Origin: an uncultured Bacillales bacterium
GTDB taxonomy: Bacteria > Bacillota_I > Bacilli_A > RFN20 > CAG-826
Assembly (NCBI GenBank): GCA_946414655.1
Contig: CAMKPL010000002.1
Span: forward strand, 133,765-197,764
Length of the DNA stretch: 64,000 nucleotides
Direction: 5' to 3'
Shown here: positions 1 to 64,000 of the stretch, piece by piece
How positions within the stretch are numbered: position 1 is the stretch's first letter
How the letters are laid out: every line of letters begins with the position of its first letter
The notes under the pieces: generated by a model
What the model was told of the DNA's origin: nothing
Database searches by the model: none
Seen by the model: only the letters and a program-made list of their open reading frames with translations
Position numbers and translations under genes: made by a program

Positions 1-2174
1 GCTATGTTTTAGCAGGAATTTTAAATAGCGCACTAACAATCATTGGGACATCCATTGTTTGTTGGATTCTCTTTGTTGTTGGCGTTGTTTTAATCTTTAA
101 TAAGCAAGTTGTTTTACTCTTTAAAATGATTAAAAACCGAAAGAATAAAACTCCTAAACGAGAAGTTCGTTCTGAAGTAGCTGTGATCGAAGAAATTGAG
201 ACACCTGTTAATGAAGAATCTTCAGGAACTAATTTAGAAGATAAAAGTGATGAAGATCAAGCAGCACTTCGTTCAATGGTGATGCATAGTTTTAACAATA
301 CACATGGATTCCAAAAAGCAACATTTAACTTTGCTGAAGAAAAAGAGACTGAAACCAAGTTTGAACAACATTCATTCCAAGCCAGTCAATTCAATCCAGA
401 ACAACCTGTGTTTAATCAACAAGTTGAGACCGAACAAGTTCCAAGCGAACCTGTTGAAAGTGAATATGCATTTTCTGCTGAAAATGAAGAACCACAAGTT
501 GAAGAAGAAACTGTTGTTGAAAAGACACCACTTGCTCCAGCTGAACCAGTGGAAGAAGTTGTGAGTGATCCATATCATCGTCCGCAACCAAAAGCGGTGA
601 TTCAAAAACCATATATTTACCCAGAAAAATCACTTTTAACTCCGCATGAATCAGCAGATGATATTTCGAAAAATGATGAATCGTGCGCTTCGCGTACTGA
701 TTTAATGAATCAAGTCTTTTCTGACCTAGGGATTGGCGCCAAAATCGTTGGACACACAATCGGACCTTCGGTCACTCGTTTTGATGTCGCAATGAATGCT
801 AATGTTTCGGTTTCCACAATGCTAAGATATGTTGATGATATTTCCATTCGTCTTGGCGGTGTTCCATGCCGTTTCGAGAGAATTGTTTTTGGTAAACCAA
901 CTTCTGGTTTAGAAATCCCAAATGCCGTTCGTACAAATGTCGGTTTATTCGAATCCATCAATGTTATGGAAGAGAAGAAGTGTAAACCAATGGAAATTAT
1001 TTTTGGCAAGAACATTTCTGGCGAATTAATTACGGCTGATTTAACAAAATTCCCACACATGTTAGTCGCTGGTACAACCGGTTCTGGTAAATCAATCTTT
1101 ATGCATGCAACGATTTTATCGTTGATTATGCGTAATTCACCAGAACATTTAAAGCTCATGCTTGTTGATCCAAAGAAGGTTGAAATGAGCTATTACAAAG
1201 AGATTCCACATCTCCTTTGTCCAAATATTTCTGATCCACAAAAAGCCTATTTTGCTTTCAAAAAACTCGTTATTGAAATGGAACGTCGTTATAACCTTTT
1301 TGAGGCTTCGGGCGTTCGTGATATTGGCGAATTTAATGATTATGCTAAAGCAAATGCCATTCAACCACTCCCATTTATTTGTGTCTTTATTGATGAATAC
1401 GCAGACTTAAGTGAAGCTTGTAAGGATATTCGTACACCAGTTGTTCGTATCGCTCAAAAAGCACGCAGTGCTGGTATCCATTTAGTTATTGCAACCCAAC
1501 GCCCAAGCGTAAATGTTATTGATGGCGTAATTAAGGCCAACGTGCCTGTTCACGTGGCATTAATGACATCAAGTGCTACTGACTCGATAACAATTATTGG
1601 TGAAGGTGGCGCGGAGCAACTTCTTGGAAACGGCGATATGCTCGTTGAATGTTCTCTTATTTCTCGTAGCAACAAACCACGTGTCCAAGGTTGCTTTGTT
1701 TCTAGTAGCGAAATTCATAATGTCTGTAACTACATTCGTAGTGAAAATAAACCACAATATGATCCGTTCTTTATGGATCTAGAAAAAGATCCAGATGAAC
1801 CAGTCGGTGGCATCTCTAAATCAAACGAACCAGAGGTGACAAAAGTTGATAAAAACCTTGAAGAAGAAAAGCTTTACGAAATCATTAAAGAAGATATTTC
1901 TTCTCGTGAATATTGTTCCATCTCATTTTTAACGAGAAGTTATGGAATTGGTTTCCCAAAAGCTGGACGTCTTTTCAATAAACTTGTTTGTGATGGATAT
2001 GTTGCTGACAAGGGTGATGCTCGTGGTTCAAAAGTCTTAATTCATACTGTTTCTCAGCCACAACAAAACGGTTCAATTGAGCAATCTGAATTTATTCCAA
2101 ATGATCAACTTGAAGAATCTAGTGATGATTCAAGTTTTAGCCATGATACTGAAGTCGATCCAGTAGATGAATAG
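1..2174 (+). CDS. ftsK: DNA translocase FtsK/SpoIIIE, 5'-truncated by the window edge. The ORF is open and in-frame from position 3 and encodes a TM helix before the first listed Met.
   Basis: Walker A 'GTTGSGKS'. RecA-like motor motifs. C-terminal winged-helix gamma domain 'SISFLTRSYGIGFPKAGRLFNKL'. The upstream in-frame translation 'YVLAGILNSALTIIGTSIVCWILFVVGVVLIF' is a TM segment. Confidence 0.9.
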   Translation, partial: YVLAGILNSALTIIGTSIVCWILFVVGVVLIFNKQVVLLFKMIKNRKNKTPKREVRSEVAVIEEIETPVNEESSGTNLEDKSDEDQAALRSMVMHSFNNTHGFQKATFNFAEEKETETKFEQHSFQASQFNPEQPVFNQQVETEQVPSEPVESEYAFSAENEEPQVEEETVVEKTPLAPAEPVEEVVSDPYHRPQPKAVIQKPYIYPEKSLLTPHESADDISKNDESCASRTDLMNQVFSDLGIGAKIVGHTIGPSVTRFDVAMNANVSVSTMLRYVDDISIRLGGVPCRFERIVFGKPTSGLEIPNAVRTNVGLFESINVMEEKKCKPMEIIFGKNISGELITADLTKFPHMLVAGTTGSGKSIFMHATILSLIMRNSPEHLKLMLVDPKKVEMSYYKEIPHLLCPNISDPQKAYFAFKKLVIEMERRYNLFEASGVRDIGEFNDYAKANAIQPLPFICVFIDEYADLSEACKDIRTPVVRIAQKARSAGIHLVIATQRPSVNVIDGVIKANVPVHVALMTSSATDSITIIGEGGAEQLLGNGDMLVECSLISRSNKPRVQGCFVSSSEIHNVCNYIRSENKPQYDPFFMDLEKDPDEPVGGISKSNEPEVTKVDKNLEEEKLYEIIKEDISSREYCSISFLTRSYGIGFPKAGRLFNKLVCDGYVADKGDARGSKVLIHTVSQPQQNGSIEQSEFIPNDQLEESSDDSSFSHDTEVDPVDE

Positions 2175-4185
2175 TTATTTATCAAATTATCACGAAATAT
2201 GCATTCCTAACCACATCCTCGGATCTGGTTTTTCTCTTTTTATTAATAACGAAGAAAGAGAATGTCAATTTGTCAGTAATACTGACAAGGTTTTATATTA
2301 TAACATTTCAGGAAATGATGAAATTCTTGATAAAGAAATCATTTTAAAATATGGTGATCAACAAGAGCATGTCGATGTGACAAAACTTGCTCTTTTATTG
2401 GACTTTGATGATATCTACGCTACTGATATTGAGCTTGGACCAATCTGTCATGATGATTACACGATCTTTCGATTATGGGCTCCGTTTGCTTCAAGTGTCG
2501 TTTTATCTATAGATAACGCCTCATATAAACTTCAGCGTTTAGACCGTGGTGTATATGAAATTCGTGTTGATGGTGATTTAGATGGTCATCTTTATCAATA
2601 TGAAGTAACCGTGAATGGTCAAAAACACGTCGTAACCGACCCATACGCGAAATCAAGTAATGCCAACGGAAAAGAGTCTGCCGTAATTAATCTATCTCGC
2701 TTAATGCGTTCATTTAAAAATGTCGTCGTGGAAAAGACATATAGCAAACTTAAAAGCAGTATCTATGAATTACATGTCCGTGACTTCACGATTCAACAAA
2801 CAACCAACATTGTTCATAAAGGAAAATATTTAGGTTTAACCGAGGAAAATCGCGTTACAAAACAGAATCATCATTGTGGTTTAGATTATTTAAAGTTCCT
2901 TCACGTGAGTCATGTTCAACTTCTTCCGGTGCTAGATTTTGAAACAGTGGATGAAATTAAAGGTGGTTATAACTGGGGTTATGACCCAGTATCTTTCTTT
3001 ACTTTAGAAGGAAGCTATTCCTTAGATCCAAATAATCCGTTTTCAAGAATGGTGGAGTTCCGTGAACTTGTTGATTCGTTACATAAAGCAGGATTGAGAG
3101 TTAATCTCGATGTGGTTTATAACCACATTTACAATGGGGCGAGACAAAATCTAAATGTTATTACTCCACATTACTTCTTAAGAGAAGAAAATGGAAAACT
3201 TGCTAATCATTCTTGGTGCGGATGTGATTTTGCTAGCGAGAGAAAAATGGCTCGTCGGCTAATTAAAGAATCGATCGATTTCTTAATGAAAACTTATGAT
3301 GTTGATGGCTTCCGCTTTGATCTTATGGGTCTAATTGATTTAGAGACAATGAAAGAAGTGACAAATCTCATTTTATCTAACAAAAAAGAAGCCCTTGTTT
3401 ACGGTGAAGGTTGGGATATGAACGCCATCACTTTTAAAGATGAAAAACTCGCCACAATCAAAAATAGCCACGAATTGCCTGACGTTTCGTTCTTTAATGA
3501 CACATATCGTGACATTATGAGAGGCCATGGTGGACACGCTAAACTCGACGATAACGGATTTCTTTTGGGTAACACATCGTATGTCGAAGGTTTTAAATTT
3601 GCTTATCTTGGATCATCAAAAAACTTAACATATCCAAAGCTTTTTGATAACCCAAGTCAATCTATCAACTATGTTGAGTGCCATGATAACGCAACGCTTT
3701 ATGACGTTATAAATGAATCAACCGAAGATATTGATGTTTTAAGAATGGTGAAACTATTTAATAAAGTTATCATGTGTTCGGTTGGTATCCCATTTATTCA
3801 TATGGGACAAGAAATCGGTTTAACCAAGCACAACCAAAGAAATACATATAATTTAGGTGATTATTATAATCAAATGGATTATGACATTTTGGATGAACGC
3901 TATGACATGGCACAGTCATTTAGACACTATAACCTCGCTCGTCAGCATGCTGATTTTTTAGATAATCTAGATTTAAACAATGTTAGTTTTACGTCTCCTA
4001 AAGAAGGTGTGCTAATCGCGACCTGGAATGGGGAAAGAAAATATAAATATTGTTTCAATGTAACGAAACAAGAATTTGCCTTGCCAAATAGTGAAAGTTT
4101 CTATAATTATTCAAAGAATAATAATCGAGTAGAAGAAACAATTTATCTTCCACCTTTCCGTTGTACTTATTTATTAAAGGATTAA
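2167..4185 (+). CDS. Type I pullulanase / alpha-1,6-glucosidase (GH13), cytoplasmic with no signal peptide.
   Basis: GH13 conserved regions I-IV: 'YNWGYDP', 'GFRFDLMG', 'GEGWD', 'YVECHDN'. Overlaps the ftsK stop by 8 nt. Confidence 0.8.
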   Translation: MNSYLSNYHEICIPNHILGSGFSLFINNEERECQFVSNTDKVLYYNISGNDEILDKEIILKYGDQQEHVDVTKLALLLDFDDIYATDIELGPICHDDYTIFRLWAPFASSVVLSIDNASYKLQRLDRGVYEIRVDGDLDGHLYQYEVTVNGQKHVVTDPYAKSSNANGKESAVINLSRLMRSFKNVVVEKTYSKLKSSIYELHVRDFTIQQTTNIVHKGKYLGLTEENRVTKQNHHCGLDYLKFLHVSHVQLLPVLDFETVDEIKGGYNWGYDPVSFFTLEGSYSLDPNNPFSRMVEFRELVDSLHKAGLRVNLDVVYNHIYNGARQNLNVITPHYFLREENGKLANHSWCGCDFASERKMARRLIKESIDFLMKTYDVDGFRFDLMGLIDLETMKEVTNLILSNKKEALVYGEGWDMNAITFKDEKLATIKNSHELPDVSFFNDTYRDIMRGHGGHAKLDDNGFLLGNTSYVEGFKFAYLGSSKNLTYPKLFDNPSQSINYVECHDNATLYDVINESTEDIDVLRMVKLFNKVIMCSVGIPFIHMGQEIGLTKHNQRNTYNLGDYYNQMDYDILDERYDMAQSFRHYNLARQHADFLDNLDLNNVSFTSPKEGVLIATWNGERKYKYCFNVTKQEFALPNSESFYNYSKNNNRVEETIYLPPFRCTYLLKD

Positions 4186-4194
4186 AATGTTGTT

Positions 4195-5016
4195 ATGAGA
4201 AAATTCTTTATTTACTTAAAAGTTGTCTTCATGTGTGGCCCAGTTATTCTTTTTAATTTATTTCGTTATTTAAAATACACTCGTCATCCAGAGAAATATC
4301 CTTTTGAAAAAAGATATGCCATGGTGCGTAAGGAAATCAACTTTGTTTTACGCCGCTTCCATATCGATGTTCAAGCTCAAGGCTACGAAACACTTAGCAA
4401 AGCTAAAAAACCTTGCTTAGTCATTTCAAACCACTATAGTTTAATGGACCCAGTCATGCTCATTGCTAGTAGTGAACGTCCAATTACTTTCTTATCAAAG
4501 AAAGAAAATTTAAAGATGCCATTTGTTGGTCAAATCTTAAAGATGCTCCAAGTGTTTACGATTGACCGTAAAAACGTTCTTTCTCAAGTTCGTACATTGC
4601 AACAAATCGGCGAATATCTAAAAGATGAAACCAAACCACACGTTGTCATTTTTATTGAAGGTACCAGAAACAAAAAACCAGAAGGCGATCTTCTTGAATT
4701 CCATCCTGGAACATTAAAAATTGCCTATAAGGCAAATTGTAATATTGTTCCAGCAACAATGTATGGAACATTCCGTATCTTAAAGCTTAATTCGTATCTT
4801 AAAAAATATCCATTCTGGTGGAAGATTAATGGTCCAATCACACCAGAGATGTTTGCTAATAAGAGCACGATTGATTTAGCTGCTGAAATTAGACAAAAAA
4901 TGACCGAACAAGTCGATCAATTGCGAGTTTTAGATCAGAAATATATCTACGAAGAGAAAGTTAGTGTCAAACGCAAAGCGTTAGAAACTGTCGTCGATCT
5001 TCGCGTTAATGCGTAA
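4195..5016 (+). CDS. plsC: 1-acyl-sn-glycerol-3-phosphate acyltransferase (PlsC family)
   Basis: 'NHYSLMDP' HxxxxD acyltransferase motif, 'FIEGTRN' motif, N-terminal TM helix. Confidence 0.75.
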   Translation: MRKFFIYLKVVFMCGPVILFNLFRYLKYTRHPEKYPFEKRYAMVRKEINFVLRRFHIDVQAQGYETLSKAKKPCLVISNHYSLMDPVMLIASSERPITFLSKKENLKMPFVGQILKMLQVFTIDRKNVLSQVRTLQQIGEYLKDETKPHVVIFIEGTRNKKPEGDLLEFHPGTLKIAYKANCNIVPATMYGTFRILKLNSYLKKYPFWWKINGPITPEMFANKSTIDLAAEIRQKMTEQVDQLRVLDQKYIYEEKVSVKRKALETVVDLRVNA

Positions 5017-6285
5017 TCCCTTCGGATATAAGTTCTTTAGAACTCCATTTACGGAATGAACGCATCCAAGATTCATTCCTAGATACGAAACGAAATAATA
5101 GCCCTCTGGGTTATTTTTTCTAATTTGATTTCCGCTTAGGTATTGGACAACTTCCTCTCGAGTAAGTTCGATGCTATTTCTGGCTGAGACGGCATGAGAG
5201 AAGTGGTGGGAAGGAATCTCTTTGTTATTAATAATTGACTTTGTTAGTAATCCTGGACGAATAGATAATTCAATCAGGCGTTCATCAATCTTATTTTTTA
5301 AATGAAAAACTTGCGTTTCTTTGGAGTTTCCTTTGGTTTGAACAACACGTTTGATGTCAATTTCTTCGACCCGATTTTCACTTAAAATTCCTGGTTTTGT
5401 AATTAAGGCAATGTAGTGTCCCTCCCCAGGAAACATGTTTGGAAAAAAGTGTATGGTTTCCGGATATTTTTTTGAGCGGAAATTGCCGGTGATTTCTGGA
5501 ATTCGTTTGAGTTTTGCTGGTGTTTTTTGAAGGAGATATTCGACGACTTCTTCGTCTTCTTCATATGAATATGAGCAGGTTGAATAAACGAGAGTTCCTC
5601 CTTCTTTTAACATGGAAAAGGCCATCAAAATTAGTTCCTTTTGAATGGCAGAATATTTTAAGACTTTTTCATAAGTCCAATCTTTTTTCATTTTCTCGTT
5701 TTTACGAAACATCCCCGATCCGCTACAAGGAGCATCAAGGATAATTGCGTCAAAATAATTCAGGTAATTCTGAGATATTTTTGAGAAGTCTAGTGATGTT
5801 ACAACAACATTATCAAGACCCATTCTTTCAACGTTTTGAAGAAGAGTTAATGCTCTTGGTTTTGATAAATCGTTTGAAACTAGAATCCCGTTTTGATTGA
5901 GTCTTAATGAAGCTTGAACAGTTTTTCCTCCTGGTGCCGCACAAAGATCAAGAATCCTTTCATTTCCTTGTAAAGGAAGAAGGGAAGCAACAATAGCGGC
6001 GCTAGGATCTTGAATATAATACGCGCCTTGTTCGTGATAAATCATTTTTCCTAAGTCATATTTACTTTGGTCATACAAGAAGGCATGTTCTACGAACGGA
6101 TGTCTTCTAAGACGAGGAAAAAGATTAATGAAAGCCTCATCGCTCATTTTCTTAAAGTTTAAATAAACGCCTTTGTGCTCCTTTTCATCGAAAGATGAAA
6201 TAAGACCAGAAATTTCACTTTCTGTTAAATACTTTTTTAAGTGGTTAGTAAAATCCATATCTTTATTATTAAATAAAACAAACAC
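4981..6285 (-). CDS. rRNA cytosine-C5 methyltransferase, RsmB/RsmF (NOL1/NOP2/Sun) family. Start may be the internal Met at about 6258.
   Basis: SAM-binding motif 'DLCAAPGGKT', catalytic 'DAPCSGSGMFRK', C-terminal PUA-like region. The 3' ends overlap plsC by 36 nt (convergent). Confidence 0.75.
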   Translation of the reverse strand: MFVLFNNKDMDFTNHLKKYLTESEISGLISSFDEKEHKGVYLNFKKMSDEAFINLFPRLRRHPFVEHAFLYDQSKYDLGKMIYHEQGAYYIQDPSAAIVASLLPLQGNERILDLCAAPGGKTVQASLRLNQNGILVSNDLSKPRALTLLQNVERMGLDNVVVTSLDFSKISQNYLNYFDAIILDAPCSGSGMFRKNEKMKKDWTYEKVLKYSAIQKELILMAFSMLKEGGTLVYSTCSYSYEEDEEVVEYLLQKTPAKLKRIPEITGNFRSKKYPETIHFFPNMFPGEGHYIALITKPGILSENRVEEIDIKRVVQTKGNSKETQVFHLKNKIDERLIELSIRPGLLTKSIINNKEIPSHHFSHAVSARNSIELTREEVVQYLSGNQIRKNNPEGYYFVSYLGMNLGCVHSVNGVLKNLYPKGLRINAKIDDSF

Positions 6286-6356
6286 AATTACGAGTTTTAA
6301 AAATTGTTATTATAATTCATACTAATTTGGTATGATTATAATGAGGTTTTATTTTT

Positions 6357-7658
6357 ATGAGAATGGTAGATATTATTACAAAAAAACGTGATGGTAAGGA
6401 ATTAACCGACCAAGAAATCACGTTCTTTGTTGACGGATATGTCGCTGGTAGAATTCCAGACTATCAAGTTTCCGCACTTTTAATGGCCATCGTCTTTAAA
6501 GGCATGACCAACCGTGAAATCGTCACTTTAACTGACCGTATGGAACATAGTGGCGATGTTATGGATTTAAGTGATATTAAGGGAGTAAAAGTTGATAAAC
6601 ACTCCACAGGTGGTGTTGGAGATAAAACTACCTTGGCCCTTGGGCCAATGGTTGCCGCTTGTGGTGCTGTTTTAGCTAAAATGAGCGGTCGTGGTTTAGG
6701 TCACACCGGTGGAACACTTGATAAACTTGAATCAATTCCGGGTATGAATGTGTTTGTTTCTGATGAACAATTTAGAAAACAAGTTGCTGAAATTGGATGC
6801 GCAGTTGTCGGACAAACCGGACAACTCGTTCCAGCTGATAAAAAGTTATACGCCCTTCGTGACGTTACTGGTACAGTTGAGTCAATGCCTTTAATTGCTT
6901 CTTCGGTTATGTCAAAGAAGCTTGCTAGTGGATCAGACTGTATTTTACTCGATGTGAAGTTTGGTAATGGCGCTTTCATGAAGAATATTGAAGCTGCTAA
7001 AGAACTTGCTATTGTGATGTGCAAGATTGGTAATGCACTAGGACGTGATACTCGCGCAGTCTTAACTGATATGGAACAACCATTAGGCTTTGCCGTAGGC
7101 AATGCCTTAGAAGTTAAAGAAGCAATTGCTACCTTACATGGACACGGTCCAAAAGATTTTACTGAATTATGCTTACGTTCAGGCGCAATCATGCTTGAGC
7201 AAGCCAAGATTGCTAAATCAGAAGAAGAAGCCATGAAAATGCTCAAGAAAGTTATTGCTGATGGCAGTGCTTTTGAAAAATTCCGTCAAATGGTTATCGC
7301 CCAAGGTGGTGATGTTTCCTATATCGATCATCCAGAAAAATTCCCAGAATCCAAATATGTCGTTGAAGTCAAAGCGGCTAAAGATGGTTATATTAAGCGC
7401 ATTGTTGCCCTTGAAATCGGCGAAAGCGCTATGCGCTTAGGCGCCGGTAGAGAAACATTTGATGATGTCATTGATATGTCTGCTGGTATTGTCTTAAGTA
7501 AGAAGGTTGGAGACAAGGTCAAGAAGGGTGATGTTCTTTGCACAGTTCACACCAATGTTGAAGATCATGCTCAAATTCTTAAGGATATTGAAGAAGCTTT
7601 CCATATTGTTGATGAATTTGTCGCTGTTCCTCCAACTGTTCACGATTACATTCATTAA
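6357..7658 (+). CDS. pdp: Pyrimidine-nucleoside phosphorylase
   Basis: 'DKHSTGGVGDKTTL' phosphate-binding motif and 'SGRGLGHTGGTLDKLESIPG'. Length 433 aa is typical of Pdp/DeoA. Confidence 0.85.
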   Translation: MRMVDIITKKRDGKELTDQEITFFVDGYVAGRIPDYQVSALLMAIVFKGMTNREIVTLTDRMEHSGDVMDLSDIKGVKVDKHSTGGVGDKTTLALGPMVAACGAVLAKMSGRGLGHTGGTLDKLESIPGMNVFVSDEQFRKQVAEIGCAVVGQTGQLVPADKKLYALRDVTGTVESMPLIASSVMSKKLASGSDCILLDVKFGNGAFMKNIEAAKELAIVMCKIGNALGRDTRAVLTDMEQPLGFAVGNALEVKEAIATLHGHGPKDFTELCLRSGAIMLEQAKIAKSEEEAMKMLKKVIADGSAFEKFRQMVIAQGGDVSYIDHPEKFPESKYVVEVKAAKDGYIKRIVALEIGESAMRLGAGRETFDDVIDMSAGIVLSKKVGDKVKKGDVLCTVHTNVEDHAQILKDIEEAFHIVDEFVAVPPTVHDYIH

Positions 7659-7660
7659 TA

Positions 7661-8110
7661 ATGAAAATTGTTATTCAAAATGTAACAAGAGCCTCATGTG
7701 AGGTTGATAAAAAAATCGTGGGAAGTATTTCCCGCGGTTTTTGTCTATTTGTTGGTTTTACCAATGGAGATAATAAAGAGCTCGTTGAAAAGATGAGTAA
7801 TAAACTTCTTTCGTTACGTTTGTTTGATGACAAAAATGGTAAGACAAATCTTTCTTTGAAAGATATTAACGGAGAAATCCTCTCGATTTCGCAGTTTACT
7901 TTGTATGCATCGGTTAAAGATGGACGTCGTCCAAGCTTTGTTAATGCTCTTAATCCAAATGAAGCTAGTGAATTATACGATTACTTTAATCAATGTCTAA
8001 AAGATGCTGGATATAAAGTAGAAACTGGTATTTTTGGTGCAATGATGAAAATTGATTTAGTCAATGATGGCCCATTTACAACCATCCTTGATTCAAAGGA
8101 GCTTTTCTAA
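7661..8110 (+). CDS. dtd: D-aminoacyl-tRNA deacylase
   Basis: 149 aa. 'SQFTLYA' and the C-terminal 'NDGPFT' motif are characteristic of Dtd. Confidence 0.85.
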   Translation: MKIVIQNVTRASCEVDKKIVGSISRGFCLFVGFTNGDNKELVEKMSNKLLSLRLFDDKNGKTNLSLKDINGEILSISQFTLYASVKDGRRPSFVNALNPNEASELYDYFNQCLKDAGYKVETGIFGAMMKIDLVNDGPFTTILDSKELF

Positions 8111-9237
8111 TGAAAGTCATGCTTGGCTTAAGTGGTGGTGTTGACTCTGCCGTCGCCGCATACCTTCTAAAGAAGGAAGGCTATGATGTTGTCTGTTGTT
8201 TTATGCGTAATTGGGACGCTATGGCAAATGGAGATTACCTTGGTAATCCAACTGTAAATGATGATCAATGTCCACAAGAAAAAGACTATCAAGATGCCCA
8301 AAAAGTTGCCTCTAAACTTGGTATTCCACTCTTAAGAGTAGACTTTATTAAAGAATACTGGGATCATGTTTTCTCATTCTTCATTGAAGAATATGAACAC
8401 GGAAGAACACCGAACCCTGATATTTTGTGTAACAAATACATTAAGTTTGATGCCTTTTTAAAGTTTGCTAAGGAGCATGGCTGTGACATGATCGCAATGG
8501 GACACTATGCATCTAGAGAAGAAAAAGATGGTCATTTCTACTTAAAGAAATGCGCCGACACAAACAAAGATCAAACATATTTCTTATCCCAGATTAATGA
8601 AGAACAAATTCGTTCATGTCTATTTCCATTAGGAAACATCGACAAAACTGAAGTCAGACGAATCGCCCATGAATTACAACTCGATTCAGTGATGGATAAA
8701 AAAGACTCAACAGGAGTTTGTTTTATCGGAGAAAGAAACTTCCGTGAATTCTTAAAGAACTATATTCCTGCACAAAATGGCAATATCATTGATATTGATA
8801 CAGGAAAAATCATTGGAACACATCGCGGAGTTTACTATTACACGATTGGTCAACATAAAGGACTAGGAATCGGTGGTATTTCAGGCGAAACAGCGACAGG
8901 ATGGTTCATTGTTAAAAAGGATGCTAAGAAAAACATCCTTTATGTTACGCGTGGAGACGCACAACAATATTTAATGTCTAATAAGTGTGTTGTTCGTAAG
9001 CTGAATATTATTAATCCGAATGAGAAGTTCCCTCAAAAAGTCGGAGTAAAATTCCGTTATCGTCAACTAGATCATCCAGCAACAATAGATCTTAAAGAAG
9101 ATGCGATTATTTGTACATACGACTGCTATAAAGCAGTCACCCCTGGACAAGAAGCCGTTTTCTATAATAAAGACGGATTACTAATTGCCTCTGGAACAAT
9201 CGATGAAGTTTATCGAGATGATAAACGAATAGACTAA
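8110..9237 (+). CDS. mnmA: tRNA-specific 2-thiouridylase MnmA
   Basis: PP-loop 'GLSGGVDSAV', catalytic Cys residues, 'CNKYIKF' motif. Start overlaps the dtd stop (ATGA-type coupling). Confidence 0.9.
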   Translation: MKVMLGLSGGVDSAVAAYLLKKEGYDVVCCFMRNWDAMANGDYLGNPTVNDDQCPQEKDYQDAQKVASKLGIPLLRVDFIKEYWDHVFSFFIEEYEHGRTPNPDILCNKYIKFDAFLKFAKEHGCDMIAMGHYASREEKDGHFYLKKCADTNKDQTYFLSQINEEQIRSCLFPLGNIDKTEVRRIAHELQLDSVMDKKDSTGVCFIGERNFREFLKNYIPAQNGNIIDIDTGKIIGTHRGVYYYTIGQHKGLGIGGISGETATGWFIVKKDAKKNILYVTRGDAQQYLMSNKCVVRKLNIINPNEKFPQKVGVKFRYRQLDHPATIDLKEDAIICTYDCYKAVTPGQEAVFYNKDGLLIASGTIDEVYRDDKRID

Positions 9238-9242
9238 AAGAA

Positions 9243-9270
9243 AACACACCATAAGGTGTGTCTTTTCTTA
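9243..9270. terminator. Bidirectional rho-independent terminator between the convergent genes mnmA and the ABC ATPase.
   Basis: Hairpin ACACACC-ataa-GGTGTGT followed by CTTTTCTT. Confidence 0.5.
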
Positions 9271-10269
9271 TCTATTGATTGATTTAGCTTCTGCTTCATC
9301 AAACATATTGAGCAGATGTTCAACTGTGAGATTTTGTTTTTCTTTTCCGGAGATGTCGTGAATGATCTTTCCTTCATAGAACATGATTAAGCGGTCACCG
9401 TAAGTAATCGCATCACGCATGTTATGTGTGACCATGAGGGTGGTTAGTTTATTCTCACGGACAATCTTTTCTGTTAAGGCAAGAACCTTCTTGGCGGTTT
9501 TTGGATCAAGCGCTGCAGTGTGCTCATCAAGAAGAAGAATTTGTTTTGTGAGATCGTATTTACGAATCTTGGCATCAAATTCATCATATAAAGCACGCTT
9601 TTTGGCGCGTTTTTCTTTGCAAGAAAGTTTCTCCTTAGAAAGTTCTTTTAAAGCCTCTTTGTAGGCTTGTTTAGCATCATTATAAACTCTCGTCACTTCT
9701 TGTTTGGCTTTTTCTTTATCACCAATATAGAAAGTCGAATAATCTTTAATGATTTGTTTATGCGATGGTTCAGCTCTTAATGTTGCCATTAACAATGTTA
9801 ATGCTTGACGTTGTCCGCCAGAAAGAACACTTGTTTTAGTTGTTAAACGTGTTTCTAATCCAAGATTGAAACTCTTTAACATCTCAATGTATTTTTGTTT
9901 TTGTTCTTTGTTGATGTACCAACCTAAACCATTATGTCCGCCTTTACGTGAGGCAATCGCCATGTTTTCAATGACTTGCATTGATCCAGCAGTACCTTTG
10001 TTCGTGTCTTGGAAGACACGGGCGAAGTATTTAGCGCGTTTATTCTCTGGCATGTTGGTAATATCAACATCGTTAAGTAAAACAGCGCCTTGATCTGGAT
10101 TCATATTTCCAGTAAGAACATTTAATGTAGTTGATTTTCCGCTTCCGTTTCCACCAATAATAGTGACAAATTCGCCATCATTTATGGTGAAAGAAACATT
10201 GTTTAAAGCAACTTTTTCATCAGCTGTTCCTTTGTAGAAGACTTTTGTAACGTTTTTAAAAGATAACAT
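9268..10269 (-). CDS. ABC transporter ATP-binding protein, COG1101-like. It carries an about 78-aa Lys/Glu-rich insert between the signature motif and Walker B.
   Basis: Walker A 'GGNGSGKST', signature 'LSGGQRQ', Walker B 'ILLLDEHTAALD', H-loop 'THNM'. Insert is 'RAEPSHKQ...KIRKYDLTKQ'. Confidence 0.8.
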   Translation of the reverse strand: MLSFKNVTKVFYKGTADEKVALNNVSFTINDGEFVTIIGGNGSGKSTTLNVLTGNMNPDQGAVLLNDVDITNMPENKRAKYFARVFQDTNKGTAGSMQVIENMAIASRKGGHNGLGWYINKEQKQKYIEMLKSFNLGLETRLTTKTSVLSGGQRQALTLLMATLRAEPSHKQIIKDYSTFYIGDKEKAKQEVTRVYNDAKQAYKEALKELSKEKLSCKEKRAKKRALYDEFDAKIRKYDLTKQILLLDEHTAALDPKTAKKVLALTEKIVRENKLTTLMVTHNMRDAITYGDRLIMFYEGKIIHDISGKEKQNLTVEHLLNMFDEAEAKSINR

Positions 10270-11180
10270 TATTTAGCCTCCTTTGCTCGTTGATGTTTTG
10301 ACTTCGCATTCTTAATATATACATTTTTAATGTATGGTACAGCAAGGAAGATGGCGACAACAATTGCTGAAAGCATCTTTAATAATTCTGGTTCGTTTGT
10401 GACATAGACAATGAATTGGAAGACAAAGAAATAGATAATTGCGCCAACAGTAACAAATCCCATATTAAGTGCAAAATTCTTTGATAAACGACCAAATAAA
10501 GTTGTTCCAATAACAATGGCAGCTAATCCAATGACGATTGCTCCTCGACCCATATTAATATCAGCTGAACCTTGGAAACGAGCAAGTACTGCTCCGGCAA
10601 AAGCAACAATAGCATTGGAAATCATTAACGCAATGATTTTACGGGCATTAACATTAATACCGTTTGCTTTGGCCATCGCTTCGTTTGAACCAGTCGCACG
10701 AATAGATGACCCATATTTGGTTCCAAAGAACCAATACAATGCTAGAATGAGGATGGCAGCGATGCCAATAACAATTGGAATTGTCGTATAAACACCTGAA
10801 CTAGCATTCATCGAAATGAGTGCGTCACGTGAATTAATTGGCATTGATGCTTGACCTAAGATCTTGTAGTTAATTGACCAGAGCATTAACTGAGTTAAAA
10901 TACCAGCCAAAATCCCTGGAATTCCTAGATAACAGTGGAGTAAGGCTGTAATTAAACCAGCCGCAGCTCCAGCAAAGAAGGAAATAAGAAAACCAAGTGG
11001 AACAGGAACACCAGCCGCTGTAAGGATGGCAAATAAACATCCTCCAGTAGCAAATGATCCATCAACAGTTAAATCAGCAAAATCCAAGATTTTGAATGTG
11101 ATAAAAACACCAATGGCCATAATTCCCCAAATGATGCCTTGGTCTAGAACAGATGGTAGTGTGTTAAAAAATCCAGCCAT
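10269..11180 (-). CDS. ABC transporter permease, COG4120 / branched-chain-type BPD_transp_2 family.
   Basis: Polytopic membrane protein. Translationally coupled to the downstream ATPase gene (start/stop overlap). Confidence 0.75.
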   Translation of the reverse strand: MAGFFNTLPSVLDQGIIWGIMAIGVFITFKILDFADLTVDGSFATGGCLFAILTAAGVPVPLGFLISFFAGAAAGLITALLHCYLGIPGILAGILTQLMLWSINYKILGQASMPINSRDALISMNASSGVYTTIPIVIGIAAILILALYWFFGTKYGSSIRATGSNEAMAKANGINVNARKIIALMISNAIVAFAGAVLARFQGSADINMGRGAIVIGLAAIVIGTTLFGRLSKNFALNMGFVTVGAIIYFFVFQFIVYVTNEPELLKMLSAIVVAIFLAVPYIKNVYIKNAKSKHQRAKEAK

Positions 11181-11196
11181 TTTATTTGCTTAAAAA

Positions 11197-12183
11197 TTAT
11201 TCGAGTGGTAAGACTTCGTAACCAGCATCTTCAGGAACATCAATTCCTAAAGCTGTACAACGGGAAGGAACATAAAGTTTCTTCACATTGGTATCGTATT
11301 GAATTTCGTATTCACGAATATCTTTTTTACCAAGTAAAATGTTGAATGCCATTTCACCAGTGATTTCACCTAAACGGGTGTAATCAATGGATAATGTGGC
11401 AAAGCCACAACCTTTACAAATGCCAGATTCTCCAGCAAAAACTGGGACACCAGCACCTTCAAATACTTGGTTAATCGAAGCAGTGTTATCAGCACAGAAG
11501 TTATCTGTTGGGATATAAATCACATCTTCTTTAGAAGCGGCAGTATTACAAACTGATGTTAATGTGTCGGATCCAGAGATTGGATAAGTAGAAACTGTTT
11601 TACCAGCATCTTCTAAATGCTTCTTGACTTCATCAACTTGGAATTTGGAGTTAGCTTCGCTAGCGGAGTATAAAATACCAAATTTTGTTGCATCTGGGCA
11701 AAGTTCTTTCATTGCATTAACTTGTCCATCAAGTGGTGCAAGATCGCTTGTTCCAGAAACATTAGTTTTTGTTTTTCCACCTTCAACTTCAATACTACAT
11801 GCGACACCAAAATCAGTTACAGATGTTCCTAAAATAGGAATATAAGATGTGGCAGTGTAAGCCGCAGATAAGCATGGAGTAGCATTAGCTAAGATTAAAT
11901 CAACATCTTTACTAACTAAAGTCGAAATAATGGTTGGGCAGTTAGCTTGATCACCAGCAGCATCGGTTTGAACAAATTCGATTTCACGTCCTTCCGCAGT
12001 AAGGAGAGCGGCTAATTTGGATTTAAAACCGTTTGTTGCTGCATCAAGAGCAACGTGAGGAACGAACTGAGCAATACCTACAACATATTTTTGTTTGTCT
12101 GGGTTAACTTTAATGTCAGTTTTTCCACAACCTGCTAAAGCAGTAATCGCGGCAACGCCGAGGAGTAATGAACCTTTCTTCAT
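11197..12183 (-). CDS. ABC transporter substrate-binding lipoprotein, ABC_sub_bind/COG2984 family.
   Basis: Lipoprotein signal 'LAGC'. First gene of a three-gene importer operon. RBS AGAGGT upstream. Confidence 0.75.
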   Translation of the reverse strand: MKKGSLLLGVAAITALAGCGKTDIKVNPDKQKYVVGIAQFVPHVALDAATNGFKSKLAALLTAEGREIEFVQTDAAGDQANCPTIISTLVSKDVDLILANATPCLSAAYTATSYIPILGTSVTDFGVACSIEVEGGKTKTNVSGTSDLAPLDGQVNAMKELCPDATKFGILYSASEANSKFQVDEVKKHLEDAGKTVSTYPISGSDTLTSVCNTAASKEDVIYIPTDNFCADNTASINQVFEGAGVPVFAGESGICKGCGFATLSIDYTRLGEITGEMAFNILLGKKDIREYEIQYDTNVKKLYVPSRCTALGIDVPEDAGYEVLPLE

Positions 12184-12219
12184 AATTTTTACCTCTAATC
12201 ACTTTCTATTTATGTTTAA

Positions 12220-12237
12220 TTCACCTTATTTGGTGAA
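12220..12237. promoter_or_regulatory. Perfect inverted repeat TTCACC-N6-GGTGAA in the divergent intergenic region; candidate operator.
   Basis: Lies 37-54 bp upstream of the ABC operon start codon and about 160 bp upstream of the HTH-trpB start. Confidence 0.35.
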
Positions 12238-12344
12238 AGTTTTCTAATAATTTGATAATTATCTGAAATTTAAACGGTGCTTAAATTCTACAAAATTTAA
12301 TGAAAATTGTATATAAAAATTTTTTTATGAAATTCCAAATGTTC

Positions 12345-12373
12345 TTGAAATCGCATTATCGGTATTTTATAAT
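12345..12373 (+). promoter_or_regulatory. Sigma-A-type promoter for HTH-trpB
   Basis: TTGAAA - 17 bp - TATAAT, then RBS GAGGAA 8 nt before the ATG at 12400. Confidence 0.45.
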
Positions 12374-13800
12374 TGTGCCGAAAGTTGAGGAACGGAACAA
12401 TGTATATTTCAGTCAAAGAAGCCGCAGAAAAGTGGGGAATTAATGAACGCCGTGTTCGTCTTTTATGCCAAGAAAACCGTATCGAAGGTTTAAAAAAGAA
12501 AGGCAAAGCTTATCTTATTCCAGATAATGCACCAAAACCACTTGATCGAAGAGGCAAAACAAATCCGATTAAAATTAATAAGAATAAAGAAATAAATTTC
12601 GCGACATATCGTAAAGAATATCCGACAAAAGACGGTTATTTTGGTGAATATGGTGGGTCTTATTTTGATGAAAAAACAAACAAGATTTTCCAGGAAATTT
12701 ATAATGCCTACCTCACCATTTGCAAATCCTCGAAATTTATCAACGAATTACGTGAAATCCGCAAGAATTACCAAGGAAGACCAACACCAGTTTATCACTG
12801 TGAACGTCTCTCGAATTACCTTGGAAAAGTTCAAATATATTTGAAAAGAGAAGATTTAAACCATAATGGTTCCCATAAACTAAATAACTGCATGGGACAA
12901 GCTCTTTTGGCAAAATATCTTGGTAAAACTAAGTTAATTGCCGAAACTGGAGCTGGTTCTCACGGCTCTGCTGTGGCAACTGCAGCAGCTTATTTTGGTC
13001 TAAAATGTGACATTTATATGGGCGCTGTTGATATGGAAAAACAAGCACCAAATGTGAACCGCATGAAAATGCTTGGAGCAAGAGTTATTCCAGTTTATGA
13101 AGGCACTCAAACTCTAAAAGAAGCTGTTGATGTTGCTTTTGTAAATTATTTAAAAGAATCTAAAGATGCTTTCTATCTTATGGGATCGGCCGTCGGACCT
13201 CATCCTTATCCGCTAATTGTTAGGGATTTCCAGGAAATTATTGGTCGAGAAGCACGTGAACAGTTCTTAGAAATGACTGGAGAATTGCCTGATATTGTTT
13301 GTGCGTGTGTCGGTGGTGGAAGTAACGCTATCGGTATGTTTGAGGCTTTCTTAAATGATCCAGTCCAAATTGTTGGTGTTGAACCAATGGGTACCGGAAA
13401 GGAAATCGGCAAAAATGCCGCATCCATGACTTTCGGCAAACCTTATGTTCTCCATGGATTTAAGAACCGTGTTTTATTAAATAAAGACGGTAGTGTGGCA
13501 AATGCTTACTCCATTGCATCTGGCTTAGATTATCCAGGCGTTGGACCAGAGCACTGCTTCCTTCATGATATTGGTCGAGTAGAATATGATAGTGTGACTG
13601 ATGAGGAAGCGTTAGAAGCTTTTAAGCTTCTTTCAAGACTCGAAGGTATTATTCCAGCAATCGAATCAGCTCATGCACTAGCTTATGCTATTCGTGTTGC
13701 TCGTACTCGTCATTCTGGTTCAATCCTTGTCAATTTAAGTGGACGAGGAGATAAAGATCTCGACTACATCATGAAAAAATACCCAGAAATTCTTGAATAA
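12373..13800 (+). CDS. trpB: Tryptophan synthase beta subunit (TrpB1-type) fused to an N-terminal HTH DNA-binding domain. Probable true start is the ATG at 12400 ([13 protein letters not shown]...).
   Basis: Core is collinear with E. coli TrpB: '[17 protein letters not shown]' (PLP lysine), 'GGGSNAIG', '[12 protein letters not shown]', 'NLSGRGDKD'. N-terminal 60 aa '[39 protein letters not shown]' matches the common Firmicute stand-alone HTH family. No trpA is adjacent. Confidence 0.8.
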
Positions 13801-13829
13801 TTCTTTTAATTATTCGTATTTGTGATATA

Positions 13830-13990
13830 TTTATTGTGCTCCGATAAAGGAACTTGCCACTCCTTTGGAGATGATGAAGAATCATCGTGTCTCTGCGTTA
13901 AAGAGAAAATAATTAAGTGCAATACAAAGTATTGAAAGAGGATGGTACCGCGATAAGTTCGTTCCTCTGAGATACTTTTTTATTTTGTTT
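13830..13990 (+). ncRNA. T-box leader (probable Ala specifier GCC) controlling alaS by transcription attenuation.
   Basis: Conserved T-box sequence 'AGAGGATGGTACCGCG' at about 13935-13952. Candidate specifier loop 'ACUUGCCAC' (GCC followed by a purine). Terminator-like interrupted stem GUAU..AGAGGA / UCCUCU..AUAC followed by UUUUUUUAUUUU directly before the alaS RBS. Confidence 0.65.
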
Positions 13991-14003
13991 AGGAGGTCAA
14001 GAT

Positions 14004-16610
14004 ATGAAATACATGACCGGTCAAGAAATTCGTGAAACATGGTTAAACTTTTTTAAATCCAAAGGTCACCATGTTGAAAAAGGTGCTTCTTTAATTCCAT
14101 ACCAAGATCCAACATTACTCTGGATTAATTCAGGTGTGGCCGCTTTAAAGAAATACATGGACGGTAGTGAAGTACCACCAAGCCGAAGAATCACCAATGT
14201 CCAGAAGTCAATTCGTACAAACGATATTGAAAACGTTGGTTTTACTGCTCGACACCACACATTCTTTGAAATGCTTGGTAACTTCTCCATAGGAGACTAC
14301 TTTAAAAAGGAAGTTATTCCATTTGCATTCGAAATTCTCACTAGTGAGAAATATTTTGGAATGCCTAAGGATAAACTCTATTTCACATATAACCCAATTG
14401 ATGAAGAAACACATCAACTTTGGTTAAAAGAAGGTGTTGAAGAGTCACATCTAATTCCTTTAGAAGGAAACTATTGGGAAATCGGCGAAGGTCCAGCTGG
14501 ACCAAACACTGAAGTGTTTTTTGACCGTGGTGAAAAGTATGATCCTAAACATTTAGGTGTTCGACTACTTCGTGAAGAAATTGAAAACGACAGATACATC
14601 GAAATCTGGGGTATTGTTTTTTCACAATTTAACGCCGTTCCTGGAACACCAAGAAGTCAGTATAAGGAATTACCAAGCAAGAACATTGATACAGGCGCTG
14701 GATTGGAACGTATTGCTTGCGTATTACAGGAAACAGAAACGAATTTTGAAACAGACTTGTTCCTACCAATTATTAAAAAGATTGAGCTTATAGCTCAACA
14801 ACCATATAAACCTCCATACCTGACCAATTACAGAGTTATTGCTGATCATATTAGAGCTGTGACATTTGCGATTGCTGATGGCGAAATTTTCTCAAATGAA
14901 GGTCGCGGATATGTTTTACGTCGACTTGTCCGACGTGCAATGAGATTTGCAAAGCAAATTGGTATTGAAAAACCATTCATGTACACACTTGTTGATGTTG
15001 TTATCAACATCTATGCTAAGTTCTACCCAGAAAATGTTTCTAAAGGACCAAGTATCGCTAAGATGGTTAAAGCCGAAGAAGAAAAATTCCTTGAGACATT
15101 GACTACAGGCGAAGCTTTGCTTCGTGAAATGATTATTGGCAAAAAAGAACTTTCTGGAATTGATGCTTTTAAACTCTATGATACATTCGGCTTCCCAATT
15201 GATTTAACAATTGAGATTTGTGCTGAAAAAGGTGTTAAAGTTGATCGAGATGGTTTTGAAAAAGAGATGGAAAAGCAAAAAGAACGTGCTCGTCAAGCTC
15301 GCTCAAATGCGCAAAGCATGCATAAACAGTCCAAGGATCTGCTCGAATTTGTTACTCCATCTGAATTTACTTATGAACCAGAACCGCTTATAGCGGTTGT
15401 TATTGGATGTTTTAAAGATGGAGTCCGAGTAAAAGAGATTTCTGACGAAGGCGAAATCATTTTGTCGAGAACAAATTTCTATGCCGAATCTGGTGGCGAA
15501 GTTGCAGACACAGGCGAAATTTCCAATAGTTCTACAACTCTAGAGGTGTTTAACGTTGTTAAAGCACCAAACAAGCAACATCTTCATGCTGTCAAAGTAA
15601 AACGCGGTGTTATTAGAGAAGGTGATGAAGTTCGAGCTGAAATTAATATCGAAGATCGTCGATTAATCGAAAGAAACCATACTGCAACACACCTTTTACA
15701 AGCTGCTTTGGATAAAGTGCTTGGAAACCACATTAAACAAATGGGTTCTTACGTATGTAAGGATTATATGAGATTTGACTTCACTCATTATAGTAAAATT
15801 ACTAGCGAAGAATTAAAAGCAATTGATTCTGAGGTAAATAAAATGATTGCTGAAGCTATTCCAGCAAACATCCAAATCATGTCTTTAGCCGATGCAAATA
15901 AGCTTGGTGCTAAAGCGTTCTTCTCTGAAAAATATGGTGATGAAGTTCGTGTTGTTGCTTATAGCAACAAGTCAATTGAATTCTGTGGTGGTTGTCACGT
16001 TAAGAACACTTCTGAAATTGGAGTGTTTGTTATTGAAAGTGAATCATCAATCGCATCTGGAGTGCGAAGAATTCAAGGGCGTTCATCTGTTGGTGCCTAT
16101 GAATTAATAAAAGAACGACAAGACACATTAAAACAAATTGTTGAGAGTGTTGGTGCTTATAGCACCAGTGATGCATTAAATAAGATTCATAATATGTTAG
16201 AGGAACTCAACAAAGTTAATCGTCGCTTATCATCGCTGATGGATCGAATCTCTCACTCAAGCGCTAATGATGCCCTTGAACAATTTATTGATCTTAAAGG
16301 ATATAAGGTTTTAACAAAATATGTTAAGGGCGCCTCAATGGAAAACCTAAATTCCATGGGTGATGACCTTAAAGTCAAATTTAATGATTATGCTATCCTC
16401 CTTATAGGAGGAGATGGAGATTCTCTGCCAATTTCAGTATTTATTGGTGGCTCAGCGTTACGAAAAAATATGGCCGGAAATCTTGTTCGAGAAGTTGCTA
16501 AACAACTTGGTGGTGGTGGCGGAGGACGCCCGAATATGGCAAACGGTTCGGGCCGTGATTCAACAAGGATTGAATCCGCTATTCAGTTATTCAAGGAGAC
16601 TCTTCAATGA
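14004..16610 (+). CDS. alaS: Alanine--tRNA ligase
   Basis: 868 aa. Class II aaRS motifs, editing-domain 'HTATHLL' and 'CGGCH' zinc motifs, C-terminal DHHA1-like 'GGGGGGRPNMANG'. Confidence 0.9.
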   Translation: MKYMTGQEIRETWLNFFKSKGHHVEKGASLIPYQDPTLLWINSGVAALKKYMDGSEVPPSRRITNVQKSIRTNDIENVGFTARHHTFFEMLGNFSIGDYFKKEVIPFAFEILTSEKYFGMPKDKLYFTYNPIDEETHQLWLKEGVEESHLIPLEGNYWEIGEGPAGPNTEVFFDRGEKYDPKHLGVRLLREEIENDRYIEIWGIVFSQFNAVPGTPRSQYKELPSKNIDTGAGLERIACVLQETETNFETDLFLPIIKKIELIAQQPYKPPYLTNYRVIADHIRAVTFAIADGEIFSNEGRGYVLRRLVRRAMRFAKQIGIEKPFMYTLVDVVINIYAKFYPENVSKGPSIAKMVKAEEEKFLETLTTGEALLREMIIGKKELSGIDAFKLYDTFGFPIDLTIEICAEKGVKVDRDGFEKEMEKQKERARQARSNAQSMHKQSKDLLEFVTPSEFTYEPEPLIAVVIGCFKDGVRVKEISDEGEIILSRTNFYAESGGEVADTGEISNSSTTLEVFNVVKAPNKQHLHAVKVKRGVIREGDEVRAEINIEDRRLIERNHTATHLLQAALDKVLGNHIKQMGSYVCKDYMRFDFTHYSKITSEELKAIDSEVNKMIAEAIPANIQIMSLADANKLGAKAFFSEKYGDEVRVVAYSNKSIEFCGGCHVKNTSEIGVFVIESESSIASGVRRIQGRSSVGAYELIKERQDTLKQIVESVGAYSTSDALNKIHNMLEELNKVNRRLSSLMDRISHSSANDALEQFIDLKGYKVLTKYVKGASMENLNSMGDDLKVKFNDYAILLIGGDGDSLPISVFIGGSALRKNMAGNLVREVAKQLGGGGGGRPNMANGSGRDSTRIESAIQLFKETLQ

Positions 16611-17038
16611 GTAAAATCCTCGGACTTGATTTAGGAACGACAACGCTTGGTATTGCTGTTACCGATGCTTTAAGCATCGCAGTACATCCAAGAGAAGTTT
16701 ATCGGTTTGAAAAAGGAAATTTTAAAAGCGCGCGCGAGCATGTTTTAGAAATCTGCGAGAAAGAAAACATCCATGAATTAGTTATTGGTGTTCCATATTA
16801 CGAATCAGGCGACCTATCTCCACATGCTAAAAGTTGCTTAAGATTTAAAAATGATTTGCTTATAGCAAATAGCAAACTAATTATTCACGAAATTGATGAA
16901 TCTTACTCCACGATTGATGCAGACGAAAAATTAAAAGAAATGAATTTGTCTTATGAAAAACGCAAAGCGCTTGTAGACGAGTACGCTGCTGTCGTGATTC
17001 TAGAAAGATATCTTAGAAAACTGGAGGAACAGAAATGA
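16607..17038 (+). CDS. ruvX: Holliday-junction resolvase-like / pre-16S rRNA nuclease YqgF (RuvX)
   Basis: 'ILGLDLGTTTLGIAV' RNase H-like fold N-terminus. 143 aa. ATGA overlap with alaS. Confidence 0.85.
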   Translation: MSKILGLDLGTTTLGIAVTDALSIAVHPREVYRFEKGNFKSAREHVLEICEKENIHELVIGVPYYESGDLSPHAKSCLRFKNDLLIANSKLIIHEIDESYSTIDADEKLKEMNLSYEKRKALVDEYAAVVILERYLRKLEEQK

Positions 17039-17307
17039 AAAACCCATTGTTAGAAGACGAAATTTTAATTACCGATGAAAACGGTGTCGAACAAGTGATG
17101 AAAATTCTCTTCACATACGAGAATGAAGAACGTCATAAAATGTATGCCTTCTTATATAAAGAAGGGGATGAAGATAATGTCGTTCCTGTTTCGATAAACG
17201 AAAAGGATTCTTCAATTGAGGTCATTGAAGACGAAAAAGAGCTTGAAGAAGTTGAAGAAGTTTTCAATTGCTTCCTTGATGACCCAAAAATGAAGGAAAT
17301 TAAATAA
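17035..17307 (+). CDS. DUF1292 family protein (B. subtilis YrzB-like)
   Basis: Small acidic protein in the conserved position after ruvX. 'ITDENGVE...YAFLYK' pattern. Confidence 0.65.
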   Translation: MKNPLLEDEILITDENGVEQVMKILFTYENEERHKMYAFLYKEGDEDNVVPVSINEKDSSIEVIEDEKELEEVEEVFNCFLDDPKMKEIK

Positions 17308-17372
17308 TTTGTTGTTTACAACATTAAATATGATTGGTAAACTCTTTATTGCGATTTAGGAGGCTTTAAAAG

Positions 17373-17852
17373 ATGGCCACAGAAAAAATTGAATTAACAA
17401 AAGAAGGCGAAGCTAAGTTAACGAAAGAACTTCGTCACTTAATTGATATTGATCGTCCAGAAGTCTTGGACCAACTTGCTGCCGCTCGTGCACAAGGCGA
17501 CTTGAGCGAAAACGCTGACTATGATGCAGCGCGTAATAAACAAGCTGAAGTTGAAGCTCGTATTAAAGAAATCGAAAATATTTTAGCAAATGCTAAAATT
17601 ATCGAAGAAAAGAAACAAACAAGTAAACTTGTCGCTCTAGGTTCAACAGTTGAAATCAAAGATCTTAGTGATAACACCAAGGCAACCTATACCATCGTTG
17701 GTACAGTTGAAGCTAATCCAACTAAAGGATTGATCTCCAATGTCTCTCCACTTGGAAAAGCCATTATTGGTAAAAAAGTTGGTGATGTTTGTGTTGTGCG
17801 TGTTGCTCGCGAATATAAAGTCGAAATCTTAAAGCTTACAACTGGTAAATAA
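17373..17852 (+). CDS. greA: Transcription elongation factor GreA
   Basis: N-terminal coiled coil 'LTKEGEAKLTKEL...RPEV' and C-terminal FKBP-like domain. 159 aa. Confidence 0.9.
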   Translation: MATEKIELTKEGEAKLTKELRHLIDIDRPEVLDQLAAARAQGDLSENADYDAARNKQAEVEARIKEIENILANAKIIEEKKQTSKLVALGSTVEIKDLSDNTKATYTIVGTVEANPTKGLISNVSPLGKAIIGKKVGDVCVVRVAREYKVEILKLTTGK

Positions 17853-17865
17853 GATTCCCACCCAA

Positions 17866-17893
17866 AAAAATTAAGGTACCTATGGTACCTTTT
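17866..17893 (+). terminator. Rho-independent terminator after greA
   Basis: AAGGTACC-tat-GGTACCTT followed by TTTT. Confidence 0.6.
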
Positions 17894-17954
17894 TTAATTC
17901 GTGCGAAAAATTTGTCTTTATTTTACGCATATAGATAGTGAAAGGAGACAAATT

Positions 17955-18128
17955 ATGCGCAAATTAACTAGAGAAGAACTCGCCGAGATTAAGACTGGCG
18001 AGCTCACATTAACAGCAGTATTAACTGTTCTGGCTGTTTCTTTGATGGCAGTAGTAATTTATAAATTATTCATGTCTAAAGAAGGCAGCTCGACTGTCCC
18101 TGGTGGTTGGAAATTTACTTGGAAATGA
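17955..18128 (+). CDS. Small (57 aa) single-TM peptide, translationally coupled to radC (ATGA overlap). Its N-terminus resembles a double-glycine-type leader.
   Basis: RBS AAAGGAGA 7 nt upstream of ATG. Sequence 'MRKLTREELAEIKTG|ELTLTAVLTVLAVSLMAVVIYKLFMSKEGSSTVPGGWKFTWK'. The longer track ORF (17901) would overlap its own RBS. Confidence 0.5.
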   Translation: MRKLTREELAEIKTGELTLTAVLTVLAVSLMAVVIYKLFMSKEGSSTVPGGWKFTWK

Positions 18129-18799
18129 AAATTGCCGATTTACCAAAGGAGGCAAAGCCTCGTGAAAAAGCCTTCTGTTATGGCATTGGTGAATTAGACG
18201 ATCAAGAACTACTCGCTTTAATCATCGGAAGTGGGGTGAGGGGGCATTCAGCGATTGAGATTGCAAGGTCCTTGTTAGAGACCTTCATTACACTCCCTCA
18301 CCTCTCTACGGCTTCATTAAGTGCGCTTATAGCGCAAAAAGGATTAAACAGAGTAAATGCGTTAAAATTGATCGCCGCATTTGAATTACATAGACGCCTT
18401 TCATCAACGAAATATGCCTTACCAGAGCAAATAACTAAGACAAATCAAATAGTCGATCGTTTTCGTTATCTAGAAAACTTTGATTATGAGGTTGTTATTT
18501 TAGTCATGCTGAATCGGAAAAAAGAAATCATTCGCGAGGTCACTAAGTATAAAGGGACATATGATTCATGTTTCTTTAATTTCAAAGAAATTATATCCGA
18601 ATTATTGGATTCAAAATGCACGTCTTTCATTGTTGTGCACAATCATCCAGATGAATCACACTTACCTAGCGAGAACGATGTCATCTCGACTTCGATTCTT
18701 AAAGACAAAACGGAAGAATTCGGAATGAAGCTTTACGATCATGTAATCATCTTCAAAAATGGTTTCTATTCGTTCAAAGAACAAGGCCATTTTCGCTAA
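18107..18799 (+). CDS. radC: RadC-like JAB/MPN domain protein (UPF0758). Likely start is the ATG at 18125 (MKIADLPKE...).
   Basis: N-terminal HhH-like 'ELLALIIGSG', JAMM motif 'HNHPDESHLPSENDV'. Confidence 0.8.
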   Translation: MEIYLEMKIADLPKEAKPREKAFCYGIGELDDQELLALIIGSGVRGHSAIEIARSLLETFITLPHLSTASLSALIAQKGLNRVNALKLIAAFELHRRLSSTKYALPEQITKTNQIVDRFRYLENFDYEVVILVMLNRKKEIIREVTKYKGTYDSCFFNFKEIISELLDSKCTSFIVVHNHPDESHLPSENDVISTSILKDKTEEFGMKLYDHVIIFKNGFYSFKEQGHFR

Positions 18800-18967
18800 A
18801 ATATGGTTTACATTTGTAAAAAAATGTTTACAAACACTTTCATTAATAATATATTAATAAGCGTTGTCGCCTCACAAGCTACAACCGCATAGAAAAGGTA
18901 ACTAACTTATTACTCATAGTAATAGACCTTAATAGCGAGTCTTGAGTGAGAAAGTCGAGGTATATTT
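18800..18967 (+). promoter_or_regulatory. rplU 5' leader region containing two short palindromes; possible L21-leader autoregulatory RNA.
   Basis: Palindrome TTTGTAAA-N7-TTTACAAA overlaps a TTTACA(-35)-17-TATATT(-10) promoter. Second palindrome ATTACTCATAGTAAT. The 168-nt untranslated leader is typical of Firmicute rplU operons. Confidence 0.3.
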
Positions 18968-19279
18968 ATGTACGCTATCATTGAAACTGGTGGAAAACAA
19001 GTTCGCGTCGAAGTCGGACAAAAGGTTTTTGTTGAAAAACTCGATGTAGAAGAAAACAAAGCAGTGAGCTTTGAGAAGGTTCTTCTTGTCGCGGACAAAG
19101 AAGTTAAAGTCGGTACACCATATGTCGAAGGAGCGAAAGTAACCGCAAAAGTCGTGAAAAACGGACTTGGTAAAAAGATTCGCATCTACAAATACAAAGC
19201 TAAACATAATTCCGCTCGTCGTATGATTGGTCATCGTCAACCATATACTTGCGTTGTTATTGAAAGCATCGTTGCTTAA
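18968..19279 (+). CDS. rplU: 50S ribosomal protein L21
   Basis: '[11 protein letters not shown]' N-terminus. 103 aa. Confidence 0.9.
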
Positions 19280-19282
19280 TTT

Positions 19283-19594
19283 ATGATCAAAGTTACTGTC
19301 ATAAAAGCAGAACAAAAAATTAAAAGTATATTAGTCAAAGGCCATTCTAATTCTGCACCAAAAGGAGAAGACCTCATCTGTGCTGGAGTTAGCTCAATCA
19401 TCATTGGTGGAGCAAACGCCATCACTCATCCTGAATGTTATACATTCAAAACTGATGAAGGTTACTTCGAAATAAGAGAATTAAAAACGGCGAATGAGCA
19501 CGATTACAACGTCTTAGAAACTGTGCTTACTCAATTAAAAACTATTGAGGAAACATATCCTAAATTCGTTCAAGTAATCGAGAAAGGAAATTAG
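19283..19594 (+). CDS. prp: Ribosomal-processing cysteine protease Prp (YsxB)
   Basis: Conserved position between rplU and rpmA. Catalytic 'GHS...C' pattern ('[19 protein letters not shown]'). Confidence 0.8.
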
Positions 19595-19596
19595 TT

Positions 19597-19878
19597 ATGT
19601 TATTTAGATTAAATATCCAACTCTTTGCTTCTAAAAAAGGTGTTGGTTCAACTAAAAACGGACGTGATAGCGAATCGAAACGTCTTGGTGCAAAAGTCTC
19701 TGATGGAGAATATTGCACAGCCGGTTCAATTATTTACCGCCAAAGAGGAACAAAAATTCTTCCAGGTGTGAATACCAAACGTGGTGGAGATGATACCATC
19801 TTCGCAACCATCTCTGGTATTTGTAAGTATGAACGTGTTGGACGTTCTAAAACACGCGTTAGCGTTTACGCCAAGTAA
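19597..19878 (+). CDS. rpmA: 50S ribosomal protein L27 with Prp-cleaved N-terminal propeptide
   Basis: '[20 protein letters not shown]'. The FAS|KKG cleavage motif is typical of Firmicute L27. Confidence 0.9.
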
Positions 19879-19889
19879 GTTGAAAAATA

Positions 19890-19957
19890 TTAGACCTCTT
19901 AGGAGGTCTTTTATTTTATTTAAACGATTAAGACCACAAAAAAGTGGTCTTTTATTA
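19890..19957 (+). terminator. Two tandem rho-independent terminators after rpmA
   Basis: AGACCTC-ttag-GAGGTCT followed by TTTTATTTTATTT. Then AAGACCAC-aaaaaa-GTGGTCTT followed by TTATT. Confidence 0.55.
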
Positions 19958-19980
19958 TCTGACGTATATAATGTGAGTGT

Positions 19981-21252
19981 ATGTTTATTGACCGAGTAGT
20001 AGTTGAAGTAAGATCCGGTAAAGGCGGAGATGGCATGATTGCCTTCCTCCACGAAAAGTACGTCGCTAAAGGCGGACCAAGTGGTGGAAATGGTGGTCGT
20101 GGTGCTTCGATTATTTTTCGTGCGAATAAATCAATTAACACATTGTTTAATTTCCGTCACTCTAAAGTCATCATTGGACAAGATGGTGGAAAAGGTTTAA
20201 CCAAAAACAAATACGGACGCGGTGCAGATGATGTCTATGTCGATGTACCTTTAGGTACTGTTGTTTATTTAGAGAAGAATCACGAGTTCCTTTGCGACTT
20301 ATCCCAAGACGGTCAAGAAGTTGTTGTCGCTAAAGGCGGCCGTGGTGGAAGAGGCAATGCTGCTTTTAAATCTGATAAGAACCGTGTTCCGCGTATTGCT
20401 GAAAACGGCTTACCAGGCGAAACCAAACGTCTTATCCTAGAGTTAAAACTTTTAGCTGATGTCGGATTGGTCGGACTTCCAAATGCTGGTAAATCAACAC
20501 TATTAAGTGTTGTAAGTAATGCAAATCCTGAAATTGCTGATTATCCATTTACGACTATTGCTCCAAATTTAGGAGTGGTAAACGTTTCCAAATATGAAAC
20601 TTTTGTCATGGCTGATTTACCAGGATTAATCGAAGGTGCACACCTTGGTAAGGGTTTAGGATTAACATTCTTAAGACATCTTGAAAGATGTCGAGTTATT
20701 GTCCATCTTGTTTCAATGAGTGATGAAAATCCATATGAATCGTTTAAACAAATTCAAACCGAACTCAAAGAGTACGGCATGGGATTAGAAAAACGTCCAT
20801 TAATTATTGTGGCAAGTAAAATGGATGAGGATGGAGCAGAAGATAAACTCAGAGAGTTTAAGAAAAAAGTTAAAACGGAAGTTATTCCAATCTCATCTTT
20901 AACACACGATGGAATTAATGAGCTTGTTAAAAAATGTTATGAACTAGTTTCAAAAACTGATCCATTCCCATTAATGGGAACTAAAGACAAAGTCGAAACT
21001 AAAGTTTATAATGCTTATAAAGATCAAAAACCAATCTTTGAGGTTATTAAAGAAAGAGATCATGTCTATCGCCTTGTCGGAGAATCAATTGAACGAACTT
21101 ATTCATTGATCAACATTTCTACTGATGAAGGTTTGATGCGTCTGATAAACTATTTAAGGAAAATCGAAGTTGAAGAAGCGCTAAAAGAAGCTGGAGCCGA
21201 AGATGGAGACAGTGTCTTCTTATGTGACTTTGAATTCGAATATTTAGAATAA
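19981..21252 (+). CDS. obg: GTPase Obg/CgtA
   Basis: Obg fold Gly-rich N-terminal domain, G1 'GLPNAGKST', G3 'DLPG', C-terminal OCT domain. Confidence 0.9.
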   Translation: MFIDRVVVEVRSGKGGDGMIAFLHEKYVAKGGPSGGNGGRGASIIFRANKSINTLFNFRHSKVIIGQDGGKGLTKNKYGRGADDVYVDVPLGTVVYLEKNHEFLCDLSQDGQEVVVAKGGRGGRGNAAFKSDKNRVPRIAENGLPGETKRLILELKLLADVGLVGLPNAGKSTLLSVVSNANPEIADYPFTTIAPNLGVVNVSKYETFVMADLPGLIEGAHLGKGLGLTFLRHLERCRVIVHLVSMSDENPYESFKQIQTELKEYGMGLEKRPLIIVASKMDEDGAEDKLREFKKKVKTEVIPISSLTHDGINELVKKCYELVSKTDPFPLMGTKDKVETKVYNAYKDQKPIFEVIKERDHVYRLVGESIERTYSLINISTDEGLMRLINYLRKIEVEEALKEAGAEDGDSVFLCDFEFEYLE

Positions 21253-21983
21253 TGAAGAATTTAGAAGCTTATTTATTAGAAATCCAATCCTTTTTAAAGG
21301 ATTATTTAGATAAATCTGGCTGCAAAGCCTATGTTTTGGGTTTAAGCGGCGGAGTGGATTCTTCTTTAGTTGCAGCCTTAGCCCGTAAAGCTGTTGGAAA
21401 AGATAAACTTTATTGCTATTGTATTGACATTGAATCCAATCCAAAAGATATCGAAGATGCTAAAAAAGTTGCTATGCAACTTGATGTTAACCTCGAAGTC
21501 ATCTCTTTGACTGAGACTTATCATTGTTATCTAAAGGATTTAAAAGGCAAAAACTTTTTACGTTTATCTAAATCTAATTTAAAAGTGCGTATGCGCATGT
21601 GTGCATTATTTGCGTATGCTCAAGAACACTCTGGTCTTGTTTTAGGCACAGACAATTGGGACGAACGCTATGTCGGCTATTTCACAAAGTACGGTGATGG
21701 TGCCGCCGATATCCTTCCAATTGTGCATCTGACCAAACAAGAAGTGCGGGAATCATCAAAAATTTTGGGAATCTCTGAAGATTTATATAATCGCGTTCCA
21801 TCTGCCGGACTTTTCGAAGGCCAAACTGATGAATTAGAAATGGGAATCTCCTATGCTGACTTAGATAATTACCTTTTAGGTAAAGAAGTCAATATAGAAG
21901 CAAAAAAACGTATCGAACATCTCCATAAAATTAGTGAACATAAGCGTGTTGAAATCCCTTCTCCAAAGCCTCCAAAAAGATAA
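21252..21983 (+). CDS. nadE: NH3-dependent NAD+ synthetase
   Basis: PP-loop 'GLSGGVDSS'. 243 aa. ATGA overlap with obg. Confidence 0.85.
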   Translation: MKNLEAYLLEIQSFLKDYLDKSGCKAYVLGLSGGVDSSLVAALARKAVGKDKLYCYCIDIESNPKDIEDAKKVAMQLDVNLEVISLTETYHCYLKDLKGKNFLRLSKSNLKVRMRMCALFAYAQEHSGLVLGTDNWDERYVGYFTKYGDGAADILPIVHLTKQEVRESSKILGISEDLYNRVPSAGLFEGQTDELEMGISYADLDNYLLGKEVNIEAKKRIEHLHKISEHKRVEIPSPKPPKR

Positions 21984-22002
21984 CAAAATAAAAAAATTTT
22001 AA

Positions 22003-22030
22003 GAAAAGTGGCAAATTTGCCGCTTTTTTT
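22003..22030 (+). terminator. Rho-independent terminator after nadE
   Basis: GUGGCAAA-UUUGCCGC (one G-U pair) followed by UUUUUUU. Confidence 0.5.
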
Positions 22031-22072
22031 ACGATAAAGATATATATAAGGAATAACGAGGAAGGAGTCACT

Positions 22073-22642
22073 ATGTTTGACTATTTTATTGGATGCGTCA
22101 CTCGTGTCCTACCTCACGCCATCGTGCTTGAAACAAACGCGATTGGTTATTACATTTTTGTTTCAAAACCTAAACTTTTCCAAATTGGTGACGAAACTAA
22201 AGTTTATGTGCAAGACCTTTTAAAAGAAGACGGTTATTATTTGGTTGGTTTCCCATCGATCGAAGAAAGAGAAGTTTATTACGGGCTTAACTCGGTTAAT
22301 GGAATTGGTCCAAAAACAGCATTAAAAATTCTTAGTGAATGTAACTATCAAGATCTGAAGAAAGCTATTGAAAGCAATAATCTCTTCTTTTTAAGAAGTA
22401 TTAAGTGGATTGGACAAAAAGCATCAGCCCAAATTCTTCTTGATCTTCGTGGTTTCTTTGACCTAAATCAAAACATCAATGTTAACCAGTATGAAGAAGT
22501 TCAATTTGCCTTAAAACGTCTTGGATATAAAAACCGAGATATTGTTTCAACTTTGTCCGGTATCAACATACCAGATGCCTCAAACGAAGAAATCATCAAA
22601 GAGGCATTAAGGAGGTTAAGACCTTATGCGCAGCACAGTTGA
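22073..22642 (+). CDS. ruvA: Holliday junction branch-migration protein RuvA
   Basis: OB-fold N-terminus 'MFDYFIGCV', HhH motifs 'VNGIGPKTALKIL'. 189 aa. Confidence 0.85.
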   Translation: MFDYFIGCVTRVLPHAIVLETNAIGYYIFVSKPKLFQIGDETKVYVQDLLKEDGYYLVGFPSIEEREVYYGLNSVNGIGPKTALKILSECNYQDLKKAIESNNLFFLRSIKWIGQKASAQILLDLRGFFDLNQNINVNQYEEVQFALKRLGYKNRDIVSTLSGINIPDASNEEIIKEALRRLRPYAQHS

Positions 22643-23630
22643 AAGCAAAGAAGAAAAGCAGGTTGAAAACACTCTTCGTCCACATTCTTTTGATGAGTTT
22701 TTTGGGCAACATTCTCTTATAGAGAATCTCCGTGTCTTTATTAGCGCAGCTAAGAAAAGAAACGAAGCTCTGGACCATGTTCTTGTATATGGCCCATCTG
22801 GACTAGGAAAAACAACGATAGCTCACGTTATTGCAAACGAATTAGAACAAAAGCTCATTTCGATTAGTGGACCAACAATCGAAAAGATTGGTGATATGGC
22901 CTCCATTCTTTCATCTTTAGAACCCGGACAAGTCCTTTTTATTGACGAAATTCATCGACTGCCAAAAGTGGTGGAGGAATTTCTTTATGGAGCAATGGAA
23001 GATTACCAAATTTCTATCCTTATTCAACATGATAAAGATTCCCAAAATATTGTGATTGATCTACCTCCATTTACCATTGTTGGAGCGACAACAAAAGTTA
23101 GTTCATTATCGTGGCCTTTAAGGCAAAGATTTGGCATTAATTTTAAATTCGACTTCTACAGAGTAGAAGAAATTGAACAAATCACTAAACGTTCGACTTT
23201 TGTTTTGGGTAACAAAATTGACCAAGAATCTTCACATGAAATTGCCATTCGTTCTCGAGGTACACCACGTATTGCTAATCGTTTGTTAAGACGAGTACGT
23301 GATTTTGCGACTGATCAAGGCAAATACGCAATCACAATCGATATCACAAAAGATGCTTTACAAAGGATTGGAGTTGACCAAATTGGACTCGATGAGATGG
23401 ACTTGATGTATCTAACACAACTTATTTCGAGGTTTAATGGTGGTCCGGTGGGTCTTGATACATTAGCTTCATCATTTGGTGAAGATCCATCAACTCTAGA
23501 AGAGATTTGTGAACCATATTTGATTGGAATCGGTTTAATTAACCGAACACCTCGTGGAAGAGAAATCACTCTCGTTGGAAAAGAGTATTTTTTAAAACAT
23601 CATTCAGAGAGACTTTCTAAACAAATTTAG
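22626..23630 (+). CDS. ruvB: Holliday junction ATP-dependent DNA helicase RuvB
   Basis: Walker A 'GPSGLGKTT', Walker B 'LFIDEIHRL', sensor motifs, C-terminal winged helix. Confidence 0.9.
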   Translation: MRSTVESKEEKQVENTLRPHSFDEFFGQHSLIENLRVFISAAKKRNEALDHVLVYGPSGLGKTTIAHVIANELEQKLISISGPTIEKIGDMASILSSLEPGQVLFIDEIHRLPKVVEEFLYGAMEDYQISILIQHDKDSQNIVIDLPPFTIVGATTKVSSLSWPLRQRFGINFKFDFYRVEEIEQITKRSTFVLGNKIDQESSHEIAIRSRGTPRIANRLLRRVRDFATDQGKYAITIDITKDALQRIGVDQIGLDEMDLMYLTQLISRFNGGPVGLDTLASSFGEDPSTLEEICEPYLIGIGLINRTPRGREITLVGKEYFLKHHSERLSKQI

Positions 23631-23818
23631 TCGATTTTATCGGTTATTTTCTATTTATTCTATATTATTGATTTTTCAATATTTTGAAACAATCGATAAT
23701 AGTTATCCAATACGTTTCTTAAAACTTTCCTTGCTTAAGCAAAGGAGTAGTAGTATTCTTTAAAAGCAAACTTAATTTTTAATTAAGGTCTAGAAAATAC
23801 AAGAAAGAGAACATAGTT

Positions 23819-26512
23819 ATGCGTCGTTTAATTGCTTATATCTCGATGGTCATCGCCATCTTAATCGGTGTTGGCGTATCTTTTGCTCCAACATTTACCA
23901 AAATGAAAGAAGGTCGTGAATTCGCTTCTGGTCGTGAAATTGTCTTTACCCTTAAGGATAAAGAAAATGAAGCTGATCCAGTAAAAGCAGATGCCGCAGA
24001 AAAAGTTGCCGATATCATGAAGGAACGTTTAGACCTCATGAATGTCGAAGACTATTCTGTTAAGATTGGCACAAACAAAGACGACCCAAGCCAAGTTTAT
24101 GCAGATACGATTTCTGTTTCTTTCTCAACCCAAGACGACACCTTATTTAACTATGTTTCTCGTTTACTTGAATTCTCCGGTAAGGATTTCTCTTTAAGAG
24201 GAAACCTTGATGAAGCCTTTGCTGAAAACGTCTTTAAAGACGTTGAAGCTTATATTTATCGTGATTCAGGCACAATTCCTTATGTTATTTTCCCTGTTTC
24301 CGATAGTGAAGCCGTCAAAACTTTCTTAAAAGTTGTTAGCGGTGAAGATGAAGAATCAGAAGATTCTGGAGCAAAAAGTCTCCTACTTCCAAAATTCGCT
24401 GAAGCTGATGAAGGCGAAGGAGAAAGCGAAGAAGAAGGCGAACAAAAGAATCCAGATGTTTTCCTTTGTGGAAACTGGGGTGATGATGACTCCATTGAAA
24501 AAGCATCTGAAAACCCATATTCAGCCGAGAAGGTTATTTGTTCTTGGAACCACGAGAACATTTGGAACCCAGATTCAAAAGAAGCCGAAACTGAATTACG
24601 TTTCCTCTGTGGATCTGCCAATGAATCCGGTGAATACGATTTAACCGCTTTAAAGAAAGCGAACCAACAAGCATCATTCCTTTTAGGAATGTTTAACGCA
24701 AAAGAATACGAAGTCGCTGTTGAAAACAAGTTTAAAGACGTCACCGTTGATGGTGGGATTAAATATAACTATCTCACTGTTGAAGCTTCTTATGAAAACC
24801 TCATTTCCTTTGAAGGAAATAGCACTAAGCTTGCTTGGTCAGCGACACTTAAAGCAACTTTAATTGGTGTCGTCATTGTTTCTTTACTTTTAGCAATGTT
24901 CTTCCGTTTACAATCTTTGGCCGCGATTGCAACAAGTTTATTAAGCTTGTTCTTCACGTATTTACTATTCTTCGCCATGACTCCAACATTTAATGTTGCA
25001 GCCATTGTTGGAGGTATTGTTGTTGCTCTCCTTTCGATTTTTGGTGAAATTGTTTATATGCATCGCTTCCGTGATGAAGTTTATAAAGGACGTAGTTTAA
25101 AGAAAGCTAATACTGAAGCATTTAGACGTTCAAACTTAATTGTTCTTGATGGAACAGTTTTAGTTGGTGCAAGTGGATTACTCTTCTACCTTCTTGGAGG
25201 TGAAGCTTTAAAATCATTCGGAGTGATCGCTTTCTTTGGTGCAATTATTTCCTTTGTTTTATTCCACATTGTCTATCGTATTTTGAATTGGCTTTTAGCC
25301 AATACAACAAATATTCAAACTAAATATAGTTTGTTTAATATTGACGAAAGCAAAGTTCCAAACATTGCTCTTGATGAAAAGCCAAACTTTGAAAGCCCAT
25401 ATGAGAAAACCGATTTTACTAAGAAACGCAAAGCGTTAGGTATTGTTGGTGGCGTCTTATTGGTTGCTTCCTTAGCTGGTATCATCACTTTTGGTGTATT
25501 AAATGGTTCACCAATTAACACCAAGAAAGCATCAGATGATCACTCAGTCATCTATACATCAATTCAAGCTGATGATGACAGATTAAATTCCACACTCTTT
25601 AGTGATGAAATCTTAGCCAAGATTGTTATCGACGGCAAAGCCGTTAACGTGAAAAATGTTTCTGTCGAATTTAAAGAAACAAAGAGCTACGATCTTGATG
25701 AAAAACTCGAAAAGACAACATATCAATATGTTGCTAAATTCGATAATGTGCTCTCCAACGATAAAGTCCAATACAAGGATGGAGAAGATTTAAAAGATGC
25801 GGAGAATTTACAAGATGCGGTAGTTAATCTTGTTGAAAAATATGAAATTATTGAAAATGGTGTCACTGCCGATGTTCGTGTCACCGGTGAAACTGTTTCA
25901 ACTCCAAATCAAGGCGAAATTGCTTTAGCAACCGGCATTACTTTAGCAGCCGCATTTGTCTACTGCGCTTTCCGCTATCGTTTATCTCGTGCTTGTAGCT
26001 TACTTGTTGTGAGCACTGGTGTGACAACCGTGACATACGGATTACTCACACTTACACGTCTAGCCACATCATCCGTGAGCGCAATTTTACTTCCAATCGT
26101 TGCCATCTCATCCTTATTAACTGCTCTCTTCTACTTAAGTAGAGAGAAAGAACTTGATAAAGAAGAAAAGGCCTATGATGCTGAAAAGCGAAGCGCACTT
26201 GTTGCTCGCGCTGCTTCACTTAGTGCATTACCAGTATTCACTTTTGCATTAATTGGTGGATACCTAGCGATTAACTTCTTTGGTTTTGGACCAGTTGAAT
26301 TAACAATCCTCTTTGGTGCAGTGATTGTCGGAACAGTATTAACTGTTCTTGCAGTGCTCTCACTTATGGGTCCACTTGCTAGTGTCTTTGATCGCTTATT
26401 CAGCAAGGTTCGCTTACCAAAATTACGCCGTCATAAAGAAAACAAACAACATTCGCTTAAACCAAAAACAAGTGAACCACAAGAAACAATCTTTATCGGT
26501 ATTAACGACTAA
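23819..26512 (+). CDS. secDF: Fused protein-export membrane protein SecDF (897 aa) with an about 180-aa acidic, Cys-containing insertion in the first periplasmic domain.
   Basis: 12 TM segments in two blocks with periplasmic domains. Conserved SecD/SecF TM motifs. Insert is 'SGEDEESEDSGAK...GEGESEEEGEQ...FLCGNWGDDD...VICSWNHE...FLCGSANESG'. Confidence 0.85.
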   Translation: MRRLIAYISMVIAILIGVGVSFAPTFTKMKEGREFASGREIVFTLKDKENEADPVKADAAEKVADIMKERLDLMNVEDYSVKIGTNKDDPSQVYADTISVSFSTQDDTLFNYVSRLLEFSGKDFSLRGNLDEAFAENVFKDVEAYIYRDSGTIPYVIFPVSDSEAVKTFLKVVSGEDEESEDSGAKSLLLPKFAEADEGEGESEEEGEQKNPDVFLCGNWGDDDSIEKASENPYSAEKVICSWNHENIWNPDSKEAETELRFLCGSANESGEYDLTALKKANQQASFLLGMFNAKEYEVAVENKFKDVTVDGGIKYNYLTVEASYENLISFEGNSTKLAWSATLKATLIGVVIVSLLLAMFFRLQSLAAIATSLLSLFFTYLLFFAMTPTFNVAAIVGGIVVALLSIFGEIVYMHRFRDEVYKGRSLKKANTEAFRRSNLIVLDGTVLVGASGLLFYLLGGEALKSFGVIAFFGAIISFVLFHIVYRILNWLLANTTNIQTKYSLFNIDESKVPNIALDEKPNFESPYEKTDFTKKRKALGIVGGVLLVASLAGIITFGVLNGSPINTKKASDDHSVIYTSIQADDDRLNSTLFSDEILAKIVIDGKAVNVKNVSVEFKETKSYDLDEKLEKTTYQYVAKFDNVLSNDKVQYKDGEDLKDAENLQDAVVNLVEKYEIIENGVTADVRVTGETVSTPNQGEIALATGITLAAAFVYCAFRYRLSRACSLLVVSTGVTTVTYGLLTLTRLATSSVSAILLPIVAISSLLTALFYLSREKELDKEEKAYDAEKRSALVARAASLSALPVFTFALIGGYLAINFFGFGPVELTILFGAVIVGTVLTVLAVLSLMGPLASVFDRLFSKVRLPKLRRHKENKQHSLKPKTSEPQETIFIGIND

Positions 26513-26518
26513 TTTTAA

Positions 26519-26547
26519 TAGGGCTATTTAAATAGCCCTTTAATTTA
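26519..26547 (+). terminator. Rho-independent terminator after secDF
   Basis: AGGGCTATTTAAATAGCCCT palindrome followed by TTAATTT. Confidence 0.5.
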
Positions 26548-26554
26548 CTTAAAT

Positions 26555-28135
26555 ATGGACCGTTTATATCACGAACTTCTCAATTACTATCACCTTTCTG
26601 AAGATGAGTTTTTAAAGATGTCATGTCCCTTAGAAGAGATTCATCTAATTGAACCAACTTCGATTAAGGGAATGAATCGAGTTAAGTCACGTATTTTTGA
26701 ATCAATCAAAAACAACGAAAAGATTATTATCTATGGTGATTATGATTGTGATGGAATCAGTGCTACATCAATCATGTATCGCACATTCCAAATCCTCAAT
26801 TACCATGTTTCTTATTACATTCCATCACGTTATTTAGACGGATATGGACTTAATGTCCAAAACGTTGAAAAGATTGCTTTAGCCGGCTACAAACTAATTA
26901 TTTGTGTCGATAACGGCATCTCTCAACATGAAGCGATTCATCGTGCCAAAGAACTTGGTATTGACGTTATCGTTATTGACCATCATGAAGTTCCTGAAGT
27001 AAGAACTGAAGCGTACGAGATTATTCATCCAACTGTTTCCGAAATTTCAGAGATTATTGGTTCAGGCGGATTTATGGCGTTATATGTTTCAGCTGCACTT
27101 CTTGGTTCATATGATGATTATTTAGTGACAATTGCTGGTTTAAGTGTCATTTCCGACATGATGGAATTAAAAGGTCAAAATCGTGACCTTGTTCGACTCG
27201 CTGTGAACAATTTTGAGAAGAATAAATACCTTCCTCTCCGCTTGTTAGCGGAATCTCCAATCATTTCTGAGAAATCATTCTCGATGGAAATCGCGCCGAA
27301 AATTAACGCGATTGGACGTCTGATGGAGAAAAACGAGGCCAATCTTCTTGTGAAATATTTCACAACAGATAATGACCAAGATGTTTATTCACTATGTGAT
27401 TGGATTAACCGTATCAACGCTGAGCGAAAAGAAATCACACGAGAAACCGTCGATAACCTTCAAGAGGACTTCTCTAGTTTACCTGGTATCTGTGTCAACA
27501 TTGATACAAAAGAAGGCATTATTGGTTTGATTGCCAATCGGTTCTTAAATTTATATAACGTTCCTTCTTTAGTTTTCACAAAGGATGTTTTACATCCTGA
27601 AATCTTAAAAGGTTCAATTCGATCAAAAGAAGGATTTAATGTCACAAAAGCATTTAAATCCCTAGAAAAATATCTTGTTACTGGTGGTGGACACTCCTTT
27701 GCTGGAGGCTTATCCATCAAAGCAAACGACTTTGAAGAATTTAAAAAAGAATTCCTCAAACTTTGTGAGCAATACAGGATTGAAGAAAGCAAACATCCAA
27801 GCATCGATATTTCCCTTTCTGAAATCACCATGTCGAACTATGAACTTGTTCGCAAATTTGCTCCATTTGGAATGGGTTTTGAAGAACCTCTATTCTCTAT
27901 TGAGAATATTCCAACTAGAGGCCTAACATTTATCTGTGAAGGAAAACACCTCTCCACACCATTAACAATCCAATCAAAATTACTCGGTTTTAATATGAGT
28001 AAAGATGAGATTCAGTCAGCGTCTTTAATGAACATTGAAGGCCACTTTAACCTCTCTTCATTTAAAGGCGCAAAGACGCTTGAATTTCGAATTTCAAAAT
28101 ATAATCTTCACCAATCTAGCGCACCTGTGCGATAA
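26555..28135 (+). CDS. recJ: Single-stranded-DNA-specific exonuclease RecJ, short form with DHH + DHHA1 core only.
   Basis: DHH motifs 'IIIYGDYDCDGISA' and 'VIDHHE'. DHHA1 'GGGHSFAGG'. Conserved position after secDF as in Bacillus. Confidence 0.75.
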   Translation: MDRLYHELLNYYHLSEDEFLKMSCPLEEIHLIEPTSIKGMNRVKSRIFESIKNNEKIIIYGDYDCDGISATSIMYRTFQILNYHVSYYIPSRYLDGYGLNVQNVEKIALAGYKLIICVDNGISQHEAIHRAKELGIDVIVIDHHEVPEVRTEAYEIIHPTVSEISEIIGSGGFMALYVSAALLGSYDDYLVTIAGLSVISDMMELKGQNRDLVRLAVNNFEKNKYLPLRLLAESPIISEKSFSMEIAPKINAIGRLMEKNEANLLVKYFTTDNDQDVYSLCDWINRINAERKEITRETVDNLQEDFSSLPGICVNIDTKEGIIGLIANRFLNLYNVPSLVFTKDVLHPEILKGSIRSKEGFNVTKAFKSLEKYLVTGGGHSFAGGLSIKANDFEEFKKEFLKLCEQYRIEESKHPSIDISLSEITMSNYELVRKFAPFGMGFEEPLFSIENIPTRGLTFICEGKHLSTPLTIQSKLLGFNMSKDEIQSASLMNIEGHFNLSSFKGAKTLEFRISKYNLHQSSAPVR

Positions 28136-28158
28136 TTATTTATAAGGAACCCCCGCCT

Positions 28159-30474
28159 ATGAACACAAAGAAAATAATTCTTCCATTAGTAGCATTATTT
28201 CTTTTAGCTGGCTGTAATTCTGGTTCGAAGAAAACGAGTAAAAAATCCGGAACTAGCCAATCGCCAACACCAAGTGAACAAAAAATTCCATCTTATGATG
28301 GATTGCCTGATTATGGTGAATATGAAGGCACACCAGGAGTTGGAGAAAACCATATTCAATCTATTTCTGCATCTCCAAATAAGACGCATTTAGCCTATGT
28401 TGGTGATGTTTTTACAATCGATTCATCAGTTTCACCTTCATCGATTCCTGAAGAAGAGAAAGTATTTTCATACACATCTTCAAATGAATCTATTGCATCT
28501 GTCAAGATTCTTGATGAAGGACCTGATGGCGAGGTGACATGTTTATCTCCTGGAAAAACAACAATTACGGTTTATTCTTTTGAAAAGAGATTTAAAAGGG
28601 AAATTGTCTTAACAGTTTATGAAAAATCCGATTCAACCGATTTTTATCAAGTTGGCACGAATGCAAACAATGATAAAAAGAAATTTGGTTGGGTCGATAA
28701 AAGATATTTTGATGGCGATAGTGCTGGTGTAACTCAGCTCGGAAGAAACTTCTGGAAGTTCCTTAGATCCCAACCATCCAAGATTGCTACCTATGGTGGA
28801 GCGCTTGCTTTTGGTAGTGCAAACGCCCCAGAAGGATCATTTGAATTATCAACTGTTTTCCAATATCCTGTTGAATCTGTTATTTTAAATTGCTCCAGCG
28901 CTCCTGAAACTGATCCATCAACAGGGATTAATACATCCTACGGAAGTTCAACAATTGATTCATGGATTGGTGAAAATCATTTCGATATTACTATTAACGG
29001 AACAAAATATTCACCAACCAGTGCGATACATACTGCTCGCGGAACTGATGACGCTACTTGTAGTGATCATATCATTGATTGTAAGAATATGTCAGGTGAA
29101 TTCCATGTTAAGCTTGGTGCATCTGCTGGATATATCCGTATTAAATCAATTGTCATTAATTACGCAAATCGTGTTTTCCCAAGCGGCAATGAATCGACCG
29201 CAAACATCAATTTTGATGAAGCATCGTTTACGACCACACCTTCTTCATCATTTAAAGCCAATACCTGTAAAGACGCCAATAATCTTGTTAATGTTGCTCT
29301 TTCATATATGAAAGAAAAGGATGCTGCTGTGGAGAATCATTACGCCATGCGTGGTAACTCAACATTAATCATCACACCTGTTGATAAAACAAAAACAATT
29401 AAGAGTGTTGATGCCACATTTGCCCAATACACACTTCCAGAAGACGAAGTTGATAAAGATGGAAAAGTTATAAAAGAAGCCGGTACTGTTATTATAAATA
29501 ACATTACCACTCGTGAATCCTATACTAACGCCGACGCAATTCTCGATAATTTCCCATCAAAAGAAAACAATGTTAAACTAACAAATTTAAACCTTGGTAC
29601 AAACTGGGTAGAAATCAAAAATGCTCAAACTCAAACAAGTGGATATCTTCTAGGATTAGTTTCACTAAAAGTGGAACTTACTGATGCTGTTACACCGGCT
29701 TCCTTTAGTAAGATGGAAATTGAAGGTCATGTCTTACAAGATACGTATGATTATGAGTCAACAACATATCGTGATACATTTAAAGATCGCGGATGTGCTG
29801 TGAATGCATATTTTACGAATCCAAATCTAATGCCAATCATGCTTAACTCAAATGATTTAAACTTTAAGACAGTTAAAGATTCTCTGAGCTGGAATGCCCT
29901 TAGTTTAGGCGATACAAGTGTTAGTGGAACATCAAAATATGGTGCATTGACATATGAAGGCATTACAGTTCAACAACACGAAAATAAACAATGGAAAAAA
30001 GCGACCAGTGTGGGAGAAGGAAAATATCTAATTGTCTCACGTGAAACACATAAGTGTTTTTCTGGAATCGGAACTAATACACAGATGCAAAACGGGACAA
30101 CGGATTTTGTTGTTAGTTTGAACACCGATAATATGATTGATGGAAGTTACCAAATTGATTATTCCTATTTCACATTTACATCAACTACAAGCAATCATTT
30201 CCGTGCTGATAGTCGCTCCGAATACTTTATTAATGGATTGACAAGCAGTGGTAAGATTTCCTTCTCATATTCAAGTAATGTCTCTTTGTTCCTTGTTCAA
30301 AATGAAGGCGGATTTGATATCCATTATAGTCAAAACAAAAAACAAGACGATGGAACCTATGTTACATACGAATATGTTTTTGGTTTAACTTCATCTGGAT
30401 ATTTCTCTTTTGTTGATGTGACAAGTGAGGCAAGTCAACTTCCAGAACCTGTTGATTTCTATCGTCTTGCCTAG
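28159..30474 (+). CDS. Large surface lipoprotein (771 aa) of unknown function, with an N-terminal Big_2-like Ig domain.
   Basis: Lipobox 'FLLAGC'. Ser/Thr/Pro/Lys-rich linker. Big_2-like 'AYVGDVFTIDSSVSP...VTCLSPGKTTITVY'. Remainder has no recognisable catalytic motifs. Confidence 0.6.
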   Translation: MNTKKIILPLVALFLLAGCNSGSKKTSKKSGTSQSPTPSEQKIPSYDGLPDYGEYEGTPGVGENHIQSISASPNKTHLAYVGDVFTIDSSVSPSSIPEEEKVFSYTSSNESIASVKILDEGPDGEVTCLSPGKTTITVYSFEKRFKREIVLTVYEKSDSTDFYQVGTNANNDKKKFGWVDKRYFDGDSAGVTQLGRNFWKFLRSQPSKIATYGGALAFGSANAPEGSFELSTVFQYPVESVILNCSSAPETDPSTGINTSYGSSTIDSWIGENHFDITINGTKYSPTSAIHTARGTDDATCSDHIIDCKNMSGEFHVKLGASAGYIRIKSIVINYANRVFPSGNESTANINFDEASFTTTPSSSFKANTCKDANNLVNVALSYMKEKDAAVENHYAMRGNSTLIITPVDKTKTIKSVDATFAQYTLPEDEVDKDGKVIKEAGTVIINNITTRESYTNADAILDNFPSKENNVKLTNLNLGTNWVEIKNAQTQTSGYLLGLVSLKVELTDAVTPASFSKMEIEGHVLQDTYDYESTTYRDTFKDRGCAVNAYFTNPNLMPIMLNSNDLNFKTVKDSLSWNALSLGDTSVSGTSKYGALTYEGITVQQHENKQWKKATSVGEGKYLIVSRETHKCFSGIGTNTQMQNGTTDFVVSLNTDNMIDGSYQIDYSYFTFTSTTSNHFRADSRSEYFINGLTSSGKISFSYSSNVSLFLVQNEGGFDIHYSQNKKQDDGTYVTYEYVFGLTSSGYFSFVDVTSEASQLPEPVDFYRLA

Positions 30475-30518
30475 TCGAACAAGCAAGAATAGATTTATCT
30501 ATTAAAAATAAAATGGAT

Positions 30519-30552
30519 TTCGTTATCTACACGAAGTCCTTTTTGTTATAAT
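30519..30552 (+). terminator. Probable terminator after the 771-aa lipoprotein gene
   Basis: GGAUUUCG-uuaucuacac-CGAAGUCC (one G-U pair) followed by UUUUUG. Confidence 0.4.
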
Positions 30553-30622
30553 ATTTAATATAGAAGTGAAAAACGTACGATTTCATTTCTATTAGTAATA
30601 GAAAGGAGATTATAAATTACTT

Positions 30623-31255
30623 ATGAAAAAAACTACTTTAGTTTTACTCCCAGTCTTAGGTGCACTTCTTCTTGCTGGTTGTACAACCGCAAAGAGGCCA
30701 AACAAGAAAAAATCTTCTAGTGCTACCGTTACTTCCAAAACCACATCTCAAGGTGGTGGTGGTAACACTTCCCAAGGTGGCGGTGGCAATACCTCCCAAG
30801 GTGGTGGTGGTAACACTTCCCAAGGCGGAGGCGGCGGAGGCGGCGGTAACGGCACTGTTACCCTTAAAGCTAACGCTGATAAAAGCGCTCAAGATACAAC
30901 TTCAGTTACATTCTCAAATTCTGGTTATACTGTTCTAATTGAACAAGGTAGCAATACCCAAAACACCATTGAAGATTGTGTTAGTAAAACTGGACAAAAT
31001 TCTTTTAGAATGTATAAGGCATTTGACGTTACATTTAGCGCCCCATCTGCATTCAGCAAGCTTGAAATCCAATGGTTCAGCTTCAATGATGAGCCAACTA
31101 AATACGCATTTAATTTCGAAAATGATAATGCGACATTTGAGATGGATCAAACAAACATGAAGACAACCGTCACACTTAAATCTGCTGCAAGCAGCATTAA
31201 GTACGCCAACATCGCTCATCAAGCTCGTGTTGATACCGTTACGTTTATTGCTTAA
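30623..31255 (+). CDS. Small surface lipoprotein (210 aa) with an (S/T)QGGGGN(T) low-complexity linker; paralog of the next gene.
   Basis: Lipobox 'LLLAGC'. 'TSQGGGGNTSQGGGGNTSQGGGGNTSQGGGGGGGGNG'. C-terminal about 130-aa beta-rich domain ending '...VDTVTFIA'. Confidence 0.6.
   Translation: MKKTTLVLLPVLGALLLAGCTTAKRPNKKKSSSATVTSKTTSQGGGGNTSQGGGGNTSQGGGGNTSQGGGGGGGGNGTVTLKANADKSAQDTTSVTFSNSGYTVLIEQGSNTQNTIEDCVSKTGQNSFRMYKAFDVTFSAPSAFSKLEIQWFSFNDEPTKYAFNFENDNATFEMDQTNMKTTVTLKSAASSIKYANIAHQARVDTVTFIA
30745..30860 (+). repeat. Tandem near-identical 21-24-bp coding repeats (ACnTCcCAAGGtGGtGGtGGtAAc x4-5) encoding the TSQGGGGN linker.
   Basis: Direct reading of the sequence. The same repeat DNA recurs at 31500-31565 in the adjacent paralog. 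Confidence 0.7.
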
Positions 31256-31300
31256 TATCAGGGAAGACTAATAAGTTAATTTCTATTACAACCAAGAGAG

Positions 31301-31340
31301 GATTATAAATCCTCTCTTTTTCTTTTTCTTCAAATAATAT
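31301..31340 (+). terminator. Rho-independent terminator after the 210-aa lipoprotein gene
   Basis: AGAGAGGAT-tataa-ATCCTCTCT followed by TTTTTCTTTTTCTT. Confidence 0.6.
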
Positions 31341-31369
31341 AAAATATTATGTGAAAGAAGGGTTTTAAT

Positions 31370-33094
31370 ATGAATAAAAAATTCCTTATTCTTCCAATCG
31401 TCTCGGCTCTTTTGTTAGCGGGATGTACACTTGGAGGAAAAAAATCTAACAGGAAGAAAAAATCTTCTAGTGCAGTGATTACTTCTTCTGTAACCTCAGG
31501 AGGAAACACTTCTCAAGGTGGTGGTGGTAACACCTCGCAAGGTGGCGGTGGCAATACCTCTCAACCAAGCGGAAGTAGTTCGACACCAGCTCCAACAGAT
31601 TGGTCCTCTGCTGAAGCATCTGCTTTTAGTACAGCGTTCCACGGTATTGTCCCAGCTTATTTTTCTGTTGGGCTTGATTCAGAAGAATCTCAAGCAGAGT
31701 ATGGTTATTTCGTTTCAAAAGCAACAACCGAAGCAATTGCTGATGCCTACTATAATGGCCTCGATTCAACATGGGAAATCGCCTATGATGCAGATGGATA
31801 CGAAGAGAAGCATAAGACTCCTACTGATAACACGGGTTATGTTGTTTGCTATGTAGGTGGTGATCTTAGCGGAAACATTTTTGTTGTTTGGCAATGGTAT
31901 TCTCCAGTCACTTCACTTTCATTGAGTGGAACTCAAAATACTGAATTTGATGTTGGTGACACATTTAGTTACGAAGGCTTAGTTGTCACAGTTAACTTTA
32001 AAGATGGTGACACCATGTCATTTGATTCTGTAGAAGACATTGAATACTATTTCACCGTTACATCTCCAGACATGACTACAGCCGGTCAAAAAACAATTAC
32101 TGTTTCATATTCTGTAGATGAAACAACGACGGTCACAGCAAGCTACACAATTAATGTTAAATCTTCTGTGAAATATACTGTTTCATTTGATGGTGGTGAA
32201 GGAACAGGAACCATGTCCGATGTTGAAGCATCCGAGGGAAGTTATACTCTTCCAGGTTCAACATTTGTTGCCCCAGAAGGCAAAGCCTTTGCCGGTTGGA
32301 AAGCCAATAATACTGGTGACTTAATCCCAGCTGGTGGAACATATAACTTAACTGCTGCTGTGACATTCTATGCTCAATGGGCAAACGAATATACCGTTTC
32401 ATTCTCCGCAGGAGAAGGTAGTGGCACAATGGATCCAGTCAAAGTTGGAGAAGGTGGTAAGATTAGCGAACCAACCTGCACATTTACTGCTCCAACTGGA
32501 AAAGAATTTGATAAATGGGTCATTGGAACCGAAGCTGTTACATTCCCATATACTGTTACAGGCAATGTTACCTTAACCGCAACATGGAAAGAAAAAGCAA
32601 CACCTGTTCAATCAGTCAAATATACGATTGATAATCCAGCCGATCAATATGGTAAGAAATTCTCTGAATTAACTGCAGACCAAATTCTTTCCGGCTTTGT
32701 CTCAAACGGAGCAAATGTCATTACCGAGGTCAAAGATTATAATGCTAACGTTTATTTCGGCGGAAACGGTGGTTCTGGTGATACAGCATTCACCATTGTC
32801 GATGCATTTAAACTTGGTAAGAGTAAAGCAAAAGGCGAGGCAACAGTTGTCATTGGCTCTGGATATTCATTCTCTAAATTAGTTTTAACAGTTGTTGGAC
32901 AACGTGATGATGGTTCGTTAACCGTTAATGGCGTTGAAAAAGCTGTTACAGCTAAAGCTGGTCCAGGTGATCTTACTACACAAACTCTTGAGTTTGATAT
33001 TGCTAGTGGCACAACTGAATTTGTGATGTCATCTAAAGATGATTCAACCGGAAACTTTAGTATTTACATCTTAAGTCTTGAATTTGTTGCCTAA
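31370..33094 (+). CDS. Surface lipoprotein (574 aa) with Gly-rich linker, Listeria-Bacteroides-type (Flg_new) repeats, and a C-terminal domain shared with the 210-aa paralog.
   Basis: Lipobox 'LLLAGC'. 'TSQGGGGNTSQGGGGNTSQ'. Two about 65-aa repeats 'YTVSFDGGEGTGTM...FAGWKAN...TFYAQWA' and 'YTVSFSAGEGSGTM...FDKWVIG...TLTATWK'. C-terminus ends '...IYILSLEFVA'. Confidence 0.65.
   Translation: MNKKFLILPIVSALLLAGCTLGGKKSNRKKKSSSAVITSSVTSGGNTSQGGGGNTSQGGGGNTSQPSGSSSTPAPTDWSSAEASAFSTAFHGIVPAYFSVGLDSEESQAEYGYFVSKATTEAIADAYYNGLDSTWEIAYDADGYEEKHKTPTDNTGYVVCYVGGDLSGNIFVVWQWYSPVTSLSLSGTQNTEFDVGDTFSYEGLVVTVNFKDGDTMSFDSVEDIEYYFTVTSPDMTTAGQKTITVSYSVDETTTVTASYTINVKSSVKYTVSFDGGEGTGTMSDVEASEGSYTLPGSTFVAPEGKAFAGWKANNTGDLIPAGGTYNLTAAVTFYAQWANEYTVSFSAGEGSGTMDPVKVGEGGKISEPTCTFTAPTGKEFDKWVIGTEAVTFPYTVTGNVTLTATWKEKATPVQSVKYTIDNPADQYGKKFSELTADQILSGFVSNGANVITEVKDYNANVYFGGNGGSGDTAFTIVDAFKLGKSKAKGEATVVIGSGYSFSKLVLTVVGQRDDGSLTVNGVEKAVTAKAGPGDLTTQTLEFDIASGTTEFVMSSKDDSTGNFSIYILSLEFVA
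31500..31565 (+). repeat. Second copy of the (ACTTCNCAAGGTGGNGGTGGNAA)n linker repeat DNA, about 95% identical over about 55 bp to 30766-30830.
   Basis: caaggtggtggtggtaacacctcgcaaggtggcggtggcaatacctctcaa compared with caaggtggtggtggtaacacttcccaaggtggcggtggcaatacctcccaa. Confidence 0.7.
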
Positions 33095-33107
33095 TTAATG
33101 AACATTT

Positions 33108-33142
33108 GATTAGAGGCTAGTTCATCTGGCCTCTTTTCTTAT
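33108..33142 (+). terminator. Rho-independent terminator after the lipoprotein cluster
   Basis: AGAGGC-tagttcatctg-GCCTCT followed by TTTCTT. Followed by an extended -10 'TGgTATAAT' promoter for relA. Confidence 0.55.
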
Positions 33143-33196
33143 GCCTATATTACTTCGCTTTTCTTTTTAAAGAACGTTGGTATAATATTTAGCAAG

Positions 33197-35398
33197 ATGG
33201 CAAATCAAGTGAATATTTCTAATGAAAATAAACTCCACACCTTTGACGAAGTCAAGGATGTTTTCTATGTTTATATTCGTGATGAAAAATCACGTGATTT
33301 AATTGAGAAAGCATATAAGTATGCCGAGAAAAAACACGCTAAACAAGTTCGTAAATCTGGCGAACCTTATATTCATCATCTAATTGAGGTTTGTTATATC
33401 TTAGCAGAGCTTCAAGCTGGCCCAGCTACTCTTTGTGCTGGACTTCTTCACGATGTTGTCGAAGATACAAACACCAGCGTTGAAGACATTAAGAAAGAAT
33501 TTGGTGATGATATTGCCTATCTTGTTGATTGTTTAACCAAGATTCAACGTTTAAAACTCTCGCATCGAACCGAAGAAGAATTCGTTGCTGAAGACCATCG
33601 TAAGATTTTCTTAGGCATGGCTAGAGATGTTCGTGTTATTTTGATTAAACTTGCTGATCGATTACATAATATGCGTACCTTAGGTGCTTTAGCACCTGAA
33701 CGTCAAGTCGTACTGGCCCGCGAAACACTAGAAGTGTTCGCTCCAATTGCACACCGTTTAGGTATGAACCAGATCAAATCTGAACTGGAAGACCTTTCGC
33801 TAAAATACCTTGAACCAGAGAAATACGAAGAGATTACTCAACTCGTTAATTCAAAAGTTAAAAACGCCATGAAGTCTTTGGAGACTTTCTCGAAGAAGGT
33901 TGCTGATGACCTCTTTGAAAAAGGTATTCCTTTCCAGATGGAAAGACGTGTGAAATCGATTTACTCGATTTATCGTAAGATTTATCAAAAGCATCATAAA
34001 TTCGAAGATATCTTTGATATTTTAGCGATGAGAATCATCACCGAAACCGAATTAAACTGTTATGAAATCTTAGGTATTATTCACGCCACATATAAACCAA
34101 TTCCTGGACGATTCAAAGATTATATCGCCATGCCAAAACCAAACATGTATCAATCACTACATACATGTATTCTTTCTGGTGATGGAAACATCTTTGAAGT
34201 TCAAATCAGAACAAAAGAAATGGATGAAGTCGCTGAAAGCGGTGTTGCCGCCCACTGGAGATATAAAGAAGGCACCAACTATAATGCCTCCCGCGAACAA
34301 AAAGAAATTGAAGAACGTTTACACTGGCTTCGTGACTTTGTCACGATTAGTGAAGAAGATTTAAACGCTAAAGAATACATGTCGACATTGTCCAATGATA
34401 TTTTTAATGCGAATGTCTACGTCTTTACTCCACAAGGTAAGGTCATCGACCTTCCTCAAGGAGCAACCCCGATTGACTTTGCTTATAAGATCCACACCAA
34501 GGTTGCTGAAAAGGCTGTCGGAGCCAAAGTCAATAACTCGATGGTCCCATTAAACACCGCCTTAAAAACTGGTGACGTGGTGGAGATTAAAACAAGTAAT
34601 AACGCTACTGGACCAAATGAAGGTTGGTTAAATATTGCGACCTCTAACTTTGCTAAATCTCATATTCGTAAATTCCTGGCTAAAAAGAACGCGGAATTCA
34701 TGAAAGATGATAAGATTGCCAAAGGCAAAGATGCGATGATTGATGCCTTTAAAACGATCGGTATTGGTGAATCCGACATGGAACGTTTAGCTAACCAAGA
34801 TAAGGTTTTTAAACAGTTTGGTGTGAAGGACTTAGATGAACTTTATTTAGCGGTCTCCAACAAGAACCCAATCCCGGCAGCAATCATTGATTTTCTTAAC
34901 GTTCGACCAAAGGAAGAAATCAAGGTCGACAAGGTCAAGAAAAATGACAACGATCACTGCCCGGTTTATGTCCCAAATGCTGGCAAAATTGCCATCACTT
35001 TAGGGTCCTGTTGTACCCCAATTCCAGGAGATGAAATTGTGGGTTATATTACCAAGGGAAAAGGCATCACAGTTCACGTCAAAAATTGTCCAAATATTAT
35101 CAACGAAAAGAAGCGACTGATCGATGTTTTTTGGAAAGATGACCTTAAGGATGGAACCTATCCTGTTGACCTCAAAATTGAGTGTTATGACCGAGCGAAT
35201 TTAGTCACCGATGTGATGCAAATTTTCTCGTCTCAAAAAGTCTCTGTTACATCGCTTAATTGTCAACTCCATTCCTCGACCATGACAACATCGATTGCCT
35301 GCACAATTTATGTCAAAAATGCTGCTCAACTTCGCGATGTAATGAACGTTTTATTAAACGTTAAATCGGTCTATGAAGTAAGCCGAGTTTTCCATTAA
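33197..35398 (+). CDS. relA: Bifunctional (p)ppGpp synthetase/hydrolase Rel (RelA/SpoT homolog)
   Basis: HD hydrolase domain 'HHLIEV...HDVVED'. Synthetase domain 'RVKSIYSIYRK...' and 'FEVQIRT'. TGS and ACT C-terminal domains. 733 aa. Confidence 0.85.
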   Translation: MANQVNISNENKLHTFDEVKDVFYVYIRDEKSRDLIEKAYKYAEKKHAKQVRKSGEPYIHHLIEVCYILAELQAGPATLCAGLLHDVVEDTNTSVEDIKKEFGDDIAYLVDCLTKIQRLKLSHRTEEEFVAEDHRKIFLGMARDVRVILIKLADRLHNMRTLGALAPERQVVLARETLEVFAPIAHRLGMNQIKSELEDLSLKYLEPEKYEEITQLVNSKVKNAMKSLETFSKKVADDLFEKGIPFQMERRVKSIYSIYRKIYQKHHKFEDIFDILAMRIITETELNCYEILGIIHATYKPIPGRFKDYIAMPKPNMYQSLHTCILSGDGNIFEVQIRTKEMDEVAESGVAAHWRYKEGTNYNASREQKEIEERLHWLRDFVTISEEDLNAKEYMSTLSNDIFNANVYVFTPQGKVIDLPQGATPIDFAYKIHTKVAEKAVGAKVNNSMVPLNTALKTGDVVEIKTSNNATGPNEGWLNIATSNFAKSHIRKFLAKKNAEFMKDDKIAKGKDAMIDAFKTIGIGESDMERLANQDKVFKQFGVKDLDELYLAVSNKNPIPAAIIDFLNVRPKEEIKVDKVKKNDNDHCPVYVPNAGKIAITLGSCCTPIPGDEIVGYITKGKGITVHVKNCPNIINEKKRLIDVFWKDDLKDGTYPVDLKIECYDRANLVTDVMQIFSSQKVSVTSLNCQLHSSTMTTSIACTIYVKNAAQLRDVMNVLLNVKSVYEVSRVFH

Positions 35399-35433
35399 TT
35401 TAAATCATATTTTTTGACTCCTATTATAATCAA

Positions 35434-35462
35434 TTGCATTTATAGAGTTATTTCTCTATAAT
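35434..35462 (+). promoter_or_regulatory. Sigma-A-type promoter for hisS-aspS-tkt
   Basis: TTGCAT - 17 bp - TATAAT about 28 bp upstream of the hisS RBS AAAGGAG. No T-box motif is present. Confidence 0.4.
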
Positions 35463-35490
35463 ATGAACGATTAATAAAGGAGTTTTTATT

Positions 35491-36810
35491 ATGGAAAACC
35501 CAGTCAAAGGAACACACGATATTATTGGCACAGAAGCCGTTTTCTATACTGAAATTGAAGAACGTCTAAAAACAGTGGCCACAATTTTTGGCTACGATGA
35601 AATTCGTACTCCAATCTTAGAATACACCCCACTTTTCTTACGCTCAGTTGGAGAATCAAGCGATATTGTTCATAAAGAAATGTATACCTTTGACGATAAA
35701 GGTGGCCGTTCTGTGACTATGCGTCCAGAGATGACTGCCGGAGTAATGCGTAGCATTGTTTCCAATAAACTCTACGCGGAAGCTGATCTTCCATTAAAGT
35801 ATTTCTACCTTGGACCATGCTTCCGTTATGAAAGACCACAAGCTGGAAGGTACCGTCAATTCCATCAATTTGGTGTGGAATGCGTTGGTGCACCAAGCGC
35901 TTACTTAGACGCCGATGTGATTAACCTTGGTTTTCATTGTTTCTCTTCAATCCGCGTTCCGGTGAAAGTCAAAATTAACTCTCTAGGTGACGAAGAAAGT
36001 CGTAATAACTATCGAACTGCTCTAAAAAAGTATTTTGCTAAATACATTGACAAGATGTGCGACGACTGCAAACGTCGTTACGAGATTAATCCTCTTCGTA
36101 TCCTTGACTGTAAAGTTCCAGAAGACGCCGAAATTGTTAAAGGCGCACCAAAATTAAGAGACTATCTTTCTAGTCACGCTAAAGCATACCTTAAAGAAGT
36201 GATGGCGATTCTAGAATCCTATAACATTGAAGCGGAAATTGATGATAACCTCGTAAGAGGTTTAGATTACTATACTGGTATTGTTTTTGAATACCACGCT
36301 GAAGAAATTGAAGGATTAGCCGAAGTTGGTGCTTTGGGTGGTGGAGGACACTACGCACATCTTTTAAAAGATGTCGGTGGTCCAGATTATGAAGGAGTTG
36401 GTATGTCACTAGGCATTGAACGACTCTATCATGTCTTTAATCACTTCAATAAAGAACTACCAGACACCTTTGGTTTAGATTTCTACATTATGCCAATGGA
36501 TGCTAAATATATTGGTGATTGTGCTGTTTTACTTAACCAAATCCGCTTTAGCGGAATGATTGCTGATATGTCATTTGAACCAAAATCCTTCAAATCACAA
36601 TTTAAGAGTGCATTACGTAAGAAAGCCAAATTCGCCATCATCGTTGGTGAAGACGAATTTAAAAACGGTGAATTTACAGTGAAGAACTTATCCACCCAAG
36701 TCCAAACTAAAGTTCGTGGGGAAGATATTTCGAACTCACTTAGAACAATGCTTCAGGAATATTATGAAGCAGCAGAAATGAAATTTTTCGAGGAGCACGG
36801 CAATGAATAG
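35491..36810 (+). CDS. hisS: Histidine--tRNA ligase
   Basis: Class II motifs; 'FRYERPQAGRYRQFHQFGVE' is motif 2. C-terminal anticodon-binding domain. Confidence 0.9.
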   Translation: MENPVKGTHDIIGTEAVFYTEIEERLKTVATIFGYDEIRTPILEYTPLFLRSVGESSDIVHKEMYTFDDKGGRSVTMRPEMTAGVMRSIVSNKLYAEADLPLKYFYLGPCFRYERPQAGRYRQFHQFGVECVGAPSAYLDADVINLGFHCFSSIRVPVKVKINSLGDEESRNNYRTALKKYFAKYIDKMCDDCKRRYEINPLRILDCKVPEDAEIVKGAPKLRDYLSSHAKAYLKEVMAILESYNIEAEIDDNLVRGLDYYTGIVFEYHAEEIEGLAEVGALGGGGHYAHLLKDVGGPDYEGVGMSLGIERLYHVFNHFNKELPDTFGLDFYIMPMDAKYIGDCAVLLNQIRFSGMIADMSFEPKSFKSQFKSALRKKAKFAIIVGEDEFKNGEFTVKNLSTQVQTKVRGEDISNSLRTMLQEYYEAAEMKFFEEHGNE

Positions 36811-38530
36811 AACTTGTTATAATACAGATCTTTCTTTGAAAGATGAAGGTCGTGAAGTTAGCCTAGTTGGCTGGGTGAGTAAAAAGAGAAATCTTGGCGC
36901 TCTCCAATTTATCGATCTTAGAGATCGTAGCGGAATCATCCAAATTACTGTCCAAGAAGGCGTCAGTGTCCCAGATGTCCGTAATGAATACGTGATCCGC
37001 GTTGAAGGAACAGTCCACAAAAAGGATGTTCCAAACAAAGCCTTAAAAACTGGTGAAATCGAAGTTTTGGCAAAGAAAATCGAAGTCTTTAGTAAAGCTA
37101 ATCCAACTCCTCTAATCATTGCTGATGATACAGATGCCTTGGAAGATGTGCGATTAAAATATCGTTATCTTGATCTTCGTCGACCAGTGATGAGACATAA
37201 TCTCGAAAAAAGAGCCCAAATCGTGAAAGCCGCTCACCAATATTTTGATGAGAACGGTTTTATCGAAGTTGAAACTCCGTGTTTAACTCTTTCGACACCT
37301 GAAGGCGCTCGCGATTATATCGTGCCATCTCGTGTGAGTCACGGTTGTTTCTATGCTCTTCCTCAATCACCTCAATTGTTTAAACAATTGCTGATGATTG
37401 GTGGTTTTGAACGTTACTATCAAATCGCCCGTTGCTTCCGTGATGAAGATTTAAGACAAGATCGACAACCTGAATTTACTCAGATTGACTTAGAAATGTC
37501 TTTCCTTGACCAAGACGAAATCTTAACTATTATGGAAGGCTTCTTGAAGAAGGTATTTAAGGAAACTGTTAATTTTGATCTAAAGCTTCCACTTCGTCGT
37601 CTTCCATATAAGGAAGCAGTTGATGTTTATGGTAGCGATAAACCAGATACTCGATTTGAAATGCATCTTATTGAAGTAACAGATGTCTTAAAGAAAACTG
37701 AATTTAGTGGTTATCAATCCGCTGAATCTATTAAAGCTCTTGTTGTTCCAGGAGTTGCTCCAGTAACTTCAAGAAAAGTGATTGATAATTTAACACTTGA
37801 AGCGAAAAAGTTTGGGTTTGGTGGAATTGGTGTTTACAAAGTAAACAACGGCACAGTTGAATCCTCTTTAGCAAAGTTTATGAATGAAGAACAAATGAAA
37901 GAATTTGTTGCTTTAACAAAAGCGAAAGATGGAGATCTTATTCTTGTGCTTGCTGGGAAGCATGACCCGGTGTGCTTTGCGCTTGGTGCATTACGCTCTA
38001 AATACGCTCACGAGCTCGGTTATGTGAAGCCAAACACTTATGATTTGCTCTGGGTGGTGGATTTCCCACTTTTCGAGAAAGATATTCATGATGGTTCATA
38101 TAAACCATTACACCATCCATTCACACGTCCAACACCTGAAACTGCCCAATATTTAGACAGTGACCCAAGTAAGGTTTTGTCAGCCGCTTATGACATAGTC
38201 ATAAATGGTTATGAAGCAGGCGGTGGATCTCTTCGAATTTATGACCAAGATATGCAAAAGAAAATCTTCAACATTCTTGGTTTTACCAATGAAGATATTG
38301 CCAGAAAATTTGGTTATTTTGTGAAGGCGTTTCAATATGGAACTCCTCCACATGGTGGAATTGCCTTTGGATTAGAACGTTTATCAATGATTATTTGTGG
38401 AACCGATAACATTCGCGATGTAATCGCCTTCCCAAAGAACCTCAAAGCAACATGCCCAATGAGTAATGCACCAGAGCCAGTTGATGAAGCTCAATTAAAA
38501 GATGTCGGTATCAAAATTGCCGAAGAATAA
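36803..38530 (+). CDS. aspS: Aspartate--tRNA ligase
   Basis: N-terminal OB fold. Motif 2 'FRDEDLRQDRQPEFTQIDLEMSF'. Motif 3 'GGIAFGLERL'. GAD insertion domain. 575 aa. Confidence 0.9.
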   Translation: MNRTCYNTDLSLKDEGREVSLVGWVSKKRNLGALQFIDLRDRSGIIQITVQEGVSVPDVRNEYVIRVEGTVHKKDVPNKALKTGEIEVLAKKIEVFSKANPTPLIIADDTDALEDVRLKYRYLDLRRPVMRHNLEKRAQIVKAAHQYFDENGFIEVETPCLTLSTPEGARDYIVPSRVSHGCFYALPQSPQLFKQLLMIGGFERYYQIARCFRDEDLRQDRQPEFTQIDLEMSFLDQDEILTIMEGFLKKVFKETVNFDLKLPLRRLPYKEAVDVYGSDKPDTRFEMHLIEVTDVLKKTEFSGYQSAESIKALVVPGVAPVTSRKVIDNLTLEAKKFGFGGIGVYKVNNGTVESSLAKFMNEEQMKEFVALTKAKDGDLILVLAGKHDPVCFALGALRSKYAHELGYVKPNTYDLLWVVDFPLFEKDIHDGSYKPLHHPFTRPTPETAQYLDSDPSKVLSAAYDIVINGYEAGGGSLRIYDQDMQKKIFNILGFTNEDIARKFGYFVKAFQYGTPPHGGIAFGLERLSMIICGTDNIRDVIAFPKNLKATCPMSNAPEPVDEAQLKDVGIKIAEE

Positions 38531-38553
38531 TTTATTAATTAAGGAGAAAAAAG

Positions 38554-40509
38554 ATGAATCAAAAAGAACTCTCAGTTGCCGCAATCAGATCCATGTGTAT
38601 CGATGTGGTGAACAAAGCCAAATCTGGTCACCCAGGAATGGCCTTAGGCAGTGCCCCAATCCTTTATACTCTTTGGACACGCCACCTCGTTGCTGATCCA
38701 AAAGATCCAACATGGTTTAACCGTGATCGTTTTGTCTTAAGTGCCGGACACGCTAGTTCCCTTCTTTACACAATGCTTCATGTGTCTGGATACAACGTAT
38801 CCATGGATGACTTAAAAGCCTTCCGCCAACTCGGAAGCTTAACTCCAGGACATCCAGAATTTAAGCACACATGTGGTGTGGATGCGACCAGCGGACCTTT
38901 AGGTCAAGGTATTGCTCAAGCCGTCGGTATGGCCATGGCGGAACGCGCTGTTAGTCACCAATATCCACAAGGCAAAGTGCTTTGCGATCATTACACATAT
39001 GTCTTATGTGGTGACGGATGTCTCCAAGAAGGACTTTCACAAGAAGCGATTTCTCTTGCTGGACATCATAAGTTAAATAAACTTATTCTCATTTATGACA
39101 GCAACGCTGTCACACTTGATGGAGGACTTGATTTATCCTTCTCCGAAAATGTTAAAAACCGTTTCAAAGCTTCCGAATGGAATGTTTTAGAAGTGATGGA
39201 TGGAAATGATGTGGAAGCAATTGATCAAGCAATAGCAAAAGCAAAAACTTCCAAATCAAAGCCAACATTAATCATTGTTCATACCGTGATTGGTTATGGT
39301 AGTGAAAAACAAGGAACCTCAAAAGTTCATGGTAACCCACTTGGTGAAGAAGATGGTGCGAAAGCAAAAGCTTTCTACGGATTTAATTATCCAACATTCA
39401 CTATTCCTCAAGAAGTTTACGATGAATTTAAAAATTCATTTGCTAAACGTGGTATTGCTTCACACAAGGAGTATGACGCGAAAGTGTCAGCTTGGAAAGC
39501 TGCTCACCCAGGCGCCACCAAGAAATTTGAGCGTGCAGTAAGTGGTGATGTTTCTAGCTATTTCAAGAAAACTCCAAAATTTGTCGAAAATACTGATTCA
39601 ACCCGTGTTAGTTCTGGAAAAGCTCTTAATGAGCTTTACAACAAGATTCCATTTTTAATGGGTGGATCTGCCGATGTTGCTGGTTCGGTCATGACTCATA
39701 TTAATGGCGGTGTTGACTTCACACCAAGAACTCCAAAGGGTCGTAATGTAAACTGGGGTATCCGTGAATTTGAAATGGCGAGCGCCCAAAACGGGATGCT
39801 TTTACACGGAGGTCTAAAGACCTATGTTGGATGTTTCTTAGTCTTCTCTGATTACATGAAGTCTGCTATCCGTATGGCTGCTCTTTCTAAATTACCAGCC
39901 ATTTATCTTTTCTCCCATGATACAATCGCTGTTGGCGAAGATGGACCAACCCATCAACCAATTGAACACTTAGCTATGCTAAGAAGTATTCCAAATATGA
40001 ACGTTATTCGTCCATGTGATGTGAACGAAACATACGCGGCATGGGAAATTGCTCTTCGTTCAACCGAAACACCAACTGCATTAATTCTTTCTCGTCAAGG
40101 TCTACCTTTATTAGGTAGCAAGTATCATGAAGTCGCTAAAGGTGCTTATGTGATTGATAAAGAAGCAAAACATGTTGATGCAACTATTGTTGCAACAGGT
40201 AGTGAAGTTGCTTTAGCAGTTGAAGCCAAGAAGCTTCTTCAAGAACAAGGCGTTGATGTCCGTGTTGTCTCCATGCCATCCTGGTTTGATTTTGAAAAAC
40301 AACCAGACGAATACAAGAAAGCTGTCTTTGGAGTTAGTAAAGACAAAGTCTTTGCTGTCGAAATGCTTTCTAGCTTTGGTTGGTACAAATACGCTGATCA
40401 TGTTATGAGCGTCGATACATTCGGAACTAGCGCTCCAGCCAAAGAAGCAATCAAAGCCTATGGCTTTACGGCTGAAAAAGTTGCTGAATTTGTAAAAAGA
40501 GGACTTTAA
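38554..40509 (+). CDS. tkt: Transketolase
   Basis: ThDP-binding 'GDGCLQEG' and 'GEDGPTHQPIE'. 651 aa. Only 23 bp separate it from aspS, so it is co-transcribed. Confidence 0.9.
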   Translation: MNQKELSVAAIRSMCIDVVNKAKSGHPGMALGSAPILYTLWTRHLVADPKDPTWFNRDRFVLSAGHASSLLYTMLHVSGYNVSMDDLKAFRQLGSLTPGHPEFKHTCGVDATSGPLGQGIAQAVGMAMAERAVSHQYPQGKVLCDHYTYVLCGDGCLQEGLSQEAISLAGHHKLNKLILIYDSNAVTLDGGLDLSFSENVKNRFKASEWNVLEVMDGNDVEAIDQAIAKAKTSKSKPTLIIVHTVIGYGSEKQGTSKVHGNPLGEEDGAKAKAFYGFNYPTFTIPQEVYDEFKNSFAKRGIASHKEYDAKVSAWKAAHPGATKKFERAVSGDVSSYFKKTPKFVENTDSTRVSSGKALNELYNKIPFLMGGSADVAGSVMTHINGGVDFTPRTPKGRNVNWGIREFEMASAQNGMLLHGGLKTYVGCFLVFSDYMKSAIRMAALSKLPAIYLFSHDTIAVGEDGPTHQPIEHLAMLRSIPNMNVIRPCDVNETYAAWEIALRSTETPTALILSRQGLPLLGSKYHEVAKGAYVIDKEAKHVDATIVATGSEVALAVEAKKLLQEQGVDVRVVSMPSWFDFEKQPDEYKKAVFGVSKDKVFAVEMLSSFGWYKYADHVMSVDTFGTSAPAKEAIKAYGFTAEKVAEFVKRGL

Positions 40510-40513
40510 TCTG

Positions 40514-40921
40514 ATGCCTTCCTTTTCTCGCAATAAAGAACATGAACTTGTGATGATATGCATTTATGATGCATTAACACACATCTCTTTGGGAGATGAG
40601 TTTTCAGTTGAAGAGACAATGGAGTCCATTTTTGAAGAACCTTTTGAAAATATTTCTCTCTTTGCTAAGCAAATTGTGGTGAAATCTCTAAAAAACATTG
40701 ACGAAATTGAGTCAGTTTACCAAGCGAAAATGCCAAAATGGAAATTCTCACGCTTAAACCGACTTGAACAAGCAATTCTTTTAATGAGCTACACCCAAGC
40801 TGAGATTGAGGGAAAAGACTCTAAAAGAGTCATTATTGATGTAGCAGTGCGATTATCAAAGAAATACCTTGATGAATCGGACTATAAATTCGTAAACGCG
40901 ATCTTGGATAATGTGCTGTGA
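40514..40921 (+). CDS. nusB: Transcription antitermination factor NusB
   Basis: 135 aa, all alpha-helical. 'NRLEQAILLMSYT' motif. Confidence 0.8.
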   Translation: MPSFSRNKEHELVMICIYDALTHISLGDEFSVEETMESIFEEPFENISLFAKQIVVKSLKNIDEIESVYQAKMPKWKFSRLNRLEQAILLMSYTQAEIEGKDSKRVIIDVAVRLSKKYLDESDYKFVNAILDNVL

Positions 40922-42117
40922 ATCTAACTTTATATTCTGTCACTAGTCTTAACCGTTATATCAAACAGAAGTTTGATTCGGACACTTCTCTTAGAGGGAT
41001 TAAACTTAAGGGAGAAGTTTCTAATTTTAAACCCTATAGTAACGGCCACATCTACTTTACCCTCAAGGATGAAAACTCCTCTATAAGGGCAGTAATGTTT
41101 GGTGAATATACAAAGTATATCCAAGGACCAATTAAAGACGGTGATGAAATTATTGCGGTTGGGTATGTGTCGACTTACCCAGCACGTGGCGAGTACCAGT
41201 TCTACGCCCAAGCGATTGAACTTGCCGGGGCCGGACAGCAACTCCTTGAACTAGAGATGCTTAAAAAGAAACTCGCTGCCGAAGGATTATTTGACCAGTC
41301 ACGCAAGCGTGAAATCAAACAATTCCCACGAGCGATTGGTGTCATCTGTGCACCAAATAGCGCAGCTCTAAGCGATATTGAAAAGAATATTCGTCTAAGA
41401 AACCCGTTTGTAGAGCTTAAAATCTTCCCATCCCTTGTCCAAGGTAGTGAAGCGCCAAAAGAGCTCTTAAAAGCCCTTAAAAAGGCCGAAATATCAAGTA
41501 TTGATACGTTGATCATCGGTCGAGGTGGCGGTGCTAGTGAAGATTTATCAGCCTTTAATGATGAGGCACTTGTACGCGCAGCAGCTGCATTCCCAGTTCC
41601 AGTTATTGCAGCAGTCGGTCATGAAATTGACTTCACACTCATTGACTATGTTGCTGATGCTAGAGCATCAACACCAACTGGAGCAGCAGTCTTATCAACT
41701 ATTGATATGCGTGAGGTGATGCAACGTGTCGATGTCGATTCTGCTAGGCTAGATGAAGCAATGAAGAATCGAATGACGTTGTTACGTCATAAGATTGATT
41801 CGTTAAAGAATCGCCCATTCTTCATTAATCCACGTTCAATGTATGAAACAACTTTAGTTGAAGTGGATAATTCCAAGAAACGTCTCGAACAAGCGATGCT
41901 CTACCAGATTAAGTCTCGCCAAGAAAGAGTCGAGATGATGAGCAAGCAACTTCAATCACTATCTATTGATAGTGTTCTAACCAGAGGATTTGCAATCATG
42001 CAAACACCAGATGGAAAAGTTGTGACGAGCGTTGAGCAAGTTAGTATCGACCAAGAACTAAAAACAAAATTAAAAGATGGTTGTATAACAACCAAAGTGA
42101 TTAAGAAGGAGAAATAA
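40918..42117 (+). CDS. xseA: Exodeoxyribonuclease VII large subunit (GTG start overlapping the nusB stop)
   Basis: N-terminal OB fold 'GEVSNFKPYSNGHIYFTLKD'. Catalytic domain 'IGRGGGASEDL'. Confidence 0.85.
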   Translation: MNLTLYSVTSLNRYIKQKFDSDTSLRGIKLKGEVSNFKPYSNGHIYFTLKDENSSIRAVMFGEYTKYIQGPIKDGDEIIAVGYVSTYPARGEYQFYAQAIELAGAGQQLLELEMLKKKLAAEGLFDQSRKREIKQFPRAIGVICAPNSAALSDIEKNIRLRNPFVELKIFPSLVQGSEAPKELLKALKKAEISSIDTLIIGRGGGASEDLSAFNDEALVRAAAAFPVPVIAAVGHEIDFTLIDYVADARASTPTGAAVLSTIDMREVMQRVDVDSARLDEAMKNRMTLLRHKIDSLKNRPFFINPRSMYETTLVEVDNSKKRLEQAMLYQIKSRQERVEMMSKQLQSLSIDSVLTRGFAIMQTPDGKVVTSVEQVSIDQELKTKLKDGCITTKVIKKEK

Positions 42118-42119
42118 AA

Positions 42120-42308
42120 ATGGCAACTGAACAAATTAATTTCGAAAAATCACTCGAACGTCTGCAAGAGATTGTCGACAAGATTGAAAAGGAAACCCTT
42201 CCTTTGGAAGAATCTATCAAACTCTATGAAGAAGGAAAGAAGGTTATTTCGACCTTAGAGAAGGCCTTAAAGGAAGCTGAAGCAAAAATCGGAGAACTAC
42301 AAAAATAA
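42120..42308 (+). CDS. xseB: Exodeoxyribonuclease VII small subunit
   Basis: 62 aa. 'FEKSLERLQEIVDKIE...LEESIKLYEEG' is the canonical XseB coiled coil. Confidence 0.8.
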   Translation: MATEQINFEKSLERLQEIVDKIEKETLPLEESIKLYEEGKKVISTLEKALKEAEAKIGELQK

Positions 42309-42329
42309 CTTAAAAGTTAGAAATTTAAA

Positions 42330-42358
42330 ATAGTAGTTATTTAGTAGATTATTAGTAA
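42330..42358 (+). repeat. Site a of the 11-bp-periodic TTAGTAG heptamer direct-repeat motif (ATAGTAGttatTTAGTAGattaTTAGTAAatg), ending at the dxs ATG.
   Basis: Heptamers at 42330, 42341 and 42352 with 11-bp spacing. Related sites at about 49852 and about 58622. Confidence 0.55.
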
Positions 42359-44221
42359 ATGTCTAGAAAGAAAGTTAACAATGTTAAACACGTTAATTTA
42401 AACGAAATCAAAGATCCATCATTTTTGAAGAATCTTTCGTATGCTGAGCTCAACGTTCTTGCTGACGATATTCGTAAAGAAATTATCCGCTGTACTGCCA
42501 AGAATGGTGGACACCTTTCTAGTAATCTCGGAGTAGTGGAATTAACCATTGCTATCGAACATTTCTTTGATTTATCAAAGGACAAACTAATTTTCGATGT
42601 TGGTCACCAATGTTACACACACAAAATCTTAACTGGACGTCCTCTTGAAACATTAAGACAAACAAACGGTATTTCTGGTTTCCAGAAAATCGATGAATCA
42701 ACCTATGACTGTTTTGATGCTGGACATTCTTCAACATCAATTTCCGTAGCAAATGGCTTTGCCATTGCTCGTGATTTAAAAGGTGAAAACTATAATGTCA
42801 TCGCTCTAATTGGCGATGGATCTATTCCTTCTGGATTAGCTTTTGAAGGACTCAATAACATTGCTAGTGGAAAAAATAAAGTTGTTATCATTTTAAATGA
42901 TAATGGTATGTCTATTTCTAAACCTGTTGGTGCTTTATCAAAGTCATTTGGCCGAATTTCAACTGCAGCAGGTTATAACCGTATTAAATACGGATATCGC
43001 CGAGCAATGTTTAAAACCAAAGTCGGTAAGAAGATTTATAATCTTACTTTAAGAATTAAGAACTGGTTTAAACGCCATCTTACTTCCCCAAATATTTTTA
43101 CCGATCTTGGTTTTGCCTATATTGGTCCGGTTGATGGACACGACATTCGAAAGCTTGAAAAAGCATTTAAACGAATTGGAAACACTGAAAAATCAGTGGT
43201 CGTTCATGTATGTACTACCAAAGGTAAAGGCTACGAATTAGCTGAAAACGACAACACCGGATCATGGCATGGAGTTGCCCCATTCAAGATTCAAGATGGT
43301 GTACCTTTAAAATCATCAAATCACGTTAGTTGGTCGAAAGTCTTTGCTGACCTATCTCTTGAAGAGATGAAGAAACATCAAGATGCATTTTTAATCTCTC
43401 CAGCGACAACTGTGGGCGCAGAAATGGAAGAGGTTTTAAAACAATTCCCGGAGAGAAGTCTTGATGTCGGCATTGCCGAAGAACATGCCGCAACACTTTC
43501 TGGAGCACTTTCTCGCGGTGGTTATCACCCCATTATTTCGATTTATTCAACATTCATGCAGCGTGCTTACGATGAAATATCGCATGACATGTCACGTACT
43601 AAAGCGAATGCGACACTACTGATCGACCGTGCCGGACTAGTTGGACGTGATGGTGAAACTCATCAAGGCATCTATGATGCAGCGTTTTTATCAACAATTC
43701 CAGGTGTTGTTATTACAATGCCTTCGACACGTAAAGAAGCCGAATACCTATATAGCGAATCATTCAACAATCACGGTGTATTTGCGATGCGTTATCCACG
43801 TGCCACATGCATTGAGGAAGGAAAAGAAGAACAACTTTCCTTTGGAAAATGGATTAAAGTACGCGAATCTAAATCAAAGAAAGTTGCGGTGATCTCTGTT
43901 GGACATCTCACTCATGAGTTGAATCAACTGGTTGAGGAAAAGCGTCTAGATTGCACAATTTATAACGCTATTTTCATTAATCCAGTTGATGAGGATGCTT
44001 TGAAGAGCCTCCTCTCATATGATAAAATCGTCATTTACGATGCGTATAGCACCCAAGGAGGCCTTGTTTCGCTCGTGACGCTTAAATTATCGCAACTAAA
44101 ATTTAAAGGGCTTATTTCGGCTCGTTGTGTACCAAACGTTTTTGTCAAGCAAGCAACAATCACGGAACAACTCGAATCTTTTGGATTGCTTCCAAGACAA
44201 ATTTTAGAAGAACTTAAATAA
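42359..44221 (+). CDS. dxs: 1-deoxy-D-xylulose-5-phosphate synthase
   Basis: 'DPSFLKNLSYAELNVLADDIR' N-terminus. ThDP motif 'GDGSIPSGLAFEGLNN'. Transketolase-like domains. No Shine-Dalgarno; the start abuts the repeat motif. Confidence 0.85.
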   Translation: MSRKKVNNVKHVNLNEIKDPSFLKNLSYAELNVLADDIRKEIIRCTAKNGGHLSSNLGVVELTIAIEHFFDLSKDKLIFDVGHQCYTHKILTGRPLETLRQTNGISGFQKIDESTYDCFDAGHSSTSISVANGFAIARDLKGENYNVIALIGDGSIPSGLAFEGLNNIASGKNKVVIILNDNGMSISKPVGALSKSFGRISTAAGYNRIKYGYRRAMFKTKVGKKIYNLTLRIKNWFKRHLTSPNIFTDLGFAYIGPVDGHDIRKLEKAFKRIGNTEKSVVVHVCTTKGKGYELAENDNTGSWHGVAPFKIQDGVPLKSSNHVSWSKVFADLSLEEMKKHQDAFLISPATTVGAEMEEVLKQFPERSLDVGIAEEHAATLSGALSRGGYHPIISIYSTFMQRAYDEISHDMSRTKANATLLIDRAGLVGRDGETHQGIYDAAFLSTIPGVVITMPSTRKEAEYLYSESFNNHGVFAMRYPRATCIEEGKEEQLSFGKWIKVRESKSKKVAVISVGHLTHELNQLVEEKRLDCTIYNAIFINPVDEDALKSLLSYDKIVIYDAYSTQGGLVSLVTLKLSQLKFKGLISARCVPNVFVKQATITEQLESFGLLPRQILEELK

Positions 44222-44225
44222 AAAG

Positions 44226-44268
44226 TCATTCGTGTTATGGTTAACATAATATTGAATGATTTTTTTAT
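44226..44268 (+). terminator. Terminator-like hairpin after dxs
   Basis: TCATTC...GAATGA outer stem followed by TTTTTTT. Confidence 0.45.
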
Positions 44269-44286
44269 GCTCTATAGAATAGAAGT

Positions 44287-45480
44287 ATGAGTAAAATCAT
44301 TTTGCATATTGATCTCAACACCTTCTTTGTTCGTTGCGAAGAACTTGTTAATCCATCCTTAGAAGGCCAGCCAGTTATTATTGGTCATAGCGGTCGTGGC
44401 GGAATTGTTTCAACATGTTCATATGAAGCAAGAAAATACGGTGTGCATAGTGGTCAGCCAACATTTAAAGCTCTCGAACTTTGTCCAAATGCGATTGTTA
44501 TTCATGGACATTACGAACTTTATAGTCGTAAATCAAAAGAGTTCTTTAACTATGTTAAGCAGTACTCTAAAATCATCGAAAAAGCCTCCATTGATGAATG
44601 TTATGTCGATATGACAAAGCAGCTTTCAAATGTGAAAGATGTTGTGGCGTATCTAAAAGAATTCCAAAATAAATTACTTCAAACAGTTGGACTTAAATGT
44701 TCAATTGGCGTTGCTCCAACCAAATTCCTTGCCAAAATGGCAAGCGATATGAAGAAACCAATGGGAATCACCATTATTCGCCGTCGAGATGTTCGTAAAA
44801 TGCTTGATCCACTTCCGATTTCTTCCTTCTATGGAATCGGTAAAAAGACTGCTCCGAGATTAGAAGCAATGGGCGTTAAGACAATTGGTGATTTAGCAAA
44901 GCTAATTAATTCTGATGAACCATCAGTTAAGCAAGCATTCGGCAAATTTTACTATGTCATTAAGGATTGGATTAACGGATATGGTAGCGATGAAGTTGAT
45001 GTCGAACCATGGGATCCAAAATCCATTGGCCACTCGACAACATTTGTCAGCGATTCAACAGATTTTGATGAAATCCGAGGTTATTTAAAAGATCTTGCTA
45101 AAGAAGTATCCGATGAAGCCAAAGAAAAAGGCAAAATCGGATTTAATGTTCAACTTGTCTTAAAGACAAACGAATTCAAAACAATTAATCGTTCAGTCAA
45201 ATTGCCTAAACCAACAAACGATTTTGAAACAATTTATAATGAGGCTTCGATTCTTTTAGAAAAGAACCTTAATGGTCAAGAAATTCGTCTATGTGGTGTA
45301 ACGCTACAAAATCTGATTTATGCTTCTGATTATGTTGAACAGTTATCAATTTTTGATAATTATGAAGACGACGAGAAGAATGCGACAAGAGATTTAATTC
45401 GTGAACTGAACCGGAAGATGAAGGGAGCCAAGTTTATGCGAGCCTCGGACATCCTTAAGGAGAAGAGAAATGGACATTAA
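44287..45480 (+). CDS. dinB: DNA polymerase IV (Y-family)
   Basis: 'ILHIDLNTFFVRCEE', catalytic 'SIDECYVDMT', little-finger domain. Confidence 0.85.
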   Translation: MSKIILHIDLNTFFVRCEELVNPSLEGQPVIIGHSGRGGIVSTCSYEARKYGVHSGQPTFKALELCPNAIVIHGHYELYSRKSKEFFNYVKQYSKIIEKASIDECYVDMTKQLSNVKDVVAYLKEFQNKLLQTVGLKCSIGVAPTKFLAKMASDMKKPMGITIIRRRDVRKMLDPLPISSFYGIGKKTAPRLEAMGVKTIGDLAKLINSDEPSVKQAFGKFYYVIKDWINGYGSDEVDVEPWDPKSIGHSTTFVSDSTDFDEIRGYLKDLAKEVSDEAKEKGKIGFNVQLVLKTNEFKTINRSVKLPKPTNDFETIYNEASILLEKNLNGQEIRLCGVTLQNLIYASDYVEQLSIFDNYEDDEKNATRDLIRELNRKMKGAKFMRASDILKEKRNGH

Positions 45481-46348
45481 TCGCGCTAAAGAACTCTTCT
45501 TCCAACATCTTCGCGTTGAAAAAGGTCTCTCTGAAGATACTGTTCTTTCCTATGCTTACGATATTAACGAATTCTTTAAAGAATTCAAATATAAAGATAC
45601 TGAAGATATCCTTCCAACAGATATTGGCGATTTTATACGCATTCAAAGTAAAAACAAGATGGCCACAGCAACGATTGCTCGTCGTCTATCTTCTTTAAAA
45701 AACTTCTACATTTTCCTAGAAAAAGAAGATTTTATTCATCTTCCAATGAGGGATGTCGAAACACCAAAAGGAGTGAAGCATTTGCCATCAGTACTTAGTA
45801 TTGAACAAGTTGAGCAACTTCTTGATGCCCCTGATTTAAACAAGGACGAAGGAGTTCGCGATCGAGCAATGCTTGAGCTAATGTATGCATCGGGACTCCG
45901 TGTTAGTGAACTGCTTTCATTAAAAATGAAAAACATTTCTTTCGAGAGAAATATTGTCACGGTAATTGGTAAAGGAAATAAACAAAGAAAAGTTCCTTTT
46001 GGAGATTTTGCAAAGGATTATCTTGTTCAATATATTGACCATGCTCGAAAAAAGAATCCTGGTTCAAGAACTGACTATGTTTTCTTAAATCGATATGGAA
46101 AACCATTATCTAGACAATACTTCTTTTTACAAGTAAAAAAGTATGCCGAACAAGTCGGAATAAAAGAAGATATTTCACCTCATACATTACGGCATTGTTT
46201 TGCAACCCACCTTCTTGAATCCAGTGCGGATATCCGAACTGTTCAAGAAATGCTTGGACATAGCAATATTGCTACAACCCAGATTTATTTAAATATCTCT
46301 ACGCGACGTATCCTTGAAGCGTATGATTTGTATAGCAAACGAAAATAG
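45470..46348 (+). CDS. xerD: Tyrosine recombinase XerD (XerC/D family)
   Basis: Catalytic R..HxxR..Y: '[36 protein letters not shown]'. A xerD-deoB adjacency is also found in B. subtilis. Overlaps dinB by 11 nt. Confidence 0.75.
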
Positions 46349-47576
46349 TTTAGAATATGGACGATTTAGGAGTGAAATTATGAAAAAATTTAAAAGAATC
46401 TTCGTCATTGTAACAGACTCAGCCGGTATTGGTGAAATGCCAGATGCTGAAAAATTTGGTGATAAAGGCACTAACACCTGGGTTCATACCGCGGAAAAGT
46501 GCGGTGGACTGCATGTTCCAAATATGAATGCATTAGGCATTGGTGATCTTGCTCCAGTGAAAGGTACTAGTAAAGTTAGTCATCCACATGCATATAGCAT
46601 GAGATTAAGAGAAGCCAGTAATGGAAAAGACACCATGACTGGTCACTGGGAAATGATGGGTATTTATACAACAAAACCATTTATTACCTTTACAGACACT
46701 GGATTCCCAAAATCGTTAATGGATGAATTAGCTGAAAAAACTGGTCATAAGTTAATTGGTAATAAAGCCGCATCTGGAACCGAAATTCTTAAAGAATTAG
46801 GTGAACAGCAGATGAGAGAAAACTCCTTAATTGTTTATACTTCCGCCGACTCTGTTTTACAGATTGCCGCTCACGAGGAAGTAACTGGTGTTCCTGAACT
46901 TTATCGTTGTTGCGAAATCGCTCGTGAAATCTGCTTACGTCCAGAATATTATGTTGGCCGCGTTATCGCTCGTCCGTTTGTTGGCACAGATGCATCCAAC
47001 TTCAAACGTACACCAAATCGACACGACTTAGCCGTCTCTCCAAGTGGTACTACTGCTATGGACATTCTTAAAGAGAATGGTTATATGGTTTCATGTATTG
47101 GTAAGATTGGTGATATCTTCAATCAATGTGGGGTTGTTAAAACCCAAAAAACTGTCTCCAATAAAGACGGAATGGAAAAGACGATTGATGAATGTAAGCA
47201 CCACGATTTCGAAGGTTTATGTTACATCAACTTAGTTGAATTCGACTCGGAATACGGACATCGTCGTAACCCACTTGGATACGGAAAAGCTCTTGAAGAA
47301 TTTGATGTTCAACTTGGTGAATTAATGGAAGCTTCTAAAGAAGATGACCTGATTATGGTGACTGCTGACCACGGAAATGACCCAACTCATACCGGGACAG
47401 ACCACACCAGAGAAAAAGTTCCTCTAATTTGCTATAGCAAGTCCTTCAAACATGGTAAATACCTTGAAGAACGTGAATGCTTTGCTGACATTGGTGAAAC
47501 TATCCTTCAAAACTTTGGACTTAAGAAAGCCGATACAATGATTGGTAAACCAATCAAAGAGCTTCTTGAAGACTAA
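46314..47576 (+). CDS. deoB: Phosphopentomutase. Probable true start is the ATG at about 46380 with RBS TAGGAGTG.
   Basis: '[14 protein letters not shown]' metal-binding N-terminus, '[18 protein letters not shown]'. The track ORF start (TTG) lies inside xerD. Confidence 0.85.
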
Positions 47577-48160
47577 TTTAGTAAAATTATTTGATGAGAA
47601 AGGCGTCTTATGAGATGCCTTTTTTCTAATTTTGAAATAAGACGAGACAAAGTCTCACGTTCTAAATGGACACTTTGTGCAAGAGTGGTGATGCTCTTAA
47701 ATGAAATTTGTCCTTTGTTAGATTGAAGGTAGAACAGAAAACGTTCCTCAGCACTTTCTAAAGACAAAAGTTTGATATGGTGGTTCAAACGTTTCACAAA
47801 ACTCGATTCAAGTTTCATATATTCCTCAAAAAACTGCGGATCTTTCATAAGATTTTTAAACTCTTCTTTCTTTATAAGAAAGATTTGACTATCATCAATT
47901 GTCGTAACGTTGCCTTTAAATTTGTTATCTTCTCCAAAAACAAGATGTACGCCAAAGAAGTCGTTAGGTTTAATTTCGTTATAAACAATCTCGGTCCCTT
48001 TAAAGGAGTACGACTGAATACGAATAAAGCCAGATTTAACTAATCCAACATAATGACATTCTTCTCCTTCATGAAAAAGAACCATTCCTTTAGGAAAAGA
48101 TTTTGTCGTGTATCCATGTTCTTCCAAAATTTGTATAAAAGTCATAATTTCGTGATTCAA
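47573..48160 (-). CDS. Crp/Fnr-family transcriptional regulator (TTG start in track; an alternative ATG lies 5 codons in).
   Basis: cNMP-binding beta-roll '[24 protein letters not shown]'. C-terminal HTH '[17 protein letters not shown]'. Confidence 0.7.
47597..47628. terminator. Bidirectional terminator between the convergent genes deoB and the crp/fnr-like gene
   Basis: AAGGCGTCT-tatg-AGATGCCTT flanked by T-runs on both strands. Confidence 0.55.
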
Positions 48161-48177
48161 ATCACATTTTAATTAAA

Positions 48178-48195
48178 TCATATAAAGTATGATGT
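48178..48195. promoter_or_regulatory. Palindrome ATCATA-N5-TATGAT in the short divergent intergenic region between the crp/fnr-like gene and the ABC operon; candidate operator.
   Basis: Inverted repeat seen directly. Located immediately upstream of the SBP start codon. Confidence 0.3.
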
Positions 48196-49108
48196 GTCTA
48201 TGAAAACAAAGAAATTATTTTTACTCCCAGCACTCCTTCTAGCTGGCTGCTCTATCGATAGTCAGGAAAAACTATCCATTCTTACTCCAACGGGCGCTCC
48301 AGCGGTCGTTTTTGCATCGTTTTTAAACGATTCTAACTTCAAAGTCATTGATCAACCAGCGAATATTATTGCCCAAATGGTCAATGAAAATGTCGATATC
48401 GCTGTTTTACCAACAAACGTCGGAGTTCAGCAAATTGCAAAAGGTCTCAAGTACAAAATTGCTTCAACAATCACATTTGGAAACCTATTTATTTGTTCGA
48501 CTGGACTAGATGAAGACGGCGTTATGGGTGATGACGATTATATCGTCTCATTCCAGGAAAATGCTGTTCCAGACAAAATATATAAGGCTGTTTATGATGT
48601 AGCAGTTGATTATTACGCAACAAATGCCCAAGAAGCTGCAAAGTGTTTAAAACTAAAACGCGATGTTGTGAATAGCAAAGATGTTGATTATGTCTTAATG
48701 GCTGAACCAGCTATTAGCAAACAAGAATCTATCGGAACTGACTTTAGCATTTATGCTAATCTTCAAGAACAATATCAGACGAAGTACGATAATCAACAAA
48801 TCTTTCAAGCCTCAATTTTTGTTCGTGATTCATTATCTCATGAGCAAGTTGATCCTTATTTAGGTCGTATTAAATCCTATGTTTCTTCCTTAAAAGCTAA
48901 TCCTTCTCTTTTAGAGAATGCAAAACAATTAGACCCAAACGCCGAAACAACTTTAGGAATTGATATTGCAGCAACTGTGGCGGCAATTAAAAAAGATAAT
49001 GCCATCGGTATCGGTTATGAAGTTGCCTATGAACACAAACACGAGATTGATACATTCTTAAAAATCTTTGGCATGACGGAGACTAATGAAGAAATTTATT
49101 ACAAATAA
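48194..49108 (+). CDS. ABC transporter substrate-binding lipoprotein, NMT1/THI5-like/NitT-TauT-type fold; specificity unknown.
   Basis: Lipobox 'LLLAGCS'. GTG start in track. 304 aa. Confidence 0.6.
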   Translation: MSMKTKKLFLLPALLLAGCSIDSQEKLSILTPTGAPAVVFASFLNDSNFKVIDQPANIIAQMVNENVDIAVLPTNVGVQQIAKGLKYKIASTITFGNLFICSTGLDEDGVMGDDDYIVSFQENAVPDKIYKAVYDVAVDYYATNAQEAAKCLKLKRDVVNSKDVDYVLMAEPAISKQESIGTDFSIYANLQEQYQTKYDNQQIFQASIFVRDSLSHEQVDPYLGRIKSYVSSLKANPSLLENAKQLDPNAETTLGIDIAATVAAIKKDNAIGIGYEVAYEHKHEIDTFLKIFGMTETNEEIYYK

Positions 49109-49862
49109 GTATTTCTTAATTTTTTCAGGAATAGTTTTACTATTTGGACTGTGGTTTTTAGCAACGCTTATCTTTGATAAGAACTCAATGATTTTTCCAT
49201 CTCCGATTGTTACTTTTGATGCATTAATTCAACTTTTAGGGGTTGGCTATACATATCAATGTTTAGCTTATTCTGTGCTGAAGATGTTGATCGGATTTGG
49301 ATTGGGATTTATTGTGGCGTTTATTCTCGCACTTATTGTGCGTGATAATGACCATTTGTACACATTATTCTCACCAATCATTACAGCCTTAAAAGCCATT
49401 CCAACAGCAGCGATTGTCTTTTTGTTCGTTGTTTTAGTGGATGCCGAATATGCTCCATGTTTTCTTGTAATGATTTTATCATTACCAATCTTATATGAAT
49501 CGCTTGTTAACGGTATGAGAAATATTGATCCTCAAATTCTTGATGCTGTGAAAATCGATGGTGGTAAAGGAATACAAAAGCTCTTTCGTGTTCAACTACC
49601 TTTAGCGCTCCCATATCTGCTTGTCGGTATCATTTCGTCGTTTTCTCTATCTTTTAAGATAGAAATCATGTCTGAAATTGTTACCGGATATACACGTAAC
49701 GGTTTAGGAAGTTTGATTAAATCTGTGCAAATCAATGACCCAACAAATATGGCAGCCATTTTTGCATATTCTTTAATCGCAATTATATTGATGATCATTG
49801 TTTCTATTCCGGCATCTTACTTAAGAAATAAAGTGGCAGTGAAAGCTGGAATTAGTAGATAA
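49086..49862 (+). CDS. ABC transporter permease (binding-protein-dependent, TauC/SsuC-like). No cognate ATPase gene is adjacent.
   Basis: 6 TM helices. EAA-like loop 'KIDGGKGIQKLFRVQLP'. Overlaps the SBP gene. Confidence 0.65.
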   Translation: MKKFITNKYFLIFSGIVLLFGLWFLATLIFDKNSMIFPSPIVTFDALIQLLGVGYTYQCLAYSVLKMLIGFGLGFIVAFILALIVRDNDHLYTLFSPIITALKAIPTAAIVFLFVVLVDAEYAPCFLVMILSLPILYESLVNGMRNIDPQILDAVKIDGGKGIQKLFRVQLPLALPYLLVGIISSFSLSFKIEIMSEIVTGYTRNGLGSLIKSVQINDPTNMAAIFAYSLIAIILMIIVSIPASYLRNKVAVKAGISR

Positions 49863-49882
49863 TTAGTAGTTGTTATCCACTC
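49852..49882 (+). repeat. Site b of the TTAGTAG 11-mer repeat motif (TTAGTAGATAA-TTAGTAGTTGT), overlapping the permease stop codon and abutting the DnaA-box-like TTATCCACT.
   Basis: The two 11-mers are identical to the two 11-mers found at site c. Confidence 0.55.
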
Positions 49883-49934
49883 ATTTATATGTGGAAAAGT
49901 CCTAGTTCAGGGCTTTTTCTTTAGTTAATTGATA

Positions 49935-49975
49935 TAAAGGAAATAAATAAAAAAGAACGATTAATTCGCTCTTTC
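49935..49975 (-). terminator. Probable rho-independent terminator (minus strand) after rsfS
   Basis: On the minus strand: AAGAGCG-aauuaau-CGUUCUU (one G-U pair) followed by UUUUUUAUUUAUUU. Confidence 0.4.
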
Positions 49976-50011
49976 TTGGTATTTGGTTAACATAATATCT
50001 ATTATGCGAAG

Positions 50012-50338
50012 TTATCTCTTTTTCGGACTTTCTAAAACTTGCTCAATGGAAACTCTCTCGCGTTCTTCTTTGGAGAAAATATTCACAATAACATGATAAG
50101 CATCGATCAAAATCCATCCAGATTCTGGAGTTCCTTCTTTGTGCGAGTAATTGACTTTCTTTTCCTCGAGCTTATCGATGATAGCGTCAGCCAATGCTCC
50201 GAGTTGACGAACGTTTGTCGCTGAACAAAGAACATAATATTCCGCGAAAGGCGTTCTTTCTGAGACATCAATTACTGAAATATCTTCTGCTTTATGATCA
50301 GAAAGAACTTTTTTAACCATTTGAACAACTTTATCCAT
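50012..50338 (-). CDS. rsfS: Ribosomal silencing factor RsfS (YqeL/Iojap)
   Basis: 108 aa. 'DKKAEDI...IDV...FADYFVICSGTS'-type pattern ('AEDISVIDVSERTPFAEYYVLCSATN'). Confidence 0.85.
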   Translation of the reverse strand: MDKVVQMVKKVLSDHKAEDISVIDVSERTPFAEYYVLCSATNVRQLGALADAIIDKLEEKKVNYSHKEGTPESGWILIDAYHVIVNIFSKEERERVSIEQVLESPKKR

Positions 50339-50340
50339 TG

Positions 50341-51444
50341 TTAATCTCCTAAATACATTTTAAAACATTCGTCTGTCAGACGATTTTTAATATCTTTAGC
50401 ATGCGCAAGTAAATACTTGCGGTTATCTTTCAAAGTATCTAAAAATCCTTGTTTCCAGTTTTTCATGCACGAATTAATTAAAAAACGAGAATCAAATTGG
50501 CGAGTTGGTTCGATTTTGTCTGCGGCATAGACCACCATTCCAAGTTCACTCATATTTGCGCAGCCTGTGCAATGGAACTTCACCGCATTAAGAATCTCTT
50601 TGTCTTTGATATGGAAATCGTTTATTAAAATATATTCACCAATAAATTGGTGATAAGCAAAACGAGGCATATCTAAATAATCTTTGTATTTTTCCTTCAT
50701 AACTTTTTCAGGATCAATTTTTCCATAGCTTGCGAGTTTACCAATATCGTGGAATAATCCGGTAAAGTAATACTTTGCAGGATTTGGAAGATTATTAACC
50801 ACCGCAATTTGGTATGCTAACTTTGCGACTTCGATGGAGTGGTTTAATCGTTTTTCATCAACATATTCGCTAACTTTCTTTACATAGTAAAGACGATGCT
50901 TTTCAATATAGTTTAAAACTTCTTTTGGAAGATCAAGAGACATCCCTAAACGAACTGCAGTTGAACTAACTTCACCGCTTTCTAAATAGTTCAGATTAAT
51001 CATGTTGTATTTGTAAACAATATCTTCGCTGATAAGAACACCTGGTCTAGGAACATAGACAATCTGTGTTAGTCTTGATAGTAACTCAGCATCCTTCCAT
51101 TCTGGGAATTTATTAACCTGGTCTCCACCAATTAAAAGGTAGAGTTTTGATTTTGGGTATTTCTTATAGAAATAACTAACGGTATCAATTGTATAATTCA
51201 CTTCACTTGTGGATTTCAGTTCATATTCGCTGATTTGTGACCCGGCAGGAGCGTATAGGCGAAGAACTAGCTTCATCATTTTTAAACGGTCTTCACCACT
51301 GGCCTCGCATTCTTTCCATCGTGGAGAACGTGCCGGCACGAAAATGACGTCTGCGTTTAGCTTAAGCGATGCAGCACGCGCAATCCGAAGATGACCATTA
51401 TGGATTGGATCAAATGATCCACCGTAAATGATGTAATTAGCCAT
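50341..51444 (-). CDS. nadD: Fusion protein: nicotinate-nucleotide adenylyltransferase NadD (N-terminal) + HD-domain hydrolase YqeK (C-terminal)
   Basis: 'YGGSFDPIHNGHL' (H/T)xGH motif and 'SSTAVR' at the NadD end. HD motif 'GLFHDIGK' in the C-terminal half. 367 aa total. Confidence 0.8.
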   Translation of the reverse strand: MANYIIYGGSFDPIHNGHLRIARAASLKLNADVIFVPARSPRWKECEASGEDRLKMMKLVLRLYAPAGSQISEYELKSTSEVNYTIDTVSYFYKKYPKSKLYLLIGGDQVNKFPEWKDAELLSRLTQIVYVPRPGVLISEDIVYKYNMINLNYLESGEVSSTAVRLGMSLDLPKEVLNYIEKHRLYYVKKVSEYVDEKRLNHSIEVAKLAYQIAVVNNLPNPAKYYFTGLFHDIGKLASYGKIDPEKVMKEKYKDYLDMPRFAYHQFIGEYILINDFHIKDKEILNAVKFHCTGCANMSELGMVVYAADKIEPTRQFDSRFLINSCMKNWKQGFLDTLKDNRKYLLAHAKDIKNRLTDECFKMYLGD

Positions 51445-51447
51445 TAA

Positions 51448-52605
51448 TTATTTGGTTAAGACCTTTGGTCTTGACGAATAAATCGCCACTCCTTTTGGAA
51501 TGCAGATACGGAATGTTTGGTTCGCGGCTTTAAAGTTGATCCAACCTAAACCTTGAACACCAATATCACGATAGTTACTTTCAGTAATTGTAATTTCAAA
51601 GACGTCTAAATCATGCCCAGAGTGAATTCTAGGAAGTGATGGTACAAGACGTTTACGTAAAACAGATTGAATAAATTTCTCATCGACATGTTGTCCGGTA
51701 ATCTTTTTTAATTCAACATGGTCGTGGAAATAGCATTTAAACTCGGTTTTCTTGCCTTTTAGGAGTTGGATGTAGCCAATTCCACCAAAGCAGAGAACTT
51801 GGCCTTCCTCGAGGCTTACTTTTTTGGCCTCAACGGCCTTGGTTAGATAGATTTGTTTAAGTGTGGCCTTGTCGAGGTTATAAAGAATCGAGTTATTAAT
51901 GGAAAGTCCTGGAGCATCATATAATGATGTTGTTCTAGAAAGAGGAATCTCCATAACTGATAATTTTGTTTTTGGATATAGATGTGTAGAGATAGTTCCT
52001 TTACTCATATTTGAGTAAACACGAAGGAACGATTGAACAAGAGTGGTTTTACCACTCATCGAAGCTCCGACAACGTAGACATCTCTTCCGTTGCGGAGTT
52101 CGTATATTCTTGAAAGAATATGTTTAGCGTTTTCATCGGTTGTTGCGGTTGCTAAAACAACATCGTCCTTGGTTAATTTAATTCCTGATGCACGGAAACG
52201 ATGGGCGACATATTCTTTGGTGTCTTCTTCGGTGCATGTTGGTGGCAAAAGGTCAAATTTGTTACCGACAACTAAAATATCCATACCTTGGATAATCGCG
52301 TTGATTTGGAGAGAGAAACTTGCTTCAAAAGAGAAGAGGTTTACTACGTAAACAAGAAGAGCGTTTTTACGTTTTGCATCCATGACAAACTTCAGATAGT
52401 CTTCACTGACTTCTGGTTCGTTGGATTTGTTGCGATAACGTTCGAGTTCGAAACAATGGTCACAGAACAAAAAGTTTTGTGATGCGTTTTCGAGTGTTTC
52501 TTTCTTAACGTAACCTTCTTTTGTTGGGTCTTCGCTTTGTAAGACTGCGCCGCAACTATAGCAGCGACGAATTTGAGAAATTTTTGCCATTATCTTTCCC
52601 TCCAA
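51448..52605 (-). CDS. yqeH: Ribosome-biogenesis GTPase YqeH (circularly permuted, N-terminal Zn finger)
   Basis: N-terminal 'CYSCGAVLQ...CDHCF' zinc ribbon. Permuted G motifs 'NKFDLL' (G4) before 'GASMSGKTT' (G1). Confidence 0.8.
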   Translation of the reverse strand: MEGKIMAKISQIRRCYSCGAVLQSEDPTKEGYVKKETLENASQNFLFCDHCFELERYRNKSNEPEVSEDYLKFVMDAKRKNALLVYVVNLFSFEASFSLQINAIIQGMDILVVGNKFDLLPPTCTEEDTKEYVAHRFRASGIKLTKDDVVLATATTDENAKHILSRIYELRNGRDVYVVGASMSGKTTLVQSFLRVYSNMSKGTISTHLYPKTKLSVMEIPLSRTTSLYDAPGLSINNSILYNLDKATLKQIYLTKAVEAKKVSLEEGQVLCFGGIGYIQLLKGKKTEFKCYFHDHVELKKITGQHVDEKFIQSVLRKRLVPSLPRIHSGHDLDVFEITITESNYRDIGVQGLGWINFKAANQTFRICIPKGVAIYSSRPKVLTK

Positions 52606-53111
52606 TCAATTAATTTGCCTTTTCGTTTTAAATGACGACGAATTGGGCGATCAAACAAGCGGTTAAAGTGGGTTGTTGGTTGGTCTTCCTTAACAATTTT
52701 ATCTGTGAGAATACATAGTATTCTAGCACGATTCGCTGAAGCAATATCCGTGACCGTTTGATCACCAATCATCACCGCTGTTTTTAAATCAATTTGTGCT
52801 TCTTTTAGTTTACGAATCAGCTTTCGAGCAAATGGTTTGCCCACTGCTGAGGCATATCTAACTCCGAGAGCATTAGCGTATTCTTGGACACGTTTGCCAG
52901 TGTTATTAGAGATGATGAATAACTCAATCCCATTTTCTTCAAGAAGCTGCTTAAATGAAACAACATTTGCGCTCGGTGTTTTTGTTTTATACGAATCTAG
53001 AGTATTGTCTAGATCCGATAAAACGGTCTTAATCCCATGCTTTTTATAAAAATCAATTTCGATTTCGAATATTGATTTCGCATGAGCATAAGGAGTGTAA
53101 ACTTTGCACAT
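52590..53111 (-). CDS. yqeG: HAD-superfamily phosphatase YqeG
   Basis: 'VLSDLDNTL' DxD motif, 'IISNN', 'MIGDQTVTD'. Confidence 0.75.
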   Translation of the reverse strand: MCKVYTPYAHAKSIFEIEIDFYKKHGIKTVLSDLDNTLDSYKTKTPSANVVSFKQLLEENGIELFIISNNTGKRVQEYANALGVRYASAVGKPFARKLIRKLKEAQIDLKTAVMIGDQTVTDIASANRARILCILTDKIVKEDQPTTHFNRLFDRPIRRHLKRKGKLIDWRER

Positions 53112-53169
53112 ATCTTAATTATACACATTCTTTAGTTAACTAAAAGTGAGAATAATTCGCATATGTATG

Positions 53170-53202
53170 AAAAAAACGCTGATTTCGCAGCGTTTTTTGT
53201 TA
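53170..53202. terminator. Terminator after parC (minus strand) and upstream of yqeG
   Basis: AACGCTG-atttcg-CAGCGTT flanked by A/T runs. Confidence 0.55.
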
Positions 53203-53215
53203 ATTTTGGAGTTAA

Positions 53216-55840
53216 TTAGTCATCCAGAATATCGTCATCAAAGATGGAGATTTGGGTATAACCTTTTTCCTCTTCTTCCTTAATTTCTTCTAAAGAAGCT
53301 TCTTCTTTTTCGCTATGTTTAGAGAACTCTGGAACTTCTTCTTTTTTAACATAGTGAGAAACGATTTTATCATCCACAAATTCGCTTGATTCAACAAATG
53401 GCGTAATTAAGCGAATTTTGGCGCTCATTTCGACACTTTGTTTAGCGTATCGATCCATTGGAGTGAGATGATAATCATCCACGACAATGTCACGAATCTC
53501 CTGCATGTTGTCTAAGAAACGAATCGCATTCGATTCTTCTTCCTTGTTAAGCTTGAAGGCGTAAACAAGTTCATGGACATCAGATTTAAATGATTTAAAG
53601 ACACATGAAGAGTGGCCTAAACGAGAGGTTAATTCGGTCTTTTCCACATCATAAATTCTGACGCAGGCTTTATTGGTAATAACAACGACTTTTCCTTTGG
53701 TGTTATACTTTGGATAAGCAAGGACATTTACGATGTGTGCTTTACCTAGTTTAGCAAACGATTTTACACCACCACTTCGCATGCCACTTGTTGGTAGTTC
53801 ATTTTCGTTAAACATTGTTGAATTTCCGTCACTAGTGAAGAGGACTAAATTAGAATCTCCATCAGTTAATGTGACGTCAGCTAATTCATCATCCTGGAGT
53901 AATTTGATGCAGATTAGTGGTTTAGAATAACGTACAACTTGGAAATCTGAGACTGGAAGTCGTTTAATTTGCCCGTTTTTAGTGACAAGAGCAAAGAATA
54001 GGTCACTTCTAAACGTATCTATCGCATATGCACGCACTATTTTTTCATTAGGATTTAAAGAAATTAAATAGTTAATGTGACGACCTTCTTCTTTCCACTT
54101 ATTTTCTGTTAATTGGTGCACTGGAATATAAAGAAAGTTACCTTCATTTGTAAAACAAATGAGGTAGTCAGTTGTGTAAACTTCTCCATTATAAACAAGG
54201 ACGTCTCCTGCTTTCATACCTGGAAGTGGGTTTTCACCACTTGAACGATATGATTTTAAGGAGGAATATTTCATATAACCATCTCGAGTAATCGCGAGCT
54301 TAACAAGTTCTTTGCTAATTAAATCACGTTTATCAATGGCTATTGATTCATGTTTATCGACAATTTGTGTTTTTCTTTCGTAGCCATATTTTTTGGAGAT
54401 TTCACGAAGATCACTAATAAGTAGACGATTAAGTTTATTTCTGTCTTCAAGAATTCCTTTTAGGAATTCGATTCTCTCTTCTAATGATTTTTTCTCATTT
54501 AAAAGAGTTGTGATGTCGGTGTTAGACAACTTATAAAGTTGTAACATGACAATCGCTTCAGATTGAGCTTCACTAAAACCGAATTTTTCTTGTAAATTCT
54601 TCTTCGCATCCGCTTTATCTTTCGATTTTCTAATTAAATCAACGACTTCATCAAGAATCGAAATGGCTTTGATTAAACCGTCAACGATATGCAGACGTGA
54701 TTGGTTCTTATTGAGCTCAAAATTTGAGCGTCTTGTGATGACGTTAACTTGGTGTTCAATATAACAATCAATGAAATCTAAAAGATTCATTGTTTTTGGT
54801 GAACCATTAACAATCGCGACCATGTTCGCCGAGTAGGAAGAACGTAATCCAGACTTACTTAAAAGGTATTGATGAATAACGTCAATATTCGCTTCTTTTT
54901 TGACATCGATAACGATGCGTAAACCTTGTCGATCAGATTCATCACGAACTTCAGCAATACCTGGTAAAACATTGTTGTGTCGGAGCATATCGATCTCATG
55001 AACAATGTCAATTTTGACTGCTTTATATGGAATTTCGGTGACGATAATTTTCTTTTCTTTTTCCGTATTAATCACTTCGGTTTTTGAGAGAATTTCGATT
55101 CTTCCTCGACCCTCTAAATAGATGTCTTCAAGACCCTTTGAACGGATGATTAAACCACCGCCTGGAAAGTCTGGTCCGGGAACAAATTGGAGGAGGTCTT
55201 TTGGTTCAACTCGGACGTGATTAATGCGATAAATTATTGCTTCAATAACCTCTTTGAGGTTATGTGTTGGGATTTCTGTTGCCATACCAACAGCGATACC
55301 TTCACTACCATTAACAAGTAAATTTGGAAAGCGAGAAGGCACAACAACCGGCTCAAAATTTTCATCATCAAATGTGAGCGCCATGTCGACTGTATCTTTA
55401 TCAATATCGCGGATCATTTCTTCAGCGATTTGACTGAGCCTGGCCTCGGTATATCGATAAGCAGCAGGACCATCTCCATCGATGGATCCGTTGTTACCTT
55501 GGAAGTCAATTAATGGGTTATTTACTTTCCATGTTTGGCTCATACGAACAAGAGCTTCATAAATGGAGCTATCACCATGTGGGTGATAAGTACCCATCAC
55601 AGCACCAACTGTGTGTGCACATTTTCTTGTTGGACGAGTGAAAATATTGCCATCTTTGTACATGGCATAAATGATTCTTCTTTGAACTGGTTTTAAACCA
55701 TCTCGAGCATCTGGAATCGCACGATCTTGGATGACATATTTGGCGTAAGTCGCATAGCGACTTCCCATAATCTCTTCCATCGTCTCATGATGGATGTTTT
55801 CGATGATTTCGACTGGTTGAACTTCTTTTTTCTTCGCCAT
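53216..55840 (-). CDS. parC: DNA topoisomerase IV subunit A (ParC, GyrA paralog) with an acidic C-terminal tail
   Basis: 'DGLKPVQRRI', active-site 'AAYRYTEARL'. C-terminal beta-pinwheel. Follows parE and lies opposite plsY, as in streptococci/bacilli. Assignment as ParC rather than GyrA rests on context. Confidence 0.75.
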   Translation of the reverse strand: MAKKKEVQPVEIIENIHHETMEEIMGSRYATYAKYVIQDRAIPDARDGLKPVQRRIIYAMYKDGNIFTRPTRKCAHTVGAVMGTYHPHGDSSIYEALVRMSQTWKVNNPLIDFQGNNGSIDGDGPAAYRYTEARLSQIAEEMIRDIDKDTVDMALTFDDENFEPVVVPSRFPNLLVNGSEGIAVGMATEIPTHNLKEVIEAIIYRINHVRVEPKDLLQFVPGPDFPGGGLIIRSKGLEDIYLEGRGRIEILSKTEVINTEKEKKIIVTEIPYKAVKIDIVHEIDMLRHNNVLPGIAEVRDESDRQGLRIVIDVKKEANIDVIHQYLLSKSGLRSSYSANMVAIVNGSPKTMNLLDFIDCYIEHQVNVITRRSNFELNKNQSRLHIVDGLIKAISILDEVVDLIRKSKDKADAKKNLQEKFGFSEAQSEAIVMLQLYKLSNTDITTLLNEKKSLEERIEFLKGILEDRNKLNRLLISDLREISKKYGYERKTQIVDKHESIAIDKRDLISKELVKLAITRDGYMKYSSLKSYRSSGENPLPGMKAGDVLVYNGEVYTTDYLICFTNEGNFLYIPVHQLTENKWKEEGRHINYLISLNPNEKIVRAYAIDTFRSDLFFALVTKNGQIKRLPVSDFQVVRYSKPLICIKLLQDDELADVTLTDGDSNLVLFTSDGNSTMFNENELPTSGMRSGGVKSFAKLGKAHIVNVLAYPKYNTKGKVVVITNKACVRIYDVEKTELTSRLGHSSCVFKSFKSDVHELVYAFKLNKEEESNAIRFLDNMQEIRDIVVDDYHLTPMDRYAKQSVEMSAKIRLITPFVESSEFVDDKIVSHYVKKEEVPEFSKHSEKEEASLEEIKEEEEKGYTQISIFDDDILDD

Positions 55841-55841
55841 C

Positions 55842-57785
55842 TTACTTCACCTCATCAATAAACGAATCAACTTCGTTGAAGTTAATATTTTCTTCGATCC
55901 AACGACGTCTTGTAGCTGGGTCATTACCCATTAAAATAGTTAATTCTTGGGCTGCTAATAAGGAATCTTCGATTGTGACTTGAGTTAATTGTCTTGTCGC
56001 TGGATTCATGGTTGTTTCCCATAGTTGATCAGCGTTCATTTCGCCTAAACCTTTATAGCGGGAAACCTTGCATCCAGGGCCTACTTCCTTCTTGGCTTGT
56101 TCTAATCCAACATCATCCCAAGCATATCGATGAATCATTTTATGATTCACTTCTCTTTGAACTCGGTATAAAGGAGGCATTGCGACAAAGAGTCGGCCTT
56201 TCTTAATGAGTTCAGGCATAAAGTTATAGAAGAAGGTAATTAAAAGTGTTTGAATGTGTGCTCCATCGGTATCAGCATCAGTCATAATAATGATTTTGCC
56301 ATATCTAGCATGATCGATATTAAATGACTCATTTACACCAGTTCCAATGGTGTTAATTAATGTCGCACATTCTTCGTTTTTAAGAACTTTATCTAAAGGA
56401 AGTCCAAAAGTATTTAGTGGTTTACCACGTAGTGGTAAGATTGCTTGATGGCTTCGATCACGCGAGTTTTTCGCTGTTCCACCAGCAGAATCACCCTCAA
56501 CAATAAATAATTCGTTACTATCATAATCTTTCGATGTTGCTGGAGTAAGTTTATCAGACAAGACTATGTCTTGTTTGATACTTTTCTTAGAACGGATCTC
56601 TTCTTTGGCTTTTCTAGCGGCTAAACGAGCACTTTGAGCCTTCAAACATTTCTGGATTAACGAAACAGCAAAATCTTTGTGTTCGTTCATATAATAACTA
56701 AAGTTATTATAAATAAAGTTAGTTACAAGAGGTAAAGCTTCAGGAGTACCAAGTTTTTGCTTAGTTTGACCTTCATATTCGAGCTTTTCCTCAGGTATTT
56801 TTAAGGAAATAATCGCGGTTAAACCTTCGCGAATGTCATTTCCATCGAGTTTTTGTTTACTACGTAAAAGGTTATTTTGTTCGGCATAATCGTTCACAAT
56901 TTTAGTTAACCCAGCACGTAAACCTTGTTCATGAGTACCACCGTCACGGGTTCTGACATTATTCGCGTAAGAATAGATTGTTTCTTGATAATCATCGGAA
57001 CAGTATTGCAGAGCAATACTAATAGCAATGCCGTTTTCTTTTCCTTCGAAATAAATCGACTCACCAATACGTTGTTTTTTCTCGGTGAGATAGTTCACAT
57101 ACTCCTTAATTCCGTCTTTATAGCAGAATTCCGAATGTTGACCACTTCTTTCATCATGAAGAGTGAATTTTACACCGCGGAGAAGATAAGCACTTTCTTG
57201 AATGTGGTTGGCAATAATATCGTATTTAAAATCTACACTAGAGAAGATTCGTGCGTCAGGTTTAAATCTGATCAAAGAACCACGCTTCTTGGTGTTACCA
57301 AGAACTTCGAGTGGAGTCTCAAGTTTTCCACCATCTTTAAAACGAATATGATAGATTTTTCCATCCCTAAAAACAGTCACATCACAGTAGTCAGAAAGGG
57401 CATTTGTAACTGAGCTTCCGACACCATGAAGACCAGCACTACTTTGGTAGGCTTTATTCGAGAATTTTCCACCAGAATGGAGGGTGGTAAAAATGAGTTG
57501 AACAGCTGGCATTCCAGTAGCTTTATGAATGTCGACTGGAATACCTCTACCACCATCTAAAACGGATAAAGAACCATCCTTATGGATGGTTATGTTAATT
57601 TCATTACCATAACCATTGAGTGCTTCGTCAACCGCGTTATCAACAATTTCCCACACTAAATGATGTAGTCCATTGAGGTTAGTTGAGCCGATGTACATAG
57701 CTGGTCTTTTTCGCACACCGGAAAGACCCTCTAAAAGGTCAATATCGGCAGCAGTATAAGACGTGTTTTTGTTTGTTTCTGACAT
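55842..57785 (-). CDS. parE: DNA topoisomerase IV subunit B (ParE, GyrB paralog)
   Basis: GHKL ATPase 'LHHLVWEIVDNAVDE', 'GLHGVGSSV'. Toprim 'EGDSAGG', 'PLRGK', 'IMTDADTDG'. Confidence 0.8.
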   Translation of the reverse strand: MSETNKNTSYTAADIDLLEGLSGVRKRPAMYIGSTNLNGLHHLVWEIVDNAVDEALNGYGNEINITIHKDGSLSVLDGGRGIPVDIHKATGMPAVQLIFTTLHSGGKFSNKAYQSSAGLHGVGSSVTNALSDYCDVTVFRDGKIYHIRFKDGGKLETPLEVLGNTKKRGSLIRFKPDARIFSSVDFKYDIIANHIQESAYLLRGVKFTLHDERSGQHSEFCYKDGIKEYVNYLTEKKQRIGESIYFEGKENGIAISIALQYCSDDYQETIYSYANNVRTRDGGTHEQGLRAGLTKIVNDYAEQNNLLRSKQKLDGNDIREGLTAIISLKIPEEKLEYEGQTKQKLGTPEALPLVTNFIYNNFSYYMNEHKDFAVSLIQKCLKAQSARLAARKAKEEIRSKKSIKQDIVLSDKLTPATSKDYDSNELFIVEGDSAGGTAKNSRDRSHQAILPLRGKPLNTFGLPLDKVLKNEECATLINTIGTGVNESFNIDHARYGKIIIMTDADTDGAHIQTLLITFFYNFMPELIKKGRLFVAMPPLYRVQREVNHKMIHRYAWDDVGLEQAKKEVGPGCKVSRYKGLGEMNADQLWETTMNPATRQLTQVTIEDSLLAAQELTILMGNDPATRRRWIEENINFNEVDSFIDEVK

Positions 57786-57884
57786 ATACTTAATTCAATT
57801 TCCAGAAATTGATTATAGCAAACAAAAGGTTGAAAAAGCACGGAGTTTTTTATTAGAATAAATGACGTATTTAGGAGATTTGAA

Positions 57885-58625
57885 ATGGATATTATTTTAT
57901 ATAATATAATCGTCGGTTTTTTATCATTAATTTTAGGTTATTTTTTTGGTTCTATTCCAACAGGAATCATTCTTGGAAAGGTCTTTTTTCATCGTGATCC
58001 ACGTCAAGAAGGGTCAAAAAACTCGGGTGGAACGAACGTCGGAAGACTATTTGGCAAGAAAATTGGCTTACTTTGCATCATCCTCGATATGATCAAAACT
58101 GTGATTCCTTTAATAATTGTTTGGTCAATTATTAAATTCTCTTCCTTAAATCAAGTTTTAGTCGACAACTTTGGTTCAGGCTTATGGAACAACGGAGTCC
58201 TTTATATTTATCTTGCTCCTTTAGGAGCAATGGTTGGACATTGTTATCCTGTGTTTGCGAAGTTTAATGGAGGTAAAGCTGTGGCAACTGTCGCAGGATT
58301 TGTTCTTGCGACATCTTGGTTACTCTCTGTTCTCGGCTTAGCAGTCTTCTTTATAGTTCTAAAAATTAAAAAGTATGTCTCACTTGGTTCAATTGTAACA
58401 ATCATTGCCGTGACACTCGTTGCTTGGATTATGGTCATCGTTAAATACTTTGGTCCAGTCTCATTTGCAAACTTCGGAATGTATGGTTGGGGCGATTATG
58501 TTGTTGCCGGATTTGAGTATGCCGGGGTGATGACATTCGGAGCGGCGTTATTAATCTATAGACACCGCGCAAACATCAAACGATTGGCCAACCATGAAGA
58601 ATCAAAAATTAAGTGGTTAAGTTAG
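57885..58625 (+). CDS. plsY: Glycerol-3-phosphate acyltransferase PlsY
   Basis: 'GSKNSGGTNVGR' motif. Polytopic membrane protein, 246 aa with an internal insertion. Confidence 0.8.
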   Translation: MDIILYNIIVGFLSLILGYFFGSIPTGIILGKVFFHRDPRQEGSKNSGGTNVGRLFGKKIGLLCIILDMIKTVIPLIIVWSIIKFSSLNQVLVDNFGSGLWNNGVLYIYLAPLGAMVGHCYPVFAKFNGGKAVATVAGFVLATSWLLSVLGLAVFFIVLKIKKYVSLGSIVTIIAVTLVAWIMVIVKYFGPVSFANFGMYGWGDYVVAGFEYAGVMTFGAALLIYRHRANIKRLANHEESKIKWLS

Positions 58626-58654
58626 TAGTTGTTTAGTAGCAAATTAGTAGATAA
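58622..58654 (+). repeat. Site c of the TTAGTAG repeat motif: three perfect heptamers at 11-bp spacing (TTAGTAGttgtTTAGTAGcaaaTTAGTAGataatta), overlapping the plsY stop codon.
   Basis: Heptamers at 58622, 58633 and 58644. A perfect DnaA-box 9-mer (TGTGGATAA = rc TTATCCACA) lies 35 bp downstream at about 58685-58693. Confidence 0.6.
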
Positions 58655-58670
58655 TTACACTGTTGATAAA

Positions 58671-58738
58671 ACACTCATCGTTATTGTGGATAAACAAATT
58701 ATTCCGATTTGATGGGTGTTTTTCATTGACACTTTTTA
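58671..58738 (+). terminator. Possible long-loop terminator for plsY
   Basis: AAACACUCAUC...GAUGGGUGUUU (11 bp, one G-U pair) followed by UUUUU. Confidence 0.3.
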
Positions 58739-58800
58739 AAATCGTCAACGTACCACTACCACTACTGCTCAAAATTTTTATATAGCAAAATCGGGCACAA

Positions 58801-58832
58801 AAAAAGCGCCCGTTTAAGGCGCTTAATTTGCT
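58801..58832 (-). terminator. Rho-independent terminator after yneF (minus strand)
   Basis: AAGCGCC-uuaaacg-GGCGCUU followed by UUUUUUUG on the minus strand. Confidence 0.55.
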
Positions 58833-58848
58833 TGGGTGAGGAATTGTC

Positions 58849-59070
58849 TTACCCGTTTCTTTTCATGCTGTTCATGACCGCTCTGACTTGAGCTTCAGAT
58901 GGCTTTCTTCCCATCTGTTGAAACATAGCACGAATCATCTTTTCGTTGATTGGAGGATTCTTCTGAAGTTCACGTTTGAAGAACCAACGTGAGAGGAAGA
59001 AGCCCACCGCAAGACCGACGATTAAGACACCAATAAGGGCTCCAATGAAGCCGCCGACTGAGATATCCAT
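58849..59070 (-). CDS. yneF: UPF0154 family small membrane protein (B. subtilis YneF-like)
   Basis: N-terminal TM helix, then 'NPPINEKMIRAMFQQMGRKPSEAQV', the hallmark of UPF0154. Confidence 0.7.
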   Translation of the reverse strand: MDISVGGFIGALIGVLIVGLAVGFFLSRWFFKRELQKNPPINEKMIRAMFQQMGRKPSEAQVRAVMNSMKRNG

Positions 59071-59086
59071 AATTTAAATCTCCTTT

Positions 59087-59641
59087 TTAGGCGCGTCCGT
59101 CGTATTCACCAGTGTCGGTGCGAACAAGGATCTTTTCGCCATTGTTAATGAATAATGGGACTTTGGTCTTAAGACCAGTCTCTAAAACCGCCTGTTTCAT
59201 TGCTTTATTAACAGTGTCACCACGAACACCTGGTTCGCATTCGGTAATTGTTAAAGCAACTGTTGATGGAAGAGAAATTCCAAGAATTTCATCATCATAG
59301 AAGAGAATTTCGATTTCAGATCCTGAAACTAGGAAGTTCTTTTCCCATTCTAAACGGTCTTTATTAATTTCGATTTGTTCATAGGTTTCATTATCCATGA
59401 AGACAAAGTTAACTCCGTCATCATAAAGGAATCCCATTTTCTTCTTAGAAAGCGTTGCTTTCTCGACATCATAACCAGAGTTACGAGCAAGTTCAATGAT
59501 TGCTCCTGTACGCATATTTTTAGCTTTGACTTTAGCAACCATCTTGCGCATCGCTGTCTTATTTAATAAGATATCGAGCACTTGATAAAGGTTACCTTCG
59601 TCGATGAAATAGTTTCCAGGACGTAATTCAGTAACGTTCAT
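59087..59641 (-). CDS. efp: Elongation factor P
   Basis: 'VTELRPGNYF', KOW-like N-terminal domain with the conserved Lys region 'AKVKAKNMRTGA'. 184 aa. Confidence 0.9.
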   Translation of the reverse strand: MNVTELRPGNYFIDEGNLYQVLDILLNKTAMRKMVAKVKAKNMRTGAIIELARNSGYDVEKATLSKKKMGFLYDDGVNFVFMDNETYEQIEINKDRLEWEKNFLVSGSEIEILFYDDEILGISLPSTVALTITECEPGVRGDTVNKAMKQAVLETGLKTKVPLFINNGEKILVRTDTGEYDGRA

Positions 59642-59680
59642 ATTTAGTTCCTCCTAAAACGCTAACAATTATATCTAAAA

Positions 59681-60319
59681 TTAGATATTTCGTAAATATG
59701 AGTTATATTTCTTCTCTCTTTCAAGAGTAGTTTTTGGCCCATGACCAGGATAAATATTGTAATTTTTCTCTAGTTTCACAAGCTTTAATAAGCTTGAAGA
59801 CATTAATCGAGGAGCGCTGCTTGCTAGATCAACTCTTCCCACAGTTGTGTAAAAGAGAGTGTCTCCGCTAAACATCGCGTTTTCCTCATCGACAAGAAAA
59901 ACTGCTGATCCACGAGTATGAAATGGAGTTGCTATACACTTAATAGTGTATCCGCATGTTTCAAATTCTTCTCCATCCATTAATTCTTTCATGTTCTTAG
60001 GACGATACACAAGATTCTTGTTTCCGTATTCAGTCCAACTAGAAAGATTATATTTTGGATTATCGATTTCCTTAGCTTCGTCTTCATAAATGAAGACAGT
60101 GGCTTTTGGGAAAGCATTTACCACCGCTTCTAAGGCATCAATATGGTCAAAATGGACATGAGTGATAAGGATTGCCTCGATTGTTAATTCGAGGTGATTA
60201 ATATGATCGAGTAAACAATTGTTAATGTTATAACCAGGGTCGACTAAAATAGCATGTTTTTTATCTTTCCACATCAAATATGATGTGCAGGCTATTCTAG
60301 AACGAAATAAATCGATCAT
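59681..60319 (-). CDS. Metallo-beta-lactamase-fold hydrolase
   Basis: 'THVHFDH' (HxHxDH) and downstream His/Asp ligands. 212 aa. Confidence 0.7.
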   Translation of the reverse strand: MIDLFRSRIACTSYLMWKDKKHAILVDPGYNINNCLLDHINHLELTIEAILITHVHFDHIDALEAVVNAFPKATVFIYEDEAKEIDNPKYNLSSWTEYGNKNLVYRPKNMKELMDGEEFETCGYTIKCIATPFHTRGSAVFLVDEENAMFSGDTLFYTTVGRVDLASSAPRLMSSSLLKLVKLEKNYNIYPGHGPKTTLEREKKYNSYLRNI

Positions 60320-60342
60320 ATATAAAAAAATAAGGATGAACC

Positions 60343-60495
60343 TTATTTCTTCTCCTTATGCACTGTGTGCTTTTTGCATCTTGGACAGTATTTTTTGGTT
60401 TCCATACGGTCTGGATGTTCTTTTTTATTTTTATCGGCGATGTAGTTTTCTTCGCCACAAACGGTGCATTTTAATGTGAAATGATCTCTTGGCAT
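60343..60495 (-). CDS. rpmG: 50S ribosomal protein L33. The true start is the ATG at about 60495 with RBS GGAGG; the 82-aa track ORF over-extends upstream.
   Basis: '[50 protein letters not shown]' is a 50-aa CxxC...CxxC zinc ribbon. Confidence 0.8.
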
Positions 60496-60582
60496 AGTTA
60501 TTTCCTCCGTTAAGCAAGTAAGATAATACCACAAGGCTAAAAATATATCTACAAGATATTTTAAGAATGATATAATCAATTC

Positions 60583-61641
60583 ATGGCTCAATTAGCTCGA
60601 GAAAAAACAAAACAAATTCATGTTGGAAAGATTGCTCTTGGTGGACAGAACAAAGTTTTAATCCAATCCATGTGTAATATTAAAACATCCAACTTCATTG
60701 AAGTTGCTGAACAAATTAACGCTTGTGCTGCTCTAGGAGCAGACTTAATGCGTGTTAGTGTTTTAGACATGGATGATGCTCACGCGATTAAAGAGATTAA
60801 ATCACGAATTAGTGTCCCATTAATTGCTGATATCCATTTTGACTATAAATTAGCCTTAGCTTCTATTGAAGCTGGTGTTGATGCAATCAGATTAAATCCT
60901 GGAAATATTGGGTCAAAAGAGAATGTCCAAAAAGTAGTCGAAGCATGTAAACAAAAACACATTCCAATTCGCGTTGGTGTTAACTCTGGATCAATCGATA
61001 AGGAAGTGAACAACAACACCGCCATTGTTACCGCCAAAGAACTTGTTGAATCTGTTTCAAGAATGGTAAAAATTCTTGAGGATTTGGACTTCTATGACAT
61101 TGTCATTTCTTTGAAATGTTCTCATGTTCTTGAAACAATCGAGTCTTATAGACTCGCAAGTAAGAAATTTAAATATCCACTTCATATTGGAATCACTGAG
61201 GCTGGACCAAAGGATATCGGACTTGTTCGCTCCGTTGCTGGCTTAGCCCCATTATTAAGTGAAGGTATCGGAGATACAATTCGTATCTCGCTTAGTGATG
61301 AACCAGAAGAAGAAGTGCGTGCCTGTCGACGTCTTTTAAAAGATTTAGGAATCCGAAGCGATTATCCAAATCTGATTTCGTGCCCGACATGTGGTCGAAC
61401 ACAAGTTAATCTTGTTCCGCTTGCCAACAAGATTTCGAAGTTTCTAGAAGAAAACAAGATTAATAAAACCGTCGCTGTGATGGGCTGCATTGTCAATGGT
61501 CCAGGCGAAGCAAAACGCGCTGACATCGGTTGTGCAGGTGGAAAAAACGAATGGGTTATTTTTAAAAAAGATAAAATAATTAAAAAAGTTCCCGATAAAG
61601 ACATTTATAAGGAACTTACTAAACTAATCTTAGAATTATAA
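60583..61641 (+). CDS. ispG: 4-hydroxy-3-methylbut-2-enyl diphosphate synthase (GcpE)
   Basis: TIM-barrel N-terminal domain and C-terminal [4Fe-4S] motif 'CPTCGRT...GCIVNGPGE'. Confidence 0.85.
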
Positions 61642-61643
61642 AA

Positions 61644-62549
61644 TTATCTCCAGTTCACAAACTGGGATTTTTTTAACATTTCAATCTCCTCCTTGTATGG
61701 AGGTTTTTCACCGACATATGGAGTTTCCAGTAACTTTGGAAGATCTTTTAATAATGGGTGATGGACAAATTTGTTTAATGCTTCAAATCCGATTGTTCCA
61801 TAACCGAGATTTTCGTGTCGGTCTTTATGTGAACCTGGTTCATTTTTTGAGTCATTAATATGTAGACAAAGAAGTTTGTTCAAACCTATGGTTTGGTCAA
61901 ACTGCTTTAAGATGGTGTCGATATCTTTGATATCGTAACCATAATCAGAAATGTGACATGTGTCCAAGCAAACACCGATTCTTTCTGGGTGTTTAACTTT
62001 CGAAATAATTTCAGCGAGTTGTTCAAATGTTGAACCCATTTCGCCGCCTTTTCCAGCCATTGTTTCAAGAGCAATTTTCACATCAGTTGTATCTTTATCC
62101 AACACCCCATCTAAGGCTTTGACGATTGAGTCAATTCCATTTTCAACGCCTGTTCCAACGTGACTACCTGGATGAAGGACCATGATTTTCACACCAAAAG
62201 CTGCTGTACGCACTAATTCGATTGCCAAGGCTTTCTTGGCTAGATCATAAACATTTTCGTTAAGCTGGTTAGCGATGTTAATGATGTATGGGGCATGCAC
62301 GACAATTTTGCTTTCATCGATACCATGCTCTTTTAAAAGAGCACGTCCTTCATTAATTTTTAGTCTTTCAAGAGGAAGACGAAATGTGTTTTGAGGAGCG
62401 CCAGTGTAAAACATGAGTGTGTTAGCGCCATATGAAAGGGCCTCTTTAATTGATCCTAGATAGTAATCTGGTGCTGACATGGAAACATGTGAGCCAATGT
62501 AGAGTGTTTCTTTATCCATTTTGTCTGTTTTCTTTCTTGTATCGTTCAA
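61644..62549 (-). CDS. nfo: Endonuclease IV (probable start at the internal Met at about 62519, '[13 protein letters not shown]')
   Basis: TIM-barrel AP endonuclease motifs 'HAPYIINIA', 'LETMAGKG', 'CLDTCH', 'LHINDS'. Confidence 0.85.
61651..61678 (+). terminator. ispG terminator hairpin embedded in the 3' coding end of the convergent nfo gene
   Basis: CCAGTT-cacaa-AACTGG followed by GATTTTTTT. The ispG and nfo stop codons are separated by only 2 bp. Confidence 0.4.
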
Positions 62550-63870
62550 CGCGTTGACGACGAATATCTTTTTTAATGATTTCGCGTCGATGTTGTTGTT
62601 TAACTTTCTTGACTTCTAAGCGAACTTTTTTCTTGTATCCTGGTTTAACTTTCTTATTTTTTCCTTTGGAAAGATTTACTACTTTACGGATCTTTTGATC
62701 AAGTTCACTATCTTTCTTTTTACTAGTTGGATGCGCTTTAACAATCTCGTGCCCTTCGCTTAGTTTTCCATTTCGAAGGGTGAGATATTTAAAGTTGACG
62801 CCTTGTTCTTTTAAAGTGAGTGGTTTAGAAGTGTGTTCGTTATTGTAGAATGTATAACATTTTCCTTCTTTACCAAAGCGTCCGGTACGACCAGCGCGAT
62901 GATAGTAGAATTCAAGATTTTCTGGTAAATCAACATTTATAATGTCGGTGACATCTTCAATATCAAGGCCTCGTGCCGCCATATCGGAGCACACAAGGTA
63001 ATAAATCTCGCCGTTTTTAACTCGTTTAAGAACATTCTTTCTTTCACGAGCAGATAAGTCTCCGGTTAGTAAACCAGCTGGTTGACCATTTGATTTCAAG
63101 AATTCATACACTTTGTTTGCGGTTTCTTTCTTTGAAGCAAACACTAAAAGAAGATAAGGATGAATTTCTTTTATCATAGATAAAACAGCATGATTAATAT
63201 CTTGGTGACCAACATCGACAAGAAGATGCTCAACACTGCTACTAGTCATAATTTCTTCGTTGATGACGAGTTGATCAGCACCGATGTACTTTTCTAATTC
63301 GTGACCGAGGTTAGCTTCAAGCGTAGCGGAACAAACAAGGAATTGCGGATGACTGATTCGTAAAACGAATCGGTCGATATCAGGAAAAAAACCTTCTTTT
63401 AGAAGCATATCAGCTTCATCAAGTACAATTGTTTTCACATTAGTGAGGGAAACAATGTTTTGATCAAAGATATCTGCAAGTCTTCCTGGAGTTCCGACAA
63501 TTATGTGTGGAGCGACAGAGAGACCTTTAGTTGAGTTATCTCGCTCAGTACCAGATTTAAATAAACGAACTTTCAGTTCTGAATAATCCTTTGTAAATTC
63601 GACAAATGTGTCAAAGATTTGTTGAGCAAGTTCTCTAGTTGGAGCAACGACAATCGCTTGAACATTTTGATTTTCTAAATCAATTCGCTCAATAATTGGA
63701 ATAACAAAGCTGAGGGTTTTACCTGTTCCTGTAGCTGATTGAATAAGTAAATTTTCACCTTTTAAGGCCTTTGGAATGACGCGAAGTTGAATTTCACTTG
63801 GATGATAAAAATGCTGGCGTTTTAAGCTAGCAATCATTTTGTCGGAAAGGTTAATCGCATTAAAAGGCAT
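62512..63870 (-). CDS. DEAD-box ATP-dependent RNA helicase (CshA-like) with a Lys/Arg-rich C-terminal tail
   Basis: Q motif, 'ATGTGKT', 'DEAD', 'SAT', '[10 protein letters not shown]'. Basic C-terminus '[24 protein letters not shown]...'. Confidence 0.85.
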
Positions 63871-63917
63871 AATTTTTACCGCGCTTTATTATACACGAAA
63901 AATTCTATTCGTGTTAT

Positions 63918-64000
63918 CATAACGACATGAAAATCGAAATTCTCGAACCATTTGGATATTGTGCGGGTGTGGACCGGGCAATCTCGATGGCCTACAAGTG
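63918..64000 (+). CDS. ispH: 4-hydroxy-3-methylbut-2-enyl diphosphate reductase IspH (LytB), N-terminal fragment; continues beyond the window.
   Basis: 'MKIEILEPFGYCAGVDRAISMAYK' matches the conserved IspH N-terminus (GFCAGVxRAI). Confidence 0.7.

Follow-up and report, generated by a model that had tools for sequence, protein, structure and literature searches.

A TrpX-like importer beside an HTH-trpB gene in uncultured Bacilli: probable tyrosine or phenylalanine specificity and a candidate hairpin in the importer's own leader

Introduction

An ABC importer of the TrpXYZ family and a gene encoding a helix-turn-helix module fused to TrpB (HTH-trpB) stand back to back in a 64-kb stretch of DNA (referred to here in its entirety as the window), and a perfect palindrome lies between them. 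The question raised by this locus is whether the two units form one tryptophan or indole salvage module governed from a shared operator, as the first-pass annotation had proposed, or whether they are neighbours with separate substrates and separate controls. Solved members of the PF04392 SBP family bind aromatic amino acids, and a Trp-specifier T-box leads TrpXYZ in Streptococcus suis and S. pneumoniae, whereas S. pyogenes is without one, so that the T-box is not universal. The answer is relevant to the metabolic reconstruction of uncultured gut and rumen Bacilli: a 'TrpX-like' annotation would suggest a salvage partner for TrpB, yet the importer more probably takes tyrosine or phenylalanine.

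Results

The importer and the HTH-trpB gene

The features of the locus are collected in Table 1. The three importer genes (SBP, permease and ATPase) lie on one strand, overlapping or abutting, and diverge from HTH-trpB across a 216-bp intergenic region (12184-12399, 24% G+C), with open reading frames and coordinates just as first annotated. The SBP carries the lipoprotein signal MKKGSLLLGVAAITALAGC and scored 149.6 bits against PF04392 (gathering score 25.9); together with the matches of the other two genes to PF02653 and ABC-ATPase, this identifies 9268-12183 as a standard ABC importer with three components, in the same family as TrpXYZ, and the original family assignment holds. In the ATPase, a Lys/Glu-rich insert of ~75 aa (~nt 9547-9792) separates the LSGGQ signature from Walker B; residues 159-242 align with chain residues 158-166 of EcfA2 (4MKI), and the ATPases of the homologous operons in loci L160, L161 and L163 are 264 aa long.

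HTH-TrpB consists of an N-terminal HTH of ~50 aa, a linker of ~25 aa and a complete TrpB, which scored 528.9 bits against TIGR00263, above the equivalog cut-off of 392.45. The HTH gave a weak match to HTH_17 (PF12728, E = 1.6e-4), a PDB sequence search with the HTH and linker returned no match, and a literature search for HTH-TrpB fusions found nothing relevant. The HTH residues, the HK(160) motif and GGGSN are invariant across 13 fusions; we take the latter two to be the catalytic Lys and the PLP-binding motif, respectively. No other trp gene is present in the 64-kb window.

Table 1. Coordinates of the genes and of the observed or predicted regulatory features of the locus
Feature	Position	Strand	Details
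Terminator-like hairpin (both strands)	9241-9264	.	consensus scan; between convergent mnmA and ATPase gene
ABC ATPase gene	9268-10269	-	333 aa; PF00005, 85.3 bits
Permease gene	10269-11180	-	303 aa; PF02653 BPD_transp_2, 92.3 bits
SBP lipoprotein gene	11197-12183	-	328 aa; lipobox LAGC; PF04392
SBP gene RBS, GAGGT	12191-12195	-	read from sequence
TTCACC-N6-GGTGAA, read as a stem-loop	12220-12237	-	sequence; 36 nt upstream of SBP start codon
A/T-only inverted repeat TTAAATT-N6-AATTTAA	12281-12300	.	overlaps importer -10; conserved in 11/12 aligned spacers
Predicted importer promoter	12285-12313	-	consensus scan; -35 TATACA 12313-12308, 17-nt spacer, -10 TAGAAT 12290-12285
Predicted HTH-trpB promoter	12345-12373	+	consensus scan; TTGAAA, 17-nt spacer, TATAAT; 11/12 consensus positions
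Imperfect inverted repeat TCGGTATT-N7-TGTGCCGA	12359-12381	.	brackets HTH-trpB -10 box
HTH-TrpB gene	12400-13800	+	466 aa; ATG at 12400; RBS GAGGA 12387-12391

Binding pocket of the SBP

The TrpX equivalog is represented by NCBIfam model NF041285, with a cut-off of 390 bits. The window SBP reached 195.3 bits, half of this cut-off, and the model is still its best NCBIfam match. Its best solved relative, by sequence score among three solved matches, is 6HNI (CD0873; 1e-40), in which Glu263 and Tyr279 determine specificity; the corresponding residues are Ala/Gln in the Trp binder and Ala/Tyr in the Phe binder (PMC6816091). In a pocket of the Trp type, the Gln makes room for the indole and hydrogen-bonds it. 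At the two determining positions the window SBP has Glu and Tyr (in the contexts FAGESG and SIDY); at the remaining six positions of the pocket it has HTSTDN, as compared with HTASDN in CD0873. The Glu/Tyr pair was found in 120 of the 120 nearest database homologues and in every SBP variant found at the locus; the Ala/Gln pocket of the Trp type was found neither in the window SBP nor in any of these 120 homologues.

The residues binding the alpha-amino and carboxylate groups of the ligand (as listed in the TrpX paper) are likewise retained as in CD0873, which argues against free indole as the ligand. Since the pocket Glu could hydrogen-bond the para-hydroxyl of a ligand and the Tyr would sterically exclude an indole ring, tyrosine and/or phenylalanine would be the likeliest substrate. 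Overall, judged by two residues of the pocket, with three crystal structures as calibration, the importer most likely takes tyrosine and/or phenylalanine and not tryptophan or indole, contrary to the ligand first suggested.

The evidence on which of the two is preferred is mixed, as the T-box of a relative points to Phe and CD0873 points to Tyr. Related operons give two independent pointers to Tyr/Phe. A Glu/Tyr-type homologue at 51% identity (P0203), in L161, lies behind a T-box with the specifier loop GAA-UUC-A, which reads Phe. In the type-C variant of the locus, a leader ORF ends in a Tyr/Phe-rich run with four of each residue, followed by a terminator-like hairpin; this Tyr/Phe-rich leader peptide occurs in L081 and L140, and in L081 it ends in ...YFSYCYFYFR.

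The palindrome and the importer leader

The palindrome is present exactly as first read, with TTCACC at 12220-12225, TTATTT between the arms and GGTGAA at 12232-12237. Taken alone, it is mildly unusual. In a post hoc test, 0.11 occurrences of the exact pattern with at most one mismatch were expected per 64-kb window; the spacer has eight perfect 6+6 inverted repeats when all sequences are counted, and at least one appeared in 77% of composition-matched simulations, as compared with 2.2% for perfect 6+6 repeats with at least three G/C per arm. It is because its arms are conserved in related loci that we regard the repeat as real. In the 10 related leaders for which the distance was computed, the TTCAC/GTGAA arms are separated by 3, 4, 8 or 9 nt and lie 33-38 nt from the ATG, and the arms also occur, with a 5-nt spacer, in L097 and L099. 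They survive in strongly diverged leaders (those of the window type, the L089 type and the L098 type). The repeat is missing from four loci (L001, L082, L081 and L140), two of which, L001 and L082, show other hairpins at the equivalent place in their leaders.

The distribution and position of the repeat both speak against the idea that it is an operator-like element shared with the HTH. Of 13 loci with the importer, 9 have TTCAC-N(2-10)-GTGAA in the 400 nt upstream of HTH-trpB, as compared with none of 46 without it. Across 12 aligned loci, no part of the spacer is better conserved than the importer promoter block, from which we infer a probable transcription start near 12278, which would place the repeat at about +41 to +58 of the predicted transcript, downstream of the importer promoter. 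The hairpin, a short one of 6 bp, appears in the MFE fold of the leader as well as in its centroid fold, but the whole-leader folding z-score is only -1.95. The sequence of its stem is conserved and covariation was not seen among related leaders; RNAalifold returned no structure for 11 importer leaders because MAFFT had misaligned the hairpin arms.

The window leader is without an ATG, and a leader peptide is absent. At the gathering score, Rfam gave no T-box or riboswitch at the importer or trpB leaders of the window and 10 related loci, nor did it match any family in the spacer at E <= 10; within 12100-12480, RF00230 had no match at E <= 10. Most likely the repeat is a small hairpin of the importer mRNA leader and not a control site shared with HTH-trpB, although it could sit at a promoter if transcription begins elsewhere than at the predicted start. 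The importer operon would be read leftward from its own sigma-70-type promoter, and TTCACC-N6-GGTGAA would form an RNA stem-loop in its 5' leader. The likeliest roles of this stem-loop would be to modulate the stability or translation of the mRNA, or to serve as the target of an RNA-binding factor.

The A/T-only repeat across the importer -10 box may be an operator, or simply promoter sequence. An 'extended -10' was rejected for this promoter as its TG is out of register, and CodY-like and TRAP-like sites in the spacer, judged by eye, were dismissed as weak and not conserved.

A separate element upstream of HTH-trpB

All loci of the close clade retain the predicted HTH-trpB promoter, and HTH-trpB would be a separate transcription unit with this promoter and a half-site pair of its own. 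In 48 of 56 unique HTH-trpB upstream regions, the right half-site of that pair, with the consensus TATACCGA, precedes the start codon by 19-26 nt, most often by 23 or 26, and it is kept regardless of the neighbouring gene; near the importer promoter, no copy was found. We infer that 12359-12381 is a better candidate than the TTCACC repeat for autoregulation by the HTH. Across the window the half-site motif WRTRCCGA had 12 matches against 10.2 expected and is not enriched, which gives no ground for a regulon. The right half-site can pair with the start-codon region in 91.7% of cells as compared with 23-44% in slid controls, with covariation not above that of shuffles. In the clade of the window, the predicted HTH-trpB transcription start falls after the right half-site, and we therefore tentatively prefer a role at the DNA level to one in RNA pairing.

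Distribution of the two units

The divergent arrangement recurs in related genomes, in all close relatives of the window, and in this close clade every HTH-trpB gene has an importer alongside. Conservation of the arrangement is thus borne out at close range, but not beyond it: adjacency is limited to one syntenic clade of uncultured Bacilli (with records labelled Bacillales and Erysipelotrichaceae), in which the whole mnmA...alaS neighbourhood is syntenic, and distant HTH-trpB genes never adjoin such an importer. A dedicated two-unit module was not supported in either direction, since L091 has the importer at this syntenic site but no trpB, and 46 unique loci (27 with at least 1.5 kb of upstream sequence) have HTH-trpB but no importer; these include L084-L088 and ~40 metagenome loci. 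We conclude that the adjacency is synteny inherited within one clade and not a widely conserved functional module, even though within the close clade, where the pairing has persisted despite at least two cassette exchanges, it could reflect selection. The contig scan yielded mostly generic TrpB loci (L004-L080), which were left out of further analysis.

Three types of importer cassette (A, B and C) replace one another at least twice among loci whose TrpB proteins are 71-100% identical, and all three keep the Glu/Tyr pocket. In every context seen, TrpB lies apart from other trp genes. The coding cassette of the importer may thus be swapped repeatedly while promoter and leader stay constant; among the forms exchanged is a naturally circularly permuted SBP that constitutes a subfamily. 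Two importer types were suspected to share a single contig, as the longest contig was given as 64,372 bp for both proteins, but they lie on different contigs.

Discussion

We consider it probable that an importer of the Tyr/Phe type, a stem-loop in its leader, a separately controlled HTH-trpB and adjacency by clade synteny jointly explain this locus. The salvage module originally envisaged, in which the importer would bring tryptophan- or indole-type compounds to the orphan TrpB while the HTH binds TTCACC-N6-GGTGAA and co-regulates both units, draws on the proven Trp importers in the SBP family, the TrpX model as best NCBIfam match, the divergent arrangement in all close relatives and the lack of other trp genes in the window. 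Against this stand the Glu/Tyr pocket, the score below the TrpX cut-off, the absent T-box, the lack of the repeat at all 46 importer-less HTH-trpB loci and the different element that accompanies HTH-trpB everywhere; moreover, the repeat is located downstream of the promoter predicted for the importer, at a distance of 108 nt from the trpB -35 box, and its variable arm spacing is ill-suited to a dimeric operator. We regard this reading as highly improbable, the least probable of those considered. A locus for aromatic acquisition, in which an organism unable to make aromatics imports Tyr/Phe and makes Trp from scavenged indole, with selected adjacency and separate controls, has more in its favour: the adjacency outlives at least two cassette replacements, the Glu/Tyr pocket is common to all three cassette types, and TrpB is consistently away from other trp genes. 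It is nevertheless unlikely, as the mnmA...alaS synteny means that the adjacency may be merely inherited, and L091 and the distant HTH-trpB genes show each unit without the other.

Two further alternatives concern the repeat itself. It might be a DNA operator at which another regulator, unlinked to the importer, blocks transcription past the promoter in the manner of a roadblock; in favour of this, the arms are conserved and do not covary, and the repeat is unusually G+C-rich for the spacer. However, the distance between the arms shifts by 1 to 6 bp among relatives, which would turn the half-sites towards different helix faces, and the orientation TTCAC...GTGAA is the reverse of that of Rex-type or CRP-type boxes, making this reading quite improbable. 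We rate as very improbable a functionless chance palindrome in a recently diverged spacer: such repeats are frequent in A/T-rich spacers, and four related loci are without this one, but the arms have been kept at a constant distance from the ATG while the surrounding leader diverged strongly, and the other hairpins of L001 and L082 lie in the matching stretch. The joint explanation set out above, with a leader stem-loop, remains our preferred account.

Among known systems, the CD0873-CD0875 tyrosine importer of Clostridioides difficile (6HNI/6HNJ/6HNK; PMC6816091) shares with the window the lipoprotein SBP of family PF04392, the identical Glu263/Tyr279 pair and the backbone-binding residues; it is a distant relative, from which the window system differs by the ~75-aa ATPase insert and the small leader hairpin. 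TrpXYZ of S. suis and S. pneumoniae SP1069 (3LFT; NF041285; PMC9382623) has the same three-gene architecture and families, whereas the window SBP reaches half the equivalog cut-off, has Glu/Tyr instead of Ala/Gln and is not preceded by a Trp T-box leader. The Phe-binding SBP VC_1101 of Vibrio cholerae (3LKV) has the same fold and a Tyr at the Trp-excluding position, but Ala where the window SBP has Glu. Leader-peptide attenuators (e.g. the pheA leader) and T-box leaders are used by the related cassettes of L081/L140 and L161, respectively, whereas the window leader has only the 6-bp hairpin, neither an attenuator peptide nor a T-box.

The finding is mostly corrective, in that it assigns the palindrome to the transporter's own leader and indicates that two pocket residues, not the family name, should decide substrate calls in PF04392. 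Its by-products bear on protein evolution and regulation, namely the exchange of cassettes, the circularly permuted SBP subfamily and a conserved promoter element that accompanies a widespread HTH-TrpB fusion. Enzyme-regulator fusions include BirA, PutA and MocR/GabR, the last of which pairs an HTH with a PLP domain of fold type I. HTH-TrpB resembles such fusions in joining a putative DNA-binding module to a PLP enzyme and in having a conserved half-site pair over its own promoter, but differs from them in its complete fold-type II TrpB and in a small HTH_17-like module that is not of the GntR type. We put forward only tentatively, and as a doubtful proposition, that HTH-TrpB is both enzyme and transcription factor, binding TATACCGA-type sites over its own promoter in response to indole, serine or tryptophan at the TrpB active site, and that in this clade it stays beside a surface-exposed Tyr/Phe importer with exchangeable cassettes within an aromatic acquisition locus under diversifying selection.

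Divergent arrangement of the importer and HTH-trpB in related loci

The importer operon and HTH-trpB, which encodes TrpB fused to an N-terminal helix-turn-helix (HTH), diverge from a spacer of 216 bp with 24% G+C, and the coordinates in the first-pass annotation all agree with the ORF map and the raw sequence. The substrate-binding lipoprotein (SBP), permease and ATPase were assigned to PF04392, PF02653 and PF00005, respectively; residues 20-328 are taken as the mature SBP. A Lys/Glu-rich and probably helical insert of ~75 aa separates the signature motif from Walker B in the ATPases found at this locus, which are 330-365 aa long. Homologous operons that are more distant encode ATPases of 264 aa, and these lack the insert.

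Feature coordinates in the window and in related loci (L-numbers)
Feature	Location	Strand	Basis or remark
ATPase	window 9268-10269	-	ORF map and raw sequence
ATPase insert, Lys/Glu-rich	window about 9547-9792	-	ATPase residues ~160-241
Permease	window 10269-11180	-	ORF map and raw sequence
SBP	window 11197-12183	-	ORF map and raw sequence
Inverted repeat TTCACC-TTATTT-GGTGAA	window 12220-12237		raw sequence
A/T-only inverted repeat TTAAATT-N6-AATTTAA	window 12281-12300		overlaps importer -10 box
Importer promoter, predicted	window 12313-12285	-	TATACA, 17-nt spacer, TAGAAT
Half-site pair	window 12359-12366 and 12374-12381		TCGGTATT and TGTGCCGA; flanks -10 TATAAT of HTH-trpB promoter
HTH-trpB	window, ATG at 12400	+	ORF map and raw sequence
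HTH module	window 12400-12560		~50 aa
L21 leader	window 18873-18952	+	RF00559
897-aa ORF	window 23819-26512	+	no Pfam match at E <= 1e-5
304-aa ORF	window 48194-49108	+	no Pfam match at E <= 1e-5
Type-B SBP, circularly permuted	L003 6766-7782	-	also L092, L097-L099, L164, L165
Leader ORF of type-C cassette	L081 7766-7837	-	MNRNFAIISSSNSYFSYCYFYFR
Leader ORF of type-C cassette	L140 2842-2916	-	MNRILMNISSSSNYYFSFGYFYFR
T-box leader, Glu/Tyr-type PF04392 operon	L161 2669-2915	+	102 bits
139-aa ORF at HTH-trpB site	L091 5428-5847	+	no Pfam match

Phylogenetic profiling of the two units drew on genome and metagenome scans plus 12 contigs, which gave 59 loci after de-duplication and with the window excluded. 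A PF04392 importer lay divergently upstream of HTH-trpB in 13 of these loci, all with mnmA...alaS synteny and a TrpB 71-100% identical to that of the window, but the arrangement was absent from the other 46, 27 of which had 1.5 kb or more of sequence upstream. Conversely, in the related locus L091 the importer is kept between mnmA and alaS, and a 139-aa ORF replaces trpB. Each unit thus occurs without the other. The earlier proposal of a tryptophan/indole salvage module under the control of the HTH of TrpB is not supported. No trp gene other than HTH-trpB was found within the 64-kb window.

The palindrome in the spacer belongs to the importer

The spacer contains, exactly as it had first been read, a perfect TTCACC-N6-GGTGAA inverted repeat that had been described as operator-like and shared by both units. 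With one mismatch or fewer allowed, this pattern is expected 0.11 times in the window; 6+6 palindromes of any sequence are common in a spacer of this composition, and the only unusual trait of the repeat is its G+C content, which was matched in 2.2% of composition-matched simulations. Of the 13 importer-bearing loci, 9 have the TTCAC...GTGAA element, against none of the 46 that lack the importer; the element thus goes with the importer.

Only one conserved sigma-70-like promoter was detected on the minus strand of the spacer, and it forms the best-conserved stretch of the spacer across 12 aligned loci. Transcription of the importer would start near 12278, placing the repeat at ~+41 to +58 of a 95-nt leader, in which the stem is part of the MFE structure as well as of the centroid. 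The arms TTCAC/GTGAA recur in 11 of 15 unique spacers of related loci and are separated by 3, 4, 5, 8 or 9 nt. Their distance to the start codon of the SBP gene is 33-38 nt in the 10 leaders for which it was computed. Since the arms are kept and the distance to the start codon is fixed while the loop varies, these data fit an RNA stem-loop and not a dimeric DNA operator, and the palindrome would be a hairpin of the importer's own leader. Other hairpins occupy the corresponding leader stretch in L001 and L082, and L081 and L140 have a long attenuator-like leader; an Rfam search found neither a T-box nor any other family in the importer spacer. A second inverted repeat, composed of A and T alone, is kept in all but one of the 12 spacers aligned; it may represent an operator or just promoter sequence.

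HTH-trpB has a conserved element of its own

HTH-TrpB comprises a full TrpB (TIGR00263, 529 bits against a cut-off of 392 bits) and a weak N-terminal HTH_17 match. The fusion is widespread, being found in more than 120 database clusters (~470 aa, 69-95% identity), and its HTH residues are invariant. Among 56 unique regions upstream of HTH-trpB, 48 contain a half-site with the consensus TATACCGA, regardless of the upstream gene, at 19-26 nt (mostly 23 or 26) from the start codon and with a degenerate inverted copy upstream of it. The predicted promoter whose -10 box this pair flanks in the window is strong (11 of 12 consensus positions), and transcription of HTH-trpB would start at about 12380 on the plus strand. 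In a more distant HTH-trpB group the pair follows immediately downstream of the -10 box. Four divergent loci (L142, L122, L135 and L137) have their main half-site copy in complement orientation and ~36 nt ahead of the start codon; additional copies occur there at varying positions. The half-site pairs with the start-codon region in 91.7% of cells, with no significant covariation. We consider the half-site pair a candidate DNA target of the HTH in the fusion, which would imply autoregulation of HTH-trpB. None of the loci examined had a copy of the half-site close to the importer promoter. The importer and HTH-trpB, the predicted -35 boxes of which are ~31 bp apart, would represent two back-to-back transcription units, each with its own cis element.

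The HTH module itself is common (2913 representative clusters), mostly as stand-alone proteins of 60-160 aa, and some proteins have 3-7 copies in tandem; no solved relative of the module was found by sequence.

Different importer cassettes occupy the same site

Comparison of the importer genes of the window (9268-12183) with L003, L081, L094, L098, L140 and L164 revealed three divergent importer cassettes at a single site between mnmA and HTH-trpB, in genomes related closely enough for TrpB to be 71-100% identical. The SBPs of types A, B and C are 58-100%, 49-50% and 34-35% identical to that of the window, respectively. The promoter and leader of L003 (type B) closely resemble the window-type leader and those of L094 (type C) the L089-type leader. 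The type-C cassettes of L081 and L140 instead follow their own, long leader. Because similar promoters and leaders precede different cassette types, it is the coding cassette that appears to have been exchanged, which suggests repeated replacement of a surface lipoprotein system at this locus.

The type-B SBP is circularly permuted: residues 169-319 of the window SBP align to its residues 27-177, and residues 27-161 to its residues 197-331, so that its C-terminal lobe comes first relative to the window SBP and the solved relative CD0873. The permuted order is collinear with ~59 database clusters. An AlphaFold model of the permuted SBP was confident (pLDDT 89, pTM 0.84), and in Foldseek searches CD0873 and 3LFT matched only half of it, as expected for a permutant.

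Tyrosine and/or phenylalanine as the probable substrate

The importer had been described as TrpXYZ-like. The TrpX equivalog model was indeed the top NCBIfam match of the SBP, but at 195 bits against a cut-off of 390 bits; by this measure the SBP is a family member and not an equivalog. The three solved relatives each bind an aromatic amino acid, namely tyrosine (CD0873), tryptophan (SP1069, 3LFT) and phenylalanine (VC_1101, 3LKV) (PMC6816091), and the authors of the CD0873 study ascribed selectivity to two positions: Glu263, which hydrogen-bonds the tyrosine hydroxyl and is Ala in SP1069 and VC_1101, and Tyr279, which blocks tryptophan and is Gln in the tryptophan binder (PMC6816091). HMMER alignments and a 128-sequence MAFFT alignment assign Glu (FAGESG) to the first and Tyr (SIDY) to the second of these positions in the window SBP. 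The same pair is found in the importer variants of L003, L081, L082 and L089, in the syntenic L091 importer and, among database homologues, in all of the nearest 120. Residues holding the ligand's amino and carboxylate groups are also retained, and the ligand should therefore, as judged from the alignments, be an alpha-amino acid rather than free indole.

Relatives provide two further, independent hints. A T-box (102 bits) lies directly upstream of the Glu/Tyr-type homologue P0203 (51% identity). Its specifier loop reads GAA-UUC-A before the closing helix, and, by analogy with the glyQS arrangement, we read UUC as a Phe specifier codon; because this operon is of the Glu/Tyr type, the two-residue ‘tyrosine’ signature may also serve phenylalanine uptake. 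The type-C leaders of L081 and L140 contain an ORF of 23-24 codons with a Tyr/Phe-rich end (four Tyr and four Phe; ...YFSYCYFYFR in L081), followed by alternative stems and then a terminator-like hairpin (CCCGG-N9-CCGGG plus a T-run) 5' of the SBP ribosome-binding site. This leader resembles a ribosome-mediated attenuator, a type of control that is unusual in Bacillota. Taken together, the pocket residues, the T-box and the leader ORF of relatives favour tyrosine and/or phenylalanine, as a substrate much better supported than tryptophan. The importer adds a new member to a known family, and its tryptophan-specific reading was probably mistaken.

Remaining genes of the window

The remaining genes of the window are housekeeping genes, including ftsK, rsmF, a pyrimidine-nucleoside phosphorylase gene, dtd, mnmA, alaS, ruvX, greA, obg, ruvAB, relA, hisS, aspS, tkt, dxs and gyrAB. 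The closest records are MAGs that carry the labels Bacillales/Caryophanales and Erysipelotrichaceae. Two further ORFs (897 and 304 aa) had no Pfam match at the threshold used. The ribosomal protein L21 leader (43.8 bits) was the only Rfam family to score above its gathering score in the window.

What the first reader, a model, noticed from the sequence alone, without database searches (positions are those of the whole stretch)
12373..13800. Orphan TrpB1-type tryptophan synthase beta subunit fused to an N-terminal HTH DNA-binding domain
The C-terminal 400 aa are a canonical TrpB1 beta subunit; the PLP-Lys motif, GGGSNAIG and [12 protein letters not shown] are all present. The first about 60 aa ([45 protein letters not shown]) are a helix-turn-helix module. 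That module is otherwise seen as a small stand-alone DNA-binding protein in Firmicutes.

No trpA or any other trp gene is adjacent. In a reduced genome, a lone TrpB normally means indole + serine salvage.

The DNA-binding fusion suggests an enzyme that moonlights as an indole/Trp-responsive regulator, or a sensor derived from TrpB. I am not aware of an HTH-TrpB architecture being described.
Basis: partly seen in the sequence, partly recalled or inferred. Interest (0 to 1): 0.7.

Follow-up and report, generated by a model that had tools for sequence, protein, structure and literature searches.

The report
Tryptophan synthase beta fused to DNA-binding domain
A gut or rumen bacterium encodes a lone tryptophan synthase beta subunit (indole plus serine gives tryptophan) joined to a small excisionase-type DNA-binding domain, and three conserved copies of one DNA motif over the gene's own promoter suggest the enzyme switches its own gene on and off.

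Summary
ATG 12400 to stop 13800 (+) encodes a 466-aa protein. Residues 1-41 form an Xis/MerR-like winged helix-turn-helix, followed by a low-confidence basic linker and a full TrpB1 domain.

The fusion is not an ORF-calling artefact:
- All 120 best database hits are 465-482 aa and cover 99-100% of the query.
- 25 loci I examined from uncultured gut/rumen Bacilli carry it.
- The HTH codons are under purifying selection.

No trp gene lies elsewhere in the 64-kb window or beside any homologue.

New findings:
1. Every fused protein has Ser in place of the canonical active-site loop residue beta-Gln114, while all the closest unfused relatives keep Gln.
2. Every fused gene has three copies of a half-site (C/A)GG(T/A/C)AT, at fixed spacing and in alternating orientation, over its own -10 box, transcription start and start codon. 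Unfused relatives lack these boxes; some carry a T-box and/or a Trp-codon mini-ORF instead.
3. The same HTH module occurs alone, in tandem arrays, and fused to Fic and SDR enzymes.

Best reading: a self-repressing "trigger enzyme" for indole salvage. DNA binding and catalysis are untested. I rate it a new variant of a known kind.

The parts
12400..13800 (+). HTH-TrpB coding sequence (466 aa plus stop)
   Evidence: The start is fixed by alignment with 45 homologues and by SD GAGGA at 12387-12391. There is no internal Met before residue 165.
12400..12552 (+). N-terminal winged HTH (residues 1-41) plus conserved tail A-x-K-P-x-D-x-R (residues 44-51)
   Evidence: HTH_17 25.6 bits and TIGR01764 22.5 bits. 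AF2 pLDDT 84-87. Foldseek top hits are lambda/HK022 Xis and MerR-family domains. Invariant in 46 sequences: R17 R18 R20 L22 R27 G30 Y38 P41 K46 P47 D49 R51. dN/dS 0.03-0.34.
12553..12633 (+). Linker (residues 52-64) and the N-terminal segment (I/V)(N/D)FxTYxKxYP shared with unfused orphan TrpBs (residues 65-78)
   Evidence: The full-length model has pLDDT below 50 at residues 51-60 and about 75 at 61-90. The motif is shared with L016-L080.
12634..13779 (+). TrpB1 catalytic domain (residues 79-460)
   Evidence: TIGR00263 528.9 bits against cutoff 392.45. PDB best matches are LBCA TrpB 5ey5_B (E 6e-140) and P. furiosus TrpB 5dvz_A. Catalytic residues mapped.
12877..12879 (+). Codon of the PLP Schiff-base lysine K160 (St beta-Lys87)
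   Evidence: sequence.
12958..12960 (+). Codon of Ser187, replacing the canonical St beta-Gln114
   Evidence: Ser in 46/46 fused proteins; Gln in 54/54 closest unfused proteins and in St, Pf and LBCA TrpB.
12345..12373 (+). Predicted promoter of HTH-trpB (TTGAAA, 17 nt, TATAAT)
   Evidence: 11 of 12 matches. An equivalent promoter, with its -10 ending 3-5 nt before box 2, is found in 16 of 25 loci.
12360..12365 (+). Box 1 (CGGTAT), in the promoter spacer just upstream of the -10
12373..12382 (-). Box 2 (TTCGGCACAA read on the - strand), over the predicted transcription start
   Evidence: This is the best-conserved box (TTCGG in 22-25 of 25 loci).
12393..12398 (+). Box 3 (CGGAAC), just before the ATG. 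In most other lineages it reads GGTATG and contains the start codon.
9268..12183 (-). Divergent ABC transporter: TrpX-like substrate-binding lipoprotein 11197-12183, permease 10269-11180, ATPase 9268-10269
   Evidence: NF041285 ABC_SBP_TrpX 195 bits (below cutoff 390) and PF04392. The same arrangement occurs in L001-L005, L081, L086 and L087 but not in the other fused loci. Whether it belongs to the system is uncertain.
12220..12237 (.). It is probably a hairpin in the transporter's 5'UTR, not the HTH operator.
   Evidence: The - strand promoter TATACA 12313 ... TAGAAT 12285 places it in the transcript. It is not conserved outside the closest relatives and is replaced by other hairpins.

Best explanation
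The gene encodes a stand-alone tryptophan synthase beta subunit that makes tryptophan from environmental indole and serine. Through its N-terminal Xis/MerR-type winged helix-turn-helix it also represses its own transcription.

Proposed mechanism (inferred): TrpB is a dimer, so each molecule carries two HTH domains on flexible basic linkers of about 25 residues. They bind a three-box array of the half-site (C/A)GG(T/A/C)AT, in alternating orientation with 15-17 bp between anchors. The array covers the -10 box, the transcription start and the start codon of the gene's own promoter. Occupancy of the PLP active site by tryptophan, serine or indole shifts the open/closed equilibrium of the TrpB domain. 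That equilibrium is probably re-tuned by the clade-specific Gln114->Ser change. The shift alters how the two HTHs can be presented to the operator, so expression follows the need for, or availability of, substrate.

Shown here: the fusion, its conservation, the fold, the intact catalytic set apart from Gln114, the box array and its exclusive association with fused genes.

Inferred: DNA binding to the boxes, the direction of regulation, the effector, and catalytic activity.
For: Fusion is real:
- The 120 best hits are all 465-482 aa with 99-100% coverage at 69-95% identity.
- 16 species-representative MAGs plus 9 further contigs carry it.
- dN/dS of the HTH codons is 0.03-0.34 at pS 0.5-0.7.
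- There is no Met between residues 1 and 165.

HTH fold:
- Pfam and NCBIfam hits lie just below cutoff.
- The confident AF2 wHTH matches Xis-DNA complexes and MerR-family DNA-binding domains best.
- The invariant residues are mostly arginines in helix 2 and in the wing and tail.
- The linker is low confidence.

The module is autonomous: 5450 cluster representatives carry it, mostly proteins of 60-110 aa, plus tandem arrays and fusions to Fic and SDR enzymes.

Enzyme part:
- TIGR00263 scores above cutoff.
- K87, H86, E109, T110, D305, E350, S377 and GGGSN are invariant.
- Core dN/dS is 0.01-0.10.

Operator candidate:
- In 25 upstream regions from lineages with pS 0.5-0.85, GG is kept in 74/75 boxes, A(+3) in 75/75 and T(+4) in 62/75. 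Spacing is fixed at 15-18 and 15-16 nt.
- In 16 of 25 loci the -10 ends 3-5 nt before box 2, so box 2 sits on the transcription start.
- A strict box2-box3 pattern occurs only at the gene's own start in 371 kb of fused-lineage DNA.

Context:
- Genomic context varies and the gene is never next to trpA. The only constant partner of the boxes is the HTH itself.
- Unfused relatives lack the boxes; about half carry a Trp-codon mini-ORF and one of 13 scanned has a T-box. This suggests the HTH replaced an RNA-based tryptophan control.

Gln114 is known to set the stability of the closed state (PMC9512447).
Against: - No experiment exists; DNA binding is inferred from fold and motif co-occurrence only.
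- Half-site spacing of about 16 bp (1.5 helical turns) is unusual for a simple dimeric repressor.
- In one sub-clade (L007-L012, L015) the best predicted promoter lies upstream of all three boxes. There an RNA-level role cannot be excluded.
- The HTH scores below the curated cutoffs of both family models.
- Gln114->Ala/Asn mutants of the Salmonella enzyme are catalytically impaired, so Ser187 may mean low or altered activity.
- Whether the genome lacks trpA-E altogether was not testable.
Confidence: 0.5

Rival explanations
1. It is a transcription factor whose TrpB-derived domain only senses a ligand (a pseudo-enzyme or very slow enzyme). This would be analogous to MocR/GabR regulators, which keep PLP chemistry for effector sensing. 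It would control genes elsewhere in the genome.
For: - The invariant clade-specific Gln114->Ser change is at a residue whose mutation impairs the beta reaction and destabilises the closed state.
- A second clade-specific change occurs at St His267 -> Asn.
- In about half of the fused loci the gene is divergent from a TrpX-like ABC transporter.
Against: - All other catalytic residues are invariant and the core is under very strong purifying selection.
- The only conserved candidate sites lie at the gene's own start. None is at the transporter promoter or elsewhere in 371 kb, and a factor that regulates only itself needs another selected output.
- Context is unrelated in half of the lineages.
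Confidence: 0.15
2. The enzyme is an ordinary indole-salvage TrpB. The HTH does something other than self-repression, such as nucleoid tethering, protein-protein contact, or regulation of unknown distant targets. The three boxes would then be promoter or 5'-leader features, or the site of another factor.
For: - Box 2 and box 3 are complementary: 81% of cells pair.
- In L007-L012 and L015 all boxes lie downstream of the best predicted -10.
- The module occurs in large tandem arrays whose role is unknown.
Against: - The pairing shows no covariation beyond column conservation (shuffles 79.5%), and RNAalifold predicts no structure.
- In 16 of 25 loci box 2 lies at or before the predicted transcription start, so the hairpin could not form in the RNA.
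- Box 1 repeats the same half-site. The bases themselves are conserved rather than the pairing, as expected for a protein site.
- The boxes are found with fused genes only.
Confidence: 0.25
3. The HTH substitutes for TrpA as an allosteric activator or tunnel cap of the beta subunit.
For: - It is attached at the N-terminus of TrpB (from general knowledge of the alpha-beta-beta-alpha complex, near the TrpA interface; not tested here).
- Isolated TrpB subunits of some species are poorly active (PMC9512447).
Against: - The linker is predicted to be disordered.
- The same module is found alone and on unrelated enzymes.
- Unfused orphan relatives do without it.
Confidence: 0.05
4. The fusion is an ORF-calling artefact and the true product starts after the HTH, as in the 402-aa NCBI annotation.
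For: One NCBI PGAP record starts at MNFATY, which is an ATA codon.
Against: - The upstream frame is conserved in all homologues with dN/dS well below 1.
- The SD and promoter precede ATG 12400.
- There is no ATG, and no SD-like purine run precedes residue 65 in the sequence.
Confidence: 0.02

Closest known systems
TrpB1 tryptophan synthase beta subunit (TIGR00263; e.g. P. furiosus TrpB 5dvz, reconstructed LBCA TrpB 5ey5, S. typhimurium TrpB)
   Same: Full-length fold-type II PLP domain at 48-56% identity. The PLP lysine, Glu109, Asp305, Ser377 and the GGGSN phosphate loop are all present.
   Different: - No TrpA partner gene nearby.
- Gln114 -> Ser is invariant in the fused clade.
- Arg141 -> Lys and Phe280 -> His are shared with the unfused orphan clade.
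- It has an extra N-terminal segment DFxTYxKxYP and, uniquely, an N-terminal HTH.
Orphan, unfused TrpB clade of gut Clostridia (loci L016-L080)
   Same: The closest relatives at 60-71% identity, with the same N-terminal DFxTYxKxYP segment and no adjacent trpA.
   Different: They keep Gln114 and lack both the HTH and the boxes. Instead 32 of 62 have a Trp-codon mini-ORF (MxLLTKRWR) upstream, and one of 13 scanned has a T-box above Rfam's threshold.
Trigger enzymes and enzyme-regulator fusions (BirA, PutA, NadR, archaeal RbkR). Named from general knowledge; an RbkR-DNA complex also appeared among the fold matches.
   Same: One polypeptide combines a metabolic enzyme with a DNA-binding domain. 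The candidate operator lies at the gene's own promoter.
   Different: The enzyme (TrpB) and the HTH type (Xis/MerR-like HTH_17) are different, and DNA binding has not been shown.
MocR/GabR/PdxR PLP-dependent transcription regulators (general knowledge)
   Same: A PLP-binding domain joined to an N-terminal winged HTH on a dimeric scaffold.
   Different: MocR proteins have a GntR-type HTH and a fold-type I aminotransferase domain that has lost normal catalysis. Here the HTH is HTH_17-type and the PLP domain is a fold-type II TrpB with a nearly complete catalytic set.
Lambda/HK022 Xis and MerR-family N-terminal domains (PF12728 HTH_17, TIGR01764)
   Same: The same beta-helix-helix-wing fold (TM 0.77, rmsd 1.7 A over 51 residues against 2og0_A).
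   Different: Only 27% identity. It is not part of a recombination module, is chromosomal and syntenic (mnmA-ABC-trpB-alaS), and carries the extra conserved tail A-x-K-P-x-D-x-R.

Membership tests
TrpB1 (TIGR00263 trpB equivalog) | Whole-protein score above the curated cutoff | tested here: met
   528.9 bits against cutoff 392.45.
TrpB1 (TIGR00263 trpB equivalog) | PLP Schiff-base lysine, catalytic Glu109, Asp305, Ser377 and the GGGSN phosphate loop | tested here: met
   K160, E182, D377, S447 and G305-N309 are invariant in 46 fused sequences, apart from S308 (Ser in 44, Cys in 2).
TrpB1 (TIGR00263 trpB equivalog) | Substrate-carboxylate loop T-G-A-G-Q-H with Gln114 | tested here: not met
   Ser187 in 46/46 fused proteins; Gln in 54/54 unfused relatives and in St, Pf and LBCA.
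TrpB1 (TIGR00263 trpB equivalog) | Works with a TrpA subunit encoded in the same operon or genome | tested here: not met
   No Trp_syntA or other trp gene in the 64-kb window or beside the gene in 25 loci. Absence from the whole genome is not testable with these tools.
TrpB1 (TIGR00263 trpB equivalog) | Catalyses indole + L-serine -> L-tryptophan | not testable with these tools
   Needs an enzyme assay or complementation.
TrpB2 / TrpB-like (TIGR01415, NF009057) | Score above the curated cutoff | tested here: not met
   188.4 bits against 518.85, and 185.9 against 366.
HTH_17 / excisionase-family DNA-binding domain (PF12728, TIGR01764) | Score above the curated cutoff | tested here: inconclusive
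   25.6 bits against 27 (domain alone) and 22.5 against 28.8. Some homologues carry a precomputed PF12728 hit. Relatives found with the profile reach the cutoff, e.g. P0200 at 28.6 bits and P0165 at 104.9 bits.
HTH_17 / excisionase-family DNA-binding domain (PF12728, TIGR01764) | Beta-helix-turn-helix-wing fold of Xis/MerR N-domains | tested here: met
   The AF2 model has strand 2-3, H5-12, H16-24 and wing 32-41 at pLDDT 84-87. The top Foldseek hits are 2og0, 1rh6, 1pm6, 4j2n and 5e01.
HTH_17 / excisionase-family DNA-binding domain (PF12728, TIGR01764) | Binds specific DNA | not testable with these tools
   The only evidence is a candidate three-box site.
Trigger enzyme / autoregulating enzyme-repressor fusion | Enzyme domain and DNA-binding domain in one polypeptide | tested here: met
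Trigger enzyme / autoregulating enzyme-repressor fusion | Operator overlapping the gene's own promoter | tested here: inconclusive
   Three conserved half-sites span the -10, the transcription start and the ATG in 25 of 25 loci. Binding is not shown.
Trigger enzyme / autoregulating enzyme-repressor fusion | DNA binding modulated by substrate or product | not testable with these tools
   Needs EMSA with and without Trp, indole and serine.
MocR/GabR PLP-dependent regulators | GntR-type wHTH plus fold-type I aminotransferase-like domain | tested here: not met
   No GntR or Aminotran_1_2 hit. The domains are HTH_17-like and PALP (fold-type II).

The most novel reading that the evidence does not exclude
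HTH-TrpB would be the first transcription regulator built on a fold-type II PLP enzyme. The open/closed switch of a working tryptophan synthase beta dimer, re-tuned by Gln114->Ser, would directly gate two tethered Xis-like HTH domains on a three-box operator. One protein would then both sense indole or tryptophan and make tryptophan. In this lineage it would have replaced the T-box and leader-peptide control seen in some of its unfused relatives.
Probability: 0.35. Interest if true: 0.75.

Novelty: new variant of a known kind. Interest (0 to 1): 0.6.

Why it matters
If confirmed, this adds a second structural class of PLP-dependent transcription regulators beside MocR/GabR. It would also be a natural example of an enzyme's allosteric open/closed switch being reused as a gene switch.

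It offers a compact, single-protein indole or tryptophan sensor with a defined 40-bp operator. That could be useful for biosensors and for TrpB engineering, where stand-alone activity and the role of Gln114 are active topics.

It also bears on ecology. Uncultured gut and rumen Bacilli, and a sister clade of Clostridia, appear to rely on community-produced indole for tryptophan, and they control that step in quite different ways.

Finally, it flags an annotation problem: pipelines name the protein plain 'tryptophan synthase subunit beta' and sometimes trim the HTH.

Tried and rejected
- A word-indexed search with the N-terminal 79 aa returned only 14 short fragments. I replaced it with a full profile search.
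I therefore relied on Pfam and NCBIfam annotation of neighbours.
- RNA hairpin hypothesis for box2/box3: 81% of cells pair, against 79.5% in shuffles. There is no real covariation, RNAalifold predicts nothing, and box 2 lies at the predicted transcription start. I rejected this as the main explanation.
- Rfam found no T-box or other leader near the gene.
- A search for further box sites (a regulon) in the window and in 371 kb of related loci found none beyond the gene's own start.
- L032 and the other apparent N-terminal extensions in Clostridia are read-through of upstream leader sequence (which in L030 includes a T-box), not fusions.
- A metagenome scan with an HTH-Fic relative (P0200) mostly returned small stand-alone HTH genes. 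Their promoters carry a different palindrome (GTTCTT-N4-AAGAAC), so this did not test the GGTAT boxes.
- The afdb50 fold library was unavailable.
- 'Candidatus Enteromonas' is not in the taxonomy copy.
- Four literature searches found no description of the architecture.
Full report
**1. What is there**

The + strand carries an ORF from 12373 (TTG) to the stop at 13800. The functional start is ATG 12400:
- It aligns with the first Met of every homologue.
- It lies 8 nt after GAGGA (12387-12391).
- It follows a near-consensus promoter, TTGAAA 12345 - 17 nt - TATAAT ending at 12373 (11 of 12 matches).

The product is 466 aa. Residues 79-460 score 528.9 bits against NCBIfam TIGR00263 (trpB; cutoff 392.45), and Pfam PALP gives E 4e-42. 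The best solved relatives are the reconstructed LBCA TrpB (5ey5_B, E 6e-140) and P. furiosus TrpB (5dvz_A). TrpB2-type models are far below cutoff.

Residues 2-41 hit Pfam HTH_17 at 25.6 bits (cutoff 27) and TIGR01764 'excisionase family DNA-binding domain' at 22.5 bits (cutoff 28.8). An AlphaFold2 model of the N-terminal 106 residues gives strand 2-3, helices 5-12 and 16-24, and a beta-hairpin wing 32-41, at pLDDT 84-87. Its best PDB matches are the lambda Xis-DNA complexes 2og0 and 1rh6 (TM 0.77/0.76, rmsd 1.7-2.1 A), HK022 and Pukovnik Xis, and MerR-family DNA-binding domains. In the full-length model residues 51-60 have pLDDT below 50, so the HTH looks like a separately folded domain on a flexible basic tether.

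**2. The fusion is real and conserved**

- The 120 best hits in a 5.8-billion-protein collection are all 465-482 aa, cover 99-100% of the query, and are 69-95% identical.
- A scan of one genome per species, using the N-terminal alignment, found the complete fusion in 16 species-level MAGs (L001-L015, L045). All are uncultured 'Bacilli', 'Bacillales' or 'Erysipelotrichaceae' bacteria, plus one 'Candidatus Enteromonas'. The sources named in the record titles are sheep rumen, water-deer omasum and horse faeces, plus 'RUG' isolates (rumen MAGs, from my own knowledge).
- Nine further contigs were fetched.
- In 46 aligned sequences the HTH keeps R17, R18, R20, L22, R27, G30, Y38, P41, K46, P47, D49 and R51 invariant.
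- Pairwise dN/dS of the first 50 codons is 0.03-0.34 at pS 0.5-0.7. For a 120-codon stretch of the TrpB core it is 0.01-0.10.
- No Met lies between residues 1 and 165.
- The 402-aa NCBI version (P0138) begins at an ATA codon and simply trims the HTH.

The artefact explanation is excluded for practical purposes.

**3. An orphan**

Pfam or NCBIfam annotation of all sizeable ORFs in the window shows no trpA, trpC, trpD, trpE, trpF or trpG. The only Glycos_transf_3 protein is a pyrimidine-nucleoside phosphorylase.

Downstream lie alaS, ruvX and greA. Upstream and divergent is an ABC transporter whose lipoprotein is PF04392. Its best NCBIfam hit is the tryptophan-binding protein TrpX, at 195 bits against a cutoff of 390, so this is a relative and not an equivalog.

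The transporter is kept next to the gene in L001-L005, L081, L086 and L087. In the other lineages the neighbours are unrelated (plsX/acpP, Fic, heavy-metal ATPase and others), and never trpA. Whether the genomes lack the trp pathway altogether could not be tested.

**4. The closest unfused relatives**

The next-best matches in the species scan (L016-L080) are TrpBs of about 405 aa from gut Clostridia. They are 60-71% identical to the fused clade, while both clades are only 44-59% identical to the St, Pf and LBCA enzymes.
- They share the N-terminal segment (N/D)FxTYxKxYP that forms the end of the linker in the fused protein.
- They also have no trpA next to them and no HTH gene nearby.
- 32 of 62 have a mini-ORF M(x)LL(T/V)(K/R)RWR with a single Trp codon upstream.
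- In L030 this mini-ORF sits between a T-box (Rfam 100.6 bits) with its terminator and trpB.

So at least some of the sister clade is controlled by RNA devices that plausibly read tryptophan supply. The fused clade has neither device.

**5. A clade-specific active-site change**

It reproduces the landmark residues K87, E109, Q114, R141, K167, T190, D305, E350 and S377.
- All fused proteins keep K87, H86, E109, T110, N145, K167, D305, E350, S377 and the GGGSN loop (Ser235 is Cys in 2 of 46).
- 46 of 46 have Ser at Gln114 (GAGSHG; window Ser187, codon 12958-12960). 54 of 54 unfused relatives and the St, Pf and LBCA enzymes have Gln.
- St His267 is Asn in 93% of fused proteins and His in all unfused ones.
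- According to the review PMC9512447, Gln114 hydrogen-bonds Asn145 and Arg148 only in the closed (R) state. Gln114Ala destabilises that state and impairs the beta reaction. Gln114Asn opens an inactivating side reaction.

The fused clade has therefore fixed a change at exactly the residue that sets the open/closed balance. Catalysis may be retained, slowed or altered; this cannot be decided here.

**6. A conserved three-box array at the gene's own promoter**

Aligning 57 nt around the start of 25 fused genes gives invariant or near-invariant columns that are not the Shine-Dalgarno sequence. They resolve into three copies of one half-site, (C/A)GG(T/A/C)AT(A).

| Feature | Result |
|---|---|
| GG | 74 of 75 boxes |
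| A at +3 | 75 of 75 |
| T at +4 | 62 of 75 |
| Orientation | forward, reverse, forward |
| Box 1 to box 2 spacing | 15 nt (17-18 in the window's clade) |
| Box 2 to box 3 spacing | 16 nt (15 in two loci) |

In the window:
- box 1 is CGGTAT at 12360-12365;
- box 2 is TTCGGCACAA on the - strand at 12373-12382;
- box 3 is CGGAAC at 12393-12398.

In most lineages box 3 reads GGTATG and contains the start codon. In the window's clade the ATG has moved one codon downstream (MKY becomes MY), but the box stayed in place.

In 16 of 25 loci the best predicted -10 ends 3-5 nt before the CC of box 2. Boxes 1 and 2 therefore bracket the -10, and box 2 covers the transcription start. In L007-L012 and L015 the best promoter lies 12-16 nt further upstream.

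Boxes 2 and 3 are complementary, but the pairing shows no covariation beyond column conservation (81.3% paired against 79.5% in shuffles). RNAalifold predicts no structure. With box 2 at the transcription start, the hairpin could not exist in the RNA of most lineages.

A strict box2-box3 pattern occurs 21 times at the genes' own starts. Its only other hits, in 371 kb of fused-lineage DNA, are the same palindromic sites read on the other strand. The unfused relatives have nothing comparable. Because genomic context differs between lineages, the only constant companion of the boxes is the HTH.

**7. The HTH module elsewhere**

A profile of residues 1-56 finds 5450 cluster representatives at E <= 1e-3, and 1791 at E <= 1e-10, among 1.84 billion.
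- Most are proteins of 60-110 aa.
- Some are tandem arrays (P0165: six copies in 325 aa; P0171: 23 matched stretches in 2175 aa).
- Some are N-terminal fusions to Fic (P0184, P0200, P0203, P0210), to a short-chain dehydrogenase (P0264) or to a LuxR-type HTH (P0286).
- They share the tail (Y/W)xIPxxAxKPxDxR.

The module is thus an autonomous, portable unit, which argues against a TrpB-specific structural role. Small stand-alone relatives from gut metagenomes carry a perfect GTTCTT-N4-AAGAAC palindrome in the spacer of their own promoters. That would be compatible with self-regulation by such proteins, but it is a different motif and not a test.

**8. Interpretation**

The best-supported reading is an autoregulated stand-alone TrpB for indole salvage, a 'trigger enzyme' in the sense of BirA, PutA, NadR or RbkR.
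- The enzyme part is needed to give the gene a selectable output, since no other target site was found.
- The HTH and the boxes give a plausible self-repression loop.
- The Gln114->Ser change offers a way to couple active-site occupancy to conformation.

The direction of control (repression by tryptophan or induction by indole) is open. Because the sister clade carries a T-box and a Trp-codon leader ORF, which typically report tryptophan starvation, I lean towards tryptophan-promoted repression.

The rivals are listed with their tests: sensor-only regulator, HTH with another role, TrpA surrogate, and artefact.

**9. Novelty**

The architecture is present in sequence databases: some homologues have precomputed PF12728 + PF00291 hits. 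It is named only 'tryptophan synthase subunit beta'. Four full-text searches found no description. Enzyme-repressor fusions and PLP-dependent regulators (MocR) are known kinds. This combination, the operator candidate and the clade-specific Gln114Ser are new. I rate it a new variant of a known kind, with interest 0.6.

Noticed in passing
L016-L080 (e.g. L030 1951-2340): The closest unfused TrpBs, from gut Clostridia MAGs, are also orphans without trpA. In 32 of 62 a mini-ORF M(x)LL(T/V)(K/R)RWR with one Trp codon (DNA AAACGATGGCG) sits upstream of trpB. In L030 it follows a T-box and its terminator. This may be an undescribed tryptophan-sensing leader peptide stacked on a T-box.
   Followed up: partly
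L001 8769-9782 (-) and L005 (SBP start 9722): The substrate-binding protein divergent from HTH-trpB is a circular permutation of the PF04392 fold: the N-terminal half matches profile positions 133-283. The whole transporter is only about 50% identical to the window's, although the L001 TrpB is 99.6% identical. This points to a recent cassette swap.
   Followed up: partly
P0165, P0171, P0184, P0200, P0203, P0210, P0264: The same HTH module, with its KPxDxR tail, forms tandem arrays (6 copies in 325 aa; 23 matched stretches in a 2175-aa protein). It is also fused N-terminally to Fic domains and to a short-chain dehydrogenase.
   Followed up: partly
L090-L122: Small (56-69 aa) stand-alone relatives of the HTH from human-gut metagenomes share a promoter with a perfect GTTCTT-N4-AAGAAC inverted repeat between the -35 and the -10.
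   Followed up: no
window 23819-26512, 28159-30474, 30623-31255, 31370-33094, 48194-49108: Five ORFs of 210-897 aa have no Pfam hit at E <= 1e-6. Four of them lie in a block between ruvB/recJ and relA.
   Followed up: no
TAGAAT). L081, L086 and L087 have hairpins of different sequence at the same place, which suggests a structural RNA feature of the transporter leader.
   Followed up: partly
P0138 (NCBI MDY6275909.1 and others): NCBI's pipeline annotates one copy of this gene as 402 aa starting at an ATA codon, which removes the HTH. Other copies are annotated at 466 aa. The annotation of the architecture is inconsistent.
   Followed up: yes
window 18873-18952: Ribosomal protein L21 leader (RF00559, 43.8 bits). 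It is the only Rfam hit in the window.
   Followed up: no

Follow-up and report, generated by a model that had tools for sequence, protein, structure and literature searches.

A fixed locus between recJ and relA encodes three predicted lipoproteins with mosaic, strain-variable mature parts in RFN20-type rumen bacteria

The OspC protein of Borrelia is a surface lipoprotein encoded at a fixed locus, and its within-species alleles are deeply divergent, older than the genome around them, and moved between backgrounds by recombination. Pneumococcal PspA and PspC (CbpA) are also encoded by mosaic alleles at a fixed position, which are exchanged by homologous recombination. The Vlp, Vsa and Vpma loci of Mycoplasma consist of tandem genes with a conserved 5' region and divergent mature parts, and their expression is switched on and off. 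The SusE and SusF proteins of Bacteroides are lipid-anchored and carry, beyond an Ig-like spacer, C-terminal beta-sandwich modules resembling carbohydrate-binding modules (CBMs); they are poorly conserved between strains.

The locus described here lies in a 64-kb window (the whole stretch of DNA analysed) from a bacterium that groups with GTDB genus UBA3207, family CAG-826, order RFN20. Contig titles indicate a rumen or gut habitat. For family CAG-826, the absence of both peptidoglycan and sortases has been predicted (PMC10868615); by this family-level prediction from the literature, rather than by evidence from its own genome, the bacterium is probably wall-less. A sequence-only reading of the window had compared the locus to mollicute surface lipoproteins, and both the order RFN20 grouping and the predicted absence of peptidoglycan (PMC10868615) make that comparison apt.

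The same reading had placed three lipoprotein genes (771, 210 and 574 aa) at the recJ–relA junction between housekeeping genes. The ORF list confirms all three, here called LP1, LP2 and LP3, on the + strand between recJ and relA, and Pfam identifies the flanks as RecJ and RelA/SpoT. Further out, the gene tables contain Obg, NadE, RuvAB, HisS, AspS, transketolase and NusB. An upstream 897-aa gene encodes a divergent SecDF without a Pfam match; in NCBIfam it comes closest to the mycoplasma-type SecDF_plasm, at 3e-42, which falls short of the curated cutoff. The features of the locus are as follows.

26555–28135, + strand: recJ, left flank (Pfam DHH, DHHA1, RecJ_OB)
28159–30474, + strand: LP1, 771-aa predicted lipoprotein (ORF)
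28159–28235, + strand: LP1 segment coding for signal peptide and lipobox, the last conserved part before the allele breakpoint
30515–30539, + strand: terminator hairpin 3' of LP1, with T-run; stem invariant over 8 loci
30540–30622, + strand: LP2 promoter-like TGTTATAAT box, 5' leader with 12-bp hairpin, and RBS; near-invariant in 6 species
30623–31255, + strand: LP2, 210-aa predicted lipoprotein (ORF)
30742–30846, + strand: LP2 24-nt tandem repeats (3.5 copies) and GGC run, coding for a Gly-rich linker
31294–31318, + strand: terminator hairpin 3' of LP2, with T-run; compensatory stem changes between species
31370–33094, + strand: LP3, 574-aa predicted lipoprotein (ORF)
31505–31564, + strand: LP3 24-nt tandem repeats (2.5 copies), coding for the linker and sharing 92% identity with those of LP2
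31592–31915, + strand: LP3 N-terminal alpha/beta domain, aa 75–182
31916–32161, + strand: LP3 Big_3 Ig-like domain, aa 183–264 (Pfam PF07523)
32162–32593, + strand: two LP3 InlB B-repeat (Listeria-Bacteroides repeat) domains, aa 265–408
32594–33091, + strand: LP3 C-terminal beta jelly-roll of CBM type (modelled), aa 409–574
33112–33134, + strand: terminator hairpin 3' of LP3, with T-run
33197–35398, + strand: relA/spoT, right flank (Pfam HD_4, RelA_SpoT, TGS, ACT)

Each gene had been credited with a terminator and a promoter of its own. The terminators hold for all three genes, and the two internal hairpins are kept across species, the one after LP2 with compensatory changes. The promoters hold for LP2 and LP3, which have a conserved TATAAT-like box and an RBS downstream of the preceding terminator, although a generic promoter scan returned 31 sites against 29.5 expected and was not above chance. 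LP1 starts 23 nt 3' of the recJ stop codon with no terminator in between, and is therefore probably transcribed together with recJ. The fold of the LP2 5' leader is not significant (z −1.44), and conservation of this region is comparable to that of other intergenic regions.

All three N-termini (MNTKKIILPLVALFLLAGC, MKKTTLVLLPVLGALLLAGC and MNKKFLILPIVSALLLAGC for LP1, LP2 and LP3, respectively) have a K-rich n-region, a hydrophobic core and the predicted LLAGC lipobox, at residues 15–19 or 16–20, followed by K-rich and then S/T/G-rich stretches. LP1 also has a weak match to Pfam LPAM_1. With the lipobox pattern [LVI][ASTVI][GAS]C as the measure, the three are thus predicted lipoproteins of the Lgt/LspA pathway. 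Five ORFs in the window carry a lipobox, and the long linker is limited to LP1–LP3. The signal peptides are mutually 59–66% identical; LP2 and LP3 additionally have in common a KKKSSS segment and the 24-nt repeats of the linker (repeat family D1), which agree at 92% over 61 nt.

The similarity ends there. BLASTP among the three proteins finds similarity limited to signal peptide and linker, and profile–profile comparison (hhalign) of ortholog-based mature-domain profiles is not significant, with a best probability of 28%. This argues against a paralogous family with a shared C-terminal domain, as had been proposed. A jelly-roll fold class common to the lipoproteins is possible from the models; for LP1 it comes from a low-confidence one.

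LP1 begins with its signal peptide and lipobox (aa 1–19), followed by a linker, a Big_2 domain at about aa 63–157, which has both a Pfam and a PDB profile match, and four regions without a family match. Its predicted secondary structure is all beta, with weak fold matches to Ig-like and CBM-type modules. Because LP1 could not be modelled (AF2 pLDDT 40), over half of what the locus encodes has no fold assignment. In LP2, the signal peptide is followed by a K-rich segment, a linker of GGGGNTSQ repeats and a beta domain of 133 aa without a family match. LP3 models well (mean pLDDT 77.6; mature part ~85–93), and its predicted mature part runs from the alpha/beta domain through Big_3 and the two InlB B-repeats to a jelly roll of CBM type. 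The last has the beta-sandwich fold of CBMs in the model, with structural matches 4–17% identical and no Pfam match to CBM families at E<=0.1. Residues 265–408 place LP3 among the InlB B-repeat (PF09479/TIGR02543) proteins of gut Firmicutes. Its B-repeat relatives are mostly larger (700–1000 aa) and join the repeats to modules such as SLH (PF00395) or dockerin (PF00404); in contrast, the LP3 repeats lie between Big_3 and the CBM-like domain, in a lipoprotein.

Homology searches bear out the view that these genes are lineage-specific. LP1 has 25 homologues at E<=1e-3 among 1.84 billion representatives, LP2 has relatives in 6 clusters, and LP3 has about 9 full-length relatives; by sequence, LP1 and LP2 appear to be tiny orphan families. 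No enzyme family matched any of the three (Pfam, NCBIfam, PDB-sequence), and this agrees with the earlier remark that the largest member has no recognisable catalytic motif. Together with strong variation and the look of an exposed surface, it also agrees with the proposal of variable surface proteins.

The locus is not, as had been supposed, an accessory insertion. The order recJ-LP1-LP2-LP3-relA was found in all 13 full-length loci recovered from the genus, representing about 7 species-level lineages, and lipoprotein clusters occupy the same junction in sister genera (L011, L012 and L016; RelA 71–73% identical). This makes the locus an old and fixed one whose content varies, and a recent insertion is rejected. 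Codon usage is native and gives no support to a foreign origin. In more distant relatives, the junction is empty or holds apt, ABC exporters or a single small lipoprotein. The apt gene, which had been named as the expected occupant, is present there in a single one of the relatives examined (L015).

The main finding is an extreme mosaic variation of alleles. All compared sequences are MAG or metagenome contigs, and in the conspecific ones RecJ is 96–99% and RelA 99% identical at the amino acid level (85–89% and 93–96% across the genus). Conspecific alleles are 100, 96, 58 and 33% identical for LP1, 95–99% for LP2, and either 100% or 66–69% for LP3. In the comparison with L003, the LP1 signal peptide is 100% identical, and the mature part 29–39%. 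In LP3, the N-terminal alpha/beta domain (38% identical between conspecific strains, and weakly conserved slot-wide in most of the genus) and Big_3 (46%) form one hypervariable block, the 3' half of the jelly-roll domain forms a second, and the B-repeats are 96–99% identical. Across the genus, the LP2 slot is filled by at least three kinds of mature domain that show no recognisable relation to one another. Synonymous divergence is 0.12–0.18 in the flanks and 0.59–0.81 in LP3 (dN 0.24); between the LP1 alleles of the window and L003, dN is 0.69 and dS is saturated. With a dS 4–10 times the flank value, the alleles do not simply evolve faster but predate the backbone. The dN/dS ratio of the alleles is 0.3–0.5, against 0.01–0.06 in the flanks. 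The ratio is <1 throughout and so gives no proof of positive selection, and old alleles together with relaxed constraint could account for the pattern.

Allele breakpoints fall at the signal-peptide end and at domain borders. The L003 contig is 96% identical to the window up to 28235, where the LP1 signal peptide ends, has no DNA similarity across mature LP1, and returns to 94.7% from 30488. The L033 contig, with flanks 96–98% identical, drops to 57–61% at 31555–32154, rises to 94–96% at 32155–32554, falls again to 73–78% at 32755–33154, and reaches 96% in relA. L001 differs from the window by 2–6% in secDF-recJ, with zero mismatches over 28200–30599 and one over 31000–33000. Some alleles resemble alleles from another species more than those from their own: L003 LP1 is 61% identical to that of L035 and 57% to that of L006, compared with 31% to the conspecific window allele, and window LP3 is 71% identical to that of L007, compared with 66–68% to conspecific alleles. 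Replacement by slot is also seen between the closely related lineages L006 and L007, with relA ~95% identical. Chimeric assembly of strains could underlie single mosaics, that of L001 in particular.

The recJ–relA junction thus has the properties of a polymorphic surface-antigen locus: a fixed position, discrete deep alleles older than the flanks, and signs of exchange. It resembles the ospC locus in its fixed-locus lipoproteins with deep, old allele classes that seem to have moved between backgrounds by recombination. It differs in having three adjacent slots, domain-level mosaicism and non-homologous replacement in the LP2 slot, bears no sequence or fold relation to OspC, and belongs to a commensal rumen bacterium rather than a vector-borne pathogen. 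As in PspA and PspC, a site between conserved genes combines conserved export and anchor modules with hypervariable, presumably exposed ones. Unlike these proteins, which are attached by choline binding or LPXTG and are coiled-coil, LP1–LP3 have a predicted lipid anchor and all-beta ectodomains, in an unrelated organism.

The likeness to Vlp, Vsa, Vpma and VlhA of Mycoplasma lies in the probably wall-less cell, the tandem genes with a conserved 5' end and signal peptide, the divergent mature parts, and the in-frame repeats. In contrast to those systems, neither switching machinery nor silent paralogues were found here. The ORF list has no recombinase between recJ and relA, inverted repeats at the locus are imperfect and 16–22 nt in length with no long ones, and no homopolymer or repeat tract was found in a promoter there. 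Tandem repeats are confined to the linker coding regions, save a 16-nt TCTTTT run (31315–31330) in the T-tract after the LP2 terminator. No silent paralogous copies were detected, and homologues of LP1 are very few in general. The locus thus gives no sign of Mycoplasma-type on/off switching. The apparent absence of switching machinery, together with the genes' own expression signals, indicates that variation is allelic, between strains, rather than phase variation within a clone.

LP1–LP3 are probably, although far from certainly, exposed binding proteins under diversifying selection with exchange by homologous recombination, as judged from sequence. The recJ–relA junction is a long-established locus in a fixed position, and each of its three slots for expression has a conserved module of terminator, promoter and RBS, signal peptide, LLAGC lipobox, K-rich segment and S/T/G linker, which would export an all-beta ectodomain and lipid-anchor it at the cell surface. 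The predicted ectodomains are built from binding-type modules (Big_2, Big_3, InlB B-repeats, CBM-like jelly rolls), and the lipoproteins would most likely be adhesins or glycan-binding proteins directed towards plant, host or microbial surfaces. Phages, host antibody or differences in niche may exert diversifying or frequency-dependent selection on their exposed parts. Ectodomains may be replaced whole or by domain through homologous recombination, also between species, with recJ, relA and the conserved intergenic and signal-peptide segments as anchors.

A different function, capture of nutrients by SusE/SusF-like glycan-binding lipoproteins, would make the variation a matter of polysaccharide specialisation and not of escape from antibody or phages. 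LP3, with an Ig-like spacer between its lipid anchor and a CBM-like module at the C-terminus, is built in a way typical of glycan-binding lipoproteins, and the poor conservation between strains, the rumen or gut habitat and the differing C-terminal modules in the same slot of different species are in keeping with it. However, SusE and SusF belong to a polysaccharide utilisation locus beside a transporter, and here the neighbours are secDF, recJ, relA and hisS, with no SusC/SusD, transporter, glycoside hydrolase or regulator in or beside the locus; the cell has a single membrane, and there is no homology to the Sus proteins. LP3 divergence is greatest in the membrane-proximal N-domain and Big_3, not just in the CBM-like domain, which itself matched no CBM family by sequence. 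Nutrient capture as the explanation is rather unlikely. That LP1, or another of the three, is an unrecognised extracellular enzyme (glycanase, peptidase or nuclease) is less probable still. Wall-less bacteria often have enzymes that are surface lipoproteins, and ~600 LP1 residues have neither a family nor a reliable fold, but what matched in LP1 is Big_2 and, weakly, Ig-like and CBM-type folds. The few columns invariant among 14 LP1 members show no recognisable catalytic motif, and an identity of 31–39% between conspecific alleles, in all domains, would be unusual for an enzyme.

Neutral divergence of fast-drifting, weakly constrained membrane proteins without a special function could be read from the orphan families and from a dN/dS roughly tenfold higher than in the flanks, yet <1. 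Several observations speak against it: intact reading frames in every locus recovered, alleles older than the backbone, sharp boundaries at domain borders with conserved B-repeats inside a divergent gene, an identical cassette on a diverged backbone (L001), and allele relationships that cross species. We give drift only a small chance. The least probable account is that the mosaicism is an artefact of mixed-strain metagenome assembly. Rumen strains co-exist, only MAG and metagenome contigs were available, and the L001 pattern is as expected from a chimeric join at shared k-mers; but haplotypes recur in independent samples and assemblers, with five contigs of the common type (L009, L033, L034, L037, L038) and three of the window type (the window, L001, L002). 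Moreover, alleles 33–58% identical cannot arise from mis-joined near-identical strains, and the L006–L007 pair shows the same slot-wise replacement.

Preferring exposed, exchanged binding proteins over these alternatives would bring to the RFN20-type group of rumen bacteria, for which it was undescribed, a hypervariable mosaic pattern familiar from other variable surface proteins.

Judged from its sequence, the junction between recJ and relA in the window is a polymorphic surface-protein locus of an uncultured, probably wall-less rumen lineage. Three lipoprotein genes, LP1, LP2 and LP3, are directly flanked by the genes for RecJ and RelA/SpoT, and the outer neighbours are Obg, NadE, RuvAB, HisS, AspS, transketolase, NusB and XseA. 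The features of the junction are as follows.

28159-30474, + strand, LP1, 771 aa
30515-30539, terminator-like hairpin after LP1
30623-31255, + strand, LP2, 210 aa
31294-31318, terminator-like hairpin after LP2
31370-33094, + strand, LP3, 574 aa
33112-33134, terminator-like hairpin after LP3

The coordinates and lengths of the three ORFs are exactly those given in the sequence-only reading. This reading was also correct in describing an LLAGC lipobox and an S/T/K/G-rich linker in each protein, and a terminator 3' of each gene. The lipobox is preceded by a lysine-containing n-region and a hydrophobic core, and the linker is first K-rich and then S/T/G-rich. The claim that every gene has its own promoter is supported for LP2 and LP3, which have a TATAAT-like box and a ribosome binding site past the preceding terminator, although a generic promoter scan was not above chance. 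LP1 is the exception: 23 nt separate its start from the recJ stop codon, and this gap has no terminator, which makes co-transcription with recJ probable. Long linkers are restricted to LP1, LP2 and LP3 among the five lipobox ORFs of the window. Tandem repeats of 24 nt (GGGGNTSQ units) code for the linkers of LP2 and LP3, and the repeats of one gene match those of the other at 92% identity.

Upstream of recJ, an 897-aa membrane protein (23819-26512) is a divergent SecDF of the mycoplasma type. It has no Pfam match at E<=0.01; its best NCBIfam match is SecDF_plasm (3e-42, far under the curated cutoff), and it matches the PDB SecDF structure 3aqp weakly (1e-5). An acidic low-complexity insert occupies approximately residues 175-215. 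In Bacillus, dtd is placed after relA; in the window, dtd (D-Tyr-tRNA deacylase, Pfam 1.4e-55) is found at 7661-8110, about 25 kb upstream of relA, and there is no apt homologue anywhere in the 64 kb. Rfam scans of the locus (gathering and E-value thresholds) returned no RNA family and only one chance-level match. Elsewhere in the window, a ribosomal protein L21 leader (RF00559, 43.8 bits, above the gathering score) lies at 18873-18952, upstream of the rplU region.

RFN20/CAG-826 bacteria are uncultured and abundant in the guts of ruminants and other mammals. A RelA scan with one genome per GTDB species matched rumen and gut MAGs. The closest, 'Bacillales bacterium UBA4278', is probably of the same species as the window, given 99% identity in RelA protein and 96.5% in relA DNA. 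A set of MAGs including UBA3207 follows at 93-96% RelA identity, further MAGs at 71-73%, and Coprobacillus sp. CAG:826 and others at 57-63%. The GTDB genus UBA3207 (Candidatus Fiminaster) belongs to the family CAG-826 of the order RFN20 (PMC8957277), for which peptidoglycan deficiency and an absence of sortases have been predicted (PMC10868615). If the prediction holds here, the lipoproteins would be directly exposed surface proteins, as they are in mollicutes.

The three genes had been taken for a tandem family, and this description does not survive comparison of the proteins. BLASTP aligns only the signal peptides, plus the linker in the case of LP2 and LP3, and hhalign with ortholog-based domain profiles finds no significant match among the mature domains (best probability 28%). 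Paralogy is thus rejected for the mature parts of LP1, LP2 and LP3. By sequence, what the genes have in common is a 5' module (signal peptide, lipobox, KKKSSS segment and repeat linker), and not the mature domains.

None of the three proteins gave a match to an enzyme family. In LP1, the largest protein, where the sequence-only reading saw no catalytic motif, the only Pfam domain is Big_2 (approximately residues 63-157). Its relatives do not provide an enzyme assignment either, since they too have no Pfam domain beyond Big_2. These relatives are few: three clusters in a word-indexed search of 5.8 billion clusters, and 25 proteins at E<=1e-3, seven of them at E<=1e-30, among 1.84 billion representatives. 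An AF2 model of LP1 from a three-sequence alignment is poor (pLDDT 40) and all beta. The mature domain of LP2 (133 residues) has relatives in six clusters in total, and by these searches both LP1 and LP2 count as orphan families. LP3 has about nine full-length relatives. Its central region has many more matches, to hundreds of InlB B-repeat proteins, and the two repeats there place LP3 in the InlB B-repeat superfamily. The LP3 model has a mean pLDDT of 77.6 (approximately 85-93 in the mature part), and the protein contains, in addition to the B-repeats:

residues 75-182, α/β domain (model)
residues 183-264, Big_3 (Pfam)
residues 409-574, C-terminal β jelly roll (model)

Gene order was compared with that of related contigs (numbered L001 to L038). 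For the genus, the loci are those of the window, L001, L003, L005-L009 and L033-L038, and in every one of them recJ is followed by three to four lipoprotein genes and then relA. Contigs of sister genera (L011, L012 and L016) also have three to four lipoprotein genes in the junction. BLAST does not recognise most of these, but it does pick up the N-terminal region of LP1 in L016 and L011. More distant genomes have other contents.

Content of the recJ-relA junction in distant CAG-826-family genomes
L013 (CAG:826), 9305-9895, one small lipoprotein
L015, 9476-9988, apt
L017, 5712-9277, ABC exporter pair
L018, 5578-9841, ABC exporter pair and MarR-like gene
L019, 9926-10001, no gene

By gene order, the junction is a site of recurrent change in gene content in these distant genomes. 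The presence of lipoprotein genes throughout the genus and in sister genera indicates that the locus, although lineage-specific, is ancestral to a clade of genus level or larger. It is therefore not a recent or sporadic insertion, and the proposal of an accessory insertion has to be given up. Recent foreign acquisition is rejected on composition: GC3 and synonymous codon usage of LP1-3 are native, inside the spread of the window's other genes, and the somewhat raised GC of LP2 and LP3 is explained by their Gly/Ala/Thr-rich composition.

Several variations on this layout were encountered. L006 (9227-9922) and L007 (2675-3370), of two closely related lineages, have a fourth lipoprotein gene between LP3 and relA; its product, of 231 aa, contains the motif ...EANPYSPSQA... 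followed by a beta-rich region, and is near-identical in the two contigs, although these differ in the proteins of their LP2 and LP3 slots. In two species, the LP1 slot (L005 3535-4593 and L036 7805-8854) is occupied by a short form of 349-352 aa, consisting of only the N-terminal Big_2 and the next domain of LP1. Since the majority of remote LP1 matches are likewise limited to the first ~190 residues, this domain pair looks like a conserved core, with the rest being variable. A small-lipoprotein domain with the pattern …YIYGIYQA.LDK..[YF].NGDHH…F.IQIIGGG…YDG.[YF]LEVY… recurs in the last slot of sister-genus loci (L012 9211-9888, L016 9236-9976, L011 9133-9891), and the same type is present in the C-terminal part of L006 7975-9126; the pattern, judged by eye, suggests a putative beta-trefoil-like lectin fold.

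Within the species, the slots differ in their variability. Among contigs with RecJ 96-99% and RelA 99% identical to the window, LP1 identity is 100, 96, 58 or 33% and LP3 identity is 100 or 66-69%, while LP2 is steady at 95-99%. The changes are abrupt. The DNA of L003 is 96% identical to the window up to 28235, the end of the LP1 signal peptide, has no detectable similarity over the mature LP1 coding region, and returns to 94.7% from 30488 through LP2 to the LP3 linker. L033 is 96-98% identical in recJ, LP1 and LP2, falls to 57-61% over 31555-32154 (N-domain and Big_3 of LP3), rises to 94-96% over 32155-32554 (B-repeats), and drops again to 73-78% over 32755-33154 (the latter half of the CBM-like domain) before reaching 96% in relA.

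Flank genes have dS of 0.12-0.18 and dN/dS of 0.01-0.06; LP3 alleles have dS of 0.59-0.81, dN of ~0.24 and dN/dS of 0.3-0.4, and for LP1 of the window and L003, dN is 0.69 and dS is saturated. The excess in dS indicates that the alleles are much older than the backbones that carry them, and not merely faster-evolving. Similarity among alleles also runs across species boundaries. For LP1 of L003, identity is 61% with the allele of L035 and 57% with the one in L006, two contigs of other species (relA DNA identity 84-88%), yet only 31% with the conspecific window allele, and LP3 of the window is 71% identical to that of L007 versus 66-68% to conspecific alleles. The opposite of divergent alleles on a near-identical backbone is seen in L001: all through secDF-recJ it is 2-6% different from the window, with no mismatch over 28200-30599 and one over 31000-33000. 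L001 alone could be an assembly chimera; as a general explanation, chimeras are argued against by the recurrence of haplotypes in independent assemblies (window type in three, common type in five). Across the genus, one conserved signal peptide is followed in the LP2 slot by at least three types of mature domain that are unrecognisable as relatives of one another, and the LP3 slot joins an N-domain, weakly conserved in most but not all lineages, to different C-terminal modules. These alignments show hypervariable predicted ectodomains in a domain-level mosaic, with breakpoints at conserved segments and alleles common to different backbones and species. The earlier interpretation is supported in part: LP1-3 are lineage-specific, variable surface lipoproteins of a mollicute-like organism, but neither paralogs nor an accessory insertion.

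The intergenic regions 30540-30622 and 31256-31369 are almost invariant across about six species, at a dS of ~1 in the coding flanks, and the LP2 leader has a 12-bp hairpin just upstream of the ribosome binding site. A special conserved RNA leader before LP2 was considered and rejected: the control regions ruvB-secDF, secDF-recJ and relA-hisS are equally conserved (80-100%), and the hairpin is not stabler than shuffled sequences (z -1.44). The 64-kb window has just two exact copies of the 10-mer ATTTCTATTA, at 30585 and 31279; they lie inside the invariant blocks, one on each side of the LP2 coding region.

The locus contains no recombinase, long inverted repeats or promoter repeat tracts, and thus the variation is allelic between strains, and not phase variation within a clone. 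Homologous recombination would move the alleles, with recJ, relA and the intergenic and signal-peptide segments as its anchors, and allele classes would be maintained by diversifying or frequency-dependent selection from phage, host antibody or niche. The ectodomains, with their Ig-like spacers, B-repeats and CBM-like jelly rolls, would be exposed at the surface and act as binding modules through which the cell attaches to glycans or other surfaces. It is tempting, if on balance rather unlikely, to regard the locus as a natural 'plug-in display' system of wall-less rumen Bacilli, with three conserved sockets and swappable ectodomains. Each socket (terminator, promoter, leader, signal peptide, lipobox and flexible linker) would then double as an expression and export module and as a recombination anchor, the copies of the 10-mer could mark cassette borders, and unrelated binding ectodomains would be swapped inside a species as well as across species, so that these share one trans-specific pool of surface modules.

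LP1-3 are not sequence members of any of the known systems that they resemble. In behaviour, the locus is similar to Borrelia OspC, a single-locus polymorphic surface lipoprotein, and to the mosaic loci of pneumococcal PspA and PspC. It resembles mycoplasma variable lipoproteins in cell biology and in the common 5' module, but their defining feature, switching, is missing here. The architecture of LP3 is similar to that of SusE/F-type glycan-binding lipoproteins; unlike these, LP3 lies outside any utilisation locus.

The locus adds a non-pathogen case of allele-class polymorphism in surface lipoproteins, and the orphan families LP1 and LP2 merit structures. Its constant place between recJ and relA makes it easy to locate. 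It could be used for strain typing in rumen metagenomes, to interpret how strains of a commensal coexist and what pressure phages or the host exert on them, and as a source of ectodomains to target in binding work. This compact locus is a candidate for the main exposed proteins of RFN20/CAG-826 bacteria, in which strains that are alike by housekeeping genes differ radically at the predicted surface.
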